In this document: positions 1 through 64,000 of the stretch, one piece after another
Position numbering within the stretch: position 1 is the stretch's first letter
Layout of the letters: each line of letters begins with the position of its first letter
NCBI GenBank assembly: GCA_044229975.1
Contig: JBGARZ010000008.1
Span: 288,001 to 352,000, forward strand
DNA from: Polyangiales bacterium
GTDB taxonomy: Bacteria > Myxococcota_A > Polyangia > Polyangiales > Ga0077539
Length of the DNA stretch: 64,000 bases
Direction: 5' to 3'
Translations under genes and position numbers: made by a program
Notes under the pieces: generated by a model
Databases searched by the model: none
Seen by the model: the letters and a program-made list of their open reading frames with translations, nothing else
What the model was told of the DNA's origin: nothing

Positions 1-360
1 GAAGGCGACCTCTTCCAGATAACGGGCGCCCGTCGTCGGGTCGATGCCCTCGCGCCGCACGCTCGCGTCCGTGGCGAAATCCGAGCGCTCGTCGGTGCGC
101 GTGAGCAGGTCGGTCGCGCCTCGCCATCCCGGGCGCAGGTGCGTGAACACCACCGCGTCGAGCTGCATGTGCGGGTCGGCATGGTCGGGCAGCGAGGGCG
201 ACGCCTGCACGCGCTCCCCACGCAGCACCTCGTAGTCCGTCTCCGGCTCGACCAGGCGCTGATCGACCCGTGGGCGCGGGTCTTCCAGCGGCTCGCCGAA
301 GGGTCCCGTGCCGTGCCCCGGCGCGGTCCATCCGTGGGTGTGGGGCGTCTTGGGGTCCAT
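1..360 (-). CDS. Uma2/DUF820-like endonuclease (myxobacterial type), 3' end outside window
   Basis: Hand translation from ATG at 360: MDPKTPH...VDQRLVEPETDYEVLRGERVQASPSLPDHADPH...ATDLLTRTDERSDFATDASVRREGIDPTTGARYLEEVAF; open to the window edge; not in the ORF track because it has no stop. Confidence 0.7.
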   Translation of the reverse strand, partial: MDPKTPHTHGWTAPGHGTGPFGEPLEDPRPRVDQRLVEPETDYEVLRGERVQASPSLPDHADPHMQLDAVVFTHLRPGWRGATDLLTRTDERSDFATDASVRREGIDPTTGARYLEEVAF

Positions 361-413
361 CGACGCCGGATGCTACGCCGCGGGTCGCGAGCGTTCCAGC
401 GAAGGAAGAACAG

Positions 414-866
414 TCAGCCCGCGCGCGGCAGCGAGACGACCACCAGCGTGAGCCCGGTGCCTTCGGTCGCGCGTTCGAGCGCCGCGCGAACGTCCGCCCA
501 CGAGAGCCCGCCGAGGCCCGCGCCGATGCGCGGCATCCCGACGCGGGTGACGCCCAGGGTCGCGGCCTCGCGCGCCATCGCAGCCACCGCGCGCTCGATG
601 TATTCGAGTCGGGCCTCAGTGCGCCAATGCGCCTGGGTGCCGAGGTTGAAGACGGTCGTCCCGCCCTCCTGCCAGACGAAGACGTCCCCCACCTGAAAGC
701 GTTTGTCGGCGCAGCGGGCCTTGTACTCGGCGTACATCCGCGGCCAGCGCTGCTTGAAGGGGACGGCGATGCCCTTGCCCATCGCGCCCGCGCAGTTGCA
801 ACCGTGCGCGAGCGCCGTCAGGTCGGGCTGCGCGAAGAGGTCCCCGGTGCGCTCCTCGATGCTCAT
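414..866 (-). CDS. Macrodomain protein (Poa1p/TARG1/DarG-like ADP-ribose processing)
   Basis: MSIEERTGDLF, HGCNCAGAMGKGIA, FNLGTQ, MPRIGAGLGGLSW motifs; about 150 aa from ATG 866. Confidence 0.88.
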   Translation of the reverse strand: MSIEERTGDLFAQPDLTALAHGCNCAGAMGKGIAVPFKQRWPRMYAEYKARCADKRFQVGDVFVWQEGGTTVFNLGTQAHWRTEARLEYIERAVAAMAREAATLGVTRVGMPRIGAGLGGLSWADVRAALERATEGTGLTLVVVSLPRAG

Positions 867-952
867 GGCGCCGGTGGGTAGCACGGGCTGGTGACGAACG
901 TGCGACGAGGACACGGTTGACGGGACGCCGGACACGGTGGCGTAGTACGGGC

Positions 953-2893
953 GTGAGCGACGCGAACGACAGCTTGAGCTCAAGTCCTCCAACAGTACTG
1001 ATCGTAACTGAGCAGCCAGACATCTATCGGGCGCTACGAGAGTTCCTGCGCTTATACGAGGAGAAGCAGGTTGCATCGGGAGCCTTCTGTGACATGGGAT
1101 TCGCCGACGCGCCGAATGGGCAATGGCGAGTCATGATGCCTTTGGGTATCGATTTTACCGATAATATTTCCGAAGTCATTTCGGACTGCGACCCACACCT
1201 CATAATTCTGATCAATGACGACAGCGAATGGGAGTTCCGGCAGGGTCGCTCGCTACCGGCATTGATCCCTATGGAGCTCGGCTTCGACATCGGAGACAAC
1301 TTCGAGTCATTCGACATCAATATCCCTCGGAAGATCGCCTCGCTGCTTAGCCGAGTGCGCATGCGAGGATGGCTACAGACATCCGGCGACCCACTCGATT
1401 TTGAGCTTCGAGACGCCCACGCAATGTCTAGCTCTGTCCTTTGCAGAACAGCTAAACACGCCGCCGCCGAGAGCCGGCACTGCTTTTTGATATCCTTCCA
1501 CGATTGCTCCGACTATGGGGCGACCTCACTTATCGCGACATTACTGCGTAACCTGCCAATCGACGACACGTCTCATGGCCCCAACAGGCCCACTCCAACC
1601 AAGGCACCCGAGCCACCTTCCTTCGCGCTCGACGGTGCGATCGAAGTCCACGGATTCATCGCGCACTACGAAATGCGCTCGCTCCGCATGCTCGATCACA
1701 TCCTCTGGCAATCGCCCCCTGAGCCAGCGGGTTGGCAGGTGATCCTCGGCGACAACGCATCCGGGAAGACCAGCCTTCTACGTGCAATAGCTCTCTGCCT
1801 CCTCGACCGCAGCGAACGTGATGCCCTCCGCCAGAGTTGGGACACGTGGCTTCGTCGGGGGTCCGCCGACGGCAGCGTCTGTGTCGATCTCACCGAGACC
1901 GATGCCCCAACAGCGTCCCTGAAATTCGCGCTCCAACGTGTCCGCCCCGCGAAGGACACCACTGAATCTTCCGTTGTCGACATTCACAGTTCTGAGCGCA
2001 GCCGCTACGCCGACTTCCTCGCCGCGTACGGTCCGTTCCGCCGCTTCACCGGGGGCGATGCCGAGTGGGTCAAGTCCTTCAAGACCCACCCGCGCCTCCA
2101 GAGCGTCCTCACACTCTTCGATGAGCGCGCTGCCCTCTCCGATGCGCTGGAGTGGCTCAAGGATCTCTGGGTTCGCGCCCGCACCCAACAGCCCACTCCC
2201 CCCGAAGCCGCCTTCCTCGCCGAGCTTCTCTCCTTCATCAATGAGACCGGCTTCCTCCCCGAGGGCGTCACCATCGAGGAGCCCGACGCCGACGGCGTCT
2301 GGTGCCGCGACGGCAACGGTCTCCGTGTGCCTGCGATCGAGCTCTCCGACGGCTACCGCTCCGTCCTGAGCCTCGCGCTCGACCTGCTCCGCCGACTCTC
2401 CGCCGAGCACGGCTACGACAAGGTCTTCGCAACGTCCCCCACGCGCCATGTCGCCCTCGGCGGCATCGTGCTCATCGACGAGGTCGACGCCCACCTCCAC
2501 CCGCGCTGGCAGCAGCGCATCGGGTTCTGGTTCAAGGAGCACTTCCCGCGGATGCAGTTCATCGTGGCGACGCACAGCCCGATCGTCTGCCAGGCCGCGG
2601 ACTCCGTGATGTTGCTCCCCACGCCCGGCGACGACGCCGCGCCGCGCATGGCGACGAAGGAGGAGCTCGACCGCCTTCGCTACGGCGATCTCCTCGACGC
2701 GTTCTCCACCGACTTCTTCGGCGAGCGAGTGACGCGATCACAGGCTGGGCGCGAGAAGCTCGACCGCCTCGCCGAGCTCAACGACGAGATGATCGCTCGC
2801 GAGCTCTCCCCCGAAGAGCATGCAGAGCAGCGGCAGCTCCGCTTGGAGCTCGGAACGACGGGCGCGGTGGCCTCGACCGAGGCAGCGGAGTGA
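953..2893 (+). CDS. ABC-type AAA ATPase (PtuA/AAA_21-like) with an extra ~200-aa N-terminal domain
   Basis: Walker A GDNASGKT, signature LSDGY, Walker B VLIDEVDAHLHP, H-switch ATHSP; start uncertain (TTG 917 or GTG 953). Confidence 0.85.
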   Translation: MSDANDSLSSSPPTVLIVTEQPDIYRALREFLRLYEEKQVASGAFCDMGFADAPNGQWRVMMPLGIDFTDNISEVISDCDPHLIILINDDSEWEFRQGRSLPALIPMELGFDIGDNFESFDINIPRKIASLLSRVRMRGWLQTSGDPLDFELRDAHAMSSSVLCRTAKHAAAESRHCFLISFHDCSDYGATSLIATLLRNLPIDDTSHGPNRPTPTKAPEPPSFALDGAIEVHGFIAHYEMRSLRMLDHILWQSPPEPAGWQVILGDNASGKTSLLRAIALCLLDRSERDALRQSWDTWLRRGSADGSVCVDLTETDAPTASLKFALQRVRPAKDTTESSVVDIHSSERSRYADFLAAYGPFRRFTGGDAEWVKSFKTHPRLQSVLTLFDERAALSDALEWLKDLWVRARTQQPTPPEAAFLAELLSFINETGFLPEGVTIEEPDADGVWCRDGNGLRVPAIELSDGYRSVLSLALDLLRRLSAEHGYDKVFATSPTRHVALGGIVLIDEVDAHLHPRWQQRIGFWFKEHFPRMQFIVATHSPIVCQAADSVMLLPTPGDDAAPRMATKEELDRLRYGDLLDAFSTDFFGERVTRSQAGREKLDRLAELNDEMIARELSPEEHAEQRQLRLELGTTGAVASTEAAE

Positions 2894-3693
2894 TCCGGGC
2901 GTCCGTCGCCACCCTCCCCGACGCGACGCTCACCGACCTGCTCACATGGCAGGGAGAGGTCGACGGCGCGGGTGACTACGCAGCGCGCATCGAGGCCGCC
3001 GAGGTCGAGTTCAAGCGCCGCCGACCGCAGGCGCCCTTTCGCCCCGTGATCAGCGCGCTCACAGCGATGTGCTCCGGCTCGCAGCGCTGCATGTACTGCG
3101 AGGACAACTGCGCCGACGAGGTCGAGCACCACCATCCGAAGGCGCTCTATCCCGAGCTGGTGTTCGCGTGGGCCAACTTTCTCTTCGCGTGTTCGCGTTG
3201 CAACCGTCGCAAGTCGACGAGGTTCCCGCTGTTCGCACCCTCCCCGCCAACGATCGTGACCTTCGTACCAGTGAACGCGAAGCAGCCGCTGCCGCCACCC
3301 GCCGGGATATCTGTTCTGCTCGATCCGCGACGGGATGACCCGCACGCGTTCTTACGACTCGACCTGCGGGACACGTTCCAGTTCCGCGCCGCGGCGGCGA
3401 AGGGAAGCGTCGAGCACCTGCGCGCGTCGAAGACCATCGAGGTGCTCGGACTCAACGATCGGAGCGAGCTACGCAAGCACCGTGAGGCGGTCTATGAATC
3501 GCACCTGAGCCACCTGCATCGGGCCGCAGCCGCACGCCGCGACCCCGCGCGCGTGGCGGAAGTCACTCGCATCCGCAACGCGGTGCACGGGCTCTCATGC
3601 GGCATCGTCTGGTTCGAGATGAAGCGTCGTCGGAGCGAGATCTCGGAGGTAGGTGCGGCCTTCGCCGCGATCCCCGAAGCCCTCGATTGGTGA
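2890..3693 (+). CDS. HNH endonuclease (PtuB-like), translationally coupled to the ATPase
   Basis: GTG start overlaps the ATPase stop (GTGA 2890-2893); CMYCE..EVEHHHPK..FAWANFLFACSRCNRRK, LLDPRRDDP, TIEVLGLND. Confidence 0.85.
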   Translation: MIRASVATLPDATLTDLLTWQGEVDGAGDYAARIEAAEVEFKRRRPQAPFRPVISALTAMCSGSQRCMYCEDNCADEVEHHHPKALYPELVFAWANFLFACSRCNRRKSTRFPLFAPSPPTIVTFVPVNAKQPLPPPAGISVLLDPRRDDPHAFLRLDLRDTFQFRAAAAKGSVEHLRASKTIEVLGLNDRSELRKHREAVYESHLSHLHRAAAARRDPARVAEVTRIRNAVHGLSCGIVWFEMKRRRSEISEVGAAFAAIPEALDW

Positions 3694-3745
3694 GGCCGAC
3701 GCGGTCGAGCTCATCGCCCGCGTCGCCCGCCCCTGATCCCTCCGC

Positions 3746-6157
3746 TCACCCCTTCAACCAGAACGCCGTAAACGCATCCCCGCCATCCTGCGGATCAGCC
3801 GCCCGCGACGCCCGCACCCACGGCGACCGCTTGAGGTGCTCGCGCACCGCCAGCTTCAGCGCGCCGGTCCCGTGCCCGTGCAGCACGTACCCCGTCGTCG
3901 ACCCCTGACCGAGCACCCGGTCGAGGAAGGTGTCCACCATCCCCAGCGCGTCGTCGGCCCGCAGCCCCCGCACGTCGCAGGTGTTGGAGTCCACCCGCAG
4001 CGATCGCTCCAACGGCGCATCCGCCGCCACCGCGCCACCGCCGTTGCGAGCACGCCCACCTTCCGCCTCGGCGCCGTCGTCCTTGGCGCTCTCGGCGAGC
4101 ACCTCCTCGACGGTCACCAGCAGCTTCAGCGCCCCGGCCGCCACGCGAACCTGTCCGCGCGACGGCGCCTCCAGCACCTCCACCGTGTTGCCCAGCCGCG
4201 GAACCCACACCTTCATGCCAGGCCGCAGCTCCTCTTCGCGCACCGTCCGTCGCGACACGTTGGCCGGCTTCAGCGCCTCCAGCCCCTTGCCCAGCGCGCC
4301 GTCGAGCGAGGCCAGCTTCGCCACCTCGCTCACCGCCCGCTCCGCCTCGCGGACCTCGGCCTCGCCCGCCTTCTTGCGCCGCAGCTTGGCCTGCGCGTCA
4401 CGCAGCTCTTCGCGCGCGCTCCGCAGCAGGCCCACCAGCTCCGAGCCCTCGCGTGACAAGCGCTCGCGTTCCTTCACGCGCAGCGCGTGCTTCTCCGCTT
4501 CGAGCTCGACCCGCAGCGCCGTGATGACCCGCGACTCCTCCTCGACCGCCGCCCGCGCCAGCCGCGCCGCGCGCTCCTCGTCCTGCAAGCGACGCAGCAC
4601 GTCCTCGCGGCTCCCCGCGTGCTCGGGGAGCAACCCCCTCGCGCGCTCGACCACCTCGGCGTCGACGCCGAAGCGCCTGGCCACCGCCAGCGCGCTCGAC
4701 GCGCCCGGAACCCCCATGGTCACCGTGAACGTCGGCGCCATGCTCGCGAGGTCGAAGCCCACCGACGCGTTGACGAAGCGGTCGTCGCGCACGGCCAGCG
4801 TCTTGAGCAGCTCGTAGTGCGTCGTCACGGCCACCGCCGCGCCGCGCGCCGCCAGCGTCTCCAGCACCGCCGCGGCGAGGGCCGAGCCCTCTTCGGGGTC
4901 GGTTCCGCCGGCGAGCTCGTCGAGCAACACCAACGCACCGGGGCGCACCGCGCGAAGAACGTCCGCGAGGTTGCTCACGTGCGCGCTGAAGGTGGAGAGG
5001 TTCTTGGCGAGCGACTGGTCGTCGCCCACGTCGCAGAACACCGGGTCGAACCAACCGACCCGCGAGCCCTCCTGCACCGGCAACGGCAGCCCCGCGCGCA
5101 CCATCATGGCCGCGAGCCCGAGCGTCTTCAGCGCCACGGTCTTGCCGCCCGCGTTGGGCCCCGACACCACCAGCACCCGACCCGCCCGCAGCGCGAGGTC
5201 GTTGGGAACCACCGCCTCCGACGACAGCGCCAGCAGCGGGTGCCGCGCGCGACGCAGGTCGAGCACCGGCTCGGACTCCGGCTCGATCGCGATGGCCTTG
5301 AGGTCGTCACCGAGCCGCACGATGGCGCCCAGCAGGTCACCCGTCACGCACGCCCGGTGCGCCTCTTCGAGCTCGCGCACTTCCTCACGGCAGCGCTCGG
5401 CGAGCTCCATGAGCACGCGGGCTTCTTCGCGTTCCATTTCGGCGGTGAGCACCTTGAGCTGGTTGCCCAGCACCATCACCGGCCGCGGCTCGATGAAGAG
5501 CGTCGCCCCCGAGCCCGACGACCCGTGCACGATGCCCGGCACCTTGATGTGCGAGTCGGACCGCACCGGCAGCACATAGCGTCCGTCGCGCTGCGTGTAG
5601 AAGCGGTCTTGCAGCACCGCGGCGTACTTCGCGATGAACTCCTCCAGCCGCGCCACGACGCGCCCGCGCATGTCGTGCACCTGCCGACGACAGCGCGCGA
5701 GGTCGGCGCTGGCGCGGTCGGCGAGCGATCCGTCCGGGTCGATGGCGTGGTCGAGCGTGGCCAGCAGTCGGTCGAGGGACTGCTCGCTGTGGAGCGCGGC
5801 CGCGAGCGTCGGGTGCGTGGCCTTGCGGGCCTGCGACCAGCGGCGGAGCGTGTGGGCGGTGCGCATCACCTCGCGGAGCTGGTGCAGCTCCGGGGCGCTC
5901 ACTTCGGCGACGCGTTCGATGCGCGCGATGACCTCGGTGACGTCGGGCAGCGGGCCCGTCGGGATGGGGTCACCGTCGCGCGCGGCGCGCAGCGCCTCGG
6001 TGGTGCGGCGCATGCGGTCGCGGGCGTCGTCGAGGGTCTCGGCGGGCGAGAGCTCGAGCGCGAGGTGCTGGGCCTGGCCGCTCTGGCAGCGGGCGGCGAG
6101 GTGCGCGGTGAGCGCGGGCCATTCGAGGTCGTGGATGGACTTATTGGAAGGTTGCAT
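3746..6157 (-). CDS. mutS2: Endonuclease MutS2
   Basis: DLEW N-terminus, GIVHGSSGSGATLFIEP, SGPNAGGKT, DVGDDQSL..NLSTFSAH, LLDELAGGTDPEEG, coiled coil, KOW, C-terminal Smr domain (HGHGTGAL). Confidence 0.96.
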   Translation of the reverse strand: MQPSNKSIHDLEWPALTAHLAARCQSGQAQHLALELSPAETLDDARDRMRRTTEALRAARDGDPIPTGPLPDVTEVIARIERVAEVSAPELHQLREVMRTAHTLRRWSQARKATHPTLAAALHSEQSLDRLLATLDHAIDPDGSLADRASADLARCRRQVHDMRGRVVARLEEFIAKYAAVLQDRFYTQRDGRYVLPVRSDSHIKVPGIVHGSSGSGATLFIEPRPVMVLGNQLKVLTAEMEREEARVLMELAERCREEVRELEEAHRACVTGDLLGAIVRLGDDLKAIAIEPESEPVLDLRRARHPLLALSSEAVVPNDLALRAGRVLVVSGPNAGGKTVALKTLGLAAMMVRAGLPLPVQEGSRVGWFDPVFCDVGDDQSLAKNLSTFSAHVSNLADVLRAVRPGALVLLDELAGGTDPEEGSALAAAVLETLAARGAAVAVTTHYELLKTLAVRDDRFVNASVGFDLASMAPTFTVTMGVPGASSALAVARRFGVDAEVVERARGLLPEHAGSREDVLRRLQDEERAARLARAAVEEESRVITALRVELEAEKHALRVKERERLSREGSELVGLLRSAREELRDAQAKLRRKKAGEAEVREAERAVSEVAKLASLDGALGKGLEALKPANVSRRTVREEELRPGMKVWVPRLGNTVEVLEAPSRGQVRVAAGALKLLVTVEEVLAESAKDDGAEAEGGRARNGGGAVAADAPLERSLRVDSNTCDVRGLRADDALGMVDTFLDRVLGQGSTTGYVLHGHGTGALKLAVREHLKRSPWVRASRAADPQDGGDAFTAFWLKG

Positions 6158-6461
6158 GACGAAGCCTTCGGGGACGGGCGTCGGGTCGACGGCGACAGGC
6201 GCGCCGGTAGCGACGATGGATTGGGACCGATCAAGCTGTGGTGGGAGGGAGAGACCGGGTCTAGACCCCAGGACGGGGAACACCGGTGCAGAACGAGCGA
6301 AGCGCGCGGAGTGCTAGCAAACGGGGCGATCGCTCGCAAGGCGAACGGGCAACTGAACCAATGATCACCGAAAATTTGATCGCCCGTCGGACCTGATCGA
6401 CAACGAGTTCGTCGCCCGGCCGAGTGGGGCTTTGAGAGGCGACGCAACGAGGAGAACACCG

Positions 6462-7217
6462 ATGAGCAAGACGCCGACGTACGCCTACGGAACCTTCATC
6501 TGGCGCGAGATCTCGACCCCCGACGTGGCCGCGTCGAAGCGGTTCTACGGCGAGGTCTTCGGGTGGAACTTCACCGACATGCCGATGGGGGAGTTCACGT
6601 ACACGATGATCGGCGCGGGCGAGCGCGGCATCGGCGGCATGACCCCGCTCGACCCATCCACGGGCGCGCCCCCGAACTGGATCAGCACCATCTCCGTCGA
6701 GGACACCGACGCCACGGCGAAGGCCGCTGTCGACGCGGGCGGCACGCAGGTGGTTCCGCCCGGCGACATCGAGGGCTACGGCCGCTTCGCGCTGGTGACG
6801 TCCACCGACGGGACGCTCATCTCGCTGATGCACCAGTTCGACGGCGACCAGCCCGTCGACCGGATGCCGACGGTCGGGGAGTTCTGCTGGGAGCACCTCA
6901 ACACCGCCAACGTCGAAGCCTCGAAGGCCTTCTACGGCAAGGTCTTCGGTTGGGAGGTCGGCACCAACGAGGGCGGCCTCGGGGTGCTCAAGCTCGGCGA
7001 CAAGACCGTGGCGTCGATCACCCCGGCGGATCCCGGCGCGCCGTCGCACTGGCTCACCTACGTGGTCGTCGACGACCTCGCCGCCGCCCGCGCGCGCGTC
7101 GTCAACAACGGCGGTAAGGTGCTCGCCGAGGAGCACGCCGTCCCCGGCATCGGCCGCTTCGCCGTCGTCACCGACAACGTCGGCGCGGTGATCTGCCCCT
7201 TCCAGCCCGCGACCTGA
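6462..7217 (+). CDS. VOC/glyoxalase family protein, two domains
   Basis: Duplicated GxFxWxE(L/I)..FYGxVFGW..W..Y..VDD..GRFA modules; GAGGAG RBS upstream. Confidence 0.9.
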   Translation: MSKTPTYAYGTFIWREISTPDVAASKRFYGEVFGWNFTDMPMGEFTYTMIGAGERGIGGMTPLDPSTGAPPNWISTISVEDTDATAKAAVDAGGTQVVPPGDIEGYGRFALVTSTDGTLISLMHQFDGDQPVDRMPTVGEFCWEHLNTANVEASKAFYGKVFGWEVGTNEGGLGVLKLGDKTVASITPADPGAPSHWLTYVVVDDLAAARARVVNNGGKVLAEEHAVPGIGRFAVVTDNVGAVICPFQPAT

Positions 7218-7226
7218 TTCGGCTCC

Positions 7227-8030
7227 CTACGGCGCGAGCCAGCGCCGGCCCGACAGCGACCCCACCACCACCCCCACCACCAGCGGAACCACATGCGACA
7301 CCAGCGTGTGGTCGAGGTCCATCACCGGGCAGTGGAGGTGCTGCACCAGCGCGCCCACGAGGCCCGCGCCGAGGCCCGCCACCGCACCCGCGGTCACCGG
7401 ATTCACCGCCGCGCTCCGCCGCGCTCCGTAGAACACCACCAGCCCCGCCGCCGCCGCGAAGAGCGTCCCATGCATCCCGCACGTCACCCGCGCCTGCCAC
7501 GCCTCCGCGCCCGCGAGGTGCACCGACCCCTCCACCGGAACCGTCACCGCCGCCATCACCAGCTCGAAGCACGCGAAGACCACCGCCATCACCGTCCACC
7601 GCAGCCGCGCCGGGAGACCGAGCCCGCTGCGACCACCGTGGAGCAACAACGCCAGCGACACCGCCAGGCCGGAGACCACCGCGCCGAGGCCCAGGCCCAG
7701 GTGCGCCGCCGACTGGTGCGCGAGGTCGCCCCGCGGTCGCATCCTCACCATCACCGCCGCCAGCGCCGCCGCCACCGCCACGACGGGCAGCGCGCGCCGC
7801 CACGGGTCGAGCGCCGTCACGGGCCGCGCGTCGCGAGCCAGCGCCTCACGCAGCACGGGCGGGAGCTCCTCGTCGGCCTCGACGTCCGTCACCCGTTGCG
7901 CCGCCGACATGCGCGCATCGGCGGCGACCAGCGCACCACACACGGCGCAGCCCTCGGCGTGCCTTCGCTGCACGGCGTCGAGGGCCTTCCCCTCCGCGAG
8001 TGTATCGAGCACCCGATCGCAGTCGCTCAT
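7227..8030 (-). CDS. NrsF/DUF1109-like membrane anti-sigma factor
   Basis: N-terminal HxxxCxxC (HAEGCAVC), about 6 TM segments, LHCP..H...H motif; ATGA overlap with the sigma factor. Confidence 0.8.
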   Translation of the reverse strand: MSDCDRVLDTLAEGKALDAVQRRHAEGCAVCGALVAADARMSAAQRVTDVEADEELPPVLREALARDARPVTALDPWRRALPVVAVAAALAAVMVRMRPRGDLAHQSAAHLGLGLGAVVSGLAVSLALLLHGGRSGLGLPARLRWTVMAVVFACFELVMAAVTVPVEGSVHLAGAEAWQARVTCGMHGTLFAAAAGLVVFYGARRSAAVNPVTAGAVAGLGAGLVGALVQHLHCPVMDLDHTLVSHVVPLVVGVVVGSLSGRRWLAP

Positions 8031-8590
8031 TCCGTCCTCCCGAGGCCGAGCGCGCGGCGCAGCGCTTCGTACCCGCGATGCGCCCGCACCTTGAGGTTGC
8101 CCGGGCTGATGCCCGCGACGTCGGCGGCCTCGGCCACCGACAAGCCCTCGACCTTCAACAACACAATGGCCTCGCGCTGCGGCGCGGGGAGCGCATCGAG
8201 TCCACGCTGGAGCGCGTCGAGGGCGTCGGTGCTCAGCGCCTCGAAGCCCTTCGGCGACGCGGCGTCGGCCAGCGGCTCGGGGAGCTGTCCGTCGTCGCTC
8301 AGGGCCTCCGGGCGACGGCGTCGGTAGCGCAGGTGATCGAGCCAGGTGCGCCTCGCGATGGCGAACATCCACGGCTCGACGGGGGCGCCCGCGCGGTAGG
8401 TGTCCCTCGCCTGGTGCACCTTGAGGAAGGTCGCCTGCGTGAGGTCCTCCGCGAGGCGCGCGTCACCGCAGAGCCCGCGCAGGAAGCCCCGCAGTCGCGG
8501 CGCGAGGCGGCGGTACACCCGCTCGAAGCCGGCGGCGTCGCCCCGCTGGAACGCCTCCATGCACGCCTCCAACGGCTCGTCGACGCTCAT
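8027..8590 (-). CDS. ECF RNA polymerase sigma factor
   Basis: AEDLTQATFLKVH, WMFAIARR, LPAPQREAIVLLKVEGLSVAEAA..KVRAHRG. Confidence 0.93.
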   Translation of the reverse strand: MSVDEPLEACMEAFQRGDAAGFERVYRRLAPRLRGFLRGLCGDARLAEDLTQATFLKVHQARDTYRAGAPVEPWMFAIARRTWLDHLRYRRRRPEALSDDGQLPEPLADAASPKGFEALSTDALDALQRGLDALPAPQREAIVLLKVEGLSVAEAADVAGISPGNLKVRAHRGYEALRRALGLGRTE

Positions 8591-8682
8591 CAGCGGGCCA
8601 AACCGTACCGCACTCTCAAAGCCTTCGACGAGGGCCAACACCACCCGTGTATTCGCCGCTACCCCTCCCGGCGGTTACACCA

Positions 8683-9429
8683 TCAACGCGCGATGTCGGG
8701 CTCGACCGGGCGCAGCACGCTGAGCGCCCCGAGAATCACCTGCTCGGTCAGCTCGTTGCTGCCCGCCTGGAGCGCCCCCGGAACCGTCACCCGATAGCCC
8801 CGCTGGAGCGCGTCGATGGCCGTCGCGTACAGGTGGATCTCCGTGATGCAGCCGGTGATCTCCAGCGCGTTGACGCCGAGGCCGCGCAGCGTCTGGTCGA
8901 GCGCCGTGTCCGAGAAGACCGAGTAGTGCCGGTGGGCAATCACCACGTCGCCCGGCTGCGGGGCGAGCGCGGGCCACACGCTCGCAGCAGGGTCACCCGT
9001 GTTGTGGTGCGGCCAGTTGAGGAGGTCGGGGTCGCCCGGCTCGTGGTGGTCGCAGAGGTACAGCACCGGCTCGCCCGCCGCGCGCGCTGCCGACAATCGG
9101 GCGCTCATGGCCGGGACGATGTCGCGAGCGCGCGGAACCTCCAGCGCCGACCCCGGCGTGAGGTGATCGACGAGCATGTCGACGACCACCACCGCGGTCT
9201 TCGTGGTCACCACCGGGACGGCGTCGAGCGCTGCGAGGAGCCGCGCGCGCAGACCCGCCGACGGAGCGACGGGGTCGAGCCCGAGTCCGAGCACCCCGAC
9301 CACCTCGCGGGTCTCGTCGACCTCGGCGAGGAGCGCCGACTGCCCTGCGAGGCTCGCATCGACGGCGCGCGAGGGCGTCCCCGCAAGAATGCGGGCGAGG
9401 ATGTGGTCGAGGGTGGAGTCGTCGGTCAT
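8683..9429 (-). CDS. Anti-sigma-like N-terminus fused to an isochorismatase/cysteine-hydrolase domain with substituted catalytic residues
   Basis: EVDETREVVGVL..PVAPSAGLRARLLAAL, then VVVVDML, DHH, WPHH, IAHRHYSVF, ITGCITEIHLYATAIDALQRGY. Confidence 0.75.
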   Translation of the reverse strand: MTDDSTLDHILARILAGTPSRAVDASLAGQSALLAEVDETREVVGVLGLGLDPVAPSAGLRARLLAALDAVPVVTTKTAVVVVDMLVDHLTPGSALEVPRARDIVPAMSARLSAARAAGEPVLYLCDHHEPGDPDLLNWPHHNTGDPAASVWPALAPQPGDVVIAHRHYSVFSDTALDQTLRGLGVNALEITGCITEIHLYATAIDALQRGYRVTVPGALQAGSNELTEQVILGALSVLRPVEPDIAR

Positions 9430-9548
9430 GGGTGCTGAAGGGGAGAGGCGCTTCTTGGGATGGGGAAGGCTCTCATCGGGGCTCTACGGCGCCGTGCGTC
9501 ACTCGGATTCAATGTCTCGACCCGTCGGCGCGCCGGGGATGATAGTGC

Positions 9549-10955
9549 ATGCCACCGATGGCCGCGCAACCCTCCATCACGCTTCGCTTCGACGCCGGAA
9601 CACTGCTCATCGACGGCTTTCTCGAAGGCGCGAGCGAAGGGGCGACGCTGCCGGGGTGCGTCTGGGATGCCCGGGTCCAGCGGCTTCGGTCCCCGGCCTG
9701 GCGGTACCGCGAGGTGGTGACGGCGCTGACGCGGCTGGCGCGCGGGGGCACCATCGCCTTCACGGACGAGGCGCGTGGATACGCCGTGCTGGAGGTGACC
9801 CACCGGGCGCAGCGGACGCCCTTCGAGCATCAGCGCGAGGCGGTGGCGGCGTGGAGGGCGGCGGGCAACCGGGGTGTGGTGGTGTTACCGACGGGGGCGG
9901 GCAAGAGCTACGTGGCCGAGATGGCCATCGCGCTGGCCCAGCGGAGCGCGCTGGTGGTCGCCCCGACGCTCGACCTGATGAACCAGTGGTACGACATCCT
10001 GCTTACGGCCTTTGGCGAGAAGGTGGGATTGCTGGGCGGCGGCTACCACGAGCCGGGCGACCTCACGGTGGCCACCTACGACTCGGCGTGGATGCACATG
10101 GACCGCCTCGGCGCGCGCTGGGGGCTGGTGATCTACGACGAGTGCCACCACCTGCCGGGGGCGTCGTACCTGGGCGCGGCCGAGGCTTCGATCGCGCCGT
10201 TTCGGCTGGGTCTGACGGCGACGCTGGAGCGCAGCGACGGGCGTGAGGCGCTGCTCAACGACCGCGTCGGGCCGGTGGTGTACAGCCGCGGCATCAAGGA
10301 CCTCGCGGGCGATCACCTCGCCGAGTACACGGTCGAGACGCTGATGGTCGACCTCACCGCGGACGAGGCCACGGCCTACAACGAGCACCGCGAGACCTAT
10401 CGAAACTTCGTGACCGACGAGGGCATCCGCATGGCCTCGCCCGACGGGTGGGCGCGCTTCCTTCAGGCGAGCGCGCGCAGCCCGGCGGGTCGTCGGGCGC
10501 TGCTGTCATACCAGCAGCAGAAGCGCATCGCGCTGGCCTCGCAGGGGAAGATCGATGTGCTGGAGGGACTGCTGCGACAGCACGCGAAGGACCGGACGAT
10601 CATCTTCACCAACGACAACGACACGGTGTACGCGATCGCGCGGCGGTTCTTGATTCCGGCCATCACGCACCAGACGGACGTGAAGGAGCGGCGCGAGGTG
10701 CTGGAGCGCTTCAACTCCGGCGCGTACCCCGCGGTGGTCACGTCGAGGGTGCTCAACGAGGGCGTCAACATCCCCGAGGCGCGCGTGGCCATCGTGCTGA
10801 GCGGAACCGGGAGCGTGCGGGAGCATGTTCAGCGGTTGGGGCGCATCTTGCGACGGCAGGAGGGGAAGAGGGCGGTGCTCTACGAGGTCATCACCCGCGG
10901 CACCGGCGAAGAGCACCAGTCGGGCAGGAGGCGCGAGCACGATGCTTACCGCTGA
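9549..10955 (+). CDS. XPB/Rad25-like SF2 helicase
   Basis: LPTGAGKS, DECHH, LGLTAT, VLNEGVNIP, QRLGRILR. Confidence 0.92.
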   Translation: MPPMAAQPSITLRFDAGTLLIDGFLEGASEGATLPGCVWDARVQRLRSPAWRYREVVTALTRLARGGTIAFTDEARGYAVLEVTHRAQRTPFEHQREAVAAWRAAGNRGVVVLPTGAGKSYVAEMAIALAQRSALVVAPTLDLMNQWYDILLTAFGEKVGLLGGGYHEPGDLTVATYDSAWMHMDRLGARWGLVIYDECHHLPGASYLGAAEASIAPFRLGLTATLERSDGREALLNDRVGPVVYSRGIKDLAGDHLAEYTVETLMVDLTADEATAYNEHRETYRNFVTDEGIRMASPDGWARFLQASARSPAGRRALLSYQQQKRIALASQGKIDVLEGLLRQHAKDRTIIFTNDNDTVYAIARRFLIPAITHQTDVKERREVLERFNSGAYPAVVTSRVLNEGVNIPEARVAIVLSGTGSVREHVQRLGRILRRQEGKRAVLYEVITRGTGEEHQSGRRREHDAYR

Positions 10956-12237
10956 CCTCATCCGCGCGAGGGTGGTGAAGGGCGAGGTCCGGCCGCGCTA
11001 TGTCGCTGACAATGACCTCGACGTGCGGGCGCTCGCCGAGGAGATGACCGGGGTGTTTCGCGCGCACCTGGGCAGGCGCCGCGTCGAGCTCGACGACGCG
11101 CTCACGCAGCTCACCGGCGAAGGAACCGACTACCTCCTGCACCGCGGCCTCGCGAAGCTGCTCTTCGACAAGTCGAGCTACGAGGTGCGCTCGCCGCTCG
11201 CGCCCGTCGATCTGCGGAGGGCGGTGTTCGAGGCGTCGGCGAAGGTTCATCCCGCGGTGCGGGTGGCGGACGCGGTGCACACCGTCACGCGCGACGACGT
11301 GCTCGCGCAGGTGGCTGCGTCGCTGGGCGTGGACGTCGCTGCGGTGGAGCAGGGTCTCTACGCCGACCTCGAAGACGAGCAGGTGATGACCGAGGCGCCC
11401 GACCTCACGGGAGAGGCGCTGGTGCAGCGGTACAACCTCGCGCTCGCGCAGGCGGCGCTGCTGCGGGCCACGCGGCTGGTGGTGTACCTCGAAGAGGGCG
11501 ACCCCTCGCGCTTCCGGCAGTTGTTCCGGTGGGTGAAGTTCTATCGGTTGATCCACAAGGCGGAGAGGGCGGAGGGCGGCGGATGGATGCTCACGCTCGA
11601 CGGGCCCATCAGCGTCTTCCAGCAGTCCAACAAGTACGGGTTGCAGCTCGCGGAATTCCTCCCCGCGCTGCTGCTGTTTCCGGCGTGGCGCGCCGAGGCG
11701 CAGCTCCGCTGGGGGCCGCAGAAGCGCGACATGGCGTTCCGGGTGTCGAGAGAAGACGCGCTGGTCTCCCACCTCCCCGACAAGGGCGCGTACATCACGA
11801 AGGAAGAGCAGTGGGTGCTCGATCGCTTCGCGGCGCTGAAGACTCCATGGACCTTGAGCCGCGAAGGCTCGCTCATCGACCTCGGTGGCAGAGGCGTGTT
11901 GATCCCCGACTTCGTGGCGCGGCACACCGACGGGCGCGAGGCGCTGGTCGAGGTGCTGGGCTTCTGGCGCAAGGAGACGCTCGCGGCGCGCATCGAGCTG
12001 CTCAAGGCGGCGGGGCCGGGCAACCTGGTGCTGGCGGTTCCGTGGAAGCTGCGCGGCGACGCGGAGGGCGAGGCCGCGGCGACGGGAGTGGAGGCGCTCT
12101 TCTTCAAGGAGGTCATCGTCGCCAAGGAGCTGCTGGAGCGCGTCGAGCGGGTGGCCGCGAAGCCCGTTGCGACGGGTGAGACAGGCAGCGCGCCGCTGGC
12201 ACCTGCGAAGGCGAAGAGGGCGCGCCCGAAGAAGTGA
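10942..12237 (+). CDS. DUF790 family (Bax1-like) nuclease
   Basis: MLTADL start overlapping the helicase, LYADL, RYNLALAQAAL, LDGPISVF..KYG, IPDF..VEVLGFW. Confidence 0.88.
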   Translation: MLTADLIRARVVKGEVRPRYVADNDLDVRALAEEMTGVFRAHLGRRRVELDDALTQLTGEGTDYLLHRGLAKLLFDKSSYEVRSPLAPVDLRRAVFEASAKVHPAVRVADAVHTVTRDDVLAQVAASLGVDVAAVEQGLYADLEDEQVMTEAPDLTGEALVQRYNLALAQAALLRATRLVVYLEEGDPSRFRQLFRWVKFYRLIHKAERAEGGGWMLTLDGPISVFQQSNKYGLQLAEFLPALLLFPAWRAEAQLRWGPQKRDMAFRVSREDALVSHLPDKGAYITKEEQWVLDRFAALKTPWTLSREGSLIDLGGRGVLIPDFVARHTDGREALVEVLGFWRKETLAARIELLKAAGPGNLVLAVPWKLRGDAEGEAAATGVEALFFKEVIVAKELLERVERVAAKPVATGETGSAPLAPAKAKRARPKK

Positions 12238-12258
12238 TCTGCGCTACGGTCGCGCGCG

Positions 12259-13077
12259 ATGAGCAGCACGACCGGATTCCGTCAGTCGGTGAAGCGCGGC
12301 CTCCATGCGACGGGCTTGCTCGACCTGGCGCGGCTTGGGATGCAGGCGAGCGGGATGGTGCTCGACCTCCGCAAGCTGCCCGGAACGGTGGCGGCGCTGC
12401 CGTGGTTCGTCCGCTCGTGGCGCGAGTACACCGCGATGGGGGCGGCGGCCCCGAGGGTGCGCGACGCCTTCCCCTGCCTCGACGACCGCGGCGAGAGCGC
12501 CGGGTCAGCGTCGGGTCACTACTTCCATCAAGACCTGTGGGCCGCGCGCAAGGTGCACGCCTCGGGCGTCGCCGAGCACGTCGACGTGGGCAGCCGGGTC
12601 GACGGCTTCGTCGCGCACGTGGCGTCGTTCACCGACGTGGTCTACGTCGACCTGCGGCCGCTCGAAGCCAAGGGGCACCCTCACATCAAGGCCCGCGTCG
12701 GAACGGTGCTGGGCCTGCCCTTCGACGACCGCTCGGTGCGCTCGCTGTCGTGCCTCCACGTCATCGAGCACATCGGCCTCGGGCGCTACGGCGACCCGCT
12801 CGACCCGGACGGATCACGCAAGGCGCTCGCCGAGCTCCAGCGCGTGGTGGCGCCGGGCGGTGACTTCTACCTGGGTGTTCCGGTCGGGCGCGAGCGCGTG
12901 TGCTTCAACGCCCATCGGGTGCTCTCGCCGCGCACCGTCCTCGGCGCCATGAACGAGCTGTCGCTGGTGGAGTTCAGCGGCGTCGACGACCGCGGCGACC
13001 TCGTGCGCGACACCGACCCGGCGGGCTTCGAAAACGCCGACTACGCGTGCGGGTTGTTCCACTTCACGCGGCGGTAG
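12259..13077 (+). CDS. DUF268-like / SAM-methyltransferase-fold protein
   Basis: GHYFHQDLWAA, HVDVGSRVDGF, SLSCLHVIEHIGLGRYGDPLDP, FNAHR. Confidence 0.82.
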   Translation: MSSTTGFRQSVKRGLHATGLLDLARLGMQASGMVLDLRKLPGTVAALPWFVRSWREYTAMGAAAPRVRDAFPCLDDRGESAGSASGHYFHQDLWAARKVHASGVAEHVDVGSRVDGFVAHVASFTDVVYVDLRPLEAKGHPHIKARVGTVLGLPFDDRSVRSLSCLHVIEHIGLGRYGDPLDPDGSRKALAELQRVVAPGGDFYLGVPVGRERVCFNAHRVLSPRTVLGAMNELSLVEFSGVDDRGDLVRDTDPAGFENADYACGLFHFTRR

Positions 13078-13087
13078 TGCCTGTGGG

Positions 13088-13312
13088 CCGGAGTTCGCGT
13101 GCCCCCGTTGCGGGGGCGTGCAGTCGCTCACTCCGGGCTATTTCAGGTGGTCACCTCGCTGCGCGAGGTTGCAGGGACCGCAGCCGACGATGAGTCGAGC
13201 GATGGGTGGTTCGTTGCCACCAATGCTGCAACCTCGCGCAGCGAGGTGACCACCTGAAATAGCCCGGAGTGAGCGACTGCACGCCCCCGCAACGGGGGCA
13301 CGCGAACTCCGG
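13088..13312. repeat. Perfect 87-bp inverted repeat with 51-bp spacer (REPIN/MITE-like) between convergent genes
   Basis: 13088-13174 is the exact reverse complement of 13226-13312; each arm contains internal palindromes (GCCCCCGTTGCGGGGGC, ACCTCGCTGCGCGAGGT). Confidence 0.92.
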
Positions 13313-14815
13313 TCACACCTTCTCGAAGCTGCCGCTGGTGAGCGTCAGCCGACCCGTCGGAATGGTCACCACCATGCGCGCGCCGTCGCCGCCGTCCTCG
13401 CGGTTGAGCACGGCGATGGAGCCGCCCGCCTGCTCCACGATGGCGGCGCTCGTCGGCAGCCCGAGGCCCGTGCCCTCGCCCGCCGGCTTCGTCGTGAAGA
13501 AGGGCTCGAACACCCGCTCCCGCAGCGCCGCCGGGATGCCCGGTCCGTCGTCCACCACCTCGATGACCACCTTCGTCTCGTCGAGGCGCGCCGTGATGGC
13601 GATCTGCCCCTTCGAGCGACCGTCGCCGCGGATCGCGTCGGCCGCGTTGAGCGCGAGGTTGAGCACCACCTGCACCAGACGGTCGCCCGAGACCAGCACC
13701 GTGGGCAGAGGGTCGTCGGTCTCCACCGTGAGCGCGATGTCCCGCATGGACTTCTGCGGCTGCAACAGCCGACGCACCTGCTCCAGGGAGTCGCGCACGT
13801 CCGCGTTGGGCTCCACGGGTGTTCCGTCGAGGCGCGGCGGGGCGGCCGACCCGGGTGCCGCGCGGGCGTAGTCGAGGAGCTGCCGCACCGTGCGATGGAT
13901 GCGCTGCGCCTCGTTGCCGATGCGCCCGGCGAACTCCTTGTTCTCGTCCTCCTCCAGGCCGCCGTCGCGCATCACGTCGGCCAGACCCACGATGGCCGCC
14001 AATGGGTTGCCCACCTCGTGCGCGATGCCCGCCGCGAGGCGACCCACCACCGCGAGGCGCTCGCCGCGAACCACCTGCTCCTGCGCGCGGCGGAGGTGGG
14101 CGCTCGCCTTCTCCAGCTCCTGCACCTGCTTGGAGAGCTCGGCCTCGCGCGCCGCGAGCTGGTCCGTCATCCGATTGAACGCCGACGCCGCCCGCACCAC
14201 CTCCTCGGCGCCGCGCTCCTCGGCGCGCACGTCACGACGCCCGGCGGCCACCCGTTCGGCCGCGCGGGTGAGGCCCTCCATCGGGCGAACGATCCAGCGG
14301 GTGAGCGCGAGGTACACGAGCCCGATGGCGAGCAGCCCCGAGAGCCCCGTCGAGAGCAACACCGCGGGCGGAACCGTCCGTTCCGCCGCGCCCGGCGACA
14401 GCGACGTCTCGGCGACGAAGACCCCGCGCCCCGGCAGCAGCACCACCACGGCCATCATGTCGCCGGAGACGCGCACGTCGGTGAAGGGCGGCGGGGCGAG
14501 CGATGTCGGCAGCGTGAGCGACCCGTAGATGGACAGGAGGTGACCGTTGAGGTCGTAGAGCGCCGCGCCCGAGAGGCCACCCTCGCCCACGCTGGCGGCC
14601 AGCAGCGGTTGCACCCGCGTCGGGTCGGGCGTGAGCGAGACCTCGCCCGCGACGGAGCGCGCGAGGGTCATCCCGAGGCGGCGGCGCGCGATGCGCCCGG
14701 AGGCGACGGTGAGCGGGTACACCGCGGCCAGCGCGAGCGAGGCGGCGATGGCCAGCGCCACCAGGAGCGCCAACGCGAATTGGGCGCGCAGACCGAAGCC
14801 CCGACGTTCTTCCAT
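13313..14815 (-). CDS. HAMP-domain sensor histidine kinase
   Basis: 2 TM helices, HAMP, AHEVGNPL H-box, QVVLNLALNAADA, DDGPGI, FEPFFTTK, GTGLGL. Confidence 0.95.
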   Translation of the reverse strand: MEERRGFGLRAQFALALLVALAIAASLALAAVYPLTVASGRIARRRLGMTLARSVAGEVSLTPDPTRVQPLLAASVGEGGLSGAALYDLNGHLLSIYGSLTLPTSLAPPPFTDVRVSGDMMAVVVLLPGRGVFVAETSLSPGAAERTVPPAVLLSTGLSGLLAIGLVYLALTRWIVRPMEGLTRAAERVAAGRRDVRAEERGAEEVVRAASAFNRMTDQLAAREAELSKQVQELEKASAHLRRAQEQVVRGERLAVVGRLAAGIAHEVGNPLAAIVGLADVMRDGGLEEDENKEFAGRIGNEAQRIHRTVRQLLDYARAAPGSAAPPRLDGTPVEPNADVRDSLEQVRRLLQPQKSMRDIALTVETDDPLPTVLVSGDRLVQVVLNLALNAADAIRGDGRSKGQIAITARLDETKVVIEVVDDGPGIPAALRERVFEPFFTTKPAGEGTGLGLPTSAAIVEQAGGSIAVLNREDGGDGARMVVTIPTGRLTLTSGSFEKV

Positions 14816-14871
14816 GGTGGAGCCGCGATGCTATCGCGGACGGGCCTCGGGTGGTGCGATGGTCACCGCCG

Positions 14872-16125
14872 ATGATCGCCGCTGCGCAGGCCCGCCGCTT
14901 CCTCGTCCGACGACACCTGCTGGCGCCGCCGCGGTCGCTGCCCGCTGATCCCGCGTCGGTGCTCACCGTGGCGCGGCGCTTCGGGTCGCTCCAGTTCGAT
15001 CCGCTCGATGCGCCCGGCGCGCGCAACCACGAGGCCGTGCTGCACGCCCGCATCGAGGGGTACACCCGCGGCTGGTGCGAGCAGCACCTCTACGGCCCGC
15101 CCGCCACGCGCTCGCTCATCGAGCTCTGGAACAAGTCGCTCAACATCGTCCCCATCGAAGACCTGCCGGCCCACCAGCACGCGTGGTCGAAGGCCAGGGT
15201 GCGCCACGCGAAGGGCATCCTCACGAAGCGGAAAGCCGTCGCCGAGACCATCCTCGAAAGCGTTCGCACCGCGGGCGCGACCGGCACGCGCGCCATGGCC
15301 CGCTCCCACGCCGGGTCCGTCGACTGGTACTGGGCGCCCACCTCCGAGGGCCGCGCCGTCGCCGAGGCCCTCTTCGAGACGGGCCGCCTCGGCATCGCGC
15401 ACCGCGAAGGCAACCACCGCGTCTTCGACCTCCTCGAACGCCTCCACCCCACGCTCGCCCCCGCCCTCGACGTCGATGACGCCGAGCGCGTTCGACTGCT
15501 CACCCGCCACCGCGCCGTCGGCCTCATGGGCGCTGGCGGAGGCGCCGAGCTCTTCACCGGGCTCGGCCCCGCCGCGGTGCGCGCCCGCTCGCTCCGCGCC
15601 CTCCTCGACCACGGAACGCTCCTCCCGGTGGCCGTCGAGGGTGTGCGCGGCGAGCGGTACGTCCTCGCTGATGAGCGCGCTCTTCTCGACGCGTGCGCCG
15701 ACGACCACGCTCCCCTGCGCGGCGTCACCCTGCTCGCGCCGCTCGATCCCTTCGTGTGGGACCGCGCGCTCCTGCGATCGCTCTTCGACTTCGACTACCG
15801 CTGGGAGGTCTACACGCCCGCGCACCTGCGCCGCTTCGGCTACTACGCGTTGCCGCTGCTCTGGGGCGACCGGCTCGTGGGTCGCGTCGAGCCCTCGCCC
15901 GACCGCGCGAAGGGCCGCCTCGTGCTGAAGGGATTGTGGTTCGAGGACGGCTTCGACCCGCTGTCCGCGGAGGGTTTCGTCGACGACCTCGGCGACGCCG
16001 TCGAGGCATGGCGGCGCTTCGTCGGAACCGCCACCGTCACCGCACCGCGCACCCGCGTGGGCCGCGCGATCGCCGAGGCGTGGCGGCGCGACGGTCGCGT
16101 GGCGCTGACGACGAGCGCCCGGTGA
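14872..16125 (+). CDS. YcaQ/AlkZ-family (HTH_42) crosslink-repair DNA glycosylase
   Basis: LQFDP, LLAPLDPFVWDR..LFDFDYRWEVYTP..RRFGYYALPLLWGDRLVGRV. Confidence 0.9.
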   Translation: MIAAAQARRFLVRRHLLAPPRSLPADPASVLTVARRFGSLQFDPLDAPGARNHEAVLHARIEGYTRGWCEQHLYGPPATRSLIELWNKSLNIVPIEDLPAHQHAWSKARVRHAKGILTKRKAVAETILESVRTAGATGTRAMARSHAGSVDWYWAPTSEGRAVAEALFETGRLGIAHREGNHRVFDLLERLHPTLAPALDVDDAERVRLLTRHRAVGLMGAGGGAELFTGLGPAAVRARSLRALLDHGTLLPVAVEGVRGERYVLADERALLDACADDHAPLRGVTLLAPLDPFVWDRALLRSLFDFDYRWEVYTPAHLRRFGYYALPLLWGDRLVGRVEPSPDRAKGRLVLKGLWFEDGFDPLSAEGFVDDLGDAVEAWRRFVGTATVTAPRTRVGRAIAEAWRRDGRVALTTSAR

Positions 16126-17405
16126 GCGACGCGCGCGGCTCGTTGTGGGAGCCCCTCACCCACCGCAACTTCCGCCTGCTCTGGGTGGGCTTCGTCACCT
16201 CGCAGGTGGGCGACATCATCCAGATGCTCGCGCAGGCCTGGCTCGTCGTAGAGCTCACCCACTCGGCCGCCCTCGTCGGCCGCCTCGCCGCCGTGCAGGC
16301 CGCGCCGCGACTCCTTCTCGGGCTCTTCGGCGGCGTGCTCGTCGACCGCGTCGATCGTCGTCGGCTGCTGCTCGCCACGCAGTCCCTCGCCGCGCTCCAG
16401 AGCGCCGCCTTCCTCGCGCTCTACCTCTCGCACCGCGTCACCTACAACGTACTGCTCGTGCTCGCGTTTGCCCTCGGCGTGCTCGACGCGCTCAACCTCA
16501 CGGCCCGCGCCGCGCTCATGCCCACGCTCGTCCCGCGGCCGATGATCCCGCGCGCCGTGGCGTTGCAGGCGCTCGGGGTCAACGTCACGCAGCTCCTCGG
16601 TCCGTCGCTCGGCGGCGTGCTGCTCGGGTGGGTTCACGTCGAGGGCTGCCTCGTGGCCAACCTCGTGTCCTTCAGCGCGCTCGTGCTGTCGCTGCTGGCG
16701 ATGAAGATCCCGCCGCGCGAGGTGATCGCGGGCCCGACGCCCTCGGTCGGTGACGCGCTGCGCGAGGGCGGGCGCTACCTGCGCGCCAACCCGGGGCTGC
16801 TGTGGTCCATCGCGCTCGCGTACCTCGTGGGGGTGTTTGGGATGCCGCTGGTGCGGCTGCTCCCGCTCTACGCCAAGGTGGTGCTCGCGACCTCGGGGCG
16901 CGGCTATGGGTTCCTCGCGGCGGCGTCGGGCGTGGGCGCGCTCGGGGCGAGCCTGCTGGTGACGGCGCGCTCGTCCGCCGAGCGGGTGCCGCGCAACATC
17001 GTGGTGTCGGGGGCGATCTTCTCGGCGGCCGTCGTGGCCTTCGCGCACACCCGCAACGTACCCATCGCCGCGGCGTGCCTGGTGGTGTTCGGCGGGTCGC
17101 AGATGGCGTTTCGATCGGCGGTGATGACACGCATCCAGACGGAGGTGCCGGACCAGTTGCGAGGGCGGGTGGTGTCGGTGCTCGCGATGGACTTCGCGCT
17201 CTGGTCGCTGGGGGCGGCGGTGTTGGGCGCGGCGGTGGATGCATATGCCCGCGAGCACGCGTCGCTGCCCGCGTCGGCGCCGCTGTCGGCTGTTCCGCGC
17301 GACGCGATGACGGCGGGGCTCAGCGCGGGGCTCACCGCCGCAGGGATCGTGTGCGCCGTGGCGACGCTGGCGTCGGCGCGAGGGGTGTTGCGACGCGAGG
17401 GGTAA
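16122..17405 (+). CDS. MFS transporter (MFS_3-like)
   Basis: HRNFRLLWVG, GGVLVDRVDRRRLL, about 12 TM segments; GTGA overlap with the upstream gene. Confidence 0.9.
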   Translation: MSDARGSLWEPLTHRNFRLLWVGFVTSQVGDIIQMLAQAWLVVELTHSAALVGRLAAVQAAPRLLLGLFGGVLVDRVDRRRLLLATQSLAALQSAAFLALYLSHRVTYNVLLVLAFALGVLDALNLTARAALMPTLVPRPMIPRAVALQALGVNVTQLLGPSLGGVLLGWVHVEGCLVANLVSFSALVLSLLAMKIPPREVIAGPTPSVGDALREGGRYLRANPGLLWSIALAYLVGVFGMPLVRLLPLYAKVVLATSGRGYGFLAAASGVGALGASLLVTARSSAERVPRNIVVSGAIFSAAVVAFAHTRNVPIAAACLVVFGGSQMAFRSAVMTRIQTEVPDQLRGRVVSVLAMDFALWSLGAAVLGAAVDAYAREHASLPASAPLSAVPRDAMTAGLSAGLTAAGIVCAVATLASARGVLRREG

Positions 17406-17447
17406 GCGGCGGAGGCGTTGGGATGAGGGAGTGGGCCGAGGGAAATG

Positions 17448-17570
17448 GCCGCCAGGACGCAAGGGTCGCAAGGGAGTGATGGGATAGGCGTTCGAGCATT
17501 CGAGTGGTTCGCCCTTCGTCGGGCGGCGTCTCTTCCCGTTGTTCCCTTGCGACCCTCGCGTCCTGGCGGC
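17448..17570. repeat. 28-bp inverted repeat pair (1 mismatch), REP-like
   Basis: GCCGCCAGGACGCAAGGGTCGCAAGGGA (17448-17475) versus TCCCTTGCGACCCTCGCGTCCTGGCGGC (17543-17570). Confidence 0.8.
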
Positions 17571-17646
17571 TTTCTCCCGCCGCGAACGCGGTCAATGCCA
17601 ATCCTCCCCGCACCGCTGTCCGGTTCGTCTGGTAGCGTGCGCGCCC

Positions 17647-18252
17647 ATGACGAAACCACGACTCACCTATTTCGACATGGCCGTCAGCCGCGGCGAGGAG
17701 TGCCGCCTCGCCTTCGTGATCGCGGGCGTCGACTTCGACGACCACCGCCTCTCGCGCGAGCAGTGGGCCGCGCTCAAGCCGAACACCCCCTTCGGCGCGG
17801 TGCCCGTGCTCGACGTCGAGGGGCATCCTCCGCTCGCGCAGTCCAACGCCATCCTCACGTACATCGGGCGGACGTACGGCGTGCACCCGAGCGATCCCAT
17901 GGAGGCCGCGCGGCACGAGGCCGTGCTGGCCCACGTCGAAGACCTCCGCGCGAGCGTGGCCGTGCCGCGCGGCGCCGACGAGGCGACCAAGAAGAGCGCG
18001 CGTGAGCAGATGGCCGCGACGACCATCCCGACGTGGGCGGGCTACGTCGAGAGGCAGATCGGCGACGGGCCGTTCTACGCGGGCGAGCGCCCGATGGTCG
18101 TCGACATCAAGCTCTACATGGGCATGCGATCGTTTCGCCGCGGCGTGATGGATCACATCCCGACGACGGTCTTCGACGGCTTCCCCAGGCTCATCCGACT
18201 CTACGACGCCGTCGAGGCTTGGGCGCCCGTCAAGGCGTGGATGAGCCGCTGA
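17647..18252 (+). CDS. Glutathione S-transferase
   Basis: LTYFD..SRGEECRL, KPNTPFGAVPVL, LAQSNAILTYIGR. Confidence 0.9.
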   Translation: MTKPRLTYFDMAVSRGEECRLAFVIAGVDFDDHRLSREQWAALKPNTPFGAVPVLDVEGHPPLAQSNAILTYIGRTYGVHPSDPMEAARHEAVLAHVEDLRASVAVPRGADEATKKSAREQMAATTIPTWAGYVERQIGDGPFYAGERPMVVDIKLYMGMRSFRRGVMDHIPTTVFDGFPRLIRLYDAVEAWAPVKAWMSR

Positions 18253-18304
18253 CGAATCAGCCCCTCCGTTGACCCGTCGGCCGTCACGCGCCGATGATGG
18301 CCGT

Positions 18305-19480
18305 ATGAGCTCAGGCAACCACAACGGCTTCGGGGGGTTTCCGCAGCAGCCGCCGGGATGGGGCTTCGCACCGCCGCAACAGCCGCCGCCGCAGCAGTGG
18401 GGCGGCGGGTATCGCACCCCGACGAGCCCCATCGCGCCCAACGCCGACGAGACCTGGTTCGAGGTGGAGGTTCCCTTCGCGGGGGCCGCGGTGCCCAACC
18501 GCTGCGCGTGCTGCTGCGGGCCGCACGAGGTGCGTCGCACCGCCACCACCACCGTCACCGTCGGCCGAACGCACTACACCCGCCGCATGGACATCCCCTA
18601 CTGCCGCGCGTGCGACGCGACGGTGCGGGCGGGCGCGCGACGCGGGCTGTGGCTCGGGCTCATCGGGCTCGCGGTCGCGGCGGCCTTCCCCTTCGTGCTG
18701 GGCTTCGCGTGGGAGTACGCGCCGGCGCCGGTCACCTTCGTCGCCACACCGCTCGTCGCCCTCGCCGCGCTCTTCCTCCTGGGAACGCTCTGGAAGGAGA
18801 CCCCCATCGCCCGCGAGCGCAACGCCACGTCGGGCTCGCGCGACGCCGTGTGGATGCTGCCCTTCCACATCGGCTCCAACCCGACCCGCCTCGCCGGGAC
18901 CAACGAAGCCTGGATGCGCCAGCTCGCCGAGCTGCACCACGTCGCCGTCGCCCCACGTGGCAAGCGCCGCGCGACGGCCGCCCGCTACATCGTGGTGCCC
19001 ATCCTCGCGACGCTCGCGGCCATCCCCGCGTGGTTCTCGCTGCACGGCCACGTGTACTTCGACAACCCCACGCTCTCGCCGCTCACCTTCGACATCGACC
19101 ATGGCCTCGCCGAGATCACCGTCCCCGCCGGGGGCCACGACGACCTCTATCTCCCGTATGGGCGAACGGTCATCGACGTGATGTTCAACGGGCGCGCGTC
19201 CGACCGCATCACGGGCGAGGTCGAGCGCTTCGGCAAGCACGTCGCGACGCCCTTCGGGCGGGCCTGCTACGCCACCACGAGCAGGGCCTACGGCACCGCG
19301 ATGGTGCACGGTCCGAGCGCGGAGAGGGCCACGCCGGGCCTGCGCTGGTACACCCTCGACAACGTGCAGCACGTGCTCGAACCCCTGCCCCACAGCGTAT
19401 CCGTGGGCCGCGGGCAGAGCGGGGCCACGCGCCACGGCTTCGTGCGGGTCACCTGTCCGACCGCCTGGCCGATGCTCTGA
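18305..19480 (+). CDS. Hypothetical membrane protein with Pro/Gln-rich N-terminus and CxxC motifs
   Basis: PNRCACC, IPYCRACD, 3 TM segments; codon usage typical of the window. Confidence 0.7.
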   Translation: MSSGNHNGFGGFPQQPPGWGFAPPQQPPPQQWGGGYRTPTSPIAPNADETWFEVEVPFAGAAVPNRCACCCGPHEVRRTATTTVTVGRTHYTRRMDIPYCRACDATVRAGARRGLWLGLIGLAVAAAFPFVLGFAWEYAPAPVTFVATPLVALAALFLLGTLWKETPIARERNATSGSRDAVWMLPFHIGSNPTRLAGTNEAWMRQLAELHHVAVAPRGKRRATAARYIVVPILATLAAIPAWFSLHGHVYFDNPTLSPLTFDIDHGLAEITVPAGGHDDLYLPYGRTVIDVMFNGRASDRITGEVERFGKHVATPFGRACYATTSRAYGTAMVHGPSAERATPGLRWYTLDNVQHVLEPLPHSVSVGRGQSGATRHGFVRVTCPTAWPML

Positions 19481-19525
19481 TCGCGGCGCGGCCGCAGACC
19501 TCACGCCCGTCGTCCACCCACAACG

Positions 19526-19600
19526 TCATCGAGCCACCGCGCGGGCGAGCGTCGACTTGCCCGAGCCGGAGGATCCGACCACCACCACGCGCGACAACAC
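19526..19600 (-). pseudogene. 24-codon stub of a P-loop kinase (adenylate-kinase/FlaR-like N-terminus)
   Basis: VLSRVVVVGSSGSGKSTLARAVAR followed by a stop, 8 nt downstream of the preceding gene. Confidence 0.6.
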
Positions 19601-19608
19601 CGACCGGC

Positions 19609-21828
19609 TCACATCCCGAGGCGCACGTCCTCGGTCAGGCCCACGGGGCCGACCGGGGCGGCACCGAGCGCGACGGACGTTCCGCCCGCGCCGCCCGCCG
19701 CGGGCGTGGTCGAGCGAGCGTAGCGGGGCATGTTCAACGTCGGCGCCGTGCCCACGTAGAGAACGCACACCGACGGGCCGCCCGCCCCGCCCGCCCCGCT
19801 GCCACCCGGACCGCCGCGACCGCCGATGGCGCCGTTGCCGCCGTTGCCCGAGTTCGAAGCGCCCATGCCGCCGCCACCGCCGCTGCCCGGAGCACCTGCG
19901 CCGCCGCCGTTGCCACCGCGACCGCCCACGCCGCCGGCGCCCGCCGTGAGGCTGCCGCCGTCGATGGTGACCATCGCGCCGACGCTCAGCACCGCGAAGC
20001 TCCCGCCGCCACCACCACCACCGCCACCCGCCGTCCCACCGCAGCCGCCTGCCCCGCCGCCGCCACCACCACCGCTACCGGTGCCGCAGCACATCAAGGT
20101 GCCGCAGGGGATCGAACCGCCACCACCGCTGCCGCCGCCGCCGCCGCCGCCGCCCGCGCGCCCGGGCGTGCCCACGCCACCACCCGGCGGAACATAGAGC
20201 CCCGTATCCGTCGCGAACGAGCCGACGTTGCTACCGGCGGTTCCGTTGGCGCCGTTGCCACCCGGGCTGCCAGCCGCCGCCGCACTCGCAGGCGCCGCGC
20301 TACCACCGTTGGTCACGACGCCCGCCACGCAGAGTCCCGCGCCGCCGCCGCCGCCCGCTGCGCCGCCCGCACCGCCGCCCGTCACCATCATCCCGGCGTT
20401 GCCCGACACGCCCGCGGCCTGGCCGAAGCGACCCGCTCCGCCTCCGCCTCCCGCACCCGCGCACGCCGAGGTACCCGCGGTGCCCGCCGCGCCGTTGGAC
20501 GACGTCGCCACGCCGCCCATCCCCCCGTTAGCCCCCGTCGCGCCCATCACGCCATCGGTGCCCGCCACGCCGACGGCGCCCGCGCCCGCGGTGATGGTGC
20601 ACGCCTGCAACGTCAGCCGACTGCTCCCGCCGCGCGCCCTCACGCCGTAGCTGCTCTCGCCCGGCGTCGTCGCCGCCGCCGACACGATGGTCAGCCGTTG
20701 CAGCACCGTCGCCCCCGCGAGCTCGTTCGCCACCACCGCCGTCGTCCCACCCTGGATCGTCGTCACGTTGCCCGCAGCGCGCGTCCAGTCCGACCCGTTG
20801 TAGCCGCCGTAGAGGCTCACCCCGGACGCGAGCGTGATCGTCTCCGCGTACGTGCCCGCAGCGATGTACACCGCGAAGCCCACACCCGCCGCCTGCGCCG
20901 CCGTGATGGCCGCCGCGATGGTGCGCTTGGGCTCTGCGCGCGTCCCAGGTGCCGCGTCGTTGCCGCCCTCCCGCACGAAGATCGCCCGCGCCGCGATGCC
21001 GTCGACACCGTCGCAGTTGGTGTCCATCCCGGTGAGGTCGGGCTCGTCGGGGTTGGTCCGGCAATCCACCATGCACGCGCCCGCGGTGCACACCATCCCG
21101 GCGCTGCAAGCCCGCCCGCACATGCCGCAGTTGCGCGCGTCGGTCTGGTAGTCGGGACCCTCGTGACCGCAGATGCGGGCGCCCGCGTCGCCGACGCCGC
21201 CGTCACCCGCCGCGCTCGCGGTGCAGCGGTCGACGGTGCACGGGTCCATGTCGTCGCAGTCGAAGGCGGGCGCTCGCTCGCACTGGTTGCGCGTCGTGTT
21301 GCAGCGCCAGGCGCCCGTGCAGATGTCGCCGCCCATGCTCGCGCACGCGCTGTCGTCGGACGCCGAACACTGCACCGGCGCCACGCAGCCGCCCGTGCAG
21401 GCGCCGCCGCCCGACGGGCAGTCGACCACGCACATCTGCCCGCCCGTGCACATCGAGCTGGTCGCCACGTGATCACAGCCGCCGCGGGTCGTGTTGCAGG
21501 TGTCCACCGTGCACTCGATGCCGTCGTCGCAGTTCGCGCGGGCGTGCGTCTCCTCGCAGAAGCCCATCCGGCAGACCTGTGCGTTGATGCAGAAGTCCGA
21601 CGCCGTGCACTGGTCGTCGCGATCACAGCGCCGCCGCGGAACGTCCGCCGGCACGTCGCCCTGCACGTCGACCGCACCCACGTCGGCGGGGCGATCGACG
21701 GCGGTGTCACCGAGGTCGGTGCGCGGGCCGGTGTCCGCCGGACCGCCGTCGGCGTTGCCGTCGATGCGCGCCCAGGGGACGCAACCCACCGCGAGACAGA
21801 GTGCCACCACCGACAGACGTGCAGACAT
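19609..21828 (-). CDS. Lipoprotein with Cys-rich repeats, DUF1565/beta-helix-like region and PGRS-like Gly-rich C-terminus
   Basis: Lipobox LAVGC, CDDGIECTVDTC repeats, DTNCDGVDG, GNDAAPGTRAEPKRTI, long GGxGG tracts. Confidence 0.82.
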   Translation of the reverse strand: MSARLSVVALCLAVGCVPWARIDGNADGGPADTGPRTDLGDTAVDRPADVGAVDVQGDVPADVPRRRCDRDDQCTASDFCINAQVCRMGFCEETHARANCDDGIECTVDTCNTTRGGCDHVATSSMCTGGQMCVVDCPSGGGACTGGCVAPVQCSASDDSACASMGGDICTGAWRCNTTRNQCERAPAFDCDDMDPCTVDRCTASAAGDGGVGDAGARICGHEGPDYQTDARNCGMCGRACSAGMVCTAGACMVDCRTNPDEPDLTGMDTNCDGVDGIAARAIFVREGGNDAAPGTRAEPKRTIAAAITAAQAAGVGFAVYIAAGTYAETITLASGVSLYGGYNGSDWTRAAGNVTTIQGGTTAVVANELAGATVLQRLTIVSAAATTPGESSYGVRARGGSSRLTLQACTITAGAGAVGVAGTDGVMGATGANGGMGGVATSSNGAAGTAGTSACAGAGGGGGAGRFGQAAGVSGNAGMMVTGGGAGGAAGGGGGAGLCVAGVVTNGGSAAPASAAAAGSPGGNGANGTAGSNVGSFATDTGLYVPPGGGVGTPGRAGGGGGGGGSGGGGSIPCGTLMCCGTGSGGGGGGGAGGCGGTAGGGGGGGGGSFAVLSVGAMVTIDGGSLTAGAGGVGGRGGNGGGAGAPGSGGGGGMGASNSGNGGNGAIGGRGGPGGSGAGGAGGPSVCVLYVGTAPTLNMPRYARSTTPAAGGAGGTSVALGAAPVGPVGLTEDVRLGM

Positions 21829-21969
21829 CGTCGCAGACCATAGCGCCATTGCCCGCGCGCGGAACCCTCCGATCAACAGCGTCGTGCGCTGCGTTCACGC
21901 CCCTACACCGAGGCGCGAGGTCCTCGTTGCGTCGTGCGACCGTCCCGCGGCAGCATCGCCGCGCACCCG

Positions 21970-22200
21970 ATGACCGACCCACGCGCCCTCACCGCCGACC
22001 AGGCCTGGCTGCTCAAGCTCGCACGCACGCGCATGCCCTACGGGCGCCACCAGGGGATGCTGCTCGTCGAGCTCCCGGAGCCGTACATGGTGTGGATGGC
22101 GCGGCAGGGCTTCGACGACACCGAGCTCGGTCGGATGCTCGCCATCGTCCACGAGGTGAAGGTCAACGGGCTGGAGTATCTGTTCGAGAAGATCCGCTGA
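21970..22200 (+). CDS. DUF3820 family small protein
   Basis: LARTRMPYGRHQG..LVELPEPYMVW..GF..ELG..EVKVNGLE. Confidence 0.85.
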   Translation: MTDPRALTADQAWLLKLARTRMPYGRHQGMLLVELPEPYMVWMARQGFDDTELGRMLAIVHEVKVNGLEYLFEKIR

Positions 22201-22375
22201 GCCCACGCCGACGCCCACACCGCCAGCGCCGCCACCACGGCTCGCAGCCTGATCGTCATCGCGCGCTCCTCGCCGCCTGCCGCCGAGACCGCGGCGACCG
22301 TATCGTCGCGGCTCCCGCAACGTCAACGCCGCGCTCGACCGCGCCGCCGCACCCGCGGTACTCCTCGCGCCCGTC

Positions 22376-23323
22376 GTGAGCACGCGTTCGTTTCCCCCGC
22401 GCGAGCGGCGCATCCGCACCGAAGACGGCGACGAGATCATCGTGCGTGGCGACCGGGTGCGCCTCACGGGCAACCTGTACCACCTGTTTCTGCGCGCCTC
22501 GTGGCCGGTCGCGCTCGGCATCATCGTCGCCGCCTTCCTCGCGATGAACCTCGTCTTCGCCCTCGCGTACGTGGTCGTCGGCGGCGTCGAGGGCGCGCGG
22601 CCCGGCAGCCTCTTCGACGCCTACGCCTTCAGCATCGAGACCATGGCCACCATCGGGTACGGCGAGATGCACCCGGCGTCCGTGGGATCGCACCTCCTGG
22701 TGATGATCGAGGCCGTCGTGGGGCTGCTGGTGACGGCGGTGGTGACGGGGATGGCGTTCGCGAAGTTCTCGCAGCCGACGGCGCGCATCATGTTCAGCGC
22801 GCGGGCGGTGATCGGGCCCATCAACGGCGTCCCGACGCTGTCGTTTCGCGTCGGCAACGAGCGCAACAACCGCATCCTGGAGGCGACCGTGCGCGTGGTG
22901 ATGGTGCGCACCGAGCGCAGCGCCGAGGGCGAGACCTTCTACCGCATGCACGACCTCCCACTCGTGCGCGAGCGCTCCCCCGCCCTCTCCCGCTCCTGGA
23001 ACGCCATGCACGTCATCGACGCCACCAGCCTGCTGCACGGATGCACCCCGGAGTCGTTCACCCGCGACGAGGTCGAGCTGCTGGTCACCGTGGTCGGCAC
23101 CGACGACACGTCGCTCCAGCCCGTGCACGCCCGCAAGCGCTACCTCGACGGCGAGATCACCTGGGGCGCCCGCCTGGCCGACATGCTGGAGCTGCGCCCC
23201 GACGGCAGCTTCGTGCTCGACCTGGAGCGCTTCCACGAGATCGCCCCCACGCGCCCCACCGAGACCTTTCCGTACCCAATGAAGTCCGTGTCCGATGGTT
23301 CTTCGGACGAGGAACGCCCATGA
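22376..23323 (+). CDS. Inward-rectifier potassium channel (KirBac-like)
   Basis: FSIETMATIGYG filter, 2 TM helices, FAKFS, PTLSFRVGNER cytoplasmic domain. Confidence 0.93.
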   Translation: MSTRSFPPRERRIRTEDGDEIIVRGDRVRLTGNLYHLFLRASWPVALGIIVAAFLAMNLVFALAYVVVGGVEGARPGSLFDAYAFSIETMATIGYGEMHPASVGSHLLVMIEAVVGLLVTAVVTGMAFAKFSQPTARIMFSARAVIGPINGVPTLSFRVGNERNNRILEATVRVVMVRTERSAEGETFYRMHDLPLVRERSPALSRSWNAMHVIDATSLLHGCTPESFTRDEVELLVTVVGTDDTSLQPVHARKRYLDGEITWGARLADMLELRPDGSFVLDLERFHEIAPTRPTETFPYPMKSVSDGSSDEERP

Positions 23324-23979
23324 CCATCACCCGCCCATCGACCCTGCTGGTCCTCACCACGCTGTTGTCTCTCGGCGCCTGCGGCCGACGCTCCGGCGGC
23401 CCTCCCGCGATCGAACCCACCACGCGACCCGTCGTGGCGGTGGATGTTCCCGCGGCAGTCGATGTCCCCGTCGCGGTGGATGTTCCCGTCGCGGCGGATG
23501 CTCCCGTCGCGGTTGACGTGCCTGCGGTCCCCGACGAGGGCGCGCTCAACGAGCGGTTGCTGCGCGGCCTCGCCGACGGGAGCATCCCGCTGACGGCGAG
23601 CGTCGACCCGGCGCGGGGCGTGGTGTTGGTGAGCTACATCGAAGCGGGCCCCAACGGCGGCCGCGAGCGGCACACGACGCAGCGGCTGTGTGGGGCTGCG
23701 GCGACCAACGCGGCGCTGCGGCAACGGTTGCAGGCGCTGGTGACGCAGGCGCGGGAGATGGAAGGGCCGCAGTGCGACGCGGAGTCGTGCGCGGCGCGGG
23801 GCATGGAGTACCAGCCGACGCTGCGGGCGTACTTCGCGCAGAGGCCCGACGGGTCGCGGGTGCTCGTCGCAGCCGTCGAGGTGAGCGAGGCGCTCCTGGG
23901 CGACGAGTGGATCACGCGGACGCGGGCCTACGTCGACGCGAGCCTCGCGCGAGCACGGTCGACCCGCTGCCCACGGTAA
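23320..23979 (+). CDS. Hypothetical lipoprotein with (V/A)AVDVP repeats
   Basis: Lipobox LGAC, tandem 6-aa repeats; ATGA overlap with the channel gene. Confidence 0.72.
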   Translation: MTITRPSTLLVLTTLLSLGACGRRSGGPPAIEPTTRPVVAVDVPAAVDVPVAVDVPVAADAPVAVDVPAVPDEGALNERLLRGLADGSIPLTASVDPARGVVLVSYIEAGPNGGRERHTTQRLCGAAATNAALRQRLQALVTQAREMEGPQCDAESCAARGMEYQPTLRAYFAQRPDGSRVLVAAVEVSEALLGDEWITRTRAYVDASLARARSTRCPR

Positions 23980-23982
23980 CCG

Positions 23983-26211
23983 CTAGGGCGCGGTAATGGT
24001 GAGGTCGTAGGCCGGGTTGTACATGGTGCCGTTGTACTGGCAGTCCACGAACACGTAGTAGGTCGTTCCCGCGGTGACGGTGAGGGAGACGTTTTCGGTG
24101 GGCCACGAGCCTGCCTGCGAGTCGCACGCGACCTGACTGCCGGTGTCGCAGGAGGTCTGGCGGACGTAGAGCGTCGCGGGCCAGAAGTCGCCCGTCAGAC
24201 GCACCGTCGCGGTGCCAGAGCGTGATGGTGTCCAACGCCAGATGCGCTCGACGCCGCGGCTGTTGGAGCTCGCCCCGCAGGTGGCCGAGTGGGTGCCGGC
24301 GCCGTTCATGTTGCCGGTGAAGCGCCCGCCCGCGGGGGCCGCGACGTACGGCAGCCCGCAGGTTCCGTTGCCGCAGCCCTCGTCGACCGCGCCGTCGCAG
24401 TCGTCGTCCATGTTGTTGCACGCCTCGGCGGCAACGTTGGCGACGCAGCTCCCGTTGCCGCAGCGGTTGTACCCGGCGCTGCACTGGAGCCCGCACGTGC
24501 CCGCCGAGCAGGTCGCGGTCGCGCTGCCACCACTCGGGCAGACGTTGCCGCAGCGCCCGCAGTTGGTGGTCGACGAGAGGGCCGTCTCGCAGCCGTTGCT
24601 CGCGGCGCTGTCGCAGTCGCCGAAGCCGTCCGCGCAGCGCGATCCGCACGCGCCCGCCGTGCAGGTGGCCGTCGCATTGGAGCCGGCGGTGCAAGCGTTT
24701 CCGCAGCGCCCGCAGTGGCTCACCGAACCGCGGGTGTCGACCTCGCAGCCATCCGACGCGACGCCATTGCAGTCGGCGAACCCGGCCGCGCAGGTGAACG
24801 CGCAGACGCCCGCGGCGCACGAAGCCGCGGTCGCGTTGGCGGGCACCGGGCACGCCGACGCGGCGCCGTAGCCGAGCCCATCGGAGCGGCAGGTCTCGAC
24901 CGACGAGGCGCCCGAGCAGCGGCGCGCGCCGGGCGAACAGATCCAGCCGGAGCACATGCCGCCGGTGCACGAGGAGCCCACCGCGCACGCGACCGGAGAG
25001 CTGCCACTGCCGTCGGCGGCGCAGACGTTCATGGTCGCGAGGTCGCGGCAGGTCGAGCTCCCAGGCGTGCACGCCCACGCGCGGCAGGCGCCATCACGGC
25101 ACGACTGCCCGCTCTCGCAGGGGCGCGTCGTGTAGCCCTGACCGTCGGCCGAGCACACACGCGAGGCCGTGCCCGAGGCGCACTCCACGGCGCCGGGAGT
25201 GCACGTCCACGGAACACACGCGCCCATGACGCACCCCGCCCGCTCGCCACAGGAGACGTTGGTGGTCGCGAGGCCGTCGGCGCCGCAGACCCGGCGCACC
25301 CTGGCGTCGACGCAGGTCGACGCGCCGGGCGAGCACACACGCGTCACGCAGGCGCCATCGCGGCACGAGCGATCGGCGGGACACGCGGTGGTGGTGGAGC
25401 CGAGGCCGTCGTCGTTGCACACGGCCACGCCCGTCGCTCCCTCGCAGCGCATCGCGCCGGGGGTGCAGGTGCGCGACACGCAGCGACCGGCGGAGCACGA
25501 CTCGCTGGCGCCGCAGGTCTGCTCGACCCACGCGCTGCCGCGGGCGTCGCAGCGGCGAGCGCGGCGGGCGTCGAGGCACTCGATGGCGGCGGGCGTACAC
25601 ACGCGCGGTCGGCAGATGGCGCCCGCGGTGCAGTAGAGCCCGTCGGCGCAGTCGACGTCGGAGGCGCACTCGACGCACTGCCCGCGGGCGGTGTCGCAGA
25701 CCAGCATCAGGTCGCTGCACTCGCGCGACGAGCGGCAGGTGCGCGGCGGAGGGACGCAGGCGTTGGAGCGGCAGACGGTTCCGTCGGCGCAGTCGGGGTC
25801 GGCGTTGCAGTCGACGCAGAAGCCGCGGGTCGGGTCGCAGACCTGGCCGGGGCACATGCGCGACGTGGTGCAGGTGACGGCGGGGACGCAGCGGCTCCCC
25901 CTGCACGAGCGCCCGCTGCCGCCACAGTCGTCGGGCGAGACGCACTCGACGCAGCGCCCGCGAACGCGGTCGCACACGTTGCCCGCCGCGCGACAGGGCG
26001 TGTCGTCGACACAGGTCGTGGTGCCGATGTCACCGATGGAGGGGACGTCGGAGAGCTCACGATCGAGCGCGGGAGTCGCGTCGCTGGCGACGTCAACGGA
26101 TGCGTCGACCGGAGGCACGTCGGACCCGGAGCTCGGCGGGAGAACCACCGCGGGTGTGCACGCTGCGAGCAGGACGAAGAGGAGGGCGAGGCGGGTGGAC
26201 GGGGCCGACAT
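23983..26211 (-). CDS. Large Cys-rich repeat lipoprotein with C-terminal PPC-like beta domain
   Basis: Lipobox LAAC, CTPG repeats, DCNGVASDGCE, HCGRCGNAC, DDDCDGAVDE, VTAGTTYYVFVD. Confidence 0.85.
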   Translation of the reverse strand: MSAPSTRLALLFVLLAACTPAVVLPPSSGSDVPPVDASVDVASDATPALDRELSDVPSIGDIGTTTCVDDTPCRAAGNVCDRVRGRCVECVSPDDCGGSGRSCRGSRCVPAVTCTTSRMCPGQVCDPTRGFCVDCNADPDCADGTVCRSNACVPPPRTCRSSRECSDLMLVCDTARGQCVECASDVDCADGLYCTAGAICRPRVCTPAAIECLDARRARRCDARGSAWVEQTCGASESCSAGRCVSRTCTPGAMRCEGATGVAVCNDDGLGSTTTACPADRSCRDGACVTRVCSPGASTCVDARVRRVCGADGLATTNVSCGERAGCVMGACVPWTCTPGAVECASGTASRVCSADGQGYTTRPCESGQSCRDGACRAWACTPGSSTCRDLATMNVCAADGSGSSPVACAVGSSCTGGMCSGWICSPGARRCSGASSVETCRSDGLGYGAASACPVPANATAASCAAGVCAFTCAAGFADCNGVASDGCEVDTRGSVSHCGRCGNACTAGSNATATCTAGACGSRCADGFGDCDSAASNGCETALSSTTNCGRCGNVCPSGGSATATCSAGTCGLQCSAGYNRCGNGSCVANVAAEACNNMDDDCDGAVDEGCGNGTCGLPYVAAPAGGRFTGNMNGAGTHSATCGASSNSRGVERIWRWTPSRSGTATVRLTGDFWPATLYVRQTSCDTGSQVACDSQAGSWPTENVSLTVTAGTTYYVFVDCQYNGTMYNPAYDLTITAP

Positions 26212-26472
26212 GGCGCCGGAGTACAACAGCGCGGGGGGCGTGTCTCTTGGCGCCCGGGTGGGCGTCACGTCTCCTTGCAACGCGGGCGGGTCGACCGGCA
26301 CCCCAAAGGTCACAGAGCACCAACGATCGAAAATGGCCTTCAAGCATCAATTGTCTTTACGGACATCCGTGTCTGGAGTACACAGGTCCATCGTCATGTC
26401 TGCCTGTCTTCACCATCCGCATCGTTATTGACCGCCTCGGGCTCGCGGCCCGATCTGGCATCGTCAATCAAC

Positions 26473-26557
26473 GCGGATGTGACCTGAGCGGCAATAGGAC
26501 CGGGCTGTAAACCCGGCGGCCACAAGCCTTCGTGGGTTCGAGTCCCACCATCCCGCA
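26473..26557 (+). tRNA. Atypical tRNA-Tyr (anticodon GTA)
   Basis: Acceptor GCGGATG/CATCC(C)GC with a 3' bulge; D arm CCT-GAGCGGCAAT-AGG; anticodon arm CCGGG-CTGTAAA-CCCGG; long variable arm GGC-CACAA-GCC; T arm GTGGG-TTCGAGT-CCCAC; discriminator A; ends ACCG (no encoded CCA). Confidence 0.8.
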
Positions 26558-26630
26558 CCGCCCGGCGCTGGCGCCCTTCGTGGGAGTTGGCGGACCGGTT
26601 GTTCAATGGAGAAAGAGAGGGTTTTGCGTC

Positions 26631-27309
26631 ATGGGAGTCATCATCGAGGTTCGCGCGGCGGAGGGCGGGGCGGACGCCCGTTCATTGGTGTCAGAGCAGG
26701 TTGCCGTGTATGTGAAGAGGGCGCAGCGAAAGTGTCTTTGACGTCGAGATCACCGACAGCCGGGAAGGGCGCATCGTCCTCCTGGTGACCGGGGAGTGGG
26801 CGCACGATGCGTTCAAGCACGAGGCGGGCGGGCATCGGTGGCAGCGGGTTCCGCCGGGCGACAAGCGGGGTCGGGTGCAGACGAGCACGGTGACGGTGGC
26901 GGTGCTGTCGGAGCCGACGGCGACGCAGCTCACCATCGCGCCGGGCGACCTCCAGTGGGCCTTCAGCCGAGGCAGCGGCGCGGGCGGACAGAACCGCAAC
27001 AAGACGGATTCCGCCGTCGACCTCACGCACCGGCCGACGGGCGTGGTGGTGCACTGCGAGAGCGAGCGTTCGCAGCAGCAGAACAAGGCCAACGCGCTGG
27101 CGATGCTACGGGCGCGATTGTGGGAGGCGCGCGTCGAGGCCGACCACCAGGCCCGCAGCGCGGCGCGACGCGAGCAGCTCGGAAGCGGCGAGCGCGGCGA
27201 CAAACGATGGACGGTGCGAACGCAGGACGACGTCGTGACGCACCAGGTGTCGGGGCAGAAGTTCAGGCTGCGGGACTACCTCGAAGGGGACTACGAGGTG
27301 GCGAGGTAA
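26631..27309 (+). CDS. Short class I release-factor-like protein (GGQ), about 225 aa via +1 frameshift at CTT-TGA-C (26736-26742)
   Basis: Frame 0: MGVIIEVRAAEGGADARSLVSEQVAVYVKRAQRKCL*; +1 frame continues DVEITDSREGRIVLLVTG..FKHEAGGHRWQRVPPGDKRGRVQTS..RGSGAGGQNRNKTDSAV..HRPTG..CESERSQQQNK..GSGERGDKRWT; GAGAGG RBS upstream. Confidence 0.85.
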
Positions 27310-27323
27310 GGGGGCGATCGAGC

Positions 27324-27464
27324 CGACCTCCCCCCGCTGCCGCGCGCCCCTCTCCCTGGCAGGAGAGGGGCTGATCTCACCTGACAATTCGAGGTCGAAC
27401 GCGTGCGTCGACAGAGCCCCTCTCCTGCCAGGGAGAGGGGCGCGCGGCAGCGGGGGTGAGGTCG
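27324..27464. repeat. About 50-bp inverted repeat pair of the [22 protein letters not shown]-like type
   Basis: 27324-27372 versus 27415-27464, identical except one indel; each arm is itself a hairpin; lies just after the release-factor stop. Confidence 0.85.
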
Positions 27465-27489
27465 ACGCGGCCTCGTCGTATCCTCCTGC

Positions 27490-28593
27490 ATGATGACGCG
27501 ACGCCCGGTGTTGCTCTCCCTCGGATACACCGCCCTCCTCGGCTGCGGCGACGCCCACCTCCCGATCACCACCACGGACGTGCCCACCGTCGCCACGGAC
27601 GCTCCCGTCGGTCCGCCACCGGGCAACCCCGATGGAAGCTGCGAAGTCCCCGTCGAGGCCCGCGCCGCCGACGTCTCCTCTCCGCGCACCGTCGTCGGCA
27701 CTGGAACCCCCGCGAGCTGCACCGGCGACGCCTTCGTCGCGGCCGTGGCGCGCGGCGGCGTCATCACCTTCGACTGCGGCCCCGACCCGGTGACCATCAC
27801 CCTCGCGCGAACCGCCAAGGTCTTCAACGACACCGGCCCCGACATCGTCATCGACGGCGGCGGGCGCGTGACCCTGAGCGGCGGCGGGCGCACCCGCATC
27901 CTCTACATGAACACCTGCGACCCGTCGCAACACTGGACCACCTCGCACTGCGACAACCAGGACCATCCCCGGCTCACGGTGCAGAACCTCACCTTCGTCG
28001 ATGGCGACTCGCGCGCGGAGACCACCTACGACGGCGGCGGCGCCATCTGGGTTCGTGGCGGGAGGTTTCGCGTCGTCAACAGCCGCTTCTTCCGCAACCG
28101 CTGCGCCGACGTGGGGCCCGACGTCGGGGGCGCGGCGGTGCGGGTGTTCAGCCAGTTCGAGGGGCGACCGGTGTACGTGGTGGGCTCCACCTTCGGCGGC
28201 GCCGAGGCCGACGGCAACCAGTGCTCCAACGGCGGCGCCATCAGCAGCATCGGCGTGAGCTGGACCATCCTCAACAGCGTCTTCTCGCACAACCGCGCCG
28301 TCGGCCGCGGCGGCAACCCGGCGACGTCGGGGCCCGGCGGCGGGAGCGGCGGGGCGATCTACAACGACGGCAACCGCATGACCCTCTCGCTCTGCGGAAC
28401 GCGCATCGAAGACAACGAGGTCGTCCAGCACGGCAGCGGGATCTTCTTCGTCACCAACGACCACACGGGCGACGTGCGCCTCGACCGCTCGGCCCTGCGC
28501 CGCAACCGCGGCGGGAGCTGGTACGCCGTCCGGCCGCAGATCTCCTGCCACGACGACACGCCCATCGCGGTGATCGACAGCGTCTTCGAGTAG
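27490..28593 (+). CDS. Secreted lipoprotein, pectin-lyase-like right-handed beta-helix
   Basis: Lipobox LLGC, VGTGTPASCT, GGVITFDCGP, GGGAI/GGAIYNDG, FxxN repeats. Confidence 0.8.
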   Translation: MMTRRPVLLSLGYTALLGCGDAHLPITTTDVPTVATDAPVGPPPGNPDGSCEVPVEARAADVSSPRTVVGTGTPASCTGDAFVAAVARGGVITFDCGPDPVTITLARTAKVFNDTGPDIVIDGGGRVTLSGGGRTRILYMNTCDPSQHWTTSHCDNQDHPRLTVQNLTFVDGDSRAETTYDGGGAIWVRGGRFRVVNSRFFRNRCADVGPDVGGAAVRVFSQFEGRPVYVVGSTFGGAEADGNQCSNGGAISSIGVSWTILNSVFSHNRAVGRGGNPATSGPGGGSGGAIYNDGNRMTLSLCGTRIEDNEVVQHGSGIFFVTNDHTGDVRLDRSALRRNRGGSWYAVRPQISCHDDTPIAVIDSVFE

Positions 28594-28596
28594 GCG

Positions 28597-29442
28597 CTAC
28601 GGACGGACGGCGAGGAGCGCGGCGGTCTTCCCGGGCGCGGCCGCCGTCATCATGTCGACGAGCATGCGCGCCTCGGCGGGACCGAGCGCGCCGAGGTCGC
28701 GCAGCATCGCTGTCCGGCTGAGGGACCACAACAGCGACGCGACGACCGCGCGCGGCAGTCGGCTCAGCACCGCGACGAAGGATGGCTTCACGTCGTGACC
28801 GAGCCCGCGCACCACGTCGAAGCCGGTCGCCATCGCCTCGGCGTACGTTCCTGCTTCGCGCCACGAGATGCCCGCGCCGCGCCCGGCGACGAGCACGCCG
28901 ATGGCCATCAACGGGATCACCAGCGCGGCGTGCGAGCGCAGCCACGCGTGCATGTCGGGCTCGACCACGGTGGGGATGCCCGCGTCGGTGAAGGTCTTCG
29001 CCCAGGGGGCGTCGTCCGCGGTGGTGCCAGGGTTGATCCGTGGCTTGATCCTGCCGTCGATGAGCAGCGTGAAGACGCCGGCCGGGAAGCCGAAGGCGAA
29101 GCGCCGCGCCCCCACCGCGTCGCGCAACGGGTCGAGCGGCTCGAAGGTGTTGAACATGAACATCACCCTCCGCGCGGCGCTCTCGCGCAGCGATGGGAGG
29201 ACGGCCGCCACCTGCGGTGCGAGCACGGTCACGAGCACGAGGTCGTAGGCGATGGAGGGGTCGAGCGCGGGGTGGACGGTGACGGCCGCCCGCTCACCCG
29301 AGACGAGGACGATGGCCTCGTCGCGCTGGAGCTGTTCGAGGCGGGCGCCCCGCGCGACCACGGTGACGGCGTGCCCCGCCCGGGCGAGCTGGTAGGCGAA
29401 GGTGCTGCCGATGGCGCCTGTTCCGATGACGGCGATGTTCAT
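28597..29442 (-). CDS. Ketopantoate reductase family protein
   Basis: MNIAVIGTGAIG Rossmann motif, VTVVARGARL, YDLVLVTV, WLRSHAA. Confidence 0.85.
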   Translation of the reverse strand: MNIAVIGTGAIGSTFAYQLARAGHAVTVVARGARLEQLQRDEAIVLVSGERAAVTVHPALDPSIAYDLVLVTVLAPQVAAVLPSLRESAARRVMFMFNTFEPLDPLRDAVGARRFAFGFPAGVFTLLIDGRIKPRINPGTTADDAPWAKTFTDAGIPTVVEPDMHAWLRSHAALVIPLMAIGVLVAGRGAGISWREAGTYAEAMATGFDVVRGLGHDVKPSFVAVLSRLPRAVVASLLWSLSRTAMLRDLGALGPAEARMLVDMMTAAAPGKTAALLAVRP

Positions 29443-29518
29443 GCGGCGGATGGTGGTGCTCCGACGCGGCCGTCGTCGATGCGCAGAATCGCCAAGCCGT
29501 TTTGCGCGGAAGCGAAGG

Positions 29519-30403
29519 CTACGCGAGCGCCCGACGCAGCGCCGCCTCCAGCGCCCGCACCACCGCCCGCACCCGCGGCGTGTTGCGCGCCTCCCGATGA
29601 AACACCACGAAGAGCGCCACGGACGGCAGCGGCTCGTCCACGTCGAGGCGCACCAGACCTTCGATGGCGTCACCCTGCACCTCTCCCAGCGCCCCGATGC
29701 CGATGCCCGCGCTCACGGCCTCCTCGATGGCGGTGTTGGAGTTCGATCGGAAGACGAAGCGGCGCGCGCCGTACGCTCGCATCCACTGCTCCTGCGGGAG
29801 GTGGCTGAGCGAGGGGTCGAGGCCCACGAAGTCGTGTCGCTCCGCCGACTCGCGGCGTAGGCGCCCGCCCGGCAGCCGACCATCGACGTAGCCCCGCGAC
29901 GCGAAGAGGGCGATGCGCGCGCGGCCCACCGGCTTCTCGATGAGCGCGGGCGACGACGAGCGGCCCACGCGGATGCCGACGTCCGCCTCGCGACGGGAGA
30001 TGTCCGCGACGCGCGACTCGGAGACAAGCTCGAACTCCAGCGCCGGGTGCCGGATGCGAAGGTCGGCGAGCACCCGCGTCGCGGCGCGCACCACCCCCTC
30101 GCTGACCGAGACGCGAACCGACCCCGCCAGCACCGCGTCGCCCGCGCTGCGACGCATCGCCGCGAGCCCGTGCTCCATCTGCTCGGCCAGGGACACGAGC
30201 TCGCGGGCGTCGGCGTCCACCGTCGTGCCCGCGCTGCCACGGTGAACGAGCGTTCGGCCGAGGGCGCGCTCCAGCGCCTCGACGCGCCGCGCGACGGTGG
30301 AGGTCGCCACGCCCAGCGCCTTGCCCGCCGCCAGGAAGCTGCGCTCCCGGTGCACCGCGAGCAGCACGCGAAGGTCGTCCCAGGGAGGCGTCTCGGTTTG
30401 CAT
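29519..30403 (-). CDS. LysR family transcriptional regulator
   Basis: [37 protein letters not shown]; substrate-binding domain with ADVGIR. Confidence 0.93.
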
Positions 30404-30468
30404 CGATGGGAAGCACGCTCGCACGGGTGCGCGTGGCGGGTCACGGCCCTCGGTGCGTCGTCGCCTGG

Positions 30469-30673
30469 TCTGCCACTGGGCGTGCCGCCGAGCATCGGAT
30501 GGTGGCAGTCCCCGGGGCTTACGCCGCCGCGTCAGCGCGGCGCGCGACCACGACCCCTCCGGTCCGGACGGACGAACACAGGAGACGTGATCGCTCGCGC
30601 GCCGCGCTGACGCTGCGGCGTAAGCCCCGGGGACTGCCACCTCCCGATGCTCGGCAGCACGCCCGGTGGCAGA
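30469..30673. repeat. 79-bp imperfect inverted repeat (5 mismatches), REPIN-like
   Basis: 30469-30547 versus 30595-30673; core CCCCGGGGCTTACGCCGC/GCGGCGTAAGCCCCGGGG. Confidence 0.85.
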
Positions 30674-30727
30674 TCCAGAGGCAGACCCAACGCCGAACTC
30701 CATGTGCGAAGAAAAATCACAAGTCAC

Positions 30728-30757
30728 TTGACCGACGCAGCGATGGTCGATTAAGGT
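30728..30757 (+). promoter_or_regulatory. Candidate sigma70 promoter for the tRNA-like cassette
   Basis: TTGACC-18 nt-TAAGGT, with an A-rich tract upstream, in an AT-richer patch. Confidence 0.4.
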
Positions 30758-30841
30758 CGCCACCGCTCACGCAACCTTCCCATATGCGTCAGGTGCAACC
30801 ACACCGGCACGGAAGGTCAAAAACCAGAAGACACAACACAG

Positions 30842-30916
30842 TGCGGGTGGAGGGTGGAGTCATCCTGACGGCCTCATAAGCCGTAGAATGCCGTGCGACT
30901 CGGCAACTCCGCGACC
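30842..30916 (+). tRNA. Degenerate tRNA-like element, anticodon CAT (Met/fMet/Ile2-like)
   Basis: Anticodon arm ACGGC-CTCATAA-GCCGT; T arm TGCCG-TGCGACT-CGGCA (non-canonical loop); D-like AGGG/TCCT; acceptor TGCGGGT/ACTCCGCG with a bulge; ends ACC. Confidence 0.62.
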
Positions 30917-30926
30917 GAGGTGGAGC

Positions 30927-31032
30927 CATGGGTCAGCCGTTGGGTACGGTTGATCAAGCCCACACGTCCGTCTTTCGACATCTCATCCATGTTGGATGAG
31001 ATGTCGTTCGGATTTTGATCCGACAACCCATG
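30927..31032 (+). ncRNA. Candidate multi-hairpin structured RNA
   Basis: Closing stem CATGGGT/ACCCATG encloses TCAGCCGT/ACGGTTGA, a perfect 14-bp hairpin CGACATCTCATCCA/TGGATGAGATGTCG (30976-31006) and TCGGAT/ATCCGA; strand assumed. Confidence 0.4.
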
Positions 31033-31131
31033 ACGAGTCCCTTCGCGGGACCTCTCGTCGACTGCGGCCTGTTTCCCGATCACCAATTCATCCATTGCAG
31101 CCGCCGTTCGATTCCGGGCAACATTGCGCGG

Positions 31132-32181
31132 ATGTCGCCGCCCCACGTCCCGTTGCACCTCCGCGCGCAGGCCCACGCCGCGCGCGCCCTGTTGAAGCTC
31201 CCGCCCGCCACGCTGGTACGGCTGTCCGGGGGAAAGCGCATCGAGCGCCACGGGTGCGTCCTCGATGCGCAGTTCCAGTTCATGCTCTCGCTCGCCGAGC
31301 GACTCGGCCGCGGAACGCCCGACCTCACCGGTCCCCTCGCCGATCGCCGCACCGCGATGGACCTCGACAGCCTCGTCTTCGCCCCCGCGCCCGTCCACCT
31401 GGAGAGCGCCCGCGACGAGCGCGTGGCCGACCGCTTCACCGTCCGCATCTACCGCCCGCACGGCCTCGGCAGCACGGCCCCCGCGGTGGTGTATCTCCAC
31501 GGCGGCGGCTTCGTGCTCGGCGGCCTCGCGTCGCACGACCCCATCTGCCGCGCGCTCGCCTACGAGACCCGCTGCGTGGTGATCGCCGTCGACTACCGCC
31601 TCGCCCCCGAGCACCCCTACCCCGCCGCCGCCGACGACGCGACCGCGGCCTTCCGCTGGGTCATCGCCGAGGCCCACCGCCTGGGCATCGACCCGAAGCG
31701 CGTGGCCGTGGCGGGCGACAGCGCGGGCGGCAACCTCTCGGCCGTGGTGGCCAACGACACCCGCGACGACGAGCACCCGCCGTGCTTCCAGGCGCTGGTG
31801 TACCCGGCCGTCGACCAGACGATGACCTTCCCCTCGCTGCGCTTGATGGAGAAGGGCTTCCTGCTGGAGCGCGCGACCATCCTCTGGTTTCGAGCGCAGT
31901 ACTGCCCCGACCCGGCCATGTGGCTCACCCCGCGGGCGTCGCCGTGGTTCGCCGACGTGAAGGGCGTGGCGCCCGCGCTGGTGCAGACGGCCGGCTTCGA
32001 CCCGCTGCGCGACGAGGGCGAGGCCTACGCCGAGAAGCTGCGCGCGGCCGGCGTGGCGGTGACCGCGACGCGGTACCCCAGCTTGATCCACGGGTACATC
32101 AGCACGACCGGCGCCATCGTCGGCGCGCAGGTGGCGTGGCGCGAGCTGGTGGCTGCGCTGCGGAAGGCGACCGGGGCCTGA
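31132..32181 (+). CDS. Alpha/beta hydrolase, HSL-family esterase
   Basis: YLHGGGF, VDYRLAPEHPYP, GDSAGGNL, DPLRDEG, IHGY. Confidence 0.95.
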   Translation: MSPPHVPLHLRAQAHAARALLKLPPATLVRLSGGKRIERHGCVLDAQFQFMLSLAERLGRGTPDLTGPLADRRTAMDLDSLVFAPAPVHLESARDERVADRFTVRIYRPHGLGSTAPAVVYLHGGGFVLGGLASHDPICRALAYETRCVVIAVDYRLAPEHPYPAAADDATAAFRWVIAEAHRLGIDPKRVAVAGDSAGGNLSAVVANDTRDDEHPPCFQALVYPAVDQTMTFPSLRLMEKGFLLERATILWFRAQYCPDPAMWLTPRASPWFADVKGVAPALVQTAGFDPLRDEGEAYAEKLRAAGVAVTATRYPSLIHGYISTTGAIVGAQVAWRELVAALRKATGA

Positions 32182-32189
32182 GACACCCG

Positions 32190-33509
32190 CTACGGCGCGC
32201 CCCGCCAGGTGACGCGTTGGAGCACCACGCGGGCGTAGTCCGCAGAGGAGAGCACCAGCCACCAGGGCCGTGACGGGTGGGCCACCACGCGCGGGAGGAA
32301 GTCGCCGTTGCGCGAGCCCGACGCGGTCACCGCGAAGGGCGTCGAGGAGCGCAGCGCGTCGTCGAGCTCGGCACCCATGTCGCTCGCGCTCTCGCCGTGG
32401 AAGGCGGCGAAGGAGGTCCCGGTCGTGGGGTTCCACGCGAGGTCGTAGCCGTCGTAGGAGCCGTGCGGCGCGAACACCGTCGCCGCGGCCCCCAGCGGCT
32501 CACCGTCGCCGCCGAAGCGCTGCGCCGCGAAGCCGCGAGCCCCGTCGCGCACCTGGTACCAGCTCGCGATCACCGCCCCGCTCGCGGCGTCGTAGGCCAC
32601 GTCCGTCACCTTGGCGAAGGCGATGGCACCCGTGAGGTCGCGCAGCGCGCCCACCGCGGCGCCCGTCGCGTCGAGGCGCTGGAGGGCCACGCGCGCGAGC
32701 GCCCCGGTCGTCTGCATGAAGACCACGAAGTACGCCCGCGCGGCGGCGCTCCACACGACGCTCGGCTGCTCGGTCCACACGCTCGGGTCGGTGAAGGTCA
32801 GCACGTCGCCGCGCGGCACTCCGTCGGCGCCGATGCGGCGCGCGTGCACCCCGTCGAAGGACCACACCGCGAGAAACTCCGACGCCTCCTCCGACCACGC
32901 CAGCGAGACGCAGCTCTCCTGCATCGATCCCGCCGGACCGATGATCGTCGGCTCACCACCGAACACCGGACCCGCGGGCGAGTAGTTCACCCGACGCACC
33001 AACGGCACCACCGACCTCCCCGCCTCCCGGTGCCACGACGCGAGGAAGCCGCTGCCGCCCCACGCGACGCGCGGGTTCTGCGTCCACTGGGTGTTGTCGG
33101 TGAGCGCGAAGCCGTCGCCGATCTGCCGCCCCTCGTCGTCGAGGAAGGCCCCGCCGATGGGCGCGTTGCCGTACACCACGAGGAAGACGTGGTGCACCGG
33201 GTCGTAGGCCGTGTCGACGCCGCGGTAGTTCGTCGTCGGGTTGGTGCGGAGGGTGACCGTGTCGCCGTCGCGCGCGGTCGTCCCGAGGCGACCGAAGCCC
33301 GCGGGGCGAACGTCGACCGGGACAGCGGGCATGTCCGCGGGTGATCCGCGATCGGGAACGGCCGCGCGATCGTCCACCGGTTGGTCGCTGGAGGGCGCCG
33401 TCACGTCGACGACGGACGCATCGCGCGACGGCGCGACGTATGGATCCGCGGTGGCGCATCCCGCGGCCCACGCGACGACACTCGCCCAGCGCACGAGTTC
33501 TCCAGCCAC
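32190..33509 (-). CDS. Hypothetical lipoprotein (beta-propeller-like)
   Basis: Lipobox AAGC; repeated VAW/VAY..FLxxW strands. Confidence 0.72.
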   Translation of the reverse strand: MAGELVRWASVVAWAAGCATADPYVAPSRDASVVDVTAPSSDQPVDDRAAVPDRGSPADMPAVPVDVRPAGFGRLGTTARDGDTVTLRTNPTTNYRGVDTAYDPVHHVFLVVYGNAPIGGAFLDDEGRQIGDGFALTDNTQWTQNPRVAWGGSGFLASWHREAGRSVVPLVRRVNYSPAGPVFGGEPTIIGPAGSMQESCVSLAWSEEASEFLAVWSFDGVHARRIGADGVPRGDVLTFTDPSVWTEQPSVVWSAAARAYFVVFMQTTGALARVALQRLDATGAAVGALRDLTGAIAFAKVTDVAYDAASGAVIASWYQVRDGARGFAAQRFGGDGEPLGAAATVFAPHGSYDGYDLAWNPTTGTSFAAFHGESASDMGAELDDALRSSTPFAVTASGSRNGDFLPRVVAHPSRPWWLVLSSADYARVVLQRVTWRGAP

Positions 33510-33521
33510 GCGGCGACGGTA

Positions 33522-36023
33522 TCACCGGACGCGTGCGCGCAGCGATCGACGTCGACGCACCGAAGCCACCGCGCACGCCGCCAGCACGAGCCAACACCCC
33601 GACCGCGGGCTGCCAACACGGCCCGCTCGGCACGCGCAGCTCGACCGGAGCGTCCTCCCCTCCGGCCCCTCGTCGTCCGCGTCGAGCACCCCGTCTCCGA
33701 CGTCGACCTCTACGCCCGCGTCCGCGCCGGGTTCGCTCCCGACGTCACTTCCGACCACCAACACGTCGCGCGTCTCTGGCCGATCGACGACCACCACGTC
33801 GATGCGCGTCCCTGCATCCACCGTGGGCGTCTGCATCCGTCGCGGCCGGTGATACCCCGGCGCCTCGTCCGCGCGCGGCGCGAGCGGCGTCTCGGCCCCG
33901 TTGCGCATGTGCACGGGCGTCTGCGCCGTCCACGCCGCCGACGCGAACCCGCTGCCCGTGTCGAGCTCGACGGCCGCCCAGCTCGCCCAACCGCCGCCGC
34001 CGTTGGGCGTCGCCGTGACGAGGTCGCTGCGACCGTCCGCGTCGACGTCGCCCACCAGCACCCGGTAGTCCGCAGCACCACCACGGCGCATGTGCCCCGG
34101 CGTCGCGGCCGCCCACACCGTCGACGCGAAGCCGCTGCCCGTCGAGAGGTCCACCGCCACCCAGTCGGCCCAACCGCCGCCGCCCGTCGGGCTCACCGTG
34201 ACAATGTCGCTGAGGCGGTCGCCGTTGAAGTCGCCCACGAGCACCCGGTAGTCGGCGCGGCCGTCGCCATTGCGGATGTGCATCGGCGTCGGCGTTCGCC
34301 ACACCGTCGAGGCGAAGCCCGAACCCGTCGACAGCTCCATCGCCACCCACTCCGACCAACCGCCGCTGCCCGTCGGGCTCATCGTCGCCAGATCACTGCG
34401 ACCGTCGCCGTTGAAGTCTCCCAACAGCACCCGGTAGTCGGCGTTGCCGTCGCCGTTTCGCATGTGCGTCGGCGTCGTGGCCCGCCAGACCGTCGACGCG
34501 AAGCCCGAGCCCGTCGACAGGTCCACCGCCACCCACTCCGACCAACCGCCACCGCCGTTGCGGCTGATCGTCGCGAGGTCGCTGCGGCCGTCGTCGTTGA
34601 AGTCACCGACGAGCACGCGATAGTCCGCCGAACCGCCGTTGCGGATGTGCATCGGGGTCGGGGTGTTCCAGACCGTCGAGGCGAAGCCGGTGCCCGTCGA
34701 GAGGTCCATCGCGACCCACTCCGACCACGCGCCGCTGCCGGTCGGGCTCATCGTCGCGAGGTCGCTGCGACCGTCGCCGTTGAAGTCGCCGACGAGCACC
34801 CGGTAGTCGGCGTTGCCGTCGCCTCGGCGCATGTGCCCGGGCGTCGCGCTCGCCCACGTCGCAGAGCTGAACCCGCTCCCCGTCGACAGCTCCACCGCCG
34901 CCCAGTCGGCCCATCCGCCGCCGCCGTTGGGGCTCATCGTCAGCAGGTCGGCCCGCGCGTCACCGTTGAAGTCGCCGAGCACCACGCGGTAGCGCGACGT
35001 CGAACCCCCGTTGCGCATGTGCGTGGGCGTCATCGCGGCCCACGTCGCCGACGCGAAGGCCGTCCCCGTCGAGCGCTCCATCGCCACCCAGCTCGCCCAC
35101 CCGCCGCCGCCGGTGGCGCTGATGGTCGCGAGGTCACTGCGCCCGTCGGCGTCGAAGTCCGCGAGGAAGGTGCGGTAGTCCGTCATCGCGACGCACCGCC
35201 GCGGATCACCCGGCGCGTTGGTCTGCCCCTCCGGGCAATCGACGCGCGGGCACTGCGGCGCATCACCTGATCCGCTGGCGCGAACCCCGAGGTGGTTGGC
35301 CACCGGCCGCCCCGAGTCGACGACCTGACCGAGGCCCCGAACGTACATCTGCGACGACCCGCCGCCGTCCTCGTTGGTGGCGACGTCGACCTGCGGAAGG
35401 CCCGCCCGCGCGGCGTAGCTGAGCACGGCGTTGGCGAGCGCGGTTCCCGTCATCGAGGTGCGCGTCGCGAAGAGGTAGAGGTAGCGCCCGTCCGCCGAGA
35501 GACCGATGGCGGTGCGGGCGTGCGCGCCCTGGAGCACCCCGTCGCCGTCGAAGTCGGGCCCGAGCGAGCGACCACCGCGGATGATGACGTTGTGCGCGCC
35601 GACGATCTCGGTGACGGCAGGAGGTCCGGGCGGAACGACCGTCGACGGGTCGACGAGGCCCGCGAGGTGCGCGCCAAACTGCCAGTAGCTGCGAACCTCC
35701 GGGTTGACGTTTTGCGTGCCGGGCGGCCAGTCCTCGCCCGCGCCGCGCGATCGCCCGCTGACCGAGGCCGCGCTCGGGAAGTCGTAGAAGTCGCCGTTGA
35801 TCGCGGCCACCGCGCCGACGTCGCCGCGGGCGCCCCACACGCCGGGCGTCGCGCGCCGCTCGCCGTAGCGGGTCGCGCGCACCGACACGCCGGGGGAGCA
35901 GAGGTCGGCGACGATCATGGCTCCGCCGGCGTCGCGCACCATGGTCACGCCGGGGAAGGGGTGCGTCTGCGCGGCGATGGGCGCGGCGAAGAGGACGACC
36001 GTCAGGAAGGCGAGGGCGCGCAT
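33522..36023 (-). CDS. Secreted phosphodiester-glycosidase (NAGPA-like) domain plus seven ~60-aa FG-GAP/VCBS repeats and a MYXO-CTERM-like tail
   Basis: AAINGDFY, HARTAIGLS, NEDGGGSSQM; 7x DYRVLVGDFNGDGRSDL..GGWxxW..LSTGxGF..TPxHMRNG; C-terminal SCAC..hydrophobic..RRRR. Confidence 0.82.
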   Translation of the reverse strand: MRALAFLTVVLFAAPIAAQTHPFPGVTMVRDAGGAMIVADLCSPGVSVRATRYGERRATPGVWGARGDVGAVAAINGDFYDFPSAASVSGRSRGAGEDWPPGTQNVNPEVRSYWQFGAHLAGLVDPSTVVPPGPPAVTEIVGAHNVIIRGGRSLGPDFDGDGVLQGAHARTAIGLSADGRYLYLFATRTSMTGTALANAVLSYAARAGLPQVDVATNEDGGGSSQMYVRGLGQVVDSGRPVANHLGVRASGSGDAPQCPRVDCPEGQTNAPGDPRRCVAMTDYRTFLADFDADGRSDLATISATGGGGWASWVAMERSTGTAFASATWAAMTPTHMRNGGSTSRYRVVLGDFNGDARADLLTMSPNGGGGWADWAAVELSTGSGFSSATWASATPGHMRRGDGNADYRVLVGDFNGDGRSDLATMSPTGSGAWSEWVAMDLSTGTGFASTVWNTPTPMHIRNGGSADYRVLVGDFNDDGRSDLATISRNGGGGWSEWVAVDLSTGSGFASTVWRATTPTHMRNGDGNADYRVLLGDFNGDGRSDLATMSPTGSGGWSEWVAMELSTGSGFASTVWRTPTPMHIRNGDGRADYRVLVGDFNGDRLSDIVTVSPTGGGGWADWVAVDLSTGSGFASTVWAAATPGHMRRGGAADYRVLVGDVDADGRSDLVTATPNGGGGWASWAAVELDTGSGFASAAWTAQTPVHMRNGAETPLAPRADEAPGYHRPRRMQTPTVDAGTRIDVVVVDRPETRDVLVVGSDVGSEPGADAGVEVDVGDGVLDADDEGPEGRTLRSSCACRAGRVGSPRSGCWLVLAACAVASVRRRRSLRARVR

Positions 36024-36086
36024 GGAGGAGTGGGCGCGGATCATAGCGGGTCGCGGGCGAGGTCACGCCATGCGACGATGGCTCCG

Positions 36087-37349
36087 ATGGAGACGCTGTC
36101 GCTCGAACCCGGCCAGATCATCGACCGCGAGTACAAGGTCGAGCGGCTCCTCTCCCAAGGGGGCATGGGCGCCGTGTACGTCGTCGAGCACGTCACCACC
36201 GGCAAGCGACGCGCGCTCAAGGTGATGCTCTCGCATCTCGTTCGCGACCAGGGGAGCCGCGACCGCTTCGAGCGCGAGGCACGCATCGGCGCGCGCATCG
36301 AGAGCGACAACGTCGTCGAGGTGGTCGACGCGGGCGTCGACGAGGCCACCGGGCTGCCCTTCCTGGTGATGGAGCTGCTCGACGGCGTCGACCTCGATCA
36401 CGTCATCGAGAACCAGAAGGTCATCCCCCCGAAAGGGGTCGCGGACATTGTCGAGCAGCTCTGCGACGCGCTCGGCCGGGGTCACGCCATCGGGGTCGTC
36501 CACTCCGACCTGAAGCCCGAAAACGTCTTCCTCGAAAAGCCCAAGCGCCGCGGCGTCGCCTTCACCATCAAGGTCATGGACTTCGGCATCGCCAAGCTCC
36601 TCTCCGACGAGGTGCGCGAGGCGCGGGTCACCACCCCGATGGGATCGCCCCTCTGGATGGCGCCCGAGCAGACGCAGCGCGGCGCGGCGATCGTCCCGGC
36701 GACGGACGTGTGGGCGCTCGGTCTGCTGGTGTACCGGATGCTCACCGGCGTCTCGTACTGGCGCGGCGCCAACGCGCCCGACGGCAAGGTCAGCGTCGGA
36801 ACCCTGGTGCTCGAAGTGGTGGTGCAGCCGCTCAACCCGGCGTCGTTGCGGGCGCAGGAGATGGGCGTCGCTGCGCTGCTCCCCGCAGGCTTCGACGAGT
36901 GGTTTGCGCGGTGCGTGGTGCGCGAGCAGGACCAGCGCTTCGCCAACGCCGCGCTCGCGTGGGACGCGCTGGAACCAATTCTCGCGGGGGCGTCGAGGGC
37001 GTCGATGGTGCCTCCCGTTCCGGCGTACGTCCCGCCGGCGATGCACGTCGCGACGCAGGCCGCCCCGCCGCTCCACATGGCGACGCAGGCCGCTCCGCCG
37101 CCGGGCGCATGGAACGCGCCGGTCGTCCCCACCGGGCCGCAGGCGTGGTCGCAGCCCATCGCCCCGCAGGTGCCGTCGGAGGTGCGGTGGCCCATGGTGC
37201 AGCAGCGGGTCTACGCGACGGTGCAGGGCGGCCCCTACCAGATGGCGACCGTGCTCGAAGTGAACAAGCAGACCGCGATGATCCGCATCCGGCTCGACGC
37301 GGGCGGCGACGGGTGGGTGCCCGCGGCGCACCTGCGCTCGACGTACTGA
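36087..37349 (+). CDS. Ser/Thr protein kinase (Hanks type) with Pro-rich linker and SH3-like tail
   Basis: LSQGGMGAVY, ALKVM, HSDLKPENVFL, DFGIAK, GSPLWMAPEQ, DVWALG; start ATG 36078 or 36087. Confidence 0.94.
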   Translation: METLSLEPGQIIDREYKVERLLSQGGMGAVYVVEHVTTGKRRALKVMLSHLVRDQGSRDRFEREARIGARIESDNVVEVVDAGVDEATGLPFLVMELLDGVDLDHVIENQKVIPPKGVADIVEQLCDALGRGHAIGVVHSDLKPENVFLEKPKRRGVAFTIKVMDFGIAKLLSDEVREARVTTPMGSPLWMAPEQTQRGAAIVPATDVWALGLLVYRMLTGVSYWRGANAPDGKVSVGTLVLEVVVQPLNPASLRAQEMGVAALLPAGFDEWFARCVVREQDQRFANAALAWDALEPILAGASRASMVPPVPAYVPPAMHVATQAAPPLHMATQAAPPPGAWNAPVVPTGPQAWSQPIAPQVPSEVRWPMVQQRVYATVQGGPYQMATVLEVNKQTAMIRIRLDAGGDGWVPAAHLRSTY

Positions 37350-37464
37350 GACACCCTCCCCTCGACGTTCTGATCACCACCACCACGACCATTCGCCCCG
37401 GGACATCGGCGTCACACCTTCGCGCCGACCTGGGGTACCAATGTCGCTGGAGGTCTCAAGAGCA

Positions 37465-40400
37465 ATGGGTCGAACACGAGCCTGGTCCGTCTTGCTGGCG
37501 GCGGTGCTGCTGGCCGCGTGTAGCGGTAACTCCTCGGTGGTCGGTGGCTTCGACGACGTCTATGTCACGGCCGACGCCTCGACCGACACGAGCCCCGACA
37601 TCGGCGCCCCCGACGTCGCCTTCGACGCCACGATGGACGTCGCCTTCGACGCCGCGATGGACGCGCCGGACGTCCCCCGCGGAGGCTGTCGCGACAACAC
37701 CGACTGCGCCGGCGACGAGCTCGGCAACCGCATCTGCGACGTCGCCGCGGGCCGCTGCGTCGCCTGCACGCCGACCAACCGCGGGTCGTGCGGCAACGGG
37801 CAGTACTGCACCGCCGGCAACCGCTGCGAGGCGGGCTGTAGCGTCGACGGCGACTGCGCCGCGAGCGGCGACGCGGGCGCGCCCGGCGACGGCTCGACGC
37901 CGATGGGTCTGCGCTGCGACGTCGCCCGCCACGCGTGCGTGTCCTGCGTGACCGACGAGCACTGCGCCGTGGGCCAGGTCTGCCAGGCGGGCGCCTGCGT
38001 CGCGGGCTGCAACGAGCGCCGCGGCTGCCCCACCGGCCAGGCGTGCTGCGGCGCGGCCTGCGTCAACGTGCAGGACGACCCGCTCCGCTGCGGCACCTGC
38101 GGAACCGTCTGCCCGGGAGGCAACAACGCCGCCCCGGCCTGCTCGATGGGCGCGTGCACCCGCCGCTGCCTGCCGGGCTTCGCCGACTGCGACGGCGACA
38201 CCACCAACGGCTGCGAGGTCTCGCTGGAGGGTTCGGCCAACTGCGGTGGCTGCGGGCGCGCGTGCACCGGCGCGACGCCGCTCTGCTCGACCACTGCGGG
38301 CGCCTCGCGCTGTGTCTCCGGCTGCGAGGCCGCCCAGACGCGCTGCGGGTCGGTCTGCGCCGACCTCCAGAACGACGCCACCGACTGCGGCCGCTGCGGC
38401 AACGCCTGCCCCGGCGGTGCCAACGCGACGGGTTCGTGCGCGGCGGGCGCGTGCCGCCTCGCTTGCAACACCGGCTTCGCCGACTGCGACGGTGACCCCT
38501 CCAACGGCTGCGAGGCCAACCTCAACACCGGGGCGTCGAGCTGCGGCGCATGCGGAACGGTCTGCCCCTCCGGCGGCAACAGCACGGCCTCGTGCCTCGC
38601 GGGCCGCTGCCGCCTCGCGTGTACCACGGGCTACGCCGACTGCGACGCCAACCCGGTCAACGGGTGCGAGGTCAACGTGCTCACCTCGTCGGGGAGCTGC
38701 GGCACCTGCGGGCGCACCTGCCCGGGCGGCGCCAACGGCTCGGCCACGTGCAGCAACGGCACCTGCCAGCTCGCCTGCAACCCGGGCTTCGGCGATTGCG
38801 ACGGCGACGCCTCCAACGGCTGCGAGCAGGCGCTCGACAACGCCATGCACTGCGGCCGCTGCGCCAACTCCTGCTCCGCCTCGACGCCCGTGTGCGCCGC
38901 CGCGATGGGCGCGAGCGCCACCTGCACCAGCGGCTGCACCGGAGGGCAACAACGCTGCGGTAGCACCTGCGTCGACCCGCAGACCGACCCCGACCACTGC
39001 GGCGACTGCACGACCGTCTGCCGCACGACGCCCAACACCCGCGCGACCTGCGCGCTCGGTCGCTGCGGCACCACCTGCACCCCGGGCTTCGCCGACTGCG
39101 ACGGCGACGCCTCCAACGGCTGCGAGGTCAACACGCAGGTGAGCACGACCCACTGCGGCGCGTGCAACAACACCTGCCGCGCCGGGCAGAACGCCACCGT
39201 CGCCTGCGTGTCGAGCCAGTGCCGCGCCACCTGCAACGTCGGCTACGGCGACTGCGACACGATCGAGCTCAACGGCTGCGAGGCCAACCTGCTCACGGCC
39301 ACCGCGCACTGCGGCGGCTGCGGGCGCGTGTGTCCAGCGGCGCCCAACGCGGTGCCGACGTGCGGCGATGGTCTGTGCGCGTTTCGTTGCGTGACGGGCT
39401 TCGCGGACTGCGACGGTAGCGCCGCCAACGGCTGCGAGGTCTCCCTCGACAGCGCCACCAACTGCGGCGCGTGCGGGCGGGTCTGCGGCGCCGCGACGCC
39501 CCTCTGCTCGACCGCGGGCGCGAGCCCGACGTGCATCTCCGGCTGCGCCACGTCACAGGTCCGCTGCGGCAGCAGCTGCGTCGACCTGCAGAGCGATCCG
39601 ACCAACTGCGGCGCCTGCGGGGCCGCCTGCGCCACCGGGCCCAACGCGACGCGCACCTGCACCACCGGGCGCTGCGGCGTCACCTGCGCGACGGGCTTCG
39701 GCGACTGCGACAACGCGCCCTCCAACGGCTGCGAGGTGGCCTTCGCCGCCGACGACGCCAACTGCGGCGCCTGCGGCCGCGCGTGCCCGTCGACGCAGAC
39801 CTGCGCCGCGGGCGTCTGCCGCGATCGCTGCACCGCGGGGCTCACCTTCTGCGCGAGCTCCTGCGTCAACACGCAGAACGACAACAACCACTGCGGCGCC
39901 TGCGGCACCGCCTGCGGGACGGGGCGCTACTGCCTCGCGGGCGTGTGCCGCTCGGGCAACGTCTCGACGGTGACGTCGGGCAACGACCACGTGTGCGCGA
40001 TTCGCGGATCGGGCACCGTCTGGTGCTGGGGCTACAACGGCTGGGGTCAGCTCGGTAACGGCAACACCACCAGCAGCCTGGTGCTCCAGCAGGTGTCGGG
40101 CATCACCAACGCGGTGGAGGTCGGGGCCTCCGGGGGGAGCTCGTTTGCGCGCCTCGCCGACGGCACGGTCGTGGGCTGGGGCCTGCACTACGGCGCCGGC
40201 GAGCTGGGCGACGGGAGCATGGTCACGCAGCGCCTCGCGCCGGTGCGGGTCGTCGGGCTGACGGACATCGTCGACATCGCGTCGGGCGGCTGGGCGCATA
40301 GCTGCGCGGTCGACGCCACCGGCCGCGTCTGGTGCTGGGGCTGGAACAACTACGCCCAGCTCGGCGACGGCAGCACCGCGAGCCGCGTGGCGCCGGGCCT

Positions 40401-41058
40401 GGTCGCGGGCCTCACGACGGCGGTCGAGGCGTGCGCGGGCTACGTCCATAGCTGCGCGCGCCTGCAGGACGGCACCGTTCGCTGCTGGGGTTACAACGGC
40501 AACGGGCAGCTCGGCACGGGCAACACCACCAACGCCGCCACCCCGGCCGCGGTGGTGGGCATCTCCACGGCGGTGGAGATCGCGTGCGGCACGAGCCACA
40601 CCTGCGCGCGCCTCGCCAACGGCACGGTGCAGTGCTGGGGCTACAACGGCTACGGCCAGCTCGGCGACGGCACCACCGCGACGCGCGTGGCGCCGGGCCT
40701 GGTGGCGGGCCTCACCGACGCGGTCGAGATCGCGACGGGCGACGACGTATGGCGCGGCAACCAGTCGGGCTCGTCGGCCGACCGGAGCTGCGCGCGCCGC
40801 GCGGGCGGGACGATCGTGTGCTGGGGCTACAACGGCTACGGCGGCATCGGCGACGGCACCACCACCACCCGGTATGTTCCGACGACGGTGCTGGGCATCA
40901 CCGACGCGACGGAGATCGACGCGTCGGGCCGCTACCACACCTGCGCGCGACGGGCAGGCGGCGTGCTCTCCTGCTGGGGCTACGGCGGCAACGGCCAGAT
41001 GGGCGACGGAACGGCCAACAGCCGCAGCGCCCCCGGCCTCGTCGTCGGCTTCCCCTGA
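37465..41058 (+). CDS. Giant Cys-rich lipoprotein with C-terminal RCC1 beta-propeller
   Basis: Lipobox LAAC, many DCDGDxxNGCE and NCGACGxxC repeats, seven CWGxNxxGQLGDG-type repeats. Confidence 0.88.
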   Translation: MGRTRAWSVLLAAVLLAACSGNSSVVGGFDDVYVTADASTDTSPDIGAPDVAFDATMDVAFDAAMDAPDVPRGGCRDNTDCAGDELGNRICDVAAGRCVACTPTNRGSCGNGQYCTAGNRCEAGCSVDGDCAASGDAGAPGDGSTPMGLRCDVARHACVSCVTDEHCAVGQVCQAGACVAGCNERRGCPTGQACCGAACVNVQDDPLRCGTCGTVCPGGNNAAPACSMGACTRRCLPGFADCDGDTTNGCEVSLEGSANCGGCGRACTGATPLCSTTAGASRCVSGCEAAQTRCGSVCADLQNDATDCGRCGNACPGGANATGSCAAGACRLACNTGFADCDGDPSNGCEANLNTGASSCGACGTVCPSGGNSTASCLAGRCRLACTTGYADCDANPVNGCEVNVLTSSGSCGTCGRTCPGGANGSATCSNGTCQLACNPGFGDCDGDASNGCEQALDNAMHCGRCANSCSASTPVCAAAMGASATCTSGCTGGQQRCGSTCVDPQTDPDHCGDCTTVCRTTPNTRATCALGRCGTTCTPGFADCDGDASNGCEVNTQVSTTHCGACNNTCRAGQNATVACVSSQCRATCNVGYGDCDTIELNGCEANLLTATAHCGGCGRVCPAAPNAVPTCGDGLCAFRCVTGFADCDGSAANGCEVSLDSATNCGACGRVCGAATPLCSTAGASPTCISGCATSQVRCGSSCVDLQSDPTNCGACGAACATGPNATRTCTTGRCGVTCATGFGDCDNAPSNGCEVAFAADDANCGACGRACPSTQTCAAGVCRDRCTAGLTFCASSCVNTQNDNNHCGACGTACGTGRYCLAGVCRSGNVSTVTSGNDHVCAIRGSGTVWCWGYNGWGQLGNGNTTSSLVLQQVSGITNAVEVGASGGSSFARLADGTVVGWGLHYGAGELGDGSMVTQRLAPVRVVGLTDIVDIASGGWAHSCAVDATGRVWCWGWNNYAQLGDGSTASRVAPGLVAGLTTAVEACAGYVHSCARLQDGTVRCWGYNGNGQLGTGNTTNAATPAAVVGISTAVEIACGTSHTCARLANGTVQCWGYNGYGQLGDGTTATRVAPGLVAGLTDAVEIATGDDVWRGNQSGSSADRSCARRAGGTIVCWGYNGYGGIGDGTTTTRYVPTTVLGITDATEIDASGRYHTCARRAGGVLSCWGYGGNGQMGDGTANSRSAPGLVVGFP

Positions 41059-41108
41059 CCGCTACTCTCTCCCCTCCCCCACCCACGACATCATCATCGT
41101 CGCCGCTC

Positions 41109-41918
41109 TCACTTCCGGCGGTCGAGCCCGAGCTTGTAGCGGGTCACCCGGTCGATCACGCCCGGCGCGATGAGTCGCACCCACGGCGACAGCTTGCCCG
41201 GCAGCGTCATCAGCAGCTCACGCTTCTCCGCGCGCGTCGCGTCGAGGATGAGCCGCGCGCACTCCTCGGCGGTCATTTGCTCGTCGTCGGGGAGCTCGGC
41301 CGCGGTCGCGCCGCGCCCCTGGGCCTTGCTCACCTCGCGAATGGGCGTCGCCACGGAGCCCGGGCAGGCGATGGTGATACCGATCTCGGTGCCCACCTCG
41401 GCGCGCAGCGAGTCGAAGAACCCGTGCACGGCGTGCTTGCTCGCCGCATACGCGGTGCGGGTCGGGAGGGAGGCGACGCCGATGAGGCTCGACACCACGA
41501 CGATGCGGCCGCGCGATCGACGGAGGTGCGGCAGCGCCTGGGCGGTGAGGGCCACCGCGGCGAAGTAGTTGGTCTCCATGATGGCGCGCGCCGTCGCGAG
41601 CGGGTCGGGCAGCTCTTCGAAGAGGGCGTTCATGGAGATGCCCGCGTTGATGACGAGGAGGTCGAGGCCACCGAGGGCGTCGACGGCGCGGTCGACGAGC
41701 GCGCGGCAGGCGGCCTCGGTGTCGAGGTCGACGGGCAGCACATGGGCGACGGCCGCGGGGTCGGCGCGACGCACGCGATCGGCGACGGCGTCGAGGAGCT
41801 CGCGACGACGGGCGGCGAGGCCGACGTGGGCGGCGACGGCGCCGAGCTGGACGGCGAGCTCGGCGCCGATGCCGCTGGATGCTCCGGTGACGAGGGCGCG
41901 CGTTCGGTCGAGCTTCAT
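41109..41918 (-). CDS. SDR family oxidoreductase
   Basis: TGASSGIG, INAG, YAASK. Confidence 0.94.
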   Translation of the reverse strand: MKLDRTRALVTGASSGIGAELAVQLGAVAAHVGLAARRRELLDAVADRVRRADPAAVAHVLPVDLDTEAACRALVDRAVDALGGLDLLVINAGISMNALFEELPDPLATARAIMETNYFAAVALTAQALPHLRRSRGRIVVVSSLIGVASLPTRTAYAASKHAVHGFFDSLRAEVGTEIGITIACPGSVATPIREVSKAQGRGATAAELPDDEQMTAEECARLILDATRAEKRELLMTLPGKLSPWVRLIAPGVIDRVTRYKLGLDRRK

Positions 41919-41991
41919 GGCGCGGAGGGTGCCATCGGATTGGACCGTTGGACTACGGTGACGAGCGACACGCGGCGGTGAGCGCGACGAT

Positions 41992-42417
41992 TCAGGCGCC
42001 TGCCGATCGCATCGCGTCGAGCACCGCTCTCGCGCGCTCCAACTCGCGGTCGTCGGTGACGGCAGGGTCATCCCATTCGGCGACGCTGACCCAGCGATCG
42101 CGCTGCGATGGTTCGATCACTCGCTCCTGATCGTCGACCAGCACGACCTCTGCGGGCGTGGCGCCTCGCACGAAGCACAGGTCCTTCACCCTGCCCTGCC
42201 ACGCGACGATCTCCACATCCGCGAACGCCGCGGGCGCGTCGCCGTACTCGACCAGCGTGGCAAGCACCGATCGCGCGACCTCCGACCGCACCGAGGTGAA
42301 GATCACCACCCGCTCAAACGAGGCGAGCGCCCACACGAGGAAGTCCCGTAGGCCCGGTCGCGGGAACTGGCTGACCGCGCTGGAGATGAGCGTGCCCTCC
42401 AGGTCGAGCGCGAGCAC
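41992..42417 (-). CDS. HAD/NIF-like phosphatase
   Basis: LALDLEGTL, RPGLRDFL, VIFTS, KDL, VLVDD; start uncertain. Confidence 0.78.
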   Translation of the reverse strand: MLALDLEGTLISSAVSQFPRPGLRDFLVWALASFERVVIFTSVRSEVARSVLATLVEYGDAPAAFADVEIVAWQGRVKDLCFVRGATPAEVVLVDDQERVIEPSQRDRWVSVAEWDDPAVTDDRELERARAVLDAMRSAGA

Positions 42418-42442
42418 CCGAGGCGGGGCGTTGACGATGCGG

Positions 42443-43342
42443 TCAGTGATGACGTCCTCCGTGATGTCTGGGTGATCGAACCCTCGTCGGGACCGCCTCC
42501 TCGGTCGCTACAGGTGCTGCGGATGCCGCTTCCGGTGCGGGCTCGCTCGCAGGAGGAACGGCAGGCGGGGGCGCAGCAATCGGTATTGTGGGGAGATCCT
42601 CTCGCGCGAGCGTAGCGACTCGCTGGGCCTCCTCGTCGATCAGTACCAGTCCATCGTCGGTGACGGTGAAGTGGTCGAACTCGATCTGCCCCGACGCTGG
42701 GCAGTCCACCGCGAACGTGATGCGGCCTCCAGGCGATACGCGGATCGTTCCGCGGGCCGCCTGCGGCGCCTCCGAGCCGCGCACGGAGACCAGCTCGAAG
42801 GCCCCAGACCGGACGCGCAGCATCATGCGCCGCTCGAACAGGTTGGCGAACGACCGATGGCTCTCCGTACGCACGAGCGCGTAGAGGCCGTCCTGGATGC
42901 TTCCACCCGTCGCGACCGGGAGCGCCCCGCGGACCGTGACGTCGGTCACCAGACGCGCGAGTTCAGAGAACCTGAGGTCGTGGCAGGCAGACACCCAGTT
43001 ATGCTGTGGTGGGGATGGCGGTGGTGGCCGCTCGATCGCCACCGCTGGTGCTGGCGCGACGGAGGAGCCGTGCGACTCCGTGCTGGTCGACGCCACGGTC
43101 GTCTGCGGCGCTGGGTCCACCTCGGGCAGCGGGCCGTCGATCACCGCCTCGACGCAGGTCGTTGGTCCTGGCCGGGTGGGCGTCGGGCAGTACCAGATGC
43201 TCGACGACAGCGGCAGCGTGAACAACGTCTCGACGCGGGTGAACCAGACCTCATCGGTGTGCGACTGGTTGCCGCCGCCGACGCTCCCGATGGTGCTGCA
43301 TCCCGCCACCAACAACGCCGCCAACGGGGCGACGCGCTTCAC
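42443..43342 (-). CDS. Hypothetical lipoprotein
   Basis: VKRVAPLAALLVAGC lipobox; Pro-rich linkers. Confidence 0.65.
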   Translation of the reverse strand: MKRVAPLAALLVAGCSTIGSVGGGNQSHTDEVWFTRVETLFTLPLSSSIWYCPTPTRPGPTTCVEAVIDGPLPEVDPAPQTTVASTSTESHGSSVAPAPAVAIERPPPPSPPQHNWVSACHDLRFSELARLVTDVTVRGALPVATGGSIQDGLYALVRTESHRSFANLFERRMMLRVRSGAFELVSVRGSEAPQAARGTIRVSPGGRITFAVDCPASGQIEFDHFTVTDDGLVLIDEEAQRVATLAREDLPTIPIAAPPPAVPPASEPAPEAASAAPVATEEAVPTRVRSPRHHGGRHH

Positions 43343-43548
43343 CGGCGCACCGCGACGGCGCCGTGCCGGTTGATGGAGGTCCAACAGCGCGGGACTTCGT
43401 TGATGACGTTGCAGTGGAGGAGGTCGTCGCCGAGGGTGACGAAGGCACTCCCCGGCGTCCCCGTGTGCGCCACATAGTGGGTCGCGCATCCGCCCAACGC
43501 AGCGCTCGAAAACGCGATCAGACAAGCCCGGGCGGCGTCCGCCCCCAT
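43339..43548 (-). CDS. Small putative lipoprotein
   Basis: Lipobox LGGC; stop overlaps the next GTG start (GTGA). Confidence 0.45.
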   Translation of the reverse strand: MGADAARACLIAFSSAALGGCATHYVAHTGTPGSAFVTLGDDLLHCNVINEVPRCWTSINRHGAVAVRR

Positions 43549-43731
43549 CCGCCGAGTACCGCTCAATGGCCGCTCCCGCGCCCGACCTCGGGCGATGCGC
43601 GCTCATACGCTGCGATATCCGCGTCCGGTCAAGAAAGCGCTGGCTGTTCGGCGCGGATGCTCGGGGTCACCTCGCGGATCGAGGCGCTCATCGAACCGCT
43701 GCCACCGCTCAGAGCGGTCGAGCGTCACCCA

Positions 43732-45261
43732 TCAGCGCACGAGCCCGACGTCGAGCTCCACCCGCCACGAGCCGTGCGATGGGTCATCCCAGATGGCCAT
43801 GGTCCCGGCGTGCGAGTCGATGCTCAGCCCAGGGTCGCGGTCGATCCGCGTGCCCGACGGATCGGCGCCGGACACGAGCGCCCGCTGCTCGTCGAAGGTG
43901 CAGTCGAAGAACCCGCGGGTGTCGCCCCCATAGAGCCACACGCCCCCGCAGCGAACCTCCGTCTGGCACTGGTAGCCCGCGCGCGTCGGCCGCCGCGACA
44001 CCGCGAACGCGCACGTCGCCCCGACGGTCGCGCGCGCCGGTCCGGAGATGCTCCGCACGCGCGCCGTGAAGGCCAACGACGGGGCCGCGCGGCGCAGGTC
44101 GAGCCGCTCCGTCCACGGCCACCCGAAGGCACCCGCGTGCGTTTGCAGGGTCATCAGGTCACCCGTGTTGAGCCCACGAAAGGTCGCCGCCGAGACCTGC
44201 ATCTCCACCACGCGATGCGGCTCGTCCCACCACCGAACATCCAGGTACCGGTGTTCGACCTTCCCCCCGCCACGGTGCCGCCGCACGATCATCGCCTCAC
44301 GCGCGACGGCGTCGCTCCCATCGAAGGCCGCGTTGGCCAGGAAGAGCACCTCCGGCCCGAGGACCAGCAGCGCCGGCACGCTGCACAGCACCACCGTGAG
44401 GAAGTTGCGAAACGACCGCGAGTGCCCGCGCACGCGGAGCCACGTCGCCGGGATGAGCAGCAACCACACGAGCCCCATCACCGACGCGGCCTTGTCCTGG
44501 TCGGCCGGGAGCAACGGCGAGCGATAGTCGACGTACCCGATGGGCAGCACGTACAGCCCGAAGAGCGTCACGACGAAGGCCGCAAACGCGACCGTCGCCA
44601 TCACGTCGCCCGGCCGCCGCGACGGCGCGGGGAGGTCCCTCGGGTCGATCGCGGGCACCGCCGTCACCAGCGCCGACAGCGCTTCGAGGGCGCGCTCGAC
44701 CTCCTCGCGAGGAGGCATGACCCCGAGCGTTCCGCCGACGCGCACCGCCGCGGCGTCGGGGCCGAGGCGCACGTACGGCTGCATCGCGAGCAGCGCCTCC
44801 ACCGCCGCGCGTGCCTCCGCGGAGCCCAGCGCGCGCTGCACCAGCGCCTCGGGGTCGTCGGTCTCAAGGTACACGCGCGCGTCGAAGCCCGCGTCGCCGG
44901 TCTGCGTCTCGCGGTTGAGACCTAGGCGCTTGCCCAGGCGATCGAGGCCGGTCTCGCGGCGCGCGTAGATGCGCGGCAGCGACGGCCCGCGCAGCACCAC
45001 CCAGTTGACCTCGTAGCGACCCCAGGGCTCCACCACGAGGGCCGCGCGCAGTCCCCGCCACGTGAACTCGGCGCCGCGCTGCGGTCGCGTCGACCACGGA
45101 ACGGTGATGTCCGTAGGCGGTCCTGCGCCGAGGGTCGGAGCGTAGGTGCTCAGGCGCTCGTCGCGACGTCGACGACGCGAGCGCTCGGCCAGCGGCATGA
45201 TGATGCCGACGACCAGCACCAGAACCAGCAGCATGATCGTGGCCATGACGGGGATGTCCAT
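43732..45261 (-). CDS. Hypothetical membrane protein
   Basis: N-terminal TM, ETQTGDAGFDARVY motif, further TMs, C-terminal CQTEVRCG..LYG domain. Confidence 0.72.
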   Translation of the reverse strand: MDIPVMATIMLLVLVLVVGIIMPLAERSRRRRRDERLSTYAPTLGAGPPTDITVPWSTRPQRGAEFTWRGLRAALVVEPWGRYEVNWVVLRGPSLPRIYARRETGLDRLGKRLGLNRETQTGDAGFDARVYLETDDPEALVQRALGSAEARAAVEALLAMQPYVRLGPDAAAVRVGGTLGVMPPREEVERALEALSALVTAVPAIDPRDLPAPSRRPGDVMATVAFAAFVVTLFGLYVLPIGYVDYRSPLLPADQDKAASVMGLVWLLLIPATWLRVRGHSRSFRNFLTVVLCSVPALLVLGPEVLFLANAAFDGSDAVAREAMIVRRHRGGGKVEHRYLDVRWWDEPHRVVEMQVSAATFRGLNTGDLMTLQTHAGAFGWPWTERLDLRRAAPSLAFTARVRSISGPARATVGATCAFAVSRRPTRAGYQCQTEVRCGGVWLYGGDTRGFFDCTFDEQRALVSGADPSGTRIDRDPGLSIDSHAGTMAIWDDPSHGSWRVELDVGLVR

Positions 45262-45434
45262 GTCGGCTGCGGCCGACAGTACACCCCTACACGCCGGGTC
45301 AGCGCGGCCCGGCGGAGCCGACGCGGGACGCCGCGCCCGCGCACACGCCGTCGCCGTCGGCACTTTGCAATCGAGCGCAGGGACCTATGCAGGGAAGCGC
45401 CCGCCCCGAACTCCCCGCACGGAGCCAACCCCTG

Positions 45435-45917
45435 ATGAACGCGATCTCCCTATTGGTCCAGCAGCACCGGCAGATGGAAGAGATGTTCGACGCGGCGTTG
45501 AAGGCTGCGGGGAAGCAGCGGACGAAGCTCTGCGGCGACGTCTCCGACGCACTGATGTCCCACGTGTCCGTCGAGGAGGAGTTCTTCTACCCGGCGGTGC
45601 GGGTGAAGCGCACCGAGGACGCCATCCACGAGTCGCTCGAAGAGCACCTGTCGCTCAAGCGCCTCGTGACCGACCTCCTCGACCTCGACGCGGCCGACCC
45701 CGCCTACGAGTCGAAGCTCCACGTCTTGAAGGAGCAGGCCGAGCACCACCACGAAGAGGAAGAAGAGAAGCTCTTCCCGCGGGTGAAGAAGCTCCTCACC
45801 GACGACGAGCTCGACGAGCTCGGCGACGACATGGAAGAGGCGCAGACGAAGCTCCTCGCGGGCCATCCGCGGGAGCTCGCGCGCAAGCAGACCGCCGCGG
45901 CCGCCGCGGTGAAGTAG
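45435..45917 (+). CDS. Hemerythrin HHE domain protein
   Basis: QQHRQME, HVSVEEEFFYP, EEH, HHHEEEEEKLFP. Confidence 0.9.
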   Translation: MNAISLLVQQHRQMEEMFDAALKAAGKQRTKLCGDVSDALMSHVSVEEEFFYPAVRVKRTEDAIHESLEEHLSLKRLVTDLLDLDAADPAYESKLHVLKEQAEHHHEEEEEKLFPRVKKLLTDDELDELGDDMEEAQTKLLAGHPRELARKQTAAAAAVK

Positions 45918-46087
45918 CGGGCGAACGATCTCTGCGAGCCGGTGAGTGCCAGCGAGCGCACTGCCACCACGACATGCCGACGATCAGCAGCCCGCGAGCG
46001 TCGACGGGACGCCGCGGGGCAGAGCGACGCCCCCATGACGATGCCTCCACGATGGTCGCTGGTGGCCGTGGCCTTCGTCGTCATGGC

Positions 46088-46423
46088 TTACAGCGTGCGT
46101 CGACACGCATCGCAGGCGTACACGAACGCCCCGACGCTCCGCATGCCCGTGTCGATCTCGACGTGCTCGGTCGCGACGGCCACCTTCCCGGCGCGCAGGC
46201 AGGGTTCGCACAGGTCGATGCCCGTCTGGAGAAACGCCTCACGCACGGCCGCGAAGCCCGCGCTGGCCTGGAGCGACTCCACGAATCCCGAAAGCTCCGC
46301 GAGGGTGCACGCGCCCTGGCTGAGGCCGCGCTCGCGCACGCGGGCCAGGAAGACGTCGAGCTTCTGCGGGGTCACAAGGCCGCGGAACACTGGCGCGGCT
46401 GGGCGCTTGCGGGGCCTGGTCAT
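46088..46423 (-). CDS. Small hypothetical protein with two CxxC motifs
   Basis: CEPC..CDAC; co-oriented with, and 30 nt downstream of, the GST gene. Confidence 0.45.
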   Translation of the reverse strand: MTRPRKRPAAPVFRGLVTPQKLDVFLARVRERGLSQGACTLAELSGFVESLQASAGFAAVREAFLQTGIDLCEPCLRAGKVAVATEHVEIDTGMRSVGAFVYACDACRRTL

Positions 46424-46453
46424 CGGTGGGGGTTCACGAGGGGGTTGCTTTGA

Positions 46454-47248
46454 TCAGACGAGGCCGAGCTCGGCGTCGGTCGCGATCGGGCCGGCCTTGT
46501 CCTGCGGAGGCCACGGCCGCTTTGACCAGTCGGGCTCGAAGACGAACGACGACCGCGTGCGCCCCGGCAACAGCGCCCCGTTTCCGGCCCCGCGCGCGTA
46601 GTCGTAATAGAGCTTGATGATCTCCTCGCGCGTCACCTGCTGCGCGGCGGGATGATGGAGACACGCCTCGCGCCAGTGCCGGACGCGGGCGTACTTCGGC
46701 TCGTCCGGGAGCTCGAAGCCCTCGTAGTACTCGACGAACCAGAAGCGCATGAACATCGGCGTGTAGACCGCCTCGACCCAGCCGAAGTCCGACCAGAGAA
46801 ACGTCTCGCCCTTCGCGTAGCGGACGAGCAGCGTGTCGAGCAGCGCGTACTGCGCCAGCAGCTTGTCGCGCAGCAGGTCGCGCTTCGAGGCGTCCTGGTT
46901 CATGACGTAGCCGTAGCCCGCGCCGACGAAGTCACTGCACACCGCGGCGAACATGTTCTCGACGCCGCGCTCGAAGGGGTCGCGCGACGCGACGCGAGGC
47001 TCGGGGAAGCGGTCTTCGACGTACTGCATGAGCACGAGGCTCTCGCGCAGGACACCTCCCTCCTCCGTCTCGAGAAACGGCAGCGCGCTCGTGCCGGGCG
47101 TCTTCGCGAGGAGCGCCGGGTCACGCGGCTTCGTGATGTCGACCACCTCGAAGGCGATCTGCCCCGCGAGCCCCTTGAGCGCGAGCAGGATCTCGAGGCG
47201 TTGGCTGAATGGACACACCGGGATGTGATGGACGACGAGCTTTGCCAT
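46454..47248 (-). CDS. Glutathione S-transferase (omega/lignin beta-etherase LigG-like)
   Basis: HHIPVCPFSQR, ALPFLE..LRESLVLMQY, FMRFWF..YY, IIKLYYDYA..GNG. Confidence 0.85.
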   Translation of the reverse strand: MAKLVVHHIPVCPFSQRLEILLALKGLAGQIAFEVVDITKPRDPALLAKTPGTSALPFLETEEGGVLRESLVLMQYVEDRFPEPRVASRDPFERGVENMFAAVCSDFVGAGYGYVMNQDASKRDLLRDKLLAQYALLDTLLVRYAKGETFLWSDFGWVEAVYTPMFMRFWFVEYYEGFELPDEPKYARVRHWREACLHHPAAQQVTREEIIKLYYDYARGAGNGALLPGRTRSSFVFEPDWSKRPWPPQDKAGPIATDAELGLV

Positions 47249-47417
47249 GGCGCGCGACGTTAACCCTCTCACCCCATCGTCGCGAGCGGCGGTAGTGTCC
47301 GGGCTCGCCGTAGGTCGGAGCGGGGCCACGGTCGTGGGCGCCGCTGGGAGCGACGCCGACTGCGCCTTCGGCGCCAACGTCATCGTCGACGGGCTCCATC
47401 GCAGGCAGTAGCGCGCC

Positions 47418-48311
47418 TCACCCCGACGTCCGCACGTCGACGTCCGGTCGCGCCCGGCGCAGCGCCTCCACCGCTCCGGCGTCGCGCCCGAGCGGCGTTG
47501 CCTTGAGGTCGAGCACGCGCAGCGCGGGCAGCACCTCGATCTGCTGGACGCCGAAGTCGGCCAGTGGGTTGCCCGAAAGGATGAGGCGTTCGAGCTGCGT
47601 CCAAGGCTGCATCGACAGGTCCACCGCGGCGAGCTGGTTGCCCATCAGCGAGAGGTCGCGACACGCGGTGAACCTCCCCAGCGCGCGAGGAAGCGCCGTC
47701 AGCTCGTCCCAGTCCAGCGCGATCGAACTGCGCGCGTCGACCGGATCGACTCCGCCGAGGAGCCCCTCCCAGTCGTCGAGGCGCGCCCGCGTGACGACCA
47801 CCGGCCAGTGAGCCGGGAGCGCCCGCAGGCTCTCCCGGTACGCCTCGAAGGACCGCGCCTTGAGCTCGTCCGCACACGCCCAATCGCCCACCCGGAGGTA
47901 CGCGTCGATGATCGCCGCAGGGCCTTCGCTCAAGGTCGCGTCCGCATAGCCCAGCGCCGCGAGTTCGCTGCGCAGGGACTCCCAGAGAGCGGCGAGCGTC
48001 GCGATCGCGCCATCGGTGCACGGTCCGACGGAAACGCTCACCGAGCAGGCGCTGAAGTGGTGCGCGTCCCCGCCGTCGTAGGACGTCTGGTGGCCCAGGG
48101 TGAAGTCCGCTCGCAGCGCACCCGCGAGCATCGCGGTCGCGCTCACCATGCGCGCGTAGTAGTCGCGGGGGTTGCCCTCCCACGCCGTGAAGCGTGGCTC
48201 CACGCGCTGACCGAGCGCCCGCCCGAACGCTTCGGTCAGCTCATCCAGGGGCGAACCCGCGGCCTTGCGAAACCGCAGCGACCAGAACACCGGCGGAGCG
48301 CTCACGGGCAT
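47418..48311 (-). CDS. Protein with C-terminal leucine-rich repeats
   Basis: LTALP..LSLMGNQL..LERLILSGNPL..LRVLDLKATPL. Confidence 0.75.
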   Translation of the reverse strand: MPVSAPPVFWSLRFRKAAGSPLDELTEAFGRALGQRVEPRFTAWEGNPRDYYARMVSATAMLAGALRADFTLGHQTSYDGGDAHHFSACSVSVSVGPCTDGAIATLAALWESLRSELAALGYADATLSEGPAAIIDAYLRVGDWACADELKARSFEAYRESLRALPAHWPVVVTRARLDDWEGLLGGVDPVDARSSIALDWDELTALPRALGRFTACRDLSLMGNQLAAVDLSMQPWTQLERLILSGNPLADFGVQQIEVLPALRVLDLKATPLGRDAGAVEALRRARPDVDVRTSG

Positions 48312-48408
48312 GGCGGGAGCCTATCGCGCCGCGACCCTCCGCGCGCGTTGGGCGTCGAGCAGAGTGGGTGACTCTCCGTTGGACCTCGCCATCGAGTAGG
48401 AAGACACC

Positions 48409-48669
48409 ATGAGTGACCCGTTGGCCCACCTCGACGCGCTCTACCGCCGCACCGACTACGTCGTTCACCTGAAGGCGGGCGACCTCGTGCTGCACGTCGA
48501 CGTGGCCGACCCCGCGGCGGACGAGCGCCTGCGACGCGAGGCCGGGTGCACGAGCCACTGGGCGCTCGTCACGCCGTGCAACCCGCGCTCACGCCCGCTC
48601 ACCGCCGAAGAGAACGCCGAGCGCTACGAGCACTTTCGTCGATGTCAGGGTCGTGGTTCACAGAGATGA
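48409..48669 (+). pseudogene. 3'-truncated DUF3293-like gene
   Basis: YRRTDYVV..WALVTPCNPRSRPLTAEENAER, then an abrupt switch to unrelated sequence near 48633. Confidence 0.6.
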
Positions 48670-48978
48670 GCGCGTGGTAGTTACCGCTCCCGCGCAGCAC
48701 CCACCAGCTCGACAAGGTCTCTGGCCCCGGTGGCTCGGTGTGGAGCTTCCAGGAAGTTTCGTAGGTGTCGTCGTGCCAGCGCTCGTCCCAGAGGATCGTT
48801 CCGCCGATCTCCGCGAGACGCGCAGGATCGCCGGGCGCCAGCGCGACGCACGCCAGACAGAGGTCTCCGTCGGGGCCGCTTTCGGTCGAAGCAAACGAGG
48901 GCCACCGGCCCGGCAGAGCGCTGAACATCACCCGATACTAACGCCTGCCAGGTCGCCGACTCCGCCTCGGCACAACCG

Positions 48979-50565
48979 CTACGGGATCATCAGCGAGAAG
49001 CGCGCGCCGCAGTACCCGAGGCTCTCGTCGCCGGACGCGAGCTGCGACCCGCCCTCGTGGTGCCAGTACCAGCGGCTGAGCGCCGGGGAGACCGTGAACG
49101 AGCACATGTCCGAGAGGCTCATGTAGTTCGCGATGACGCTCGTGGTCCCGTCGGGGATGCGCGTGCGCACGATGGTCTGCGGGTCGCGCACGTACGCGAG
49201 GTGGATCGCCCCGCCGAAGAACTCCGCGACGCCCCAGAACGCCCACGTCTCGCAGGTGTTGAAGGTGAGGTCGAAGGGCAGCGGGCCGATCTCCGCGACC
49301 ACGCCGGTCGAGGGATTCACGTCGTACGCGCGACGGTTGGCGTAGAGGACGAAGCGCCCATAGCCCGAGAAGATGCCCGTCGGCGTCGAGCGACGAACGG
49401 GGATCGGGCGGGACAGCGGGATGTTCCGCGGCAGCAGCGCGCCGCTCACCGCGTCGACGAGCGCGATCTGGTTGATGACGACGGTCGTGTCGCCGATGGG
49501 CGCGCCGTCGGATCGCAGCGAGTAGACCTGCCCCGTGGAGAGGTCGGAGACGAGGCCGTCGTCGACGCGGTCGGTGGGCGTGGCCGTCAGCGTGAGGAGG
49601 TCGAAGGCAGCCGTGCGCCGGTCGCCCGTGTAGAAGACGCGCCGCGCCGAGATGGCGATGCCGCCGCGGTCGTCGCCGGTCGCCGGCTCGTGTGAGACGA
49701 CCCGGCAGCCCGAGCCATCCAACGCGTCGATGCGAAACGGCGCTCCCGTGGGAGGCGGCGAGACGCGGCAGGTGCCGCCGGTGCACATCGTCCCGGCGGA
49801 GCACTCGCGGCCGCAGCCGCCGCAGTTCTGGGAGTCGACGAGCGGGTCGACGCACTCGGCGCCGCAGAGGATCTGCCCCGCGCGACACGCGGACTGGCAC
49901 TCGCCGTTGACGCAGGAGAGCCCGACCGCCGCGCAGGAGCGACCGCACACGCCGCAGTGGGCGGGGTCGGAGCGCGGATCGACGCAGGCCCCGAAGCAGC
50001 TCATCGCGGGCGGCGCGCAGAGCGACTGGCACCGTCCGCTCAGGCAGACGCCGCCCAGCCCGCAGGCGCGACCACACGCGCCGCAATTGCTCGCGTCGCT
50101 GTTGAGGTCGACGCAGCTCACCCCGCAACGAACGCGCACCCCGCTACAGACTTCGACGCAGACGCTGGCTTCGCACACCGTGCCGGGGGCGCAGCGGTTG
50201 CCGCAGCCACCGCAGTTGTCGGGGTCGGCACGCAGGTCGATGCAGCGCACGCCGCACAGCGAGGTGGGTGGCACGCACGGGGTCATGCGACATGCGCCGT
50301 TGGAGCACGCGCTGTCGCCGCACACGGCGCCGCACGCGCCGCAGTTGAAGTTGTCATTGAGGGTGTCGACGCAGCGCCCGCTGCAGAGCGTCTGGAAGTC
50401 GGCGCAGGTGCGCGGCACATCGGGCGTGGGCGGGACGTCGGGGGTGACGGGGAGGTCATCGGTCGACGCGTCGGCGGGATGGTCGACGGGGTCGCGAAGG
50501 ATCGTGCGCGCGCCACAGCCAACGAGGACGCCCAGCAGCAGAAGGAAGCGAAGAGAAGTACCCAT
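48979..50565 (-). CDS. Cys-rich repeat lipoprotein (MXAN_6577-like repeats)
   Basis: Lipobox LVGC, five CVD..D..(N/H)CGxCGxxC repeats, C-terminal HEPATGDDRGGIA domain. Confidence 0.85.
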   Translation of the reverse strand: MGTSLRFLLLLGVLVGCGARTILRDPVDHPADASTDDLPVTPDVPPTPDVPRTCADFQTLCSGRCVDTLNDNFNCGACGAVCGDSACSNGACRMTPCVPPTSLCGVRCIDLRADPDNCGGCGNRCAPGTVCEASVCVEVCSGVRVRCGVSCVDLNSDASNCGACGRACGLGGVCLSGRCQSLCAPPAMSCFGACVDPRSDPAHCGVCGRSCAAVGLSCVNGECQSACRAGQILCGAECVDPLVDSQNCGGCGRECSAGTMCTGGTCRVSPPPTGAPFRIDALDGSGCRVVSHEPATGDDRGGIAISARRVFYTGDRRTAAFDLLTLTATPTDRVDDGLVSDLSTGQVYSLRSDGAPIGDTTVVINQIALVDAVSGALLPRNIPLSRPIPVRRSTPTGIFSGYGRFVLYANRRAYDVNPSTGVVAEIGPLPFDLTFNTCETWAFWGVAEFFGGAIHLAYVRDPQTIVRTRIPDGTTSVIANYMSLSDMCSFTVSPALSRWYWHHEGGSQLASGDESLGYCGARFSLMIP

Positions 50566-50739
50566 AGGGCGGCGAAGGGAACACAGACCGTCGACGCGCA
50601 TCAAGATCGCGGAGCCCATCGGCGCGGCCACGTCCGACCCGCCGTCGGCTTGACGGGCATCGCGCCCGAGGGAGAGCCTCGTTCGATGCCGTACCGCGAG
50701 CCATCGCTGAAGGCCCCCGCCCGAGGCACCGCGGCGGGT

Positions 50740-51250
50740 CGGTGTCTGGGTCGTCGCAGCCTCGCTGGCCCTGGGGTGCGGCGCTGGTCACCGCGCGGGT
50801 CTCTGGTCGCGCGCCCGCGGTCGTGGTCGTCCCGCCCGCGACGCCCCCCACGGAGCCCGTCATTGCGTGGGGCACCCAGCTCCGGATCGCGGACCGCCCC
50901 GCCGACGGCAGTCAGCAGATCGTCGCCGGGTCCATGCGTTTCACTGCGACTTCGGCGGGCCGCATCGAGGTGGCGCCGATGCGCTTCGAGGCGGACATCG
51001 CCGGCGCGACCCGGTCAACGACGGCTGGGTGTTCGTGACCATCGCGGGTGATGTCGCATGCAGCGATACCCTCCTCGGTCCGCTCCGCGCGCTCGGTCGA
51101 GTCCACGATCTCATCGACTTCGCGCGGCGTGACGGCGACCACGACGGGCGGACGCCTGTTGCTGGAAGCCGATGGGGTCCTTCGCCATCGACCGGACGCG
51201 CGGCGTTCCGATGCGCGCTGGGAGGTCGACCGTGCCGTCAGGATGAGAGG
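50740..51250 (+). pseudogene. Decayed lipoprotein gene with multiple frameshifts
   Basis: WVVAASLALGC lipobox in one frame; protein-like segments (IAWGTQLRIADR.., VNDGWVFVTIAG.., RLLLEADG..) continue in other frames; bounds approximate. Confidence 0.4.
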
Positions 51251-51462
51251 CAGACCCGGCGCGGGCGCCAATCGACAACTTCACCAGATATCCCTTGCGC
51301 GCTTCGGGTATTCGGGTATCTTGCCGGTCCCTTCGACCTGCGAGTTGCGCCATGCCCTGCTTCAACACACCGCTCTGACGACACGCCACCGACGATGCGC
51401 CATCCGCGCATCTCGGATGAGATCGCGTGCCGACGCGGGGGCGGTACAGGGTTGACCTACTT

Positions 51463-51491
51463 CGTAACTATAACGGGCCTAAGGTAGCGAA
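51463..51491 (+). other. Isolated 23S rRNA helix-69 region / I-CeuI recognition-site-like sequence
   Basis: CGTAACTATAACGGGCCTAAGGTAGCGAA matches the conserved bacterial LSU CGTAACTATAACGGTCCTAAGGTAGCGAA at 28/29 nt; flanks are not rRNA. Confidence 0.85.
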
Positions 51492-51755
51492 CTCGGGTGA
51501 CCGAGCTAGTCAGCGCCGGGCGCATCCCGCTTGCGGGCGTGTGCCCTGGTCTGCGCGTGTTGCAGCGCGCAGATCGCAGCGCGTGTCGACGGCCCGACGG
51601 TGTCTCGTACACCCGTCGGGCACGGACGCCGTGCGCCGTCGTCCTCCGCGAGGAGGGCTCATGGCCACACTGGTCAATCCGCCTCTTCCCCTCCGTGTCG
51701 GCCAGGGCGACGTTGCTTTGTCTTCAATCAAGTCGCCAATGGTCGCATTCGGGAC

Positions 51756-52397
51756 CTACGCCGCAGTATCAACGCGGCGCGCGTCATCGAGGTCGAAGCG
51801 CTGCGTAAACACCGTCGCGAAGCTGAACGCCGCCACCTGCCAGAACCACACGCTCGTGAACACGAAGCCGATACCCCCGGCGAGCAGGCCCACGAACGAC
51901 AGCGCCATCGCGGGCAGCACGATGCTCCACGCCTTCCAGTAGGCGACGCCCCCTTCGCCCACCCGCCGCAGCGCCCGGAGCGGATCGAAGATCTCGCGCG
52001 GGTCGAGCTCCTTGCAGTAATGGGACATGTACCCGGGGATCGCGATCACCGCGAGCAGCCACAACAAAGCCCCGACCACCACCAGTGGGGTCACGCGAAA
52101 CCACAGCCCGAGGGCGGCGAGCGTCACGCCCGGCCACCCGTACCAGACCATTCCCAGGAAGGTCATCGCGCCGTGCTTCAGGAGATCCTTCGGGTCGTCC
52201 CACGCAGGCCACGGCGTCTCCCCCCGGTGCATGCGATGAACGACCCGTATCCGATGGCCCATGTTCATCAGCCAGCCGACCACGGGTACGAGGAGCCACA
52301 GACCCCCGATGACGATGTCACGACGCGAGGCTTCGGACTGAAGCGGGAAGCGGAATGAGTTGCCCAGGGTGAGCCTGTCACGCAGGTCGATGGTCAT
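51756..52397 (-). CDS. DUF4013-like membrane protein
   Basis: SFRFP..IGGLWLLVPVVGW..G..PWPAWDD..LLKHG; 4 TM segments. Confidence 0.75.
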   Translation of the reverse strand: MTIDLRDRLTLGNSFRFPLQSEASRRDIVIGGLWLLVPVVGWLMNMGHRIRVVHRMHRGETPWPAWDDPKDLLKHGAMTFLGMVWYGWPGVTLAALGLWFRVTPLVVVGALLWLLAVIAIPGYMSHYCKELDPREIFDPLRALRRVGEGGVAYWKAWSIVLPAMALSFVGLLAGGIGFVFTSVWFWQVAAFSFATVFTQRFDLDDARRVDTAA

Positions 52398-52528
52398 GGC
52401 TCATGTTCGCAGAGACCCGGAGCAGACCACAGCGCGCGATGATTTCAACGCGATGTCAACCGCTCGTAGACAGCGCGCGACGCCCGTGCCTACGATCCGA
52501 AATCTGGATTGTCGGAAGGGGAACTTCG

Positions 52529-55324
52529 ATGCCTTCGCGCGCAGGTCTCGTCGCAGTGGGGTTCGTGTTGCTGGCTTCGTCGGGGTGTGCGGACCCTTCG
52601 AGGTTCGACCTGTCCCCTGACGTCGACACCGACGTGGCCGTCGAAGAGGACGACGCGCTGGTCGTCGGTGACGCCTCCGACCTCGACGCGGGCTCGACCC
52701 TCGACGCGCCCGACGTGCGACGCACGGACCGGGGCTTCATCGACGATGCGCCCCGCAAGGACGTGCCGACCGGCGACCGGGGGCCGATGGTGGACGTTCG
52801 CGTGGACGTGCCCACGACCGACCGCGGCTCCACGACCGACGTCGTCGCGGTGGACGTCTCCCCGATGAACTGCAGCCCTACGACCATCACGGGTGGTCCC
52901 CGCGCCGCGACGGGTTCGACCTCGACCCGCGACTCCCGGTACGAGGGCTCGTGCGGGGGGCGCGGCAGCCCCGAGGCGGCGTTTACGTGGACCGCTCCGA
53001 CGGCGGGCACCTACACCTTCGATACGGTGGGCTCGACCTACGACACCGTGCTCTACGTCCGCGACGGCATGTGCGTCGGGGCGGAGCTCGGGTGCAACGA
53101 CGACGGGGCGGGGATCAACCTGCTCTCTCGCGTCACCGCGAGGCTCGCCGAAGGTCAGATGGTCACCATCTTCGTCGACGGCTACGACGGCGACGACGGG
53201 AGCTTCGTGCTCAACATCTCGAACACCACCGACGCCGGGGTCGTGATCGACGTGCCGCCCGTGGTCGATACGGGCACGGACGTTCCGGCCGTCGACATCT
53301 TCCGGCCCGACGGTGGCCTCGCGCGCAACTGCGCCACCGCCGCCGACTGCAACGACGGCATCGCCTGCACCCTGGACGAGTGCCGGGGTGGCGTGTGCGC
53401 GCGCACCCCGAGCAACTCCCGCTGCGCCACCCGGGAGAACTGCGACGCGCTCCGTGGTTGCGTCGCGGCGCCTGCGTGTTCGACGAGCACGACCTGCGGC
53501 GACCTGGCGTGCCTGGTCGACGGGTTCTGTTCGTCGGTCGCGGTGGGCTGCCGCTACTACGCCCGCGACGATGACTTCGACTACTACCCCCCGCTCGCGT
53601 GCGGCGGCGGCGACTGCGACGACACCAACCGCGCGGTGTACCCGGGCGCCACCGAGCTCTGCGACGGCATCGACAACGACTGCGACGGACTGGTGGACGA
53701 GGCGGGCACGACGCCGTTGTGCCCCGGCGGCACCTGCACCGACGGCCGCTGCGTCTGCGCGGCCTCGGGGCTGTCCCTCTGCAGCGGGCGCTGCATCGAC
53801 ACGATGACCGACATCAACAACTGCGGCCGCTGCGGAAACTACTGCCCGTCGTCGTCCGCGTGCGTGGGCGGAACGTGCGTCTGCGGGACGGGGCGCACGG
53901 CGTGCAGCGGGCGCTGCGTCGACCTGCAGACCGACTACAACAACTGCGGCACCTGCGGAAACTACTGCGACATCAGCTCGACCTGCACCGCCGGGACGTG
54001 CCGCTGCTCGTCGGGGCTCTCGTCCTGCAGCGGGCGCTGCGTCGACCTCCAGACGAGCTTCTCCAACTGCGGCGCGTGCGGCACCACCTGCCGCTCCGAT
54101 CAGGTCTGCCGGGCGGGCGCCTGCTCGTGTCCCACCGGCTCGATGACCTGCGGCGGACGCTGCGTGGACACGACGCGCGACACGGCCAACTGCGGCGCGT
54201 GCGGGACGGTCTGCCCGGCCGCGGGCTTCGGGGCGGCGTGCCTGAGCGGGCGCTGCGGCTGCACGTCGGGCGTGCTGTGCGGCGACGGCGCGGCGGCCCG
54301 CTGCGTGGACACGACGCGCGACACCGCCAACTGCGGCGCGTGCGGGACGGCGTGCTCGGGCTCGCGCGAGTGCGTCTCGGGGCGCTGCGTGTGCCCGACC
54401 GGGCTCACCACCGTGTGCGGCACCACCTGCGTCGACACGGCCACCGACCCCGCCCACTGCGGCGCCTGCGGCCGCGCGTGTCCCGCGCCGGCGGGCGCCG
54501 TCGGCACGTGCGCGGCGGGCGTGTGCGGAACGACATGCGCCCCGGGCCGCGCCGACTGCGACGGCAACGCGGCCAACGGCTGCGAGACCGACGCGACCCT
54601 CAACGGAAACTGCGGCGTGTGCGGGCGCACGTGCACGAGCCCCGCGGCGTGCGTGTCGGGCACGTGCTTCACGTGCGGGACGGCGTCGGTTCCGCGGGTG
54701 CTGATCTACGGGCCGGGGGGGACGGTGTCGCAGCCGTTCTTCCCGCCGGAGTCGGTGGTGACCGTGGCGAGCGACGCGATGTGGCGCTCGCTCACGACCG
54801 CGGACTTCGGCGAGTACGACCTCATCTGGGTCGACGGCAACGCGTGCACCGGTGACGCCACGCAGTTCGATACGCTGCGCGACACGCAGGCCGCCTGGGG
54901 GCCCGCGGTGCGCGGGCGCGCGGTGGTCACTCCCTTCGATGCGGACCTGCACGCCTTCTATGGGGGGTCGACCTCGAGCGCGGCGCGGATGATCGCCAAC
55001 ACCGTCCGCTACCTCGCGGCGATGGGGCACAACGGCGCGGGCGGTCGCACGGGGATGTACCTGTCCTTCGGGTGCGTTCTGGAGGACAGCCCCTCGATCG
55101 TGTCGGTCTACGCCACGACCTTCGGCGCGGGGTTGGCCGCCACCGCGAGCTCCAGCACGCCGGTGCTCACGACCGCGGGCACGGCGCATCCGATGTTCGC
55201 CGGCGCCACGTCGCTGTCGGGCTACTACTGCCACGGCACGACCACGGTGCCCGCCGGGTTCACGTCGCTCATGACCTGCGGCTCAGGCCCGGGCTTGATC
55301 GTGCGCCACGTCGACTGCATGTGA
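52529..55324 (+). CDS. Large Cys-rich lipoprotein with PPC-like domain, MopE-related metal-binding motif and Cys repeats
   Basis: Lipobox SSGC, TYTFDT.GS.YDTVLYVRD, DCDD..VYPGATELCDGIDNDCDG, repeated CVD..NCGxCG. Confidence 0.86.
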   Translation: MPSRAGLVAVGFVLLASSGCADPSRFDLSPDVDTDVAVEEDDALVVGDASDLDAGSTLDAPDVRRTDRGFIDDAPRKDVPTGDRGPMVDVRVDVPTTDRGSTTDVVAVDVSPMNCSPTTITGGPRAATGSTSTRDSRYEGSCGGRGSPEAAFTWTAPTAGTYTFDTVGSTYDTVLYVRDGMCVGAELGCNDDGAGINLLSRVTARLAEGQMVTIFVDGYDGDDGSFVLNISNTTDAGVVIDVPPVVDTGTDVPAVDIFRPDGGLARNCATAADCNDGIACTLDECRGGVCARTPSNSRCATRENCDALRGCVAAPACSTSTTCGDLACLVDGFCSSVAVGCRYYARDDDFDYYPPLACGGGDCDDTNRAVYPGATELCDGIDNDCDGLVDEAGTTPLCPGGTCTDGRCVCAASGLSLCSGRCIDTMTDINNCGRCGNYCPSSSACVGGTCVCGTGRTACSGRCVDLQTDYNNCGTCGNYCDISSTCTAGTCRCSSGLSSCSGRCVDLQTSFSNCGACGTTCRSDQVCRAGACSCPTGSMTCGGRCVDTTRDTANCGACGTVCPAAGFGAACLSGRCGCTSGVLCGDGAAARCVDTTRDTANCGACGTACSGSRECVSGRCVCPTGLTTVCGTTCVDTATDPAHCGACGRACPAPAGAVGTCAAGVCGTTCAPGRADCDGNAANGCETDATLNGNCGVCGRTCTSPAACVSGTCFTCGTASVPRVLIYGPGGTVSQPFFPPESVVTVASDAMWRSLTTADFGEYDLIWVDGNACTGDATQFDTLRDTQAAWGPAVRGRAVVTPFDADLHAFYGGSTSSAARMIANTVRYLAAMGHNGAGGRTGMYLSFGCVLEDSPSIVSVYATTFGAGLAATASSSTPVLTTAGTAHPMFAGATSLSGYYCHGTTTVPAGFTSLMTCGSGPGLIVRHVDCM

Positions 55325-55367
55325 CCCGCCCATAGGGCGATCGACCTCCCTCCCTCTCGCGCCCGTT

Positions 55368-58013
55368 GTGAAGCCCACGATCGATGAACTCTACGCGCTC
55401 GCTCTCGGCGAGAACGGCCACGACGCGCGGCAGCAGCTCGAACAGCGGCTGCCCGAGCTCGACGGGCCGCGCCTCGCGGCGCTGGTCACAGCCCAGTGGT
55501 GGGAGGGCTCCTTCGAGCTGTCGCAGGAGCTGAAGGCTCGCGGGAAGGACGCGCCCTTCGACGAGCTCCTCGCGCTCACAGACGGAGCGGATGGTCACTC
55601 CGCGGCGTACGCGCTCTCGCGGCTCGCCGACGCCCCCGTGCGGGTGCGCATTGCGGCCGCAGCCACCGGGCACAGGTGCTCGCTTCGCGCGCTGCGCGGC
55701 TTCTCTCGTCGACTGCTGCGCGACGATGAGACGGCGCGCATCGTGTCAGGCGCGACGGCGCCGGACGGGTCCGTCGACCAGCCCGAGCTCTTCGCTGCGG
55801 CGGCGCGGGTGTTCCCGCTGCGATGGCGGCTACGGCTCGCGGAGGCGGCGCTGCGGCATTTGCTGACACCGCCGGGGACGCCGCGCTCTCGTCGCCCGGG
55901 CCCAATCAAGAGCCGGTCGCCGTGGACGGCGGTCCGGATGCAGCCGGCCGCGCGACTGCTCACCTCGCTCGGCGCGCGAGCTCCCATCAAACGCATGCTC
56001 GACGTCGTGCGCGAAGGACGACCCCGGCACGCGCGGCGGATGGCCGACGCGCTGACGCTCCTCGCCGAACGCGTCCCGGCCGCTCCCCTGCGCGCGCTGC
56101 TCGCCTCGCCGAACGACCGCCTCCGCGCGCTCGCGCTGCGTATCCTGGGCGGACGCCGTCGCGTGTGGAGCGCACTGCACGAGGCGGTCACCGACCCTTC
56201 CCCGCGGGTGCGGCGAGCCGCCGGCGAGAGCCTCTCGCGATCGTCCGATGCGCGCGACGTCGGGCGAGTCCTGTCACTCGTCGGCAGCCGAGACCGACGC
56301 GTGGCCGACGCCGTCGCCAACGCGGCCGTGGGCTATCTGCGACGTGGCGTGGGTGTGTCCGATGGAGCGCTGCGCGCGGCCTTCCGCCGGACGACGTCTG
56401 CCAGGACACGGTCGTTGCTCGCGCAGTGGTTCGTGCAGCGCAGGCTGAGGCCGCGGCGCAGCGAGCTCCTCGCGGCGGTTCGCACGACGAGGGAACCCAA
56501 CGGGGACGTACACACGGAGTGGACGGCGTTGAAGTTCGGGGCGCTCGTCTCCGTGCGCCGCGTCTGGCGCCTGCTCGACGACCCCAACCCCGCGGTGGTC
56601 CGCGCGATCCGTCAGATGTGCGGCTACTGGCTCCGGAACGGCGCGAGCGACGCGCTCACCGCCATGCTGTGCGAGACCGCCGAGGGCGCTGACCTCCGCG
56701 CGGAGAACGCACGCGCGGTGCTCTTCCATTCGCGACGCGGGCCCGAGTCGATCCGGCGCGCACGCGAGGCGGATCTCTCCGCCCTGGCCGACGGTCGGTT
56801 GCGGGCGCAGGCGCTCTCGATCGCGGCCGCGCTACGCGTCCGAGCCCCGACGACGTGGGTCGACGCTGCCCTCGCGGCCGCCGATGCGGAGACGGTCACG
56901 GGCGCGCTGCACCACCTCGCGCGCTTCCCCGACGCGGCGCGGTGCGAGGCGATGGCCCGCGTCGCGACGAACCCACCGCGGGGCCTCTCGATGTGGACGG
57001 CGCAGAGGCGGGCCTTCGAGGCGCTCGTCGCCGTCGGACCGGCGGCGGTCCCCGTGCTGCGGGCGCTCCTCGTTGGAGACCGACGGCCCGGTCGCTCGTC
57101 GGCGCCGCAGACCGACGTGCTGTTCGCGCTGATGGCCCTCGGGTGGGAGCCCGACCGGGACGCGCTCGTCGGCGTGTTGCTGGAGAGGGGCCTTCGCGAA
57201 GACCCTGAATGGCTCGAAGCCGACGCGGCGCTGCTGCAACGAGTGCCGGTGACGGAGGCGCTCGCAGCCCTCGACCGCGCGCTCGCGCTCACCGGCCGGG
57301 ACGCCTACTGGGCGGATGGCGTCGTCGAGGCGGCCTCGGCGCTCCTGCGTGAGACGGAGGACGAGCGCGTGCTCCATGCCCTGCTCGCCCCGCGAAGAAT
57401 CGGAGGCCCATGGCCCGCGAACGTCACCGACGGAGTCGCTCGGCAGGCGCGCTACATCACCGAGGAGCAGATCTTGTCGTGGCTGTCGTCGGAGGGTCAT
57501 CAATCCATGGCCCTGGACGTGTGCGCCCGGCCCGAGGCCGCGCGGACGGAGGCCGTGACACAGCGACTGCTCGACCTGCTCACCGAGGCGCTGAGCGGCA
57601 GCAAGCGCTACCGCGTGGAGGCGATCGCGCACGGCCTGCTGCCCGTCGCCGAACGGGTGCCCAGGTCGACGATCCCCGCGCTGGAGGCGGTGGTGGCGGC
57701 CGATCCCTGGCGCGTCGAGGTGGTCGCGCTGTTGGAAGCGATGGGCGTGCGCATCGCCGACGACGCGGCGCGGTCACGCGACGACCAGAGGGCCCGACGA
57801 GTCGCCCGCGAGGCGAACGCCGCGGCGGCCAGTCCGACGGGCCTCGCGCTGAGGATCGAGACGGCGCACGGGTTGTCCTCCGAAGAGACCGCGGCGATCG
57901 CCGACGAGGTGCGGGCCTTCTTCGACGGCGCCCCGCCGGGCGCGTGGCTCACGCCGATCGCCGACCACCTGCGCGCGGAGGCGCTGTCCGAGATGAGCGG
58001 CTGGCGTCCATAG
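55368..58013 (+). CDS. HEAT-repeat protein
   Basis: DPSPRVRRAA, LLDDPNPAVVRA, AAVPVLRALL repeats; 881-aa ORF. Confidence 0.7.
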   Translation: MKPTIDELYALALGENGHDARQQLEQRLPELDGPRLAALVTAQWWEGSFELSQELKARGKDAPFDELLALTDGADGHSAAYALSRLADAPVRVRIAAAATGHRCSLRALRGFSRRLLRDDETARIVSGATAPDGSVDQPELFAAAARVFPLRWRLRLAEAALRHLLTPPGTPRSRRPGPIKSRSPWTAVRMQPAARLLTSLGARAPIKRMLDVVREGRPRHARRMADALTLLAERVPAAPLRALLASPNDRLRALALRILGGRRRVWSALHEAVTDPSPRVRRAAGESLSRSSDARDVGRVLSLVGSRDRRVADAVANAAVGYLRRGVGVSDGALRAAFRRTTSARTRSLLAQWFVQRRLRPRRSELLAAVRTTREPNGDVHTEWTALKFGALVSVRRVWRLLDDPNPAVVRAIRQMCGYWLRNGASDALTAMLCETAEGADLRAENARAVLFHSRRGPESIRRAREADLSALADGRLRAQALSIAAALRVRAPTTWVDAALAAADAETVTGALHHLARFPDAARCEAMARVATNPPRGLSMWTAQRRAFEALVAVGPAAVPVLRALLVGDRRPGRSSAPQTDVLFALMALGWEPDRDALVGVLLERGLREDPEWLEADAALLQRVPVTEALAALDRALALTGRDAYWADGVVEAASALLRETEDERVLHALLAPRRIGGPWPANVTDGVARQARYITEEQILSWLSSEGHQSMALDVCARPEAARTEAVTQRLLDLLTEALSGSKRYRVEAIAHGLLPVAERVPRSTIPALEAVVAADPWRVEVVALLEAMGVRIADDAARSRDDQRARRVAREANAAAASPTGLALRIETAHGLSSEETAAIADEVRAFFDGAPPGAWLTPIADHLRAEALSEMSGWRP

Positions 58014-58044
58014 CCGCAGCGGACCCGGGACGCGGCCCCATCGC

Positions 58045-58365
58045 TCAGGTCGAACGTTGTGAGATCACGCCCCGCCGCTCCAGCGTCCGCAGCGCGGCGT
58101 CCGCGTCTCCAAAGCATTCGCTGAGCGCATCCCAGGACGCGGTGGCGAGCAGCCCCACGACCACGAGGCGCTCCGTGGACGGCGGCGACAGGTCCGTCCG
58201 GTCGCGGACGACGACCACGACGCAGGCGACGTCGTGGCGGCGGAGACACTCGCGCAGCACCTGCGCCAGGGCGTCGGCCGGGTCGACGTCTCCCCACGGT
58301 CGGCCAAGCGTGCCGGTGCCGTCGATGCGGTAGCGCGCGGGGGCGCCGGGGGTCACGTCGCGCAT
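58045..58365 (-). CDS. Hypothetical protein
   Basis: ORF filling the gap, ATG start preceded by GAGCGGAG; no recognised motif. Confidence 0.4.
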   Translation of the reverse strand: MRDVTPGAPARYRIDGTGTLGRPWGDVDPADALAQVLRECLRRHDVACVVVVVRDRTDLSPPSTERLVVVGLLATASWDALSECFGDADAALRTLERRGVISQRST

Positions 58366-58440
58366 TGGCTCCGCTCGTCCGCGCCGCGCGAAGGTTCGAT
58401 GGTGGTGAGCACGTTGGTCCGGAGCGTCACTCGGTGGAGG

Positions 58441-59283
58441 CTACACCGGACGACGCGCCCCGCATGCAACCAATGCCGTGACGTCCGCGGTCACCGGGGC
58501 CCACGCCGCGGTGTTGCGATCGCTGTATCGCCACGTCGTCCTGGCACCGACGGCCTCGACCGCGACCGCTCCCACGAGCGACAGGAACCACACCAGCATG
58601 AGGCGGCCATGAACCCGAGCCGTCGTGCGGCGGCGGCGAACGAGCAGATACCCCAGTCGCGGCAGCGCCCAGACGACGAACACGAAGAGCGCCGCGGACA
58701 CCAGCACCACGATGAAGTCGTGCGCCTTCGTGTGCAGGGACGACACGGCCGCGACCGGCAGCGCGGAGGCCAGTCCGACGTGCACCCAGGGCACTTGGTG
58801 CCAGGCCGACGGGCGGCGCGAGGCGCGGTGGTCGATGTCCCGGTAGGGCCCTCGCGGCATCATGGGCGCCACCGGAGGCAGCTTCTCGTCGCGGCTCTCT
58901 TCGGCCCGCCGCACAGAACGGGCGAGCGATCTCGGGACGCCAGACGAGACGCCGAGCAAAGCAAGTACAGAGTGCGTTCTGGTCTCGACGCGTTGCCACC
59001 ACGGCCACTCCAGCCACGGCCTTCGAACATATTCAGGCAACCGCAGGTCGATGACTTCGTTGGTGTGAGGATGGACGATCCGACCGCCGAGGTCTGAGAG
59101 GACCTTCTCTGCGTACGCGACCAGAATCGGGTCAAAAGCCATCGTCACGCGCAGCTCTGTACCCTTGACGATGAACTCGTCCACGTCGGGCCTTGAACCC
59201 GTTTGTCGAATCAAAGCGGCGTCAAACTCCGTTCGGGTGAGAGGCTCACCCTGAAAACGAGCACTGATGAGAAACAACCCCAC
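58441..59283 (-). CDS. Hypothetical protein, possibly a chimera (AT-richer N-half, membrane C-half)
   Basis: GGAGG RBS before GTG 59283; composition shift near 58900; C-half starts MMPRGPYRD and has 3 TM segments. Confidence 0.5.
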   Translation of the reverse strand: MGLFLISARFQGEPLTRTEFDAALIRQTGSRPDVDEFIVKGTELRVTMAFDPILVAYAEKVLSDLGGRIVHPHTNEVIDLRLPEYVRRPWLEWPWWQRVETRTHSVLALLGVSSGVPRSLARSVRRAEESRDEKLPPVAPMMPRGPYRDIDHRASRRPSAWHQVPWVHVGLASALPVAAVSSLHTKAHDFIVVLVSAALFVFVVWALPRLGYLLVRRRRTTARVHGRLMLVWFLSLVGAVAVEAVGARTTWRYSDRNTAAWAPVTADVTALVACGARRPV

Positions 59284-59440
59284 GGTGAGCCTCCATTGGC
59301 GATCGCCGACGATCGCCTCAACAGCCTACACCATGGTGGGTAGGCGCTGCGGTGAGCCCGCGTGTGCCAGCGATCGACGGCGCGTGCGGGATGATCGCGG
59401 GCACGCTCCCCGGCGTCCACGTCTCACACCGTCTCTGCGA

Positions 59441-59899
59441 TCAGAACGTCCCTGCCAGACCCGCCATGGCCCCACCGGGAGAGACCGCGAGCGTGGGAAA
59501 CCATCGGGCCCCGCTGCGCGCCTCCGACGGGATCTGCTCTCGCGCGAGCAGCGCGATGTCGAGGGACATCGCCGCGACGGTGAGGACGCTCCCACCGATG
59601 ACGATGCCCACCAGGGCTCCGCCGCTCTCCGCGTTCGTGGCCGCCAACGCGGTCAGCGCAGGAACGACGAGGCGGACCCCGAGTGACAGGAAGCCGACGC
59701 CTATGCGGCGATGCGACCAGTGCACGATGGGTCCTCCGAACGCGAGCACCGTCCCCGCCCCGATGCCGATGATCGCCCCGGTATCGACGGTGCTCCGGCG
59801 CGAGAGAAGGCCGAGCGACAGCCCACCGAGCGCGAGGGCCGCGACGTCCGGAATGAGGACCTGCCAGCCGTACCAGCGCGTGGGCGAGACACGCAGGGG
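59441..59899 (-). pseudogene. 5'-truncated WYGWQ-motif membrane protein
   Basis: Frame reads ..SPTRWYGWQVLIPD..GGPIVHWSH..GLAGTF*, but there is no start codon between the upstream in-frame stop and the motif. Confidence 0.55.
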
Positions 59900-59928
59900 A
59901 TGGCGACAGGGCTACACTCGCTGGCGCG

Positions 59929-60745
59929 ATGGACTTCGTCTCCGCCTCCTACACGCGGGCGGTTCTTGAGCTCCTCGACCGCATCGCGCGCTCCCTCCCG
60001 GTGCTGGCCGAGCCTGTCGTCGCCATCGTCGTGGGAGGGACGGCGGTGCACTTCTACTCGCCCCTTCGGGTATCGAGCGATGTCGACGCCATCTTCTCCC
60101 ACCGCCTGCTTTTGCCGCCCGATCTCGTGCTCCGGTGGACCGACGATGACGGCTCGTCTCGGACCCTCGTCTACGACCCCGGGGTTCTTCCGCGACCTGG
60201 CGTTGATCCACCCCGACTACGAGCAGGATGCAGTCGACCTCGACAGCGTGCTCTCGGATCGGCTGAGGGTGCGCGTGCTCTCGCCGGTCGACCTCGCCCT
60301 GAGCAAGCTCGCGCGCTGGGGTGCCCGCGACCAGTCCGATGTCGAAACCCTGGCACGAGCGGGGTTGCTCTCCGCGGATGCCTTGCGTGCGCGGGCCGAC
60401 GAGGCGCTGCGCCAGCTCTGCACGGGGGAGCCGTGGGCGCTCGACCGGCGCACCGAACACCTGCTGACCGTCGTCGCCGACGCCACGGCAACGGACTGGC
60501 GGCCCGCGTTGGGCGGAGTCCCAGCGACGGCGTGGGCGCGAGCGGGCTACCTGCTCACGGTGTTGTGCGACGGGCTCGACCGCGGACGTCGCGGGCGCTG
60601 GTCGTCGTGGCTGGCTGAGTTGCGACGCGGGGTGCCGTGCGAAACCAGGGCGGAGATCGGGGACGACGTCGCGCGAGAGTGGGGGCTCGATGGTGGACTG
60701 GATGTGCTGCGCATCCGTCGGGTGCTTCGCCTGCGATTGGTGTGA
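59929..60745 (+). pseudogene. DUF6036-like nucleotidyltransferase interrupted by a +1 frameshift
   Basis: VVGGTAVHFY..RVSSDVDA in frame 1; LSPVDLALSKLARW..RDQSDV in the +1 frame; switch at CCCCGGGG (60177-60184). Confidence 0.72.
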
Positions 60746-60769
60746 TCCGTCCGGGCGGACGGCGGTCCG

Positions 60770-60918
60770 TCACCCCCGCCCCGCGAGCTCCACCAGCGGC
60801 CGGAGCAGCGCCTCCCCCCTCGCCCGCTCCGTGTCCATGAACACCACCAGGTGATCCTGCGCCCGGCTCGTCGCCACATGCAGCAGGTGCGGCCGCGCCG
60901 CCAATCACCTCAGGTGCC
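60770..60918 (-). repeat. 149-bp direct-repeat copy of the 3' end of the SF1 helicase gene (partner 62382-62530)
   Basis: 5 mismatches in 149 bp; this copy has TGG>TGA (Trp to stop). Confidence 0.92.
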
Positions 60919-61027
60919 CCACGTCGTGTCGGAAACGTGGCGCACCTTGGCGATGGCGCCGTCAGAACAATGACATTTCCAATACTTACAGCGCACCGTA
61001 GCGTGCTCGATCAGGAGGGTTTCATCG

Positions 61028-61732
61028 ATGCGACAGATCCCGATCGGCAATTCGTTGCTCACGTTTCTGGATGAGTTGGAGTTCACGGAGGCGGCGCTGC
61101 GGGCTGAACCGCTCGCGGCGGAGTTCGCGGCCGTCTTCGAAGAGGAGATCGGCGGTTGGAGTGATGTGTTCCAGCGCGAGCGGACGGCGCGGCGGGAGAT
61201 CACGCGCGCCGATGCGCTCGTCGCCATCCGCAACGGGCAGATCGACGCCACCACGCTGCGCTTCGGCGACCACTGCTTCCTGGAGTCGGGGCGCGATCGG
61301 AAGAGCGCGGCGTTCCGGAAGTTCTTCCCGACGTCGCCGTCGGAGTTCGTGCGCGGGTCACTCCGCAAGCAGGCCGAGCGCACGCGCGACGTGATCGTTC
61401 CGGAGATCGAGAAGCTGCCCGAGGGGTCGCCGCTGCGCGCGTACGCGGCGCCGCTCTCCGAGGGGGCGCGGCTGGCGCTAGCGGCGCTCACGGCGCGCGT
61501 GAAGGCCGAGGGGCAGGCCGCGACGGTGGCCAGCGACGTGCGCGAGTGGAAGGAGGGCGTCAACCGCCTGCGGACGACGACGCACGCCGAGCTGGTGAAG
61601 CTGGCCGTGCAGAACCGACAGCCAAAGTCGTGGGTGGAACTCTTCTTCCGGAGCGCGGCAGTGGCGACGGCGGAGGGCGAGGAGGGGGGCGATCCGGTGG
61701 GGCCGACGCCCGCGCCGGAGCCCACGGGCTGA
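61028..61732 (+). CDS. Hypothetical alpha-helical protein
   Basis: Strong AGGAGG RBS, ATG, 234 aa, normal codon usage. Confidence 0.78.
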   Translation: MRQIPIGNSLLTFLDELEFTEAALRAEPLAAEFAAVFEEEIGGWSDVFQRERTARREITRADALVAIRNGQIDATTLRFGDHCFLESGRDRKSAAFRKFFPTSPSEFVRGSLRKQAERTRDVIVPEIEKLPEGSPLRAYAAPLSEGARLALAALTARVKAEGQAATVASDVREWKEGVNRLRTTTHAELVKLAVQNRQPKSWVELFFRSAAVATAEGEEGGDPVGPTPAPEPTG

Positions 61733-61802
61733 CAAAGCGCCGTGCGGGGCCCGAGCGACGGTTGGGGAGCCGTCGATCGGGCCCGGTCGGAGGGCGGGCG
61801 CG

Positions 61803-61960
61803 AGGTGGTGACGGGTTGAAAGGGCGGGCGCGAAGGCGGGGGGTGGTTGGCGAGAGCGCGAAATGGGGCGCACGGGCGGCGAGCGGCAGGTGGTGACGGG
61901 TTGAAAGGGCGGGCGCAGAGGCCGAGGGGCAGATGGTGAGCGCGCGAAAGGGGGCGCACA
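61803..61960. repeat. Degenerate ~85-bp tandem duplication with an exact 29-bp core
   Basis: AGGTGGTGACGGGTTGAAAGGGCGGGCGC at 61803-61831 and 61888-61916; GAG.GCGCGAAA.GGGGCGCAC repeats at a similar period. Confidence 0.75.
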
Positions 61961-62035
61961 GGGGCTGCGCGGGGGAATGGGAGGGGGCGAGGGGTGTTGG
62001 TTGACCCTCTCCACGCAGGCGAGCACTCTCGCGAC

Positions 62036-62254
62036 GTGGACGACCCGACCGACTCATCAACCAACGAAGGCGCGGCGGAGCCAACCTGGGATCAGCGCAT
62101 CCTCGCGTCGCTCCCGTCGAGCGTCGACCTGGGTCAACTCCGAGAGAACCTCCGACGCACCCCGACGGAGCGCCTCGAACACATGCTGGCGCTGGTCGAG
62201 TTCATCGAGACGCAGGGAGGCCGCGCGCGCGTTCGCCCCCCGTCGCATCGTTGA
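62036..62254 (+). CDS. Small protein with VDLxQLRENLRRTPTERL motif
   Basis: Motif recalled from small ORFs that usually precede nucleotidyltransferase genes; start uncertain. Confidence 0.55.
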   Translation: MDDPTDSSTNEGAAEPTWDQRILASLPSSVDLGQLRENLRRTPTERLEHMLALVEFIETQGGRARVRPPSHR

Positions 62255-62381
62255 GCAGGGTTGAGGAGCACCACTCAGGTCAGCCCGTCAGAACTCCTGC
62301 GGCGAGATCCATCGGAGGTGCACCAACGCGACCTTCTCGCATCGCCCGGCGCGGCCCCCAAGAGCCTCGCCCGCCCCCAAA

Positions 62382-64000
62382 TCACCCCCGCCCCGCGAGC
62401 TCCACCAGCGGCCGGAGCAGCGCCTCCCCCCTCGCCCGCTCGGTGTCCATGAACACCACCAGATGATCCTGCGCCCGGCTCGTCGCCACATGCAGCAGGT
62501 GCGGCCGCGCCGCCAACCATCTCAGATGCCGCCCCTCCGTCGCCGTCACCGAGAACACCACCACCCGCCGCTCTCCCCCCTGGAGCTTGTGCACCGTTCG
62601 CACCAGCACCCCGCCCTCCCCCACCAGCCCCAGCCGCGCCAGCTCGCGCTCGATGCGTACGCTCTGCCCAACGAACGGCGTCAGCGCAGCGATGTCCCGC
62701 GCCTCCACCCCATCGGCCACCAGCGTCGCGACCAGCGACACCACCCGCGCGACCTCCGCCTCGTTGACCACGCCCTCCGCCGCCCGCTCGCCGCGACCGC
62801 GCACCGCCACCACCCGCACCGCGCGCGACAGCTTCGACGACACCGCCGCCAGTGAGCGCGGCGGCGTTCGCACGTCGAGCGAGTACCCGCTCCACGCCGA
62901 GGCCAGCGCCACGATCTCCGGCTGCGAGCGGAAGTGCTCCACCAGCGACCGCGGCGACGCCGCCCGCCGCTCGGCCACCGCCTGCGCCGACGTCACCGCC
63001 GACGCGCCCATGCGGAAGGGCTCCGTCGCCACGTCATCGAGTTCGCGGGCGAGCCGCGCGTCCACCCGGTCGTCGAGCGTGTACACCGGCGGGAGCTGCG
63101 CCACGTCGCCCGTCATCATCGCCCGCCGCGCGCGCGCCAGCGCCGCCACGGTGTACACGGGCGCGCACTGCCCCGCCTCGTCGACCACCAGCCGATCGAT
63201 GACGCCATCATCGAGCGCGATGCACCCGCGCAGCGACAACAACGTGCACCCCACCACCGGGAACAACCCCGCCAGCGACCCCAACACCTCCGTCAGCCCT
63301 TTGCCGCGCGCAGGGAAGCGCTCCTCGGTCACCAGCGACAGCGCCGCCTCCAACCGCGGGAGCAGGGCGTCGCGGTGCGTTCGTGCCCACGCGTCGCGCA
63401 TCGCCAGCGCGGCCTCCACCAGCGCCGCATCGGGCGGCGGTGCGACCTCCTCGGGCACCACCTTCTGCGCGGCCTCGATGGCCCTCTCGACCCGATCGAG
63501 CTCCCGCTGGTGCGCGGGCGCTCGAAGCCCACGCTCGATGTCATCCAGCGTCGCGAGGCACTGCGCCATGTCGGCGTGCTGCGTCGCCAGCGCGTCCGCG
63601 ATGTCTTCGCCTTCGATGAGGTCGCGAAACGGCAGCACCATGCCGAGCTTCCTCAGCAACGGGGCGATCACCTTGCCGCGCTGCACGTTGGCCTTGGCCC
63701 ACTTGCGGCGCGCACGCTCCGCCGACGCATTGGCCCCCTTCAGGTGCGTCGGAACCACCAGCAGCGCCGCTTCCATGTGCGCCCGCAGCGAGCCGCGAAC
63801 ACCGTGCACCTCCGTCGGGAGCATCTCCTCGTCGCAATCCATCAAGGGCTCGCGCAGCTCGTGGCGCAGCTCATCGGCGCGCACCCGGAGCTGGGTGAGT
63901 TCGCGCTGTCGACGCTCCTCCGTGGGGCGGTGGGCCGCCGCAGCGCGGAGGTACTCGCGGACGGGGCGGGAGCGTTCGAGGAAGGCGGCGCGGGCTTCGG
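62382..64000 (-). CDS. SF1 (DNA2/NAM7/Upf1-like, AAA_11/AAA_12) helicase, 5' end outside window
   Basis: VVDEAGQ, GDVAQLPP, LVEHFRS, NEAE, LTPF, TVHKLQGGE, VATSRA; frame open to the window edge. Confidence 0.9.
   Translation of the reverse strand, partial: EARAAFLERSRPVREYLRAAAAHRPTEERRQRELTQLRVRADELRHELREPLMDCDEEMLPTEVHGVRGSLRAHMEAALLVVPTHLKGANASAERARRKWAKANVQRGKVIAPLLRKLGMVLPFRDLIEGEDIADALATQHADMAQCLATLDDIERGLRAPAHQRELDRVERAIEAAQKVVPEEVAPPPDAALVEAALAMRDAWARTHRDALLPRLEAALSLVTEERFPARGKGLTEVLGSLAGLFPVVGCTLLSLRGCIALDDGVIDRLVVDEAGQCAPVYTVAALARARRAMMTGDVAQLPPVYTLDDRVDARLARELDDVATEPFRMGASAVTSAQAVAERRAASPRSLVEHFRSQPEIVALASAWSGYSLDVRTPPRSLAAVSSKLSRAVRVVAVRGRGERAAEGVVNEAEVARVVSLVATLVADGVEARDIAALTPFVGQSVRIERELARLGLVGEGGVLVRTVHKLQGGERRVVVFSVTATEGRHLRWLAARPHLLHVATSRAQDHLVVFMDTERARGEALLRPLVELAGRG

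Follow-up and report, generated by a model that had tools for sequence, protein, structure and literature searches.

The locus

The RNA described here lies in an intergenic region of the window (the whole stretch of 64,000 nucleotides that was analysed), with a gene remnant on one side and a convergent DUF4013 gene on the other. The remnant (50660–51240) is frameshifted; its longer homologue lies on contig C13 (~108250–110080), to which three blocks are ~71% identical at the DNA level. At the end of the DUF4013 gene (51756–52397) there is one copy of a short REP-like repeat (51749–51783), which is clustered elsewhere in the genome. The following features are recognized:

51295–51322, + strand: candidate sigma-70-type promoter, weak (TTGCGC, 16 nt, TATCTT); loose pattern
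51329–51428, + strand: probable 5′ leader, containing a hairpin and an 8-codon ORF (51352–51378); fold, RNA contig starting at 51375
51429–51702, + strand: whole RNA, Y-RNA-type terminal module with a circularly permuted mimic of 23S domain IV; terminal duplex, helices, RNA contigs
51429–51457, + strand: 5′ strand of the terminal stem–bulge–stem; pairs with 51672–51702
51441–51449, + strand: bulge GCGGTACAG, predicted Ro60 site, variant of the GNCGAANG motif; module comparison
51457–51462, + strand: YUAY linker CTACTT, a YrlA hallmark; position after the inner stem
51463–51478, + strand: apical stem–loop of H69 (1909–1921) and 3′ strand of the H69 base (1922–1924); pairing and covariation
51479–51489, + strand: equivalent of 1925–1935, CUAAG loop and 5′ strand of H70; covariation
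51492–51505, + strand: H71-like hairpin with GNRA loop, CTCGG-GTGA-CCGAG; covariation
51509–51512, + strand: 3′ strand of H70 (1964–1969 equivalent); covariation and fold
51513–51584, + strand: helix occupying the H67 position, with two variable hairpins closing it; fold, with H67 as its probable identity
51585–51627, + strand: mimic of the H68 base (3 bp, 2-nt bulge, 2 bp, bulged A, G·U/G–C pair, variable hairpin); 53 unique and 73 metagenome copies
51628–51630, + strand: 5′ strand of the H69 base (1906–1908 equivalent, GCC); pairs with 51476–51478
51672–51702, + strand: 3′ strand of the terminal stem–bulge–stem; pairs with 51429–51457

Positions 51463–51491 are identical at 28 of 29 nucleotides to positions 1909–1937 of 23S rRNA (E. 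coli numbering), and the sole difference is a G for U at 51477, the equivalent of 1923. The numbering is that of an earlier sequence-only reading and agrees with the residue numbers of PMC6438126. The reference 29-mer is the commonest form among 21 true 23S loci; the organism's own 23S was not found in the assembly, and the 23S of relatives was used for comparison in its place. By arithmetic, chance would give a 29-mer match with no more than one mismatch ~1e-11 times per 64 kb, and in the 10-Mb assembly 51463–51491 is the sole match when up to six mismatches are allowed. An Rfam scan of the 64-kb window gave no rRNA and one tRNA only. Thus, the sequence-only reading was right in pointing out the match to this part of the large subunit rRNA and the absence of an rRNA gene around it. 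Its identification of the stretch as the I-CeuI homing site is correct in so far as the sequence is that piece of 23S, but this is incidental, the 29-mer being unchanged in just 15 of 100 copies of the family described below. Local folds of the flagged 56–146 nt show no extra stability against shuffled sequences (z +1.47 to −1.33); the structure is visible only over the whole 274-nt RNA and through covariation.

A widespread but patchy RNA family

The ~274-nt RNA is a member of a family with ~100 non-rRNA copies among the matches listed, from at least seven phyla (Myxococcota, Bacteroidota, Cyanobacteria, Armatimonadota, Chloroflexota, Actinomycetota and Verrucomicrobiota among these matches). 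A scan of species genomes with a pattern excluding the usual rRNA form yielded at least 119 stretches and one viral stretch, and 99 of the 120 matches listed are non-rRNA, i.e., neither flank matches 400 nt of 23S by BLAST. The copy nearest to that of the window among the matches listed is L135, from a Polyangiales record. After removal of duplicates and of three short or N-containing rows the working set comprised 100 copies. The first search patterns fixed positions 1909–1921, and therefore the invariance of these positions in those copies is built in. A second scan, of metagenomes, was anchored on H70–H71 and gave at least 120 matches, 110 of those listed being unique.

The sequence-only reading had proposed to look for further non-rRNA copies with conserved flanks, and these are indeed present in related genomes: the core is found outside rRNA in 5 of the 30 other genomes of the same family, with conserved flanks, and in 24 of 401 genomes of the same order. 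Model R1 found only the centre genome among 151 genomes of a Bacteroidota family, and two mimics and two rRNA stretches among 151 genomes of the own phylum; these sparse finds in both sets indicate a patchy distribution, with stricter filters missing weak copies. A plasmid search with a cyanobacterial copy gave no match. In annotated phage records there were 20 matches, all to the 29-mer only and several annotated as 23S, and four patterns gave 0, 1, 1, and 4 matches in IMG/VR, so that the family is not mainly viral. The RNA family is real and widespread but patchy.

A circularly permuted mimic of 23S domain IV

The H69–H70–H71 part was aligned for 68 of the 100 copies, by our choice those with a hairpin of ordinary length. 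In this alignment 95.3% of the cells are paired and the covariation amounts to 0.423, compared with 0.159 after shuffling and at most 0.106 in slid controls. The partners of 1933 and 1934 lie on the strand that follows the H71-like hairpin; 91% of the cells are paired here, and two of three pairs show two-sided changes. The likeness of CTCGG-GTGA-CCGAG to the H71 hairpin, already seen in the sequence alone, is well founded: two-sided changes occur at all five pairs, and a GNRA loop caps the hairpin in 80 of 100 copies compared with 1–7 of 100 at four control positions. The commonest pairs are those of 23S 1946–1949/1957–1960, and the B3 receptor pairs C1947–G1959 (68/80) and G1948–C1958 (58/80) are the commonest at their places and the best-kept identities of the hairpin. 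For the next helix the register is partly resolved (three pairs in 21 of 62 copies, two pairs in 35 of 62), and H67 is probably part of the mimic.

H68-like blocks could be located in 64 of the 100 copies (53 unique), where they pair with the topology of the H68 base and a CA/CG bulge, and these pairs covary again in 73 unique metagenome copies among the matches listed. A matrix derived from the mimics alone has its best score at 23S 1826–1843 in 10 of 11 rRNAs, which are not independent of each other; column-shuffled matrices reach this score anywhere in 4.9% and in domain IV in 0.85%. The three bases after the 3′ strand of H68 pair with 1922–1924: 1907–1923 is formed in 63 of 63 copies (five pair types; 40 in the shuffle), 1908–1922 in 62 and 1906–1924 in 63, after exclusion of the row L076, which is mis-registered. 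In the metagenome set, with the bases of the H69 base kept out of the search matrix, the same three pairs are formed in 26, 25, and 25 of 26 copies, respectively.

In the window, G51628–C51629–C51630 pair with C51478–G51477–G51476. As C51629 pairs with G51477, the U1923G exchange is a compensated change. The sequence-only reading had paired this G with a U at 1907 just upstream, taking TTCGT as the 5′ arm of H69. This pairing does not hold over the family, since the upstream 1907 pairs with 1923 in 17 of 100 copies and 1906 with 1924 in none (the search pattern excluded G at 1907 and left 1906 free). What was taken for this arm is instead, at 51457–51462, the YUAY linker, and the true partner of 1923 is C51629.

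The cargo is a circular permutation of H68–H69–H70–H71. The chain starts at 1909 and runs through the tip of H69, H70, H71, the helix in the place of H67, and H68 to its end at 1908, and the Ro60-type stem is inserted in H69. Compared with domain IV (H67–H71, RF02541) the mimic shares the nearly identical 1909–1937 segment, the bulge topology of the H68 base, the H70 pairs, the H71 stem, and a 6-bp H69 stem. Unlike domain IV, it is an independent short gene permuted at H69, the distal H68 and the 1938–1944 segment are missing, the A1848 region is a variable hairpin, the H71 loop is cut to GNRA, and many pairs are flipped or exchanged. A fragment of an rrn operon was considered and rejected, as BLAST matches neither flank to 400 nt of 23S and the order of the helices is permuted.

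The family comprises two forms. In form 1, to which the window copy belongs, the Ro60-type stem lies between 1908 and 1909; in form 2 the break is in the H69 loop near 1915. Of the 110 unique metagenome matches listed, 37 have the apical H69 hairpin on the 5′ side, in 58 it is changed or absent, seven are others, and eight are put down to chance by a crude rule. In many copies of form 2 the 3′ end supplies more of H69, and 1909–1921 pairs in 33 of 43.

Some further sequence likenesses were followed up and dropped. A pairing of the YUAY linker with 1930–1933 was rejected, as it is the strand behind the H71 hairpin that changes in step with 1933. Resemblances of the 3′ block to 23S 2582–2594 and of other blocks to H61, H64, and H65 are short and non-significant, and the H68 pairing explains the block. 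The stand-alone family copies L181 and L182 drift in the H69 loop (G at 1915; C–G for 1911–1919 with a shorter loop), the C–G of L182 being compensatory for U1911–A1919, and the window copy drifts in H70.

The terminal module

The terminal duplex of the window copy has a free energy of −40.7 kcal/mol (z −3.9). In the 61 copies subjected to stem tests, the inner stem is present in 56 (control 34), the outer stem in 31 (control 7), and both stems in 31 (control 3). A simple duplex test over all 100 copies is weaker, 71 copies beating the upstream control at a median z of −1.1. A G-rich motif precedes the core by 21–25 nt. GNCGAAN(0-1)G has been published as the Ro60 motif and YUAY as a motif of YrlA (PMC4201824). 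The former (GNCGAANG) occurs exactly in 10 of 100 copies (control 0/100) and in a relaxed form in 78 of 100 (control 8/100); YUAY is located after the inner stem in 58 of 100 copies compared with 9 and 10 of 100 in two control windows.

The bulge of the window copy, GGUACAG, departs from GNCGAANG and is common to the small RNAs beside the organism's own Ro60 gene. The module variant of the window (GCGGTACAG ... TACTTC) is also carried by two small RNAs that lie directly upstream of the Ro60 gene on contig C2, and it is seen again beside 4 of 10 orthologous C2-type Ro60 loci examined; the pattern alone is weak, with four matches in the genome and two in the reversed genome. In each lineage the sibling small RNAs carry the same module variant as the mimic, and in many of them it is combined with a T arm followed by a D arm. 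With the Rfam model of YrlA two siblings in L094 pass the cut-off (72.3 and 71.1 bits) and ten more in six loci score below it, whereas the mimic RNA itself has no Rfam match, including none to tRNA or YrlA. No other rRNA mimic is found on 96 sibling Y modules, where the longest likenesses are 13–19 nt.

Tandem arrays of several Y-module RNAs per locus occur in Bacteroidota (L125, L102, L113, L122, L091, L100, L169) and in a cyanobacterium (L129). The RNAs of such an array share one terminal module, many have the T arm before the D arm, and most stay below the Rfam cut-off for YrlA; these arrays are an unannotated expansion of Y RNAs. In the genome of the window, small Y-module RNAs flank both Ro60 genes (G000:C2:10462-10640 and ~12385; G000:C4:~125870-126110), none of the small RNAs in these C2 and C4 stretches reaching an Rfam E of 0.1, and a lone YrlA-like RNA lies at G000:C21:32618.

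Neighbouring genes

The gene neighbourhood was derived from 69 long loci (at least 2 kb) among the matches listed and from 44 metagenome long loci, likewise among the matches listed. The commonest neighbour is a TROVE/Ro60 gene on the same strand, which lies within 5 kb of the mimic in 44 of the 69 loci; no adjacent Ro60 gene is present in the other 25. All six neighbouring Ro60 proteins that were tested match TROVE (PF05731). In the metagenomes TROVE is found in 23 of the 44 loci, 29 of 29 TROVE matches are on the same strand, and both forms of the RNA lie beside TROVE (6/12 and 17/29 long loci).

The copy in the window is a solitary one; the two Ro60 genes of the genome are on other contigs. 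Co-occurrence links the RNA to Ro60: TROVE is present in 20 of 24 RNA-positive genomes of the order sample versus 78 of 377 others, and within the own family the mimic is found in 8 of 11 genomes with a C2-type Ro60 (the subtype of the gene on contig C2, at least 55% identity) versus 0 of 20 others, counts which come from kin that are not independent, so that their significance is overstated. Two of these eight copies were found by the covariance model only, as predicted from the Ro60 subtype; the three genomes with a C2-type Ro60 and no mimic are 64, 77, and 93% complete.

tRNA genes lie less than 1.5 kb from the mimic in 36 of the 69 long loci, and the neighbouring tRNAs are co-oriented with it in 406 of 406 cases (277 of 278 in the metagenome set). 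All 406 tRNAs share the strand on which the mimic has the rRNA sequence, and the RNA therefore mimics rRNA in the sense orientation. The second commonest neighbour is an HNH gene (15 of 69 long loci); long tRNA arrays, which translational stress induces, are marked by HNH genes (PMC8421152). The neighbour scan, covering 63 proteins in one set and 127 of 139 selected same-strand ORFs in another, also revealed RtcB, three ATP-dependent RNA ligases, EF-Tu, EF-Ts, L7/L12, TrhO, and DusB. RtcB is encoded in 30 of 31 family genomes and does not discriminate; PrfH is above the cut-off in none of the 31.

The modules L097, L084, L075, L055, L104, L089, and L169 carry extra genes for EF-Tu, EF-Ts, L7/L12, an aminoglycoside acetyltransferase, TrhO, DusB, and ARPP-domain proteins. 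These genes point to a translation-stress island.

Transcription

The sequence-only reading had also suggested a search for transcripts. In the metatranscriptome run X1, from another study, one contig covers 51375–51695 and both junctions of the 29-mer without substitution (at least 99% identity), and in run X3 of a second study a contig covers 51503–51682. Neither run has contigs on the flanks of the RNA or at the Ro60 locus, and a 20-kb control of the same genome gives only chance pieces of 18–31 nt. The mimic RNA is thus present as a discrete piece in two metatranscriptomes, the contigs giving neither strand, exact ends, nor level. One DNA run contains a diverged relative over 51426–51744.

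Elements resembling the candidate promoter precede 9 of 16 stand-alone copies examined, a count without a chance control, and a stricter promoter scan did not report the 51295–51322 element. The leader ORF ends Leu-stop and has a counterpart among the close copies in L029 only. Short Leu-stop ORFs with strong ribosome-binding sites are also seen upstream of L042, L070, and L094; a Leu-stop leader peptide as a general feature was rejected, as it occurs in only 11 of 100 copies.

At position 51524 the contigs of X1, X3, and X4 contain one extra T, which may be a one-base error of the window or a strain allele. One X1 contig joins the 3′ to the 5′ end (51695 to 51375); this may be a circle or a product of the library, and circular forms are not described in the available part of PMC7790460.

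Relation to known RNAs

The closest relative among known RNAs is YrlA (RF02553; PMC4201824). Both have the terminal stem–bulge–stem, a G-rich motif in the 5′ bulge, YUAY after the inner stem, a Ro60/TROVE gene on the same strand, and, on the Ro60 stem, a circularly permuted mimic of a translation RNA, which is tRNA in YrlA; in addition, YrlA-type RNAs are direct neighbours of the mimic. Unlike YrlA, the RNA carries 23S domain IV (H68–H71) as cargo, is 170–300 nt long instead of ~110, lacks T and D arms as well as a match to RF02553, and in the window copy has a lineage variant of the motif. The mimic thus resembles the broad Y RNA class in sequence and context and is not a member of the YrlA subfamily, as it has no tRNA domain. 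According to the same source few YrlA RNAs are found in cyanobacteria and delta-proteobacteria.

A Ro60-binding stem joined to an exchangeable effector domain that tethers a partner is also the plan of Yrn1 from D. radiodurans, YrlB, and Yrl1/Yrl2 of Thermus phage, none of which, unlike the mimic, is described as rRNA-like in the available parts of PMC4201824 and PMC12135203. With GOLLD, one of the large tRNA-array RNAs, the mimic shares the position of a structured RNA inside tRNA arrays. Ribosomal-protein leaders mimic an rRNA site. These leaders act in cis on an mRNA, whereas the mimic is a stand-alone gene without a fixed downstream ORF, and it has no Rfam match to either kind of RNA. The I-CeuI and group I intron homing sites in 23S have the 29-mer in common with the mimic, which is without intron or endonuclease and changes at this site in accordance with RNA pairing.

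We found no Rfam family for the RNA, and a full-text search, which covered few subscription papers, gave no published rRNA-mimicking Y RNA; the supplementary YrlA tables of PMC4201824 could include some of the loci. We found no description of a Y RNA with an rRNA domain as cargo, the known mimicry of Y RNAs being that of tRNA.

Possible function

The RNA is a free-standing, transcribed gene and neither an artefact nor a scar, and we are highly confident that it is a Y RNA that mimics rRNA. A mimic of rRNA was among the explanations offered by the sequence-only reading, which missed its extent (274 nt including H68 and H70), the circular permutation, and the link to Y RNAs and Ro60. By analogy, the RNA is likely bound by the Ro60 protein of the genome and would have a role in the repair or turnover of RNA under translation stress. 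Tethering of Ro60 to effectors is a known function of Y RNAs, and operons of Ro60, Y RNA, and RtcB answer RNA damage (PMC4201824; PMC7790460; PMC12135203).

We tentatively favour docking on the 30S interface, by which Ro60 and RNA ligases would be positioned, because the helices kept in the mimic are bridge helices, the B3 pairs are the best kept, and the stem leaves from H69. The central RNA–RNA bridges are formed by H69 (B2a), H68 (B2b), H67 (B2c), and H71 (B3, with the receptor pairs C1947–G1959 and G1948–C1958; PMC6438126). The Y-type stem would carry Ro60 while the mimic of H68–H71 might dock on the face of the 30S subunit, which could allow Ro60 and RNA ligase or nuclease partners to reach damaged ribosomes. 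In the ribosome H69 faces the decoding centre, and the stem inserted in H69 would place Ro60 beside this centre in the 70S ribosome. Ribotoxins cut 16S rRNA at the decoding centre and RtcB2 repairs free 30S subunits (PMC9304027). Against docking on the 30S subunit stand the H69 loop, which is central to bridge B2a and which, in the scan that left it free, is open or altered in the majority of copies, the incomplete conservation of the bridge residues (C1836 is kept in 61%, C1833 in 33%), the near-universal RtcB, and the lack of a PrfH above the cut-off in all 31 family genomes.

A more far-reaching version is speculative, and we regard it as possible rather than probable: in many phyla the RNA might be a 'mini-50S interface' which docks on free or damaged 30S subunits via bridges B2 and B3 and brings Ro60 and an RNA ligase to the decoding centre, and it might be one cassette of Y RNA arrays whose tRNA-like or rRNA-like cargo addresses each class of substrate.

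The mimic gives a testable answer to the role of Ro60 in Myxococcota, Bacteroidota, and cyanobacteria and would link Ro60 physically to ribosome quality control. It also provides a natural, evolution-tested minimal fold of the H68–H71 junction, the core of the subunit interface at which antibiotics and factors bind, and shows that domains of rRNA can undergo permutation and be used again as modules.

As the main rival explanation, the same Y RNA could instead serve as a decoy or bait, unlikely as this appears to us, in which case proteins that act on 23S domain IV (modification, recycling, splitting, hibernation, and assembly factors or ribonuclease toxins) would be sequestered or recruited to Ro60. 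Conservation of the fold instead of a strict bridge sequence and the missing 1938–1944 segment fit this explanation. The H69 loop is the target of RluD, RlmH, and RRF. It is just this loop that is opened in the second form of the RNA, and no such enzyme recurs among the scanned neighbours (127 and 63 proteins). The tRNA-like domain of YrlA is a substrate of tRNA enzymes, so that a mimic can act via protein recognition (PMC4201824).

Quite doubtful is a function on the 50S side, where the mimic would patch or displace disordered H68–H71 on damaged or immature subunits and thereby lead to repair or decay, or would hold tRNAs for repair. The tRNA contacts in 23S are at 1922–1923, in the distal H68, and at 1939–1944, and these are positions that vary or are missing in the mimics. 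The GNRA loop of the H71-like hairpin (80/100) is a docking motif, however, the copies within 1.5 kb of tRNAs (36/69) place the RNA in tRNA arrays, and in D. radiodurans Ro60 has a part in the maturation of 23S (PMC4201824).

It is improbable that a structured RNA derived from rRNA merely shares operons with Ro60 and is not its ligand. In most copies the motif is off the published consensus, the Rfam model of YrlA does not match the RNA itself, and 25 of 69 long loci have no adjacent Ro60; on the other hand, the terminal module changes lineage by lineage in step with the YrlA-type siblings, and the stand-alone copies track one Ro60 subtype (8/11 versus 0/20).

A scar of homing, retrotransposition, or integration, the former two among the proposals of the sequence-only reading, is very improbable, as is an antisense RNA against 23S. 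The I-CeuI/H69 site is a hotspot of introns and endonucleases, and HNH genes are present in 15 of 69 loci. Yet the covariation refutes a scar: independent genomes carry diverged, covarying copies, in which the variable positions of the 29-mer covary with bases 150 nt downstream, i.e., by compensatory change and not by decay. Recurrent integrases or LAGLIDADG clusters are absent from the neighbours, as are endonuclease and integrase genes from the flanks in the window, and HNH genes accompany long tRNA arrays generally (PMC8421152). The orientation, always sense with tRNAs and Ro60, contradicts an antisense RNA.

The I-CeuI site occurs in cloning vectors and the assembly lacks its own 23S, but the assembly, vector, or adapter artefact considered by the sequence-only reading has a negligible probability, since many independent genomes hold diverged copies with conserved flanks and the RNA contig of another study crosses both junctions at 99% identity or more without substitution.

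As a minor observation, a stretch of ~31 nt from 23S, its H69 stem intact, lies in non-rRNA sequence without a Y module at L191 (G016:C23:103375-103433); this may be an intron junction or an orphan H69 of another kind.
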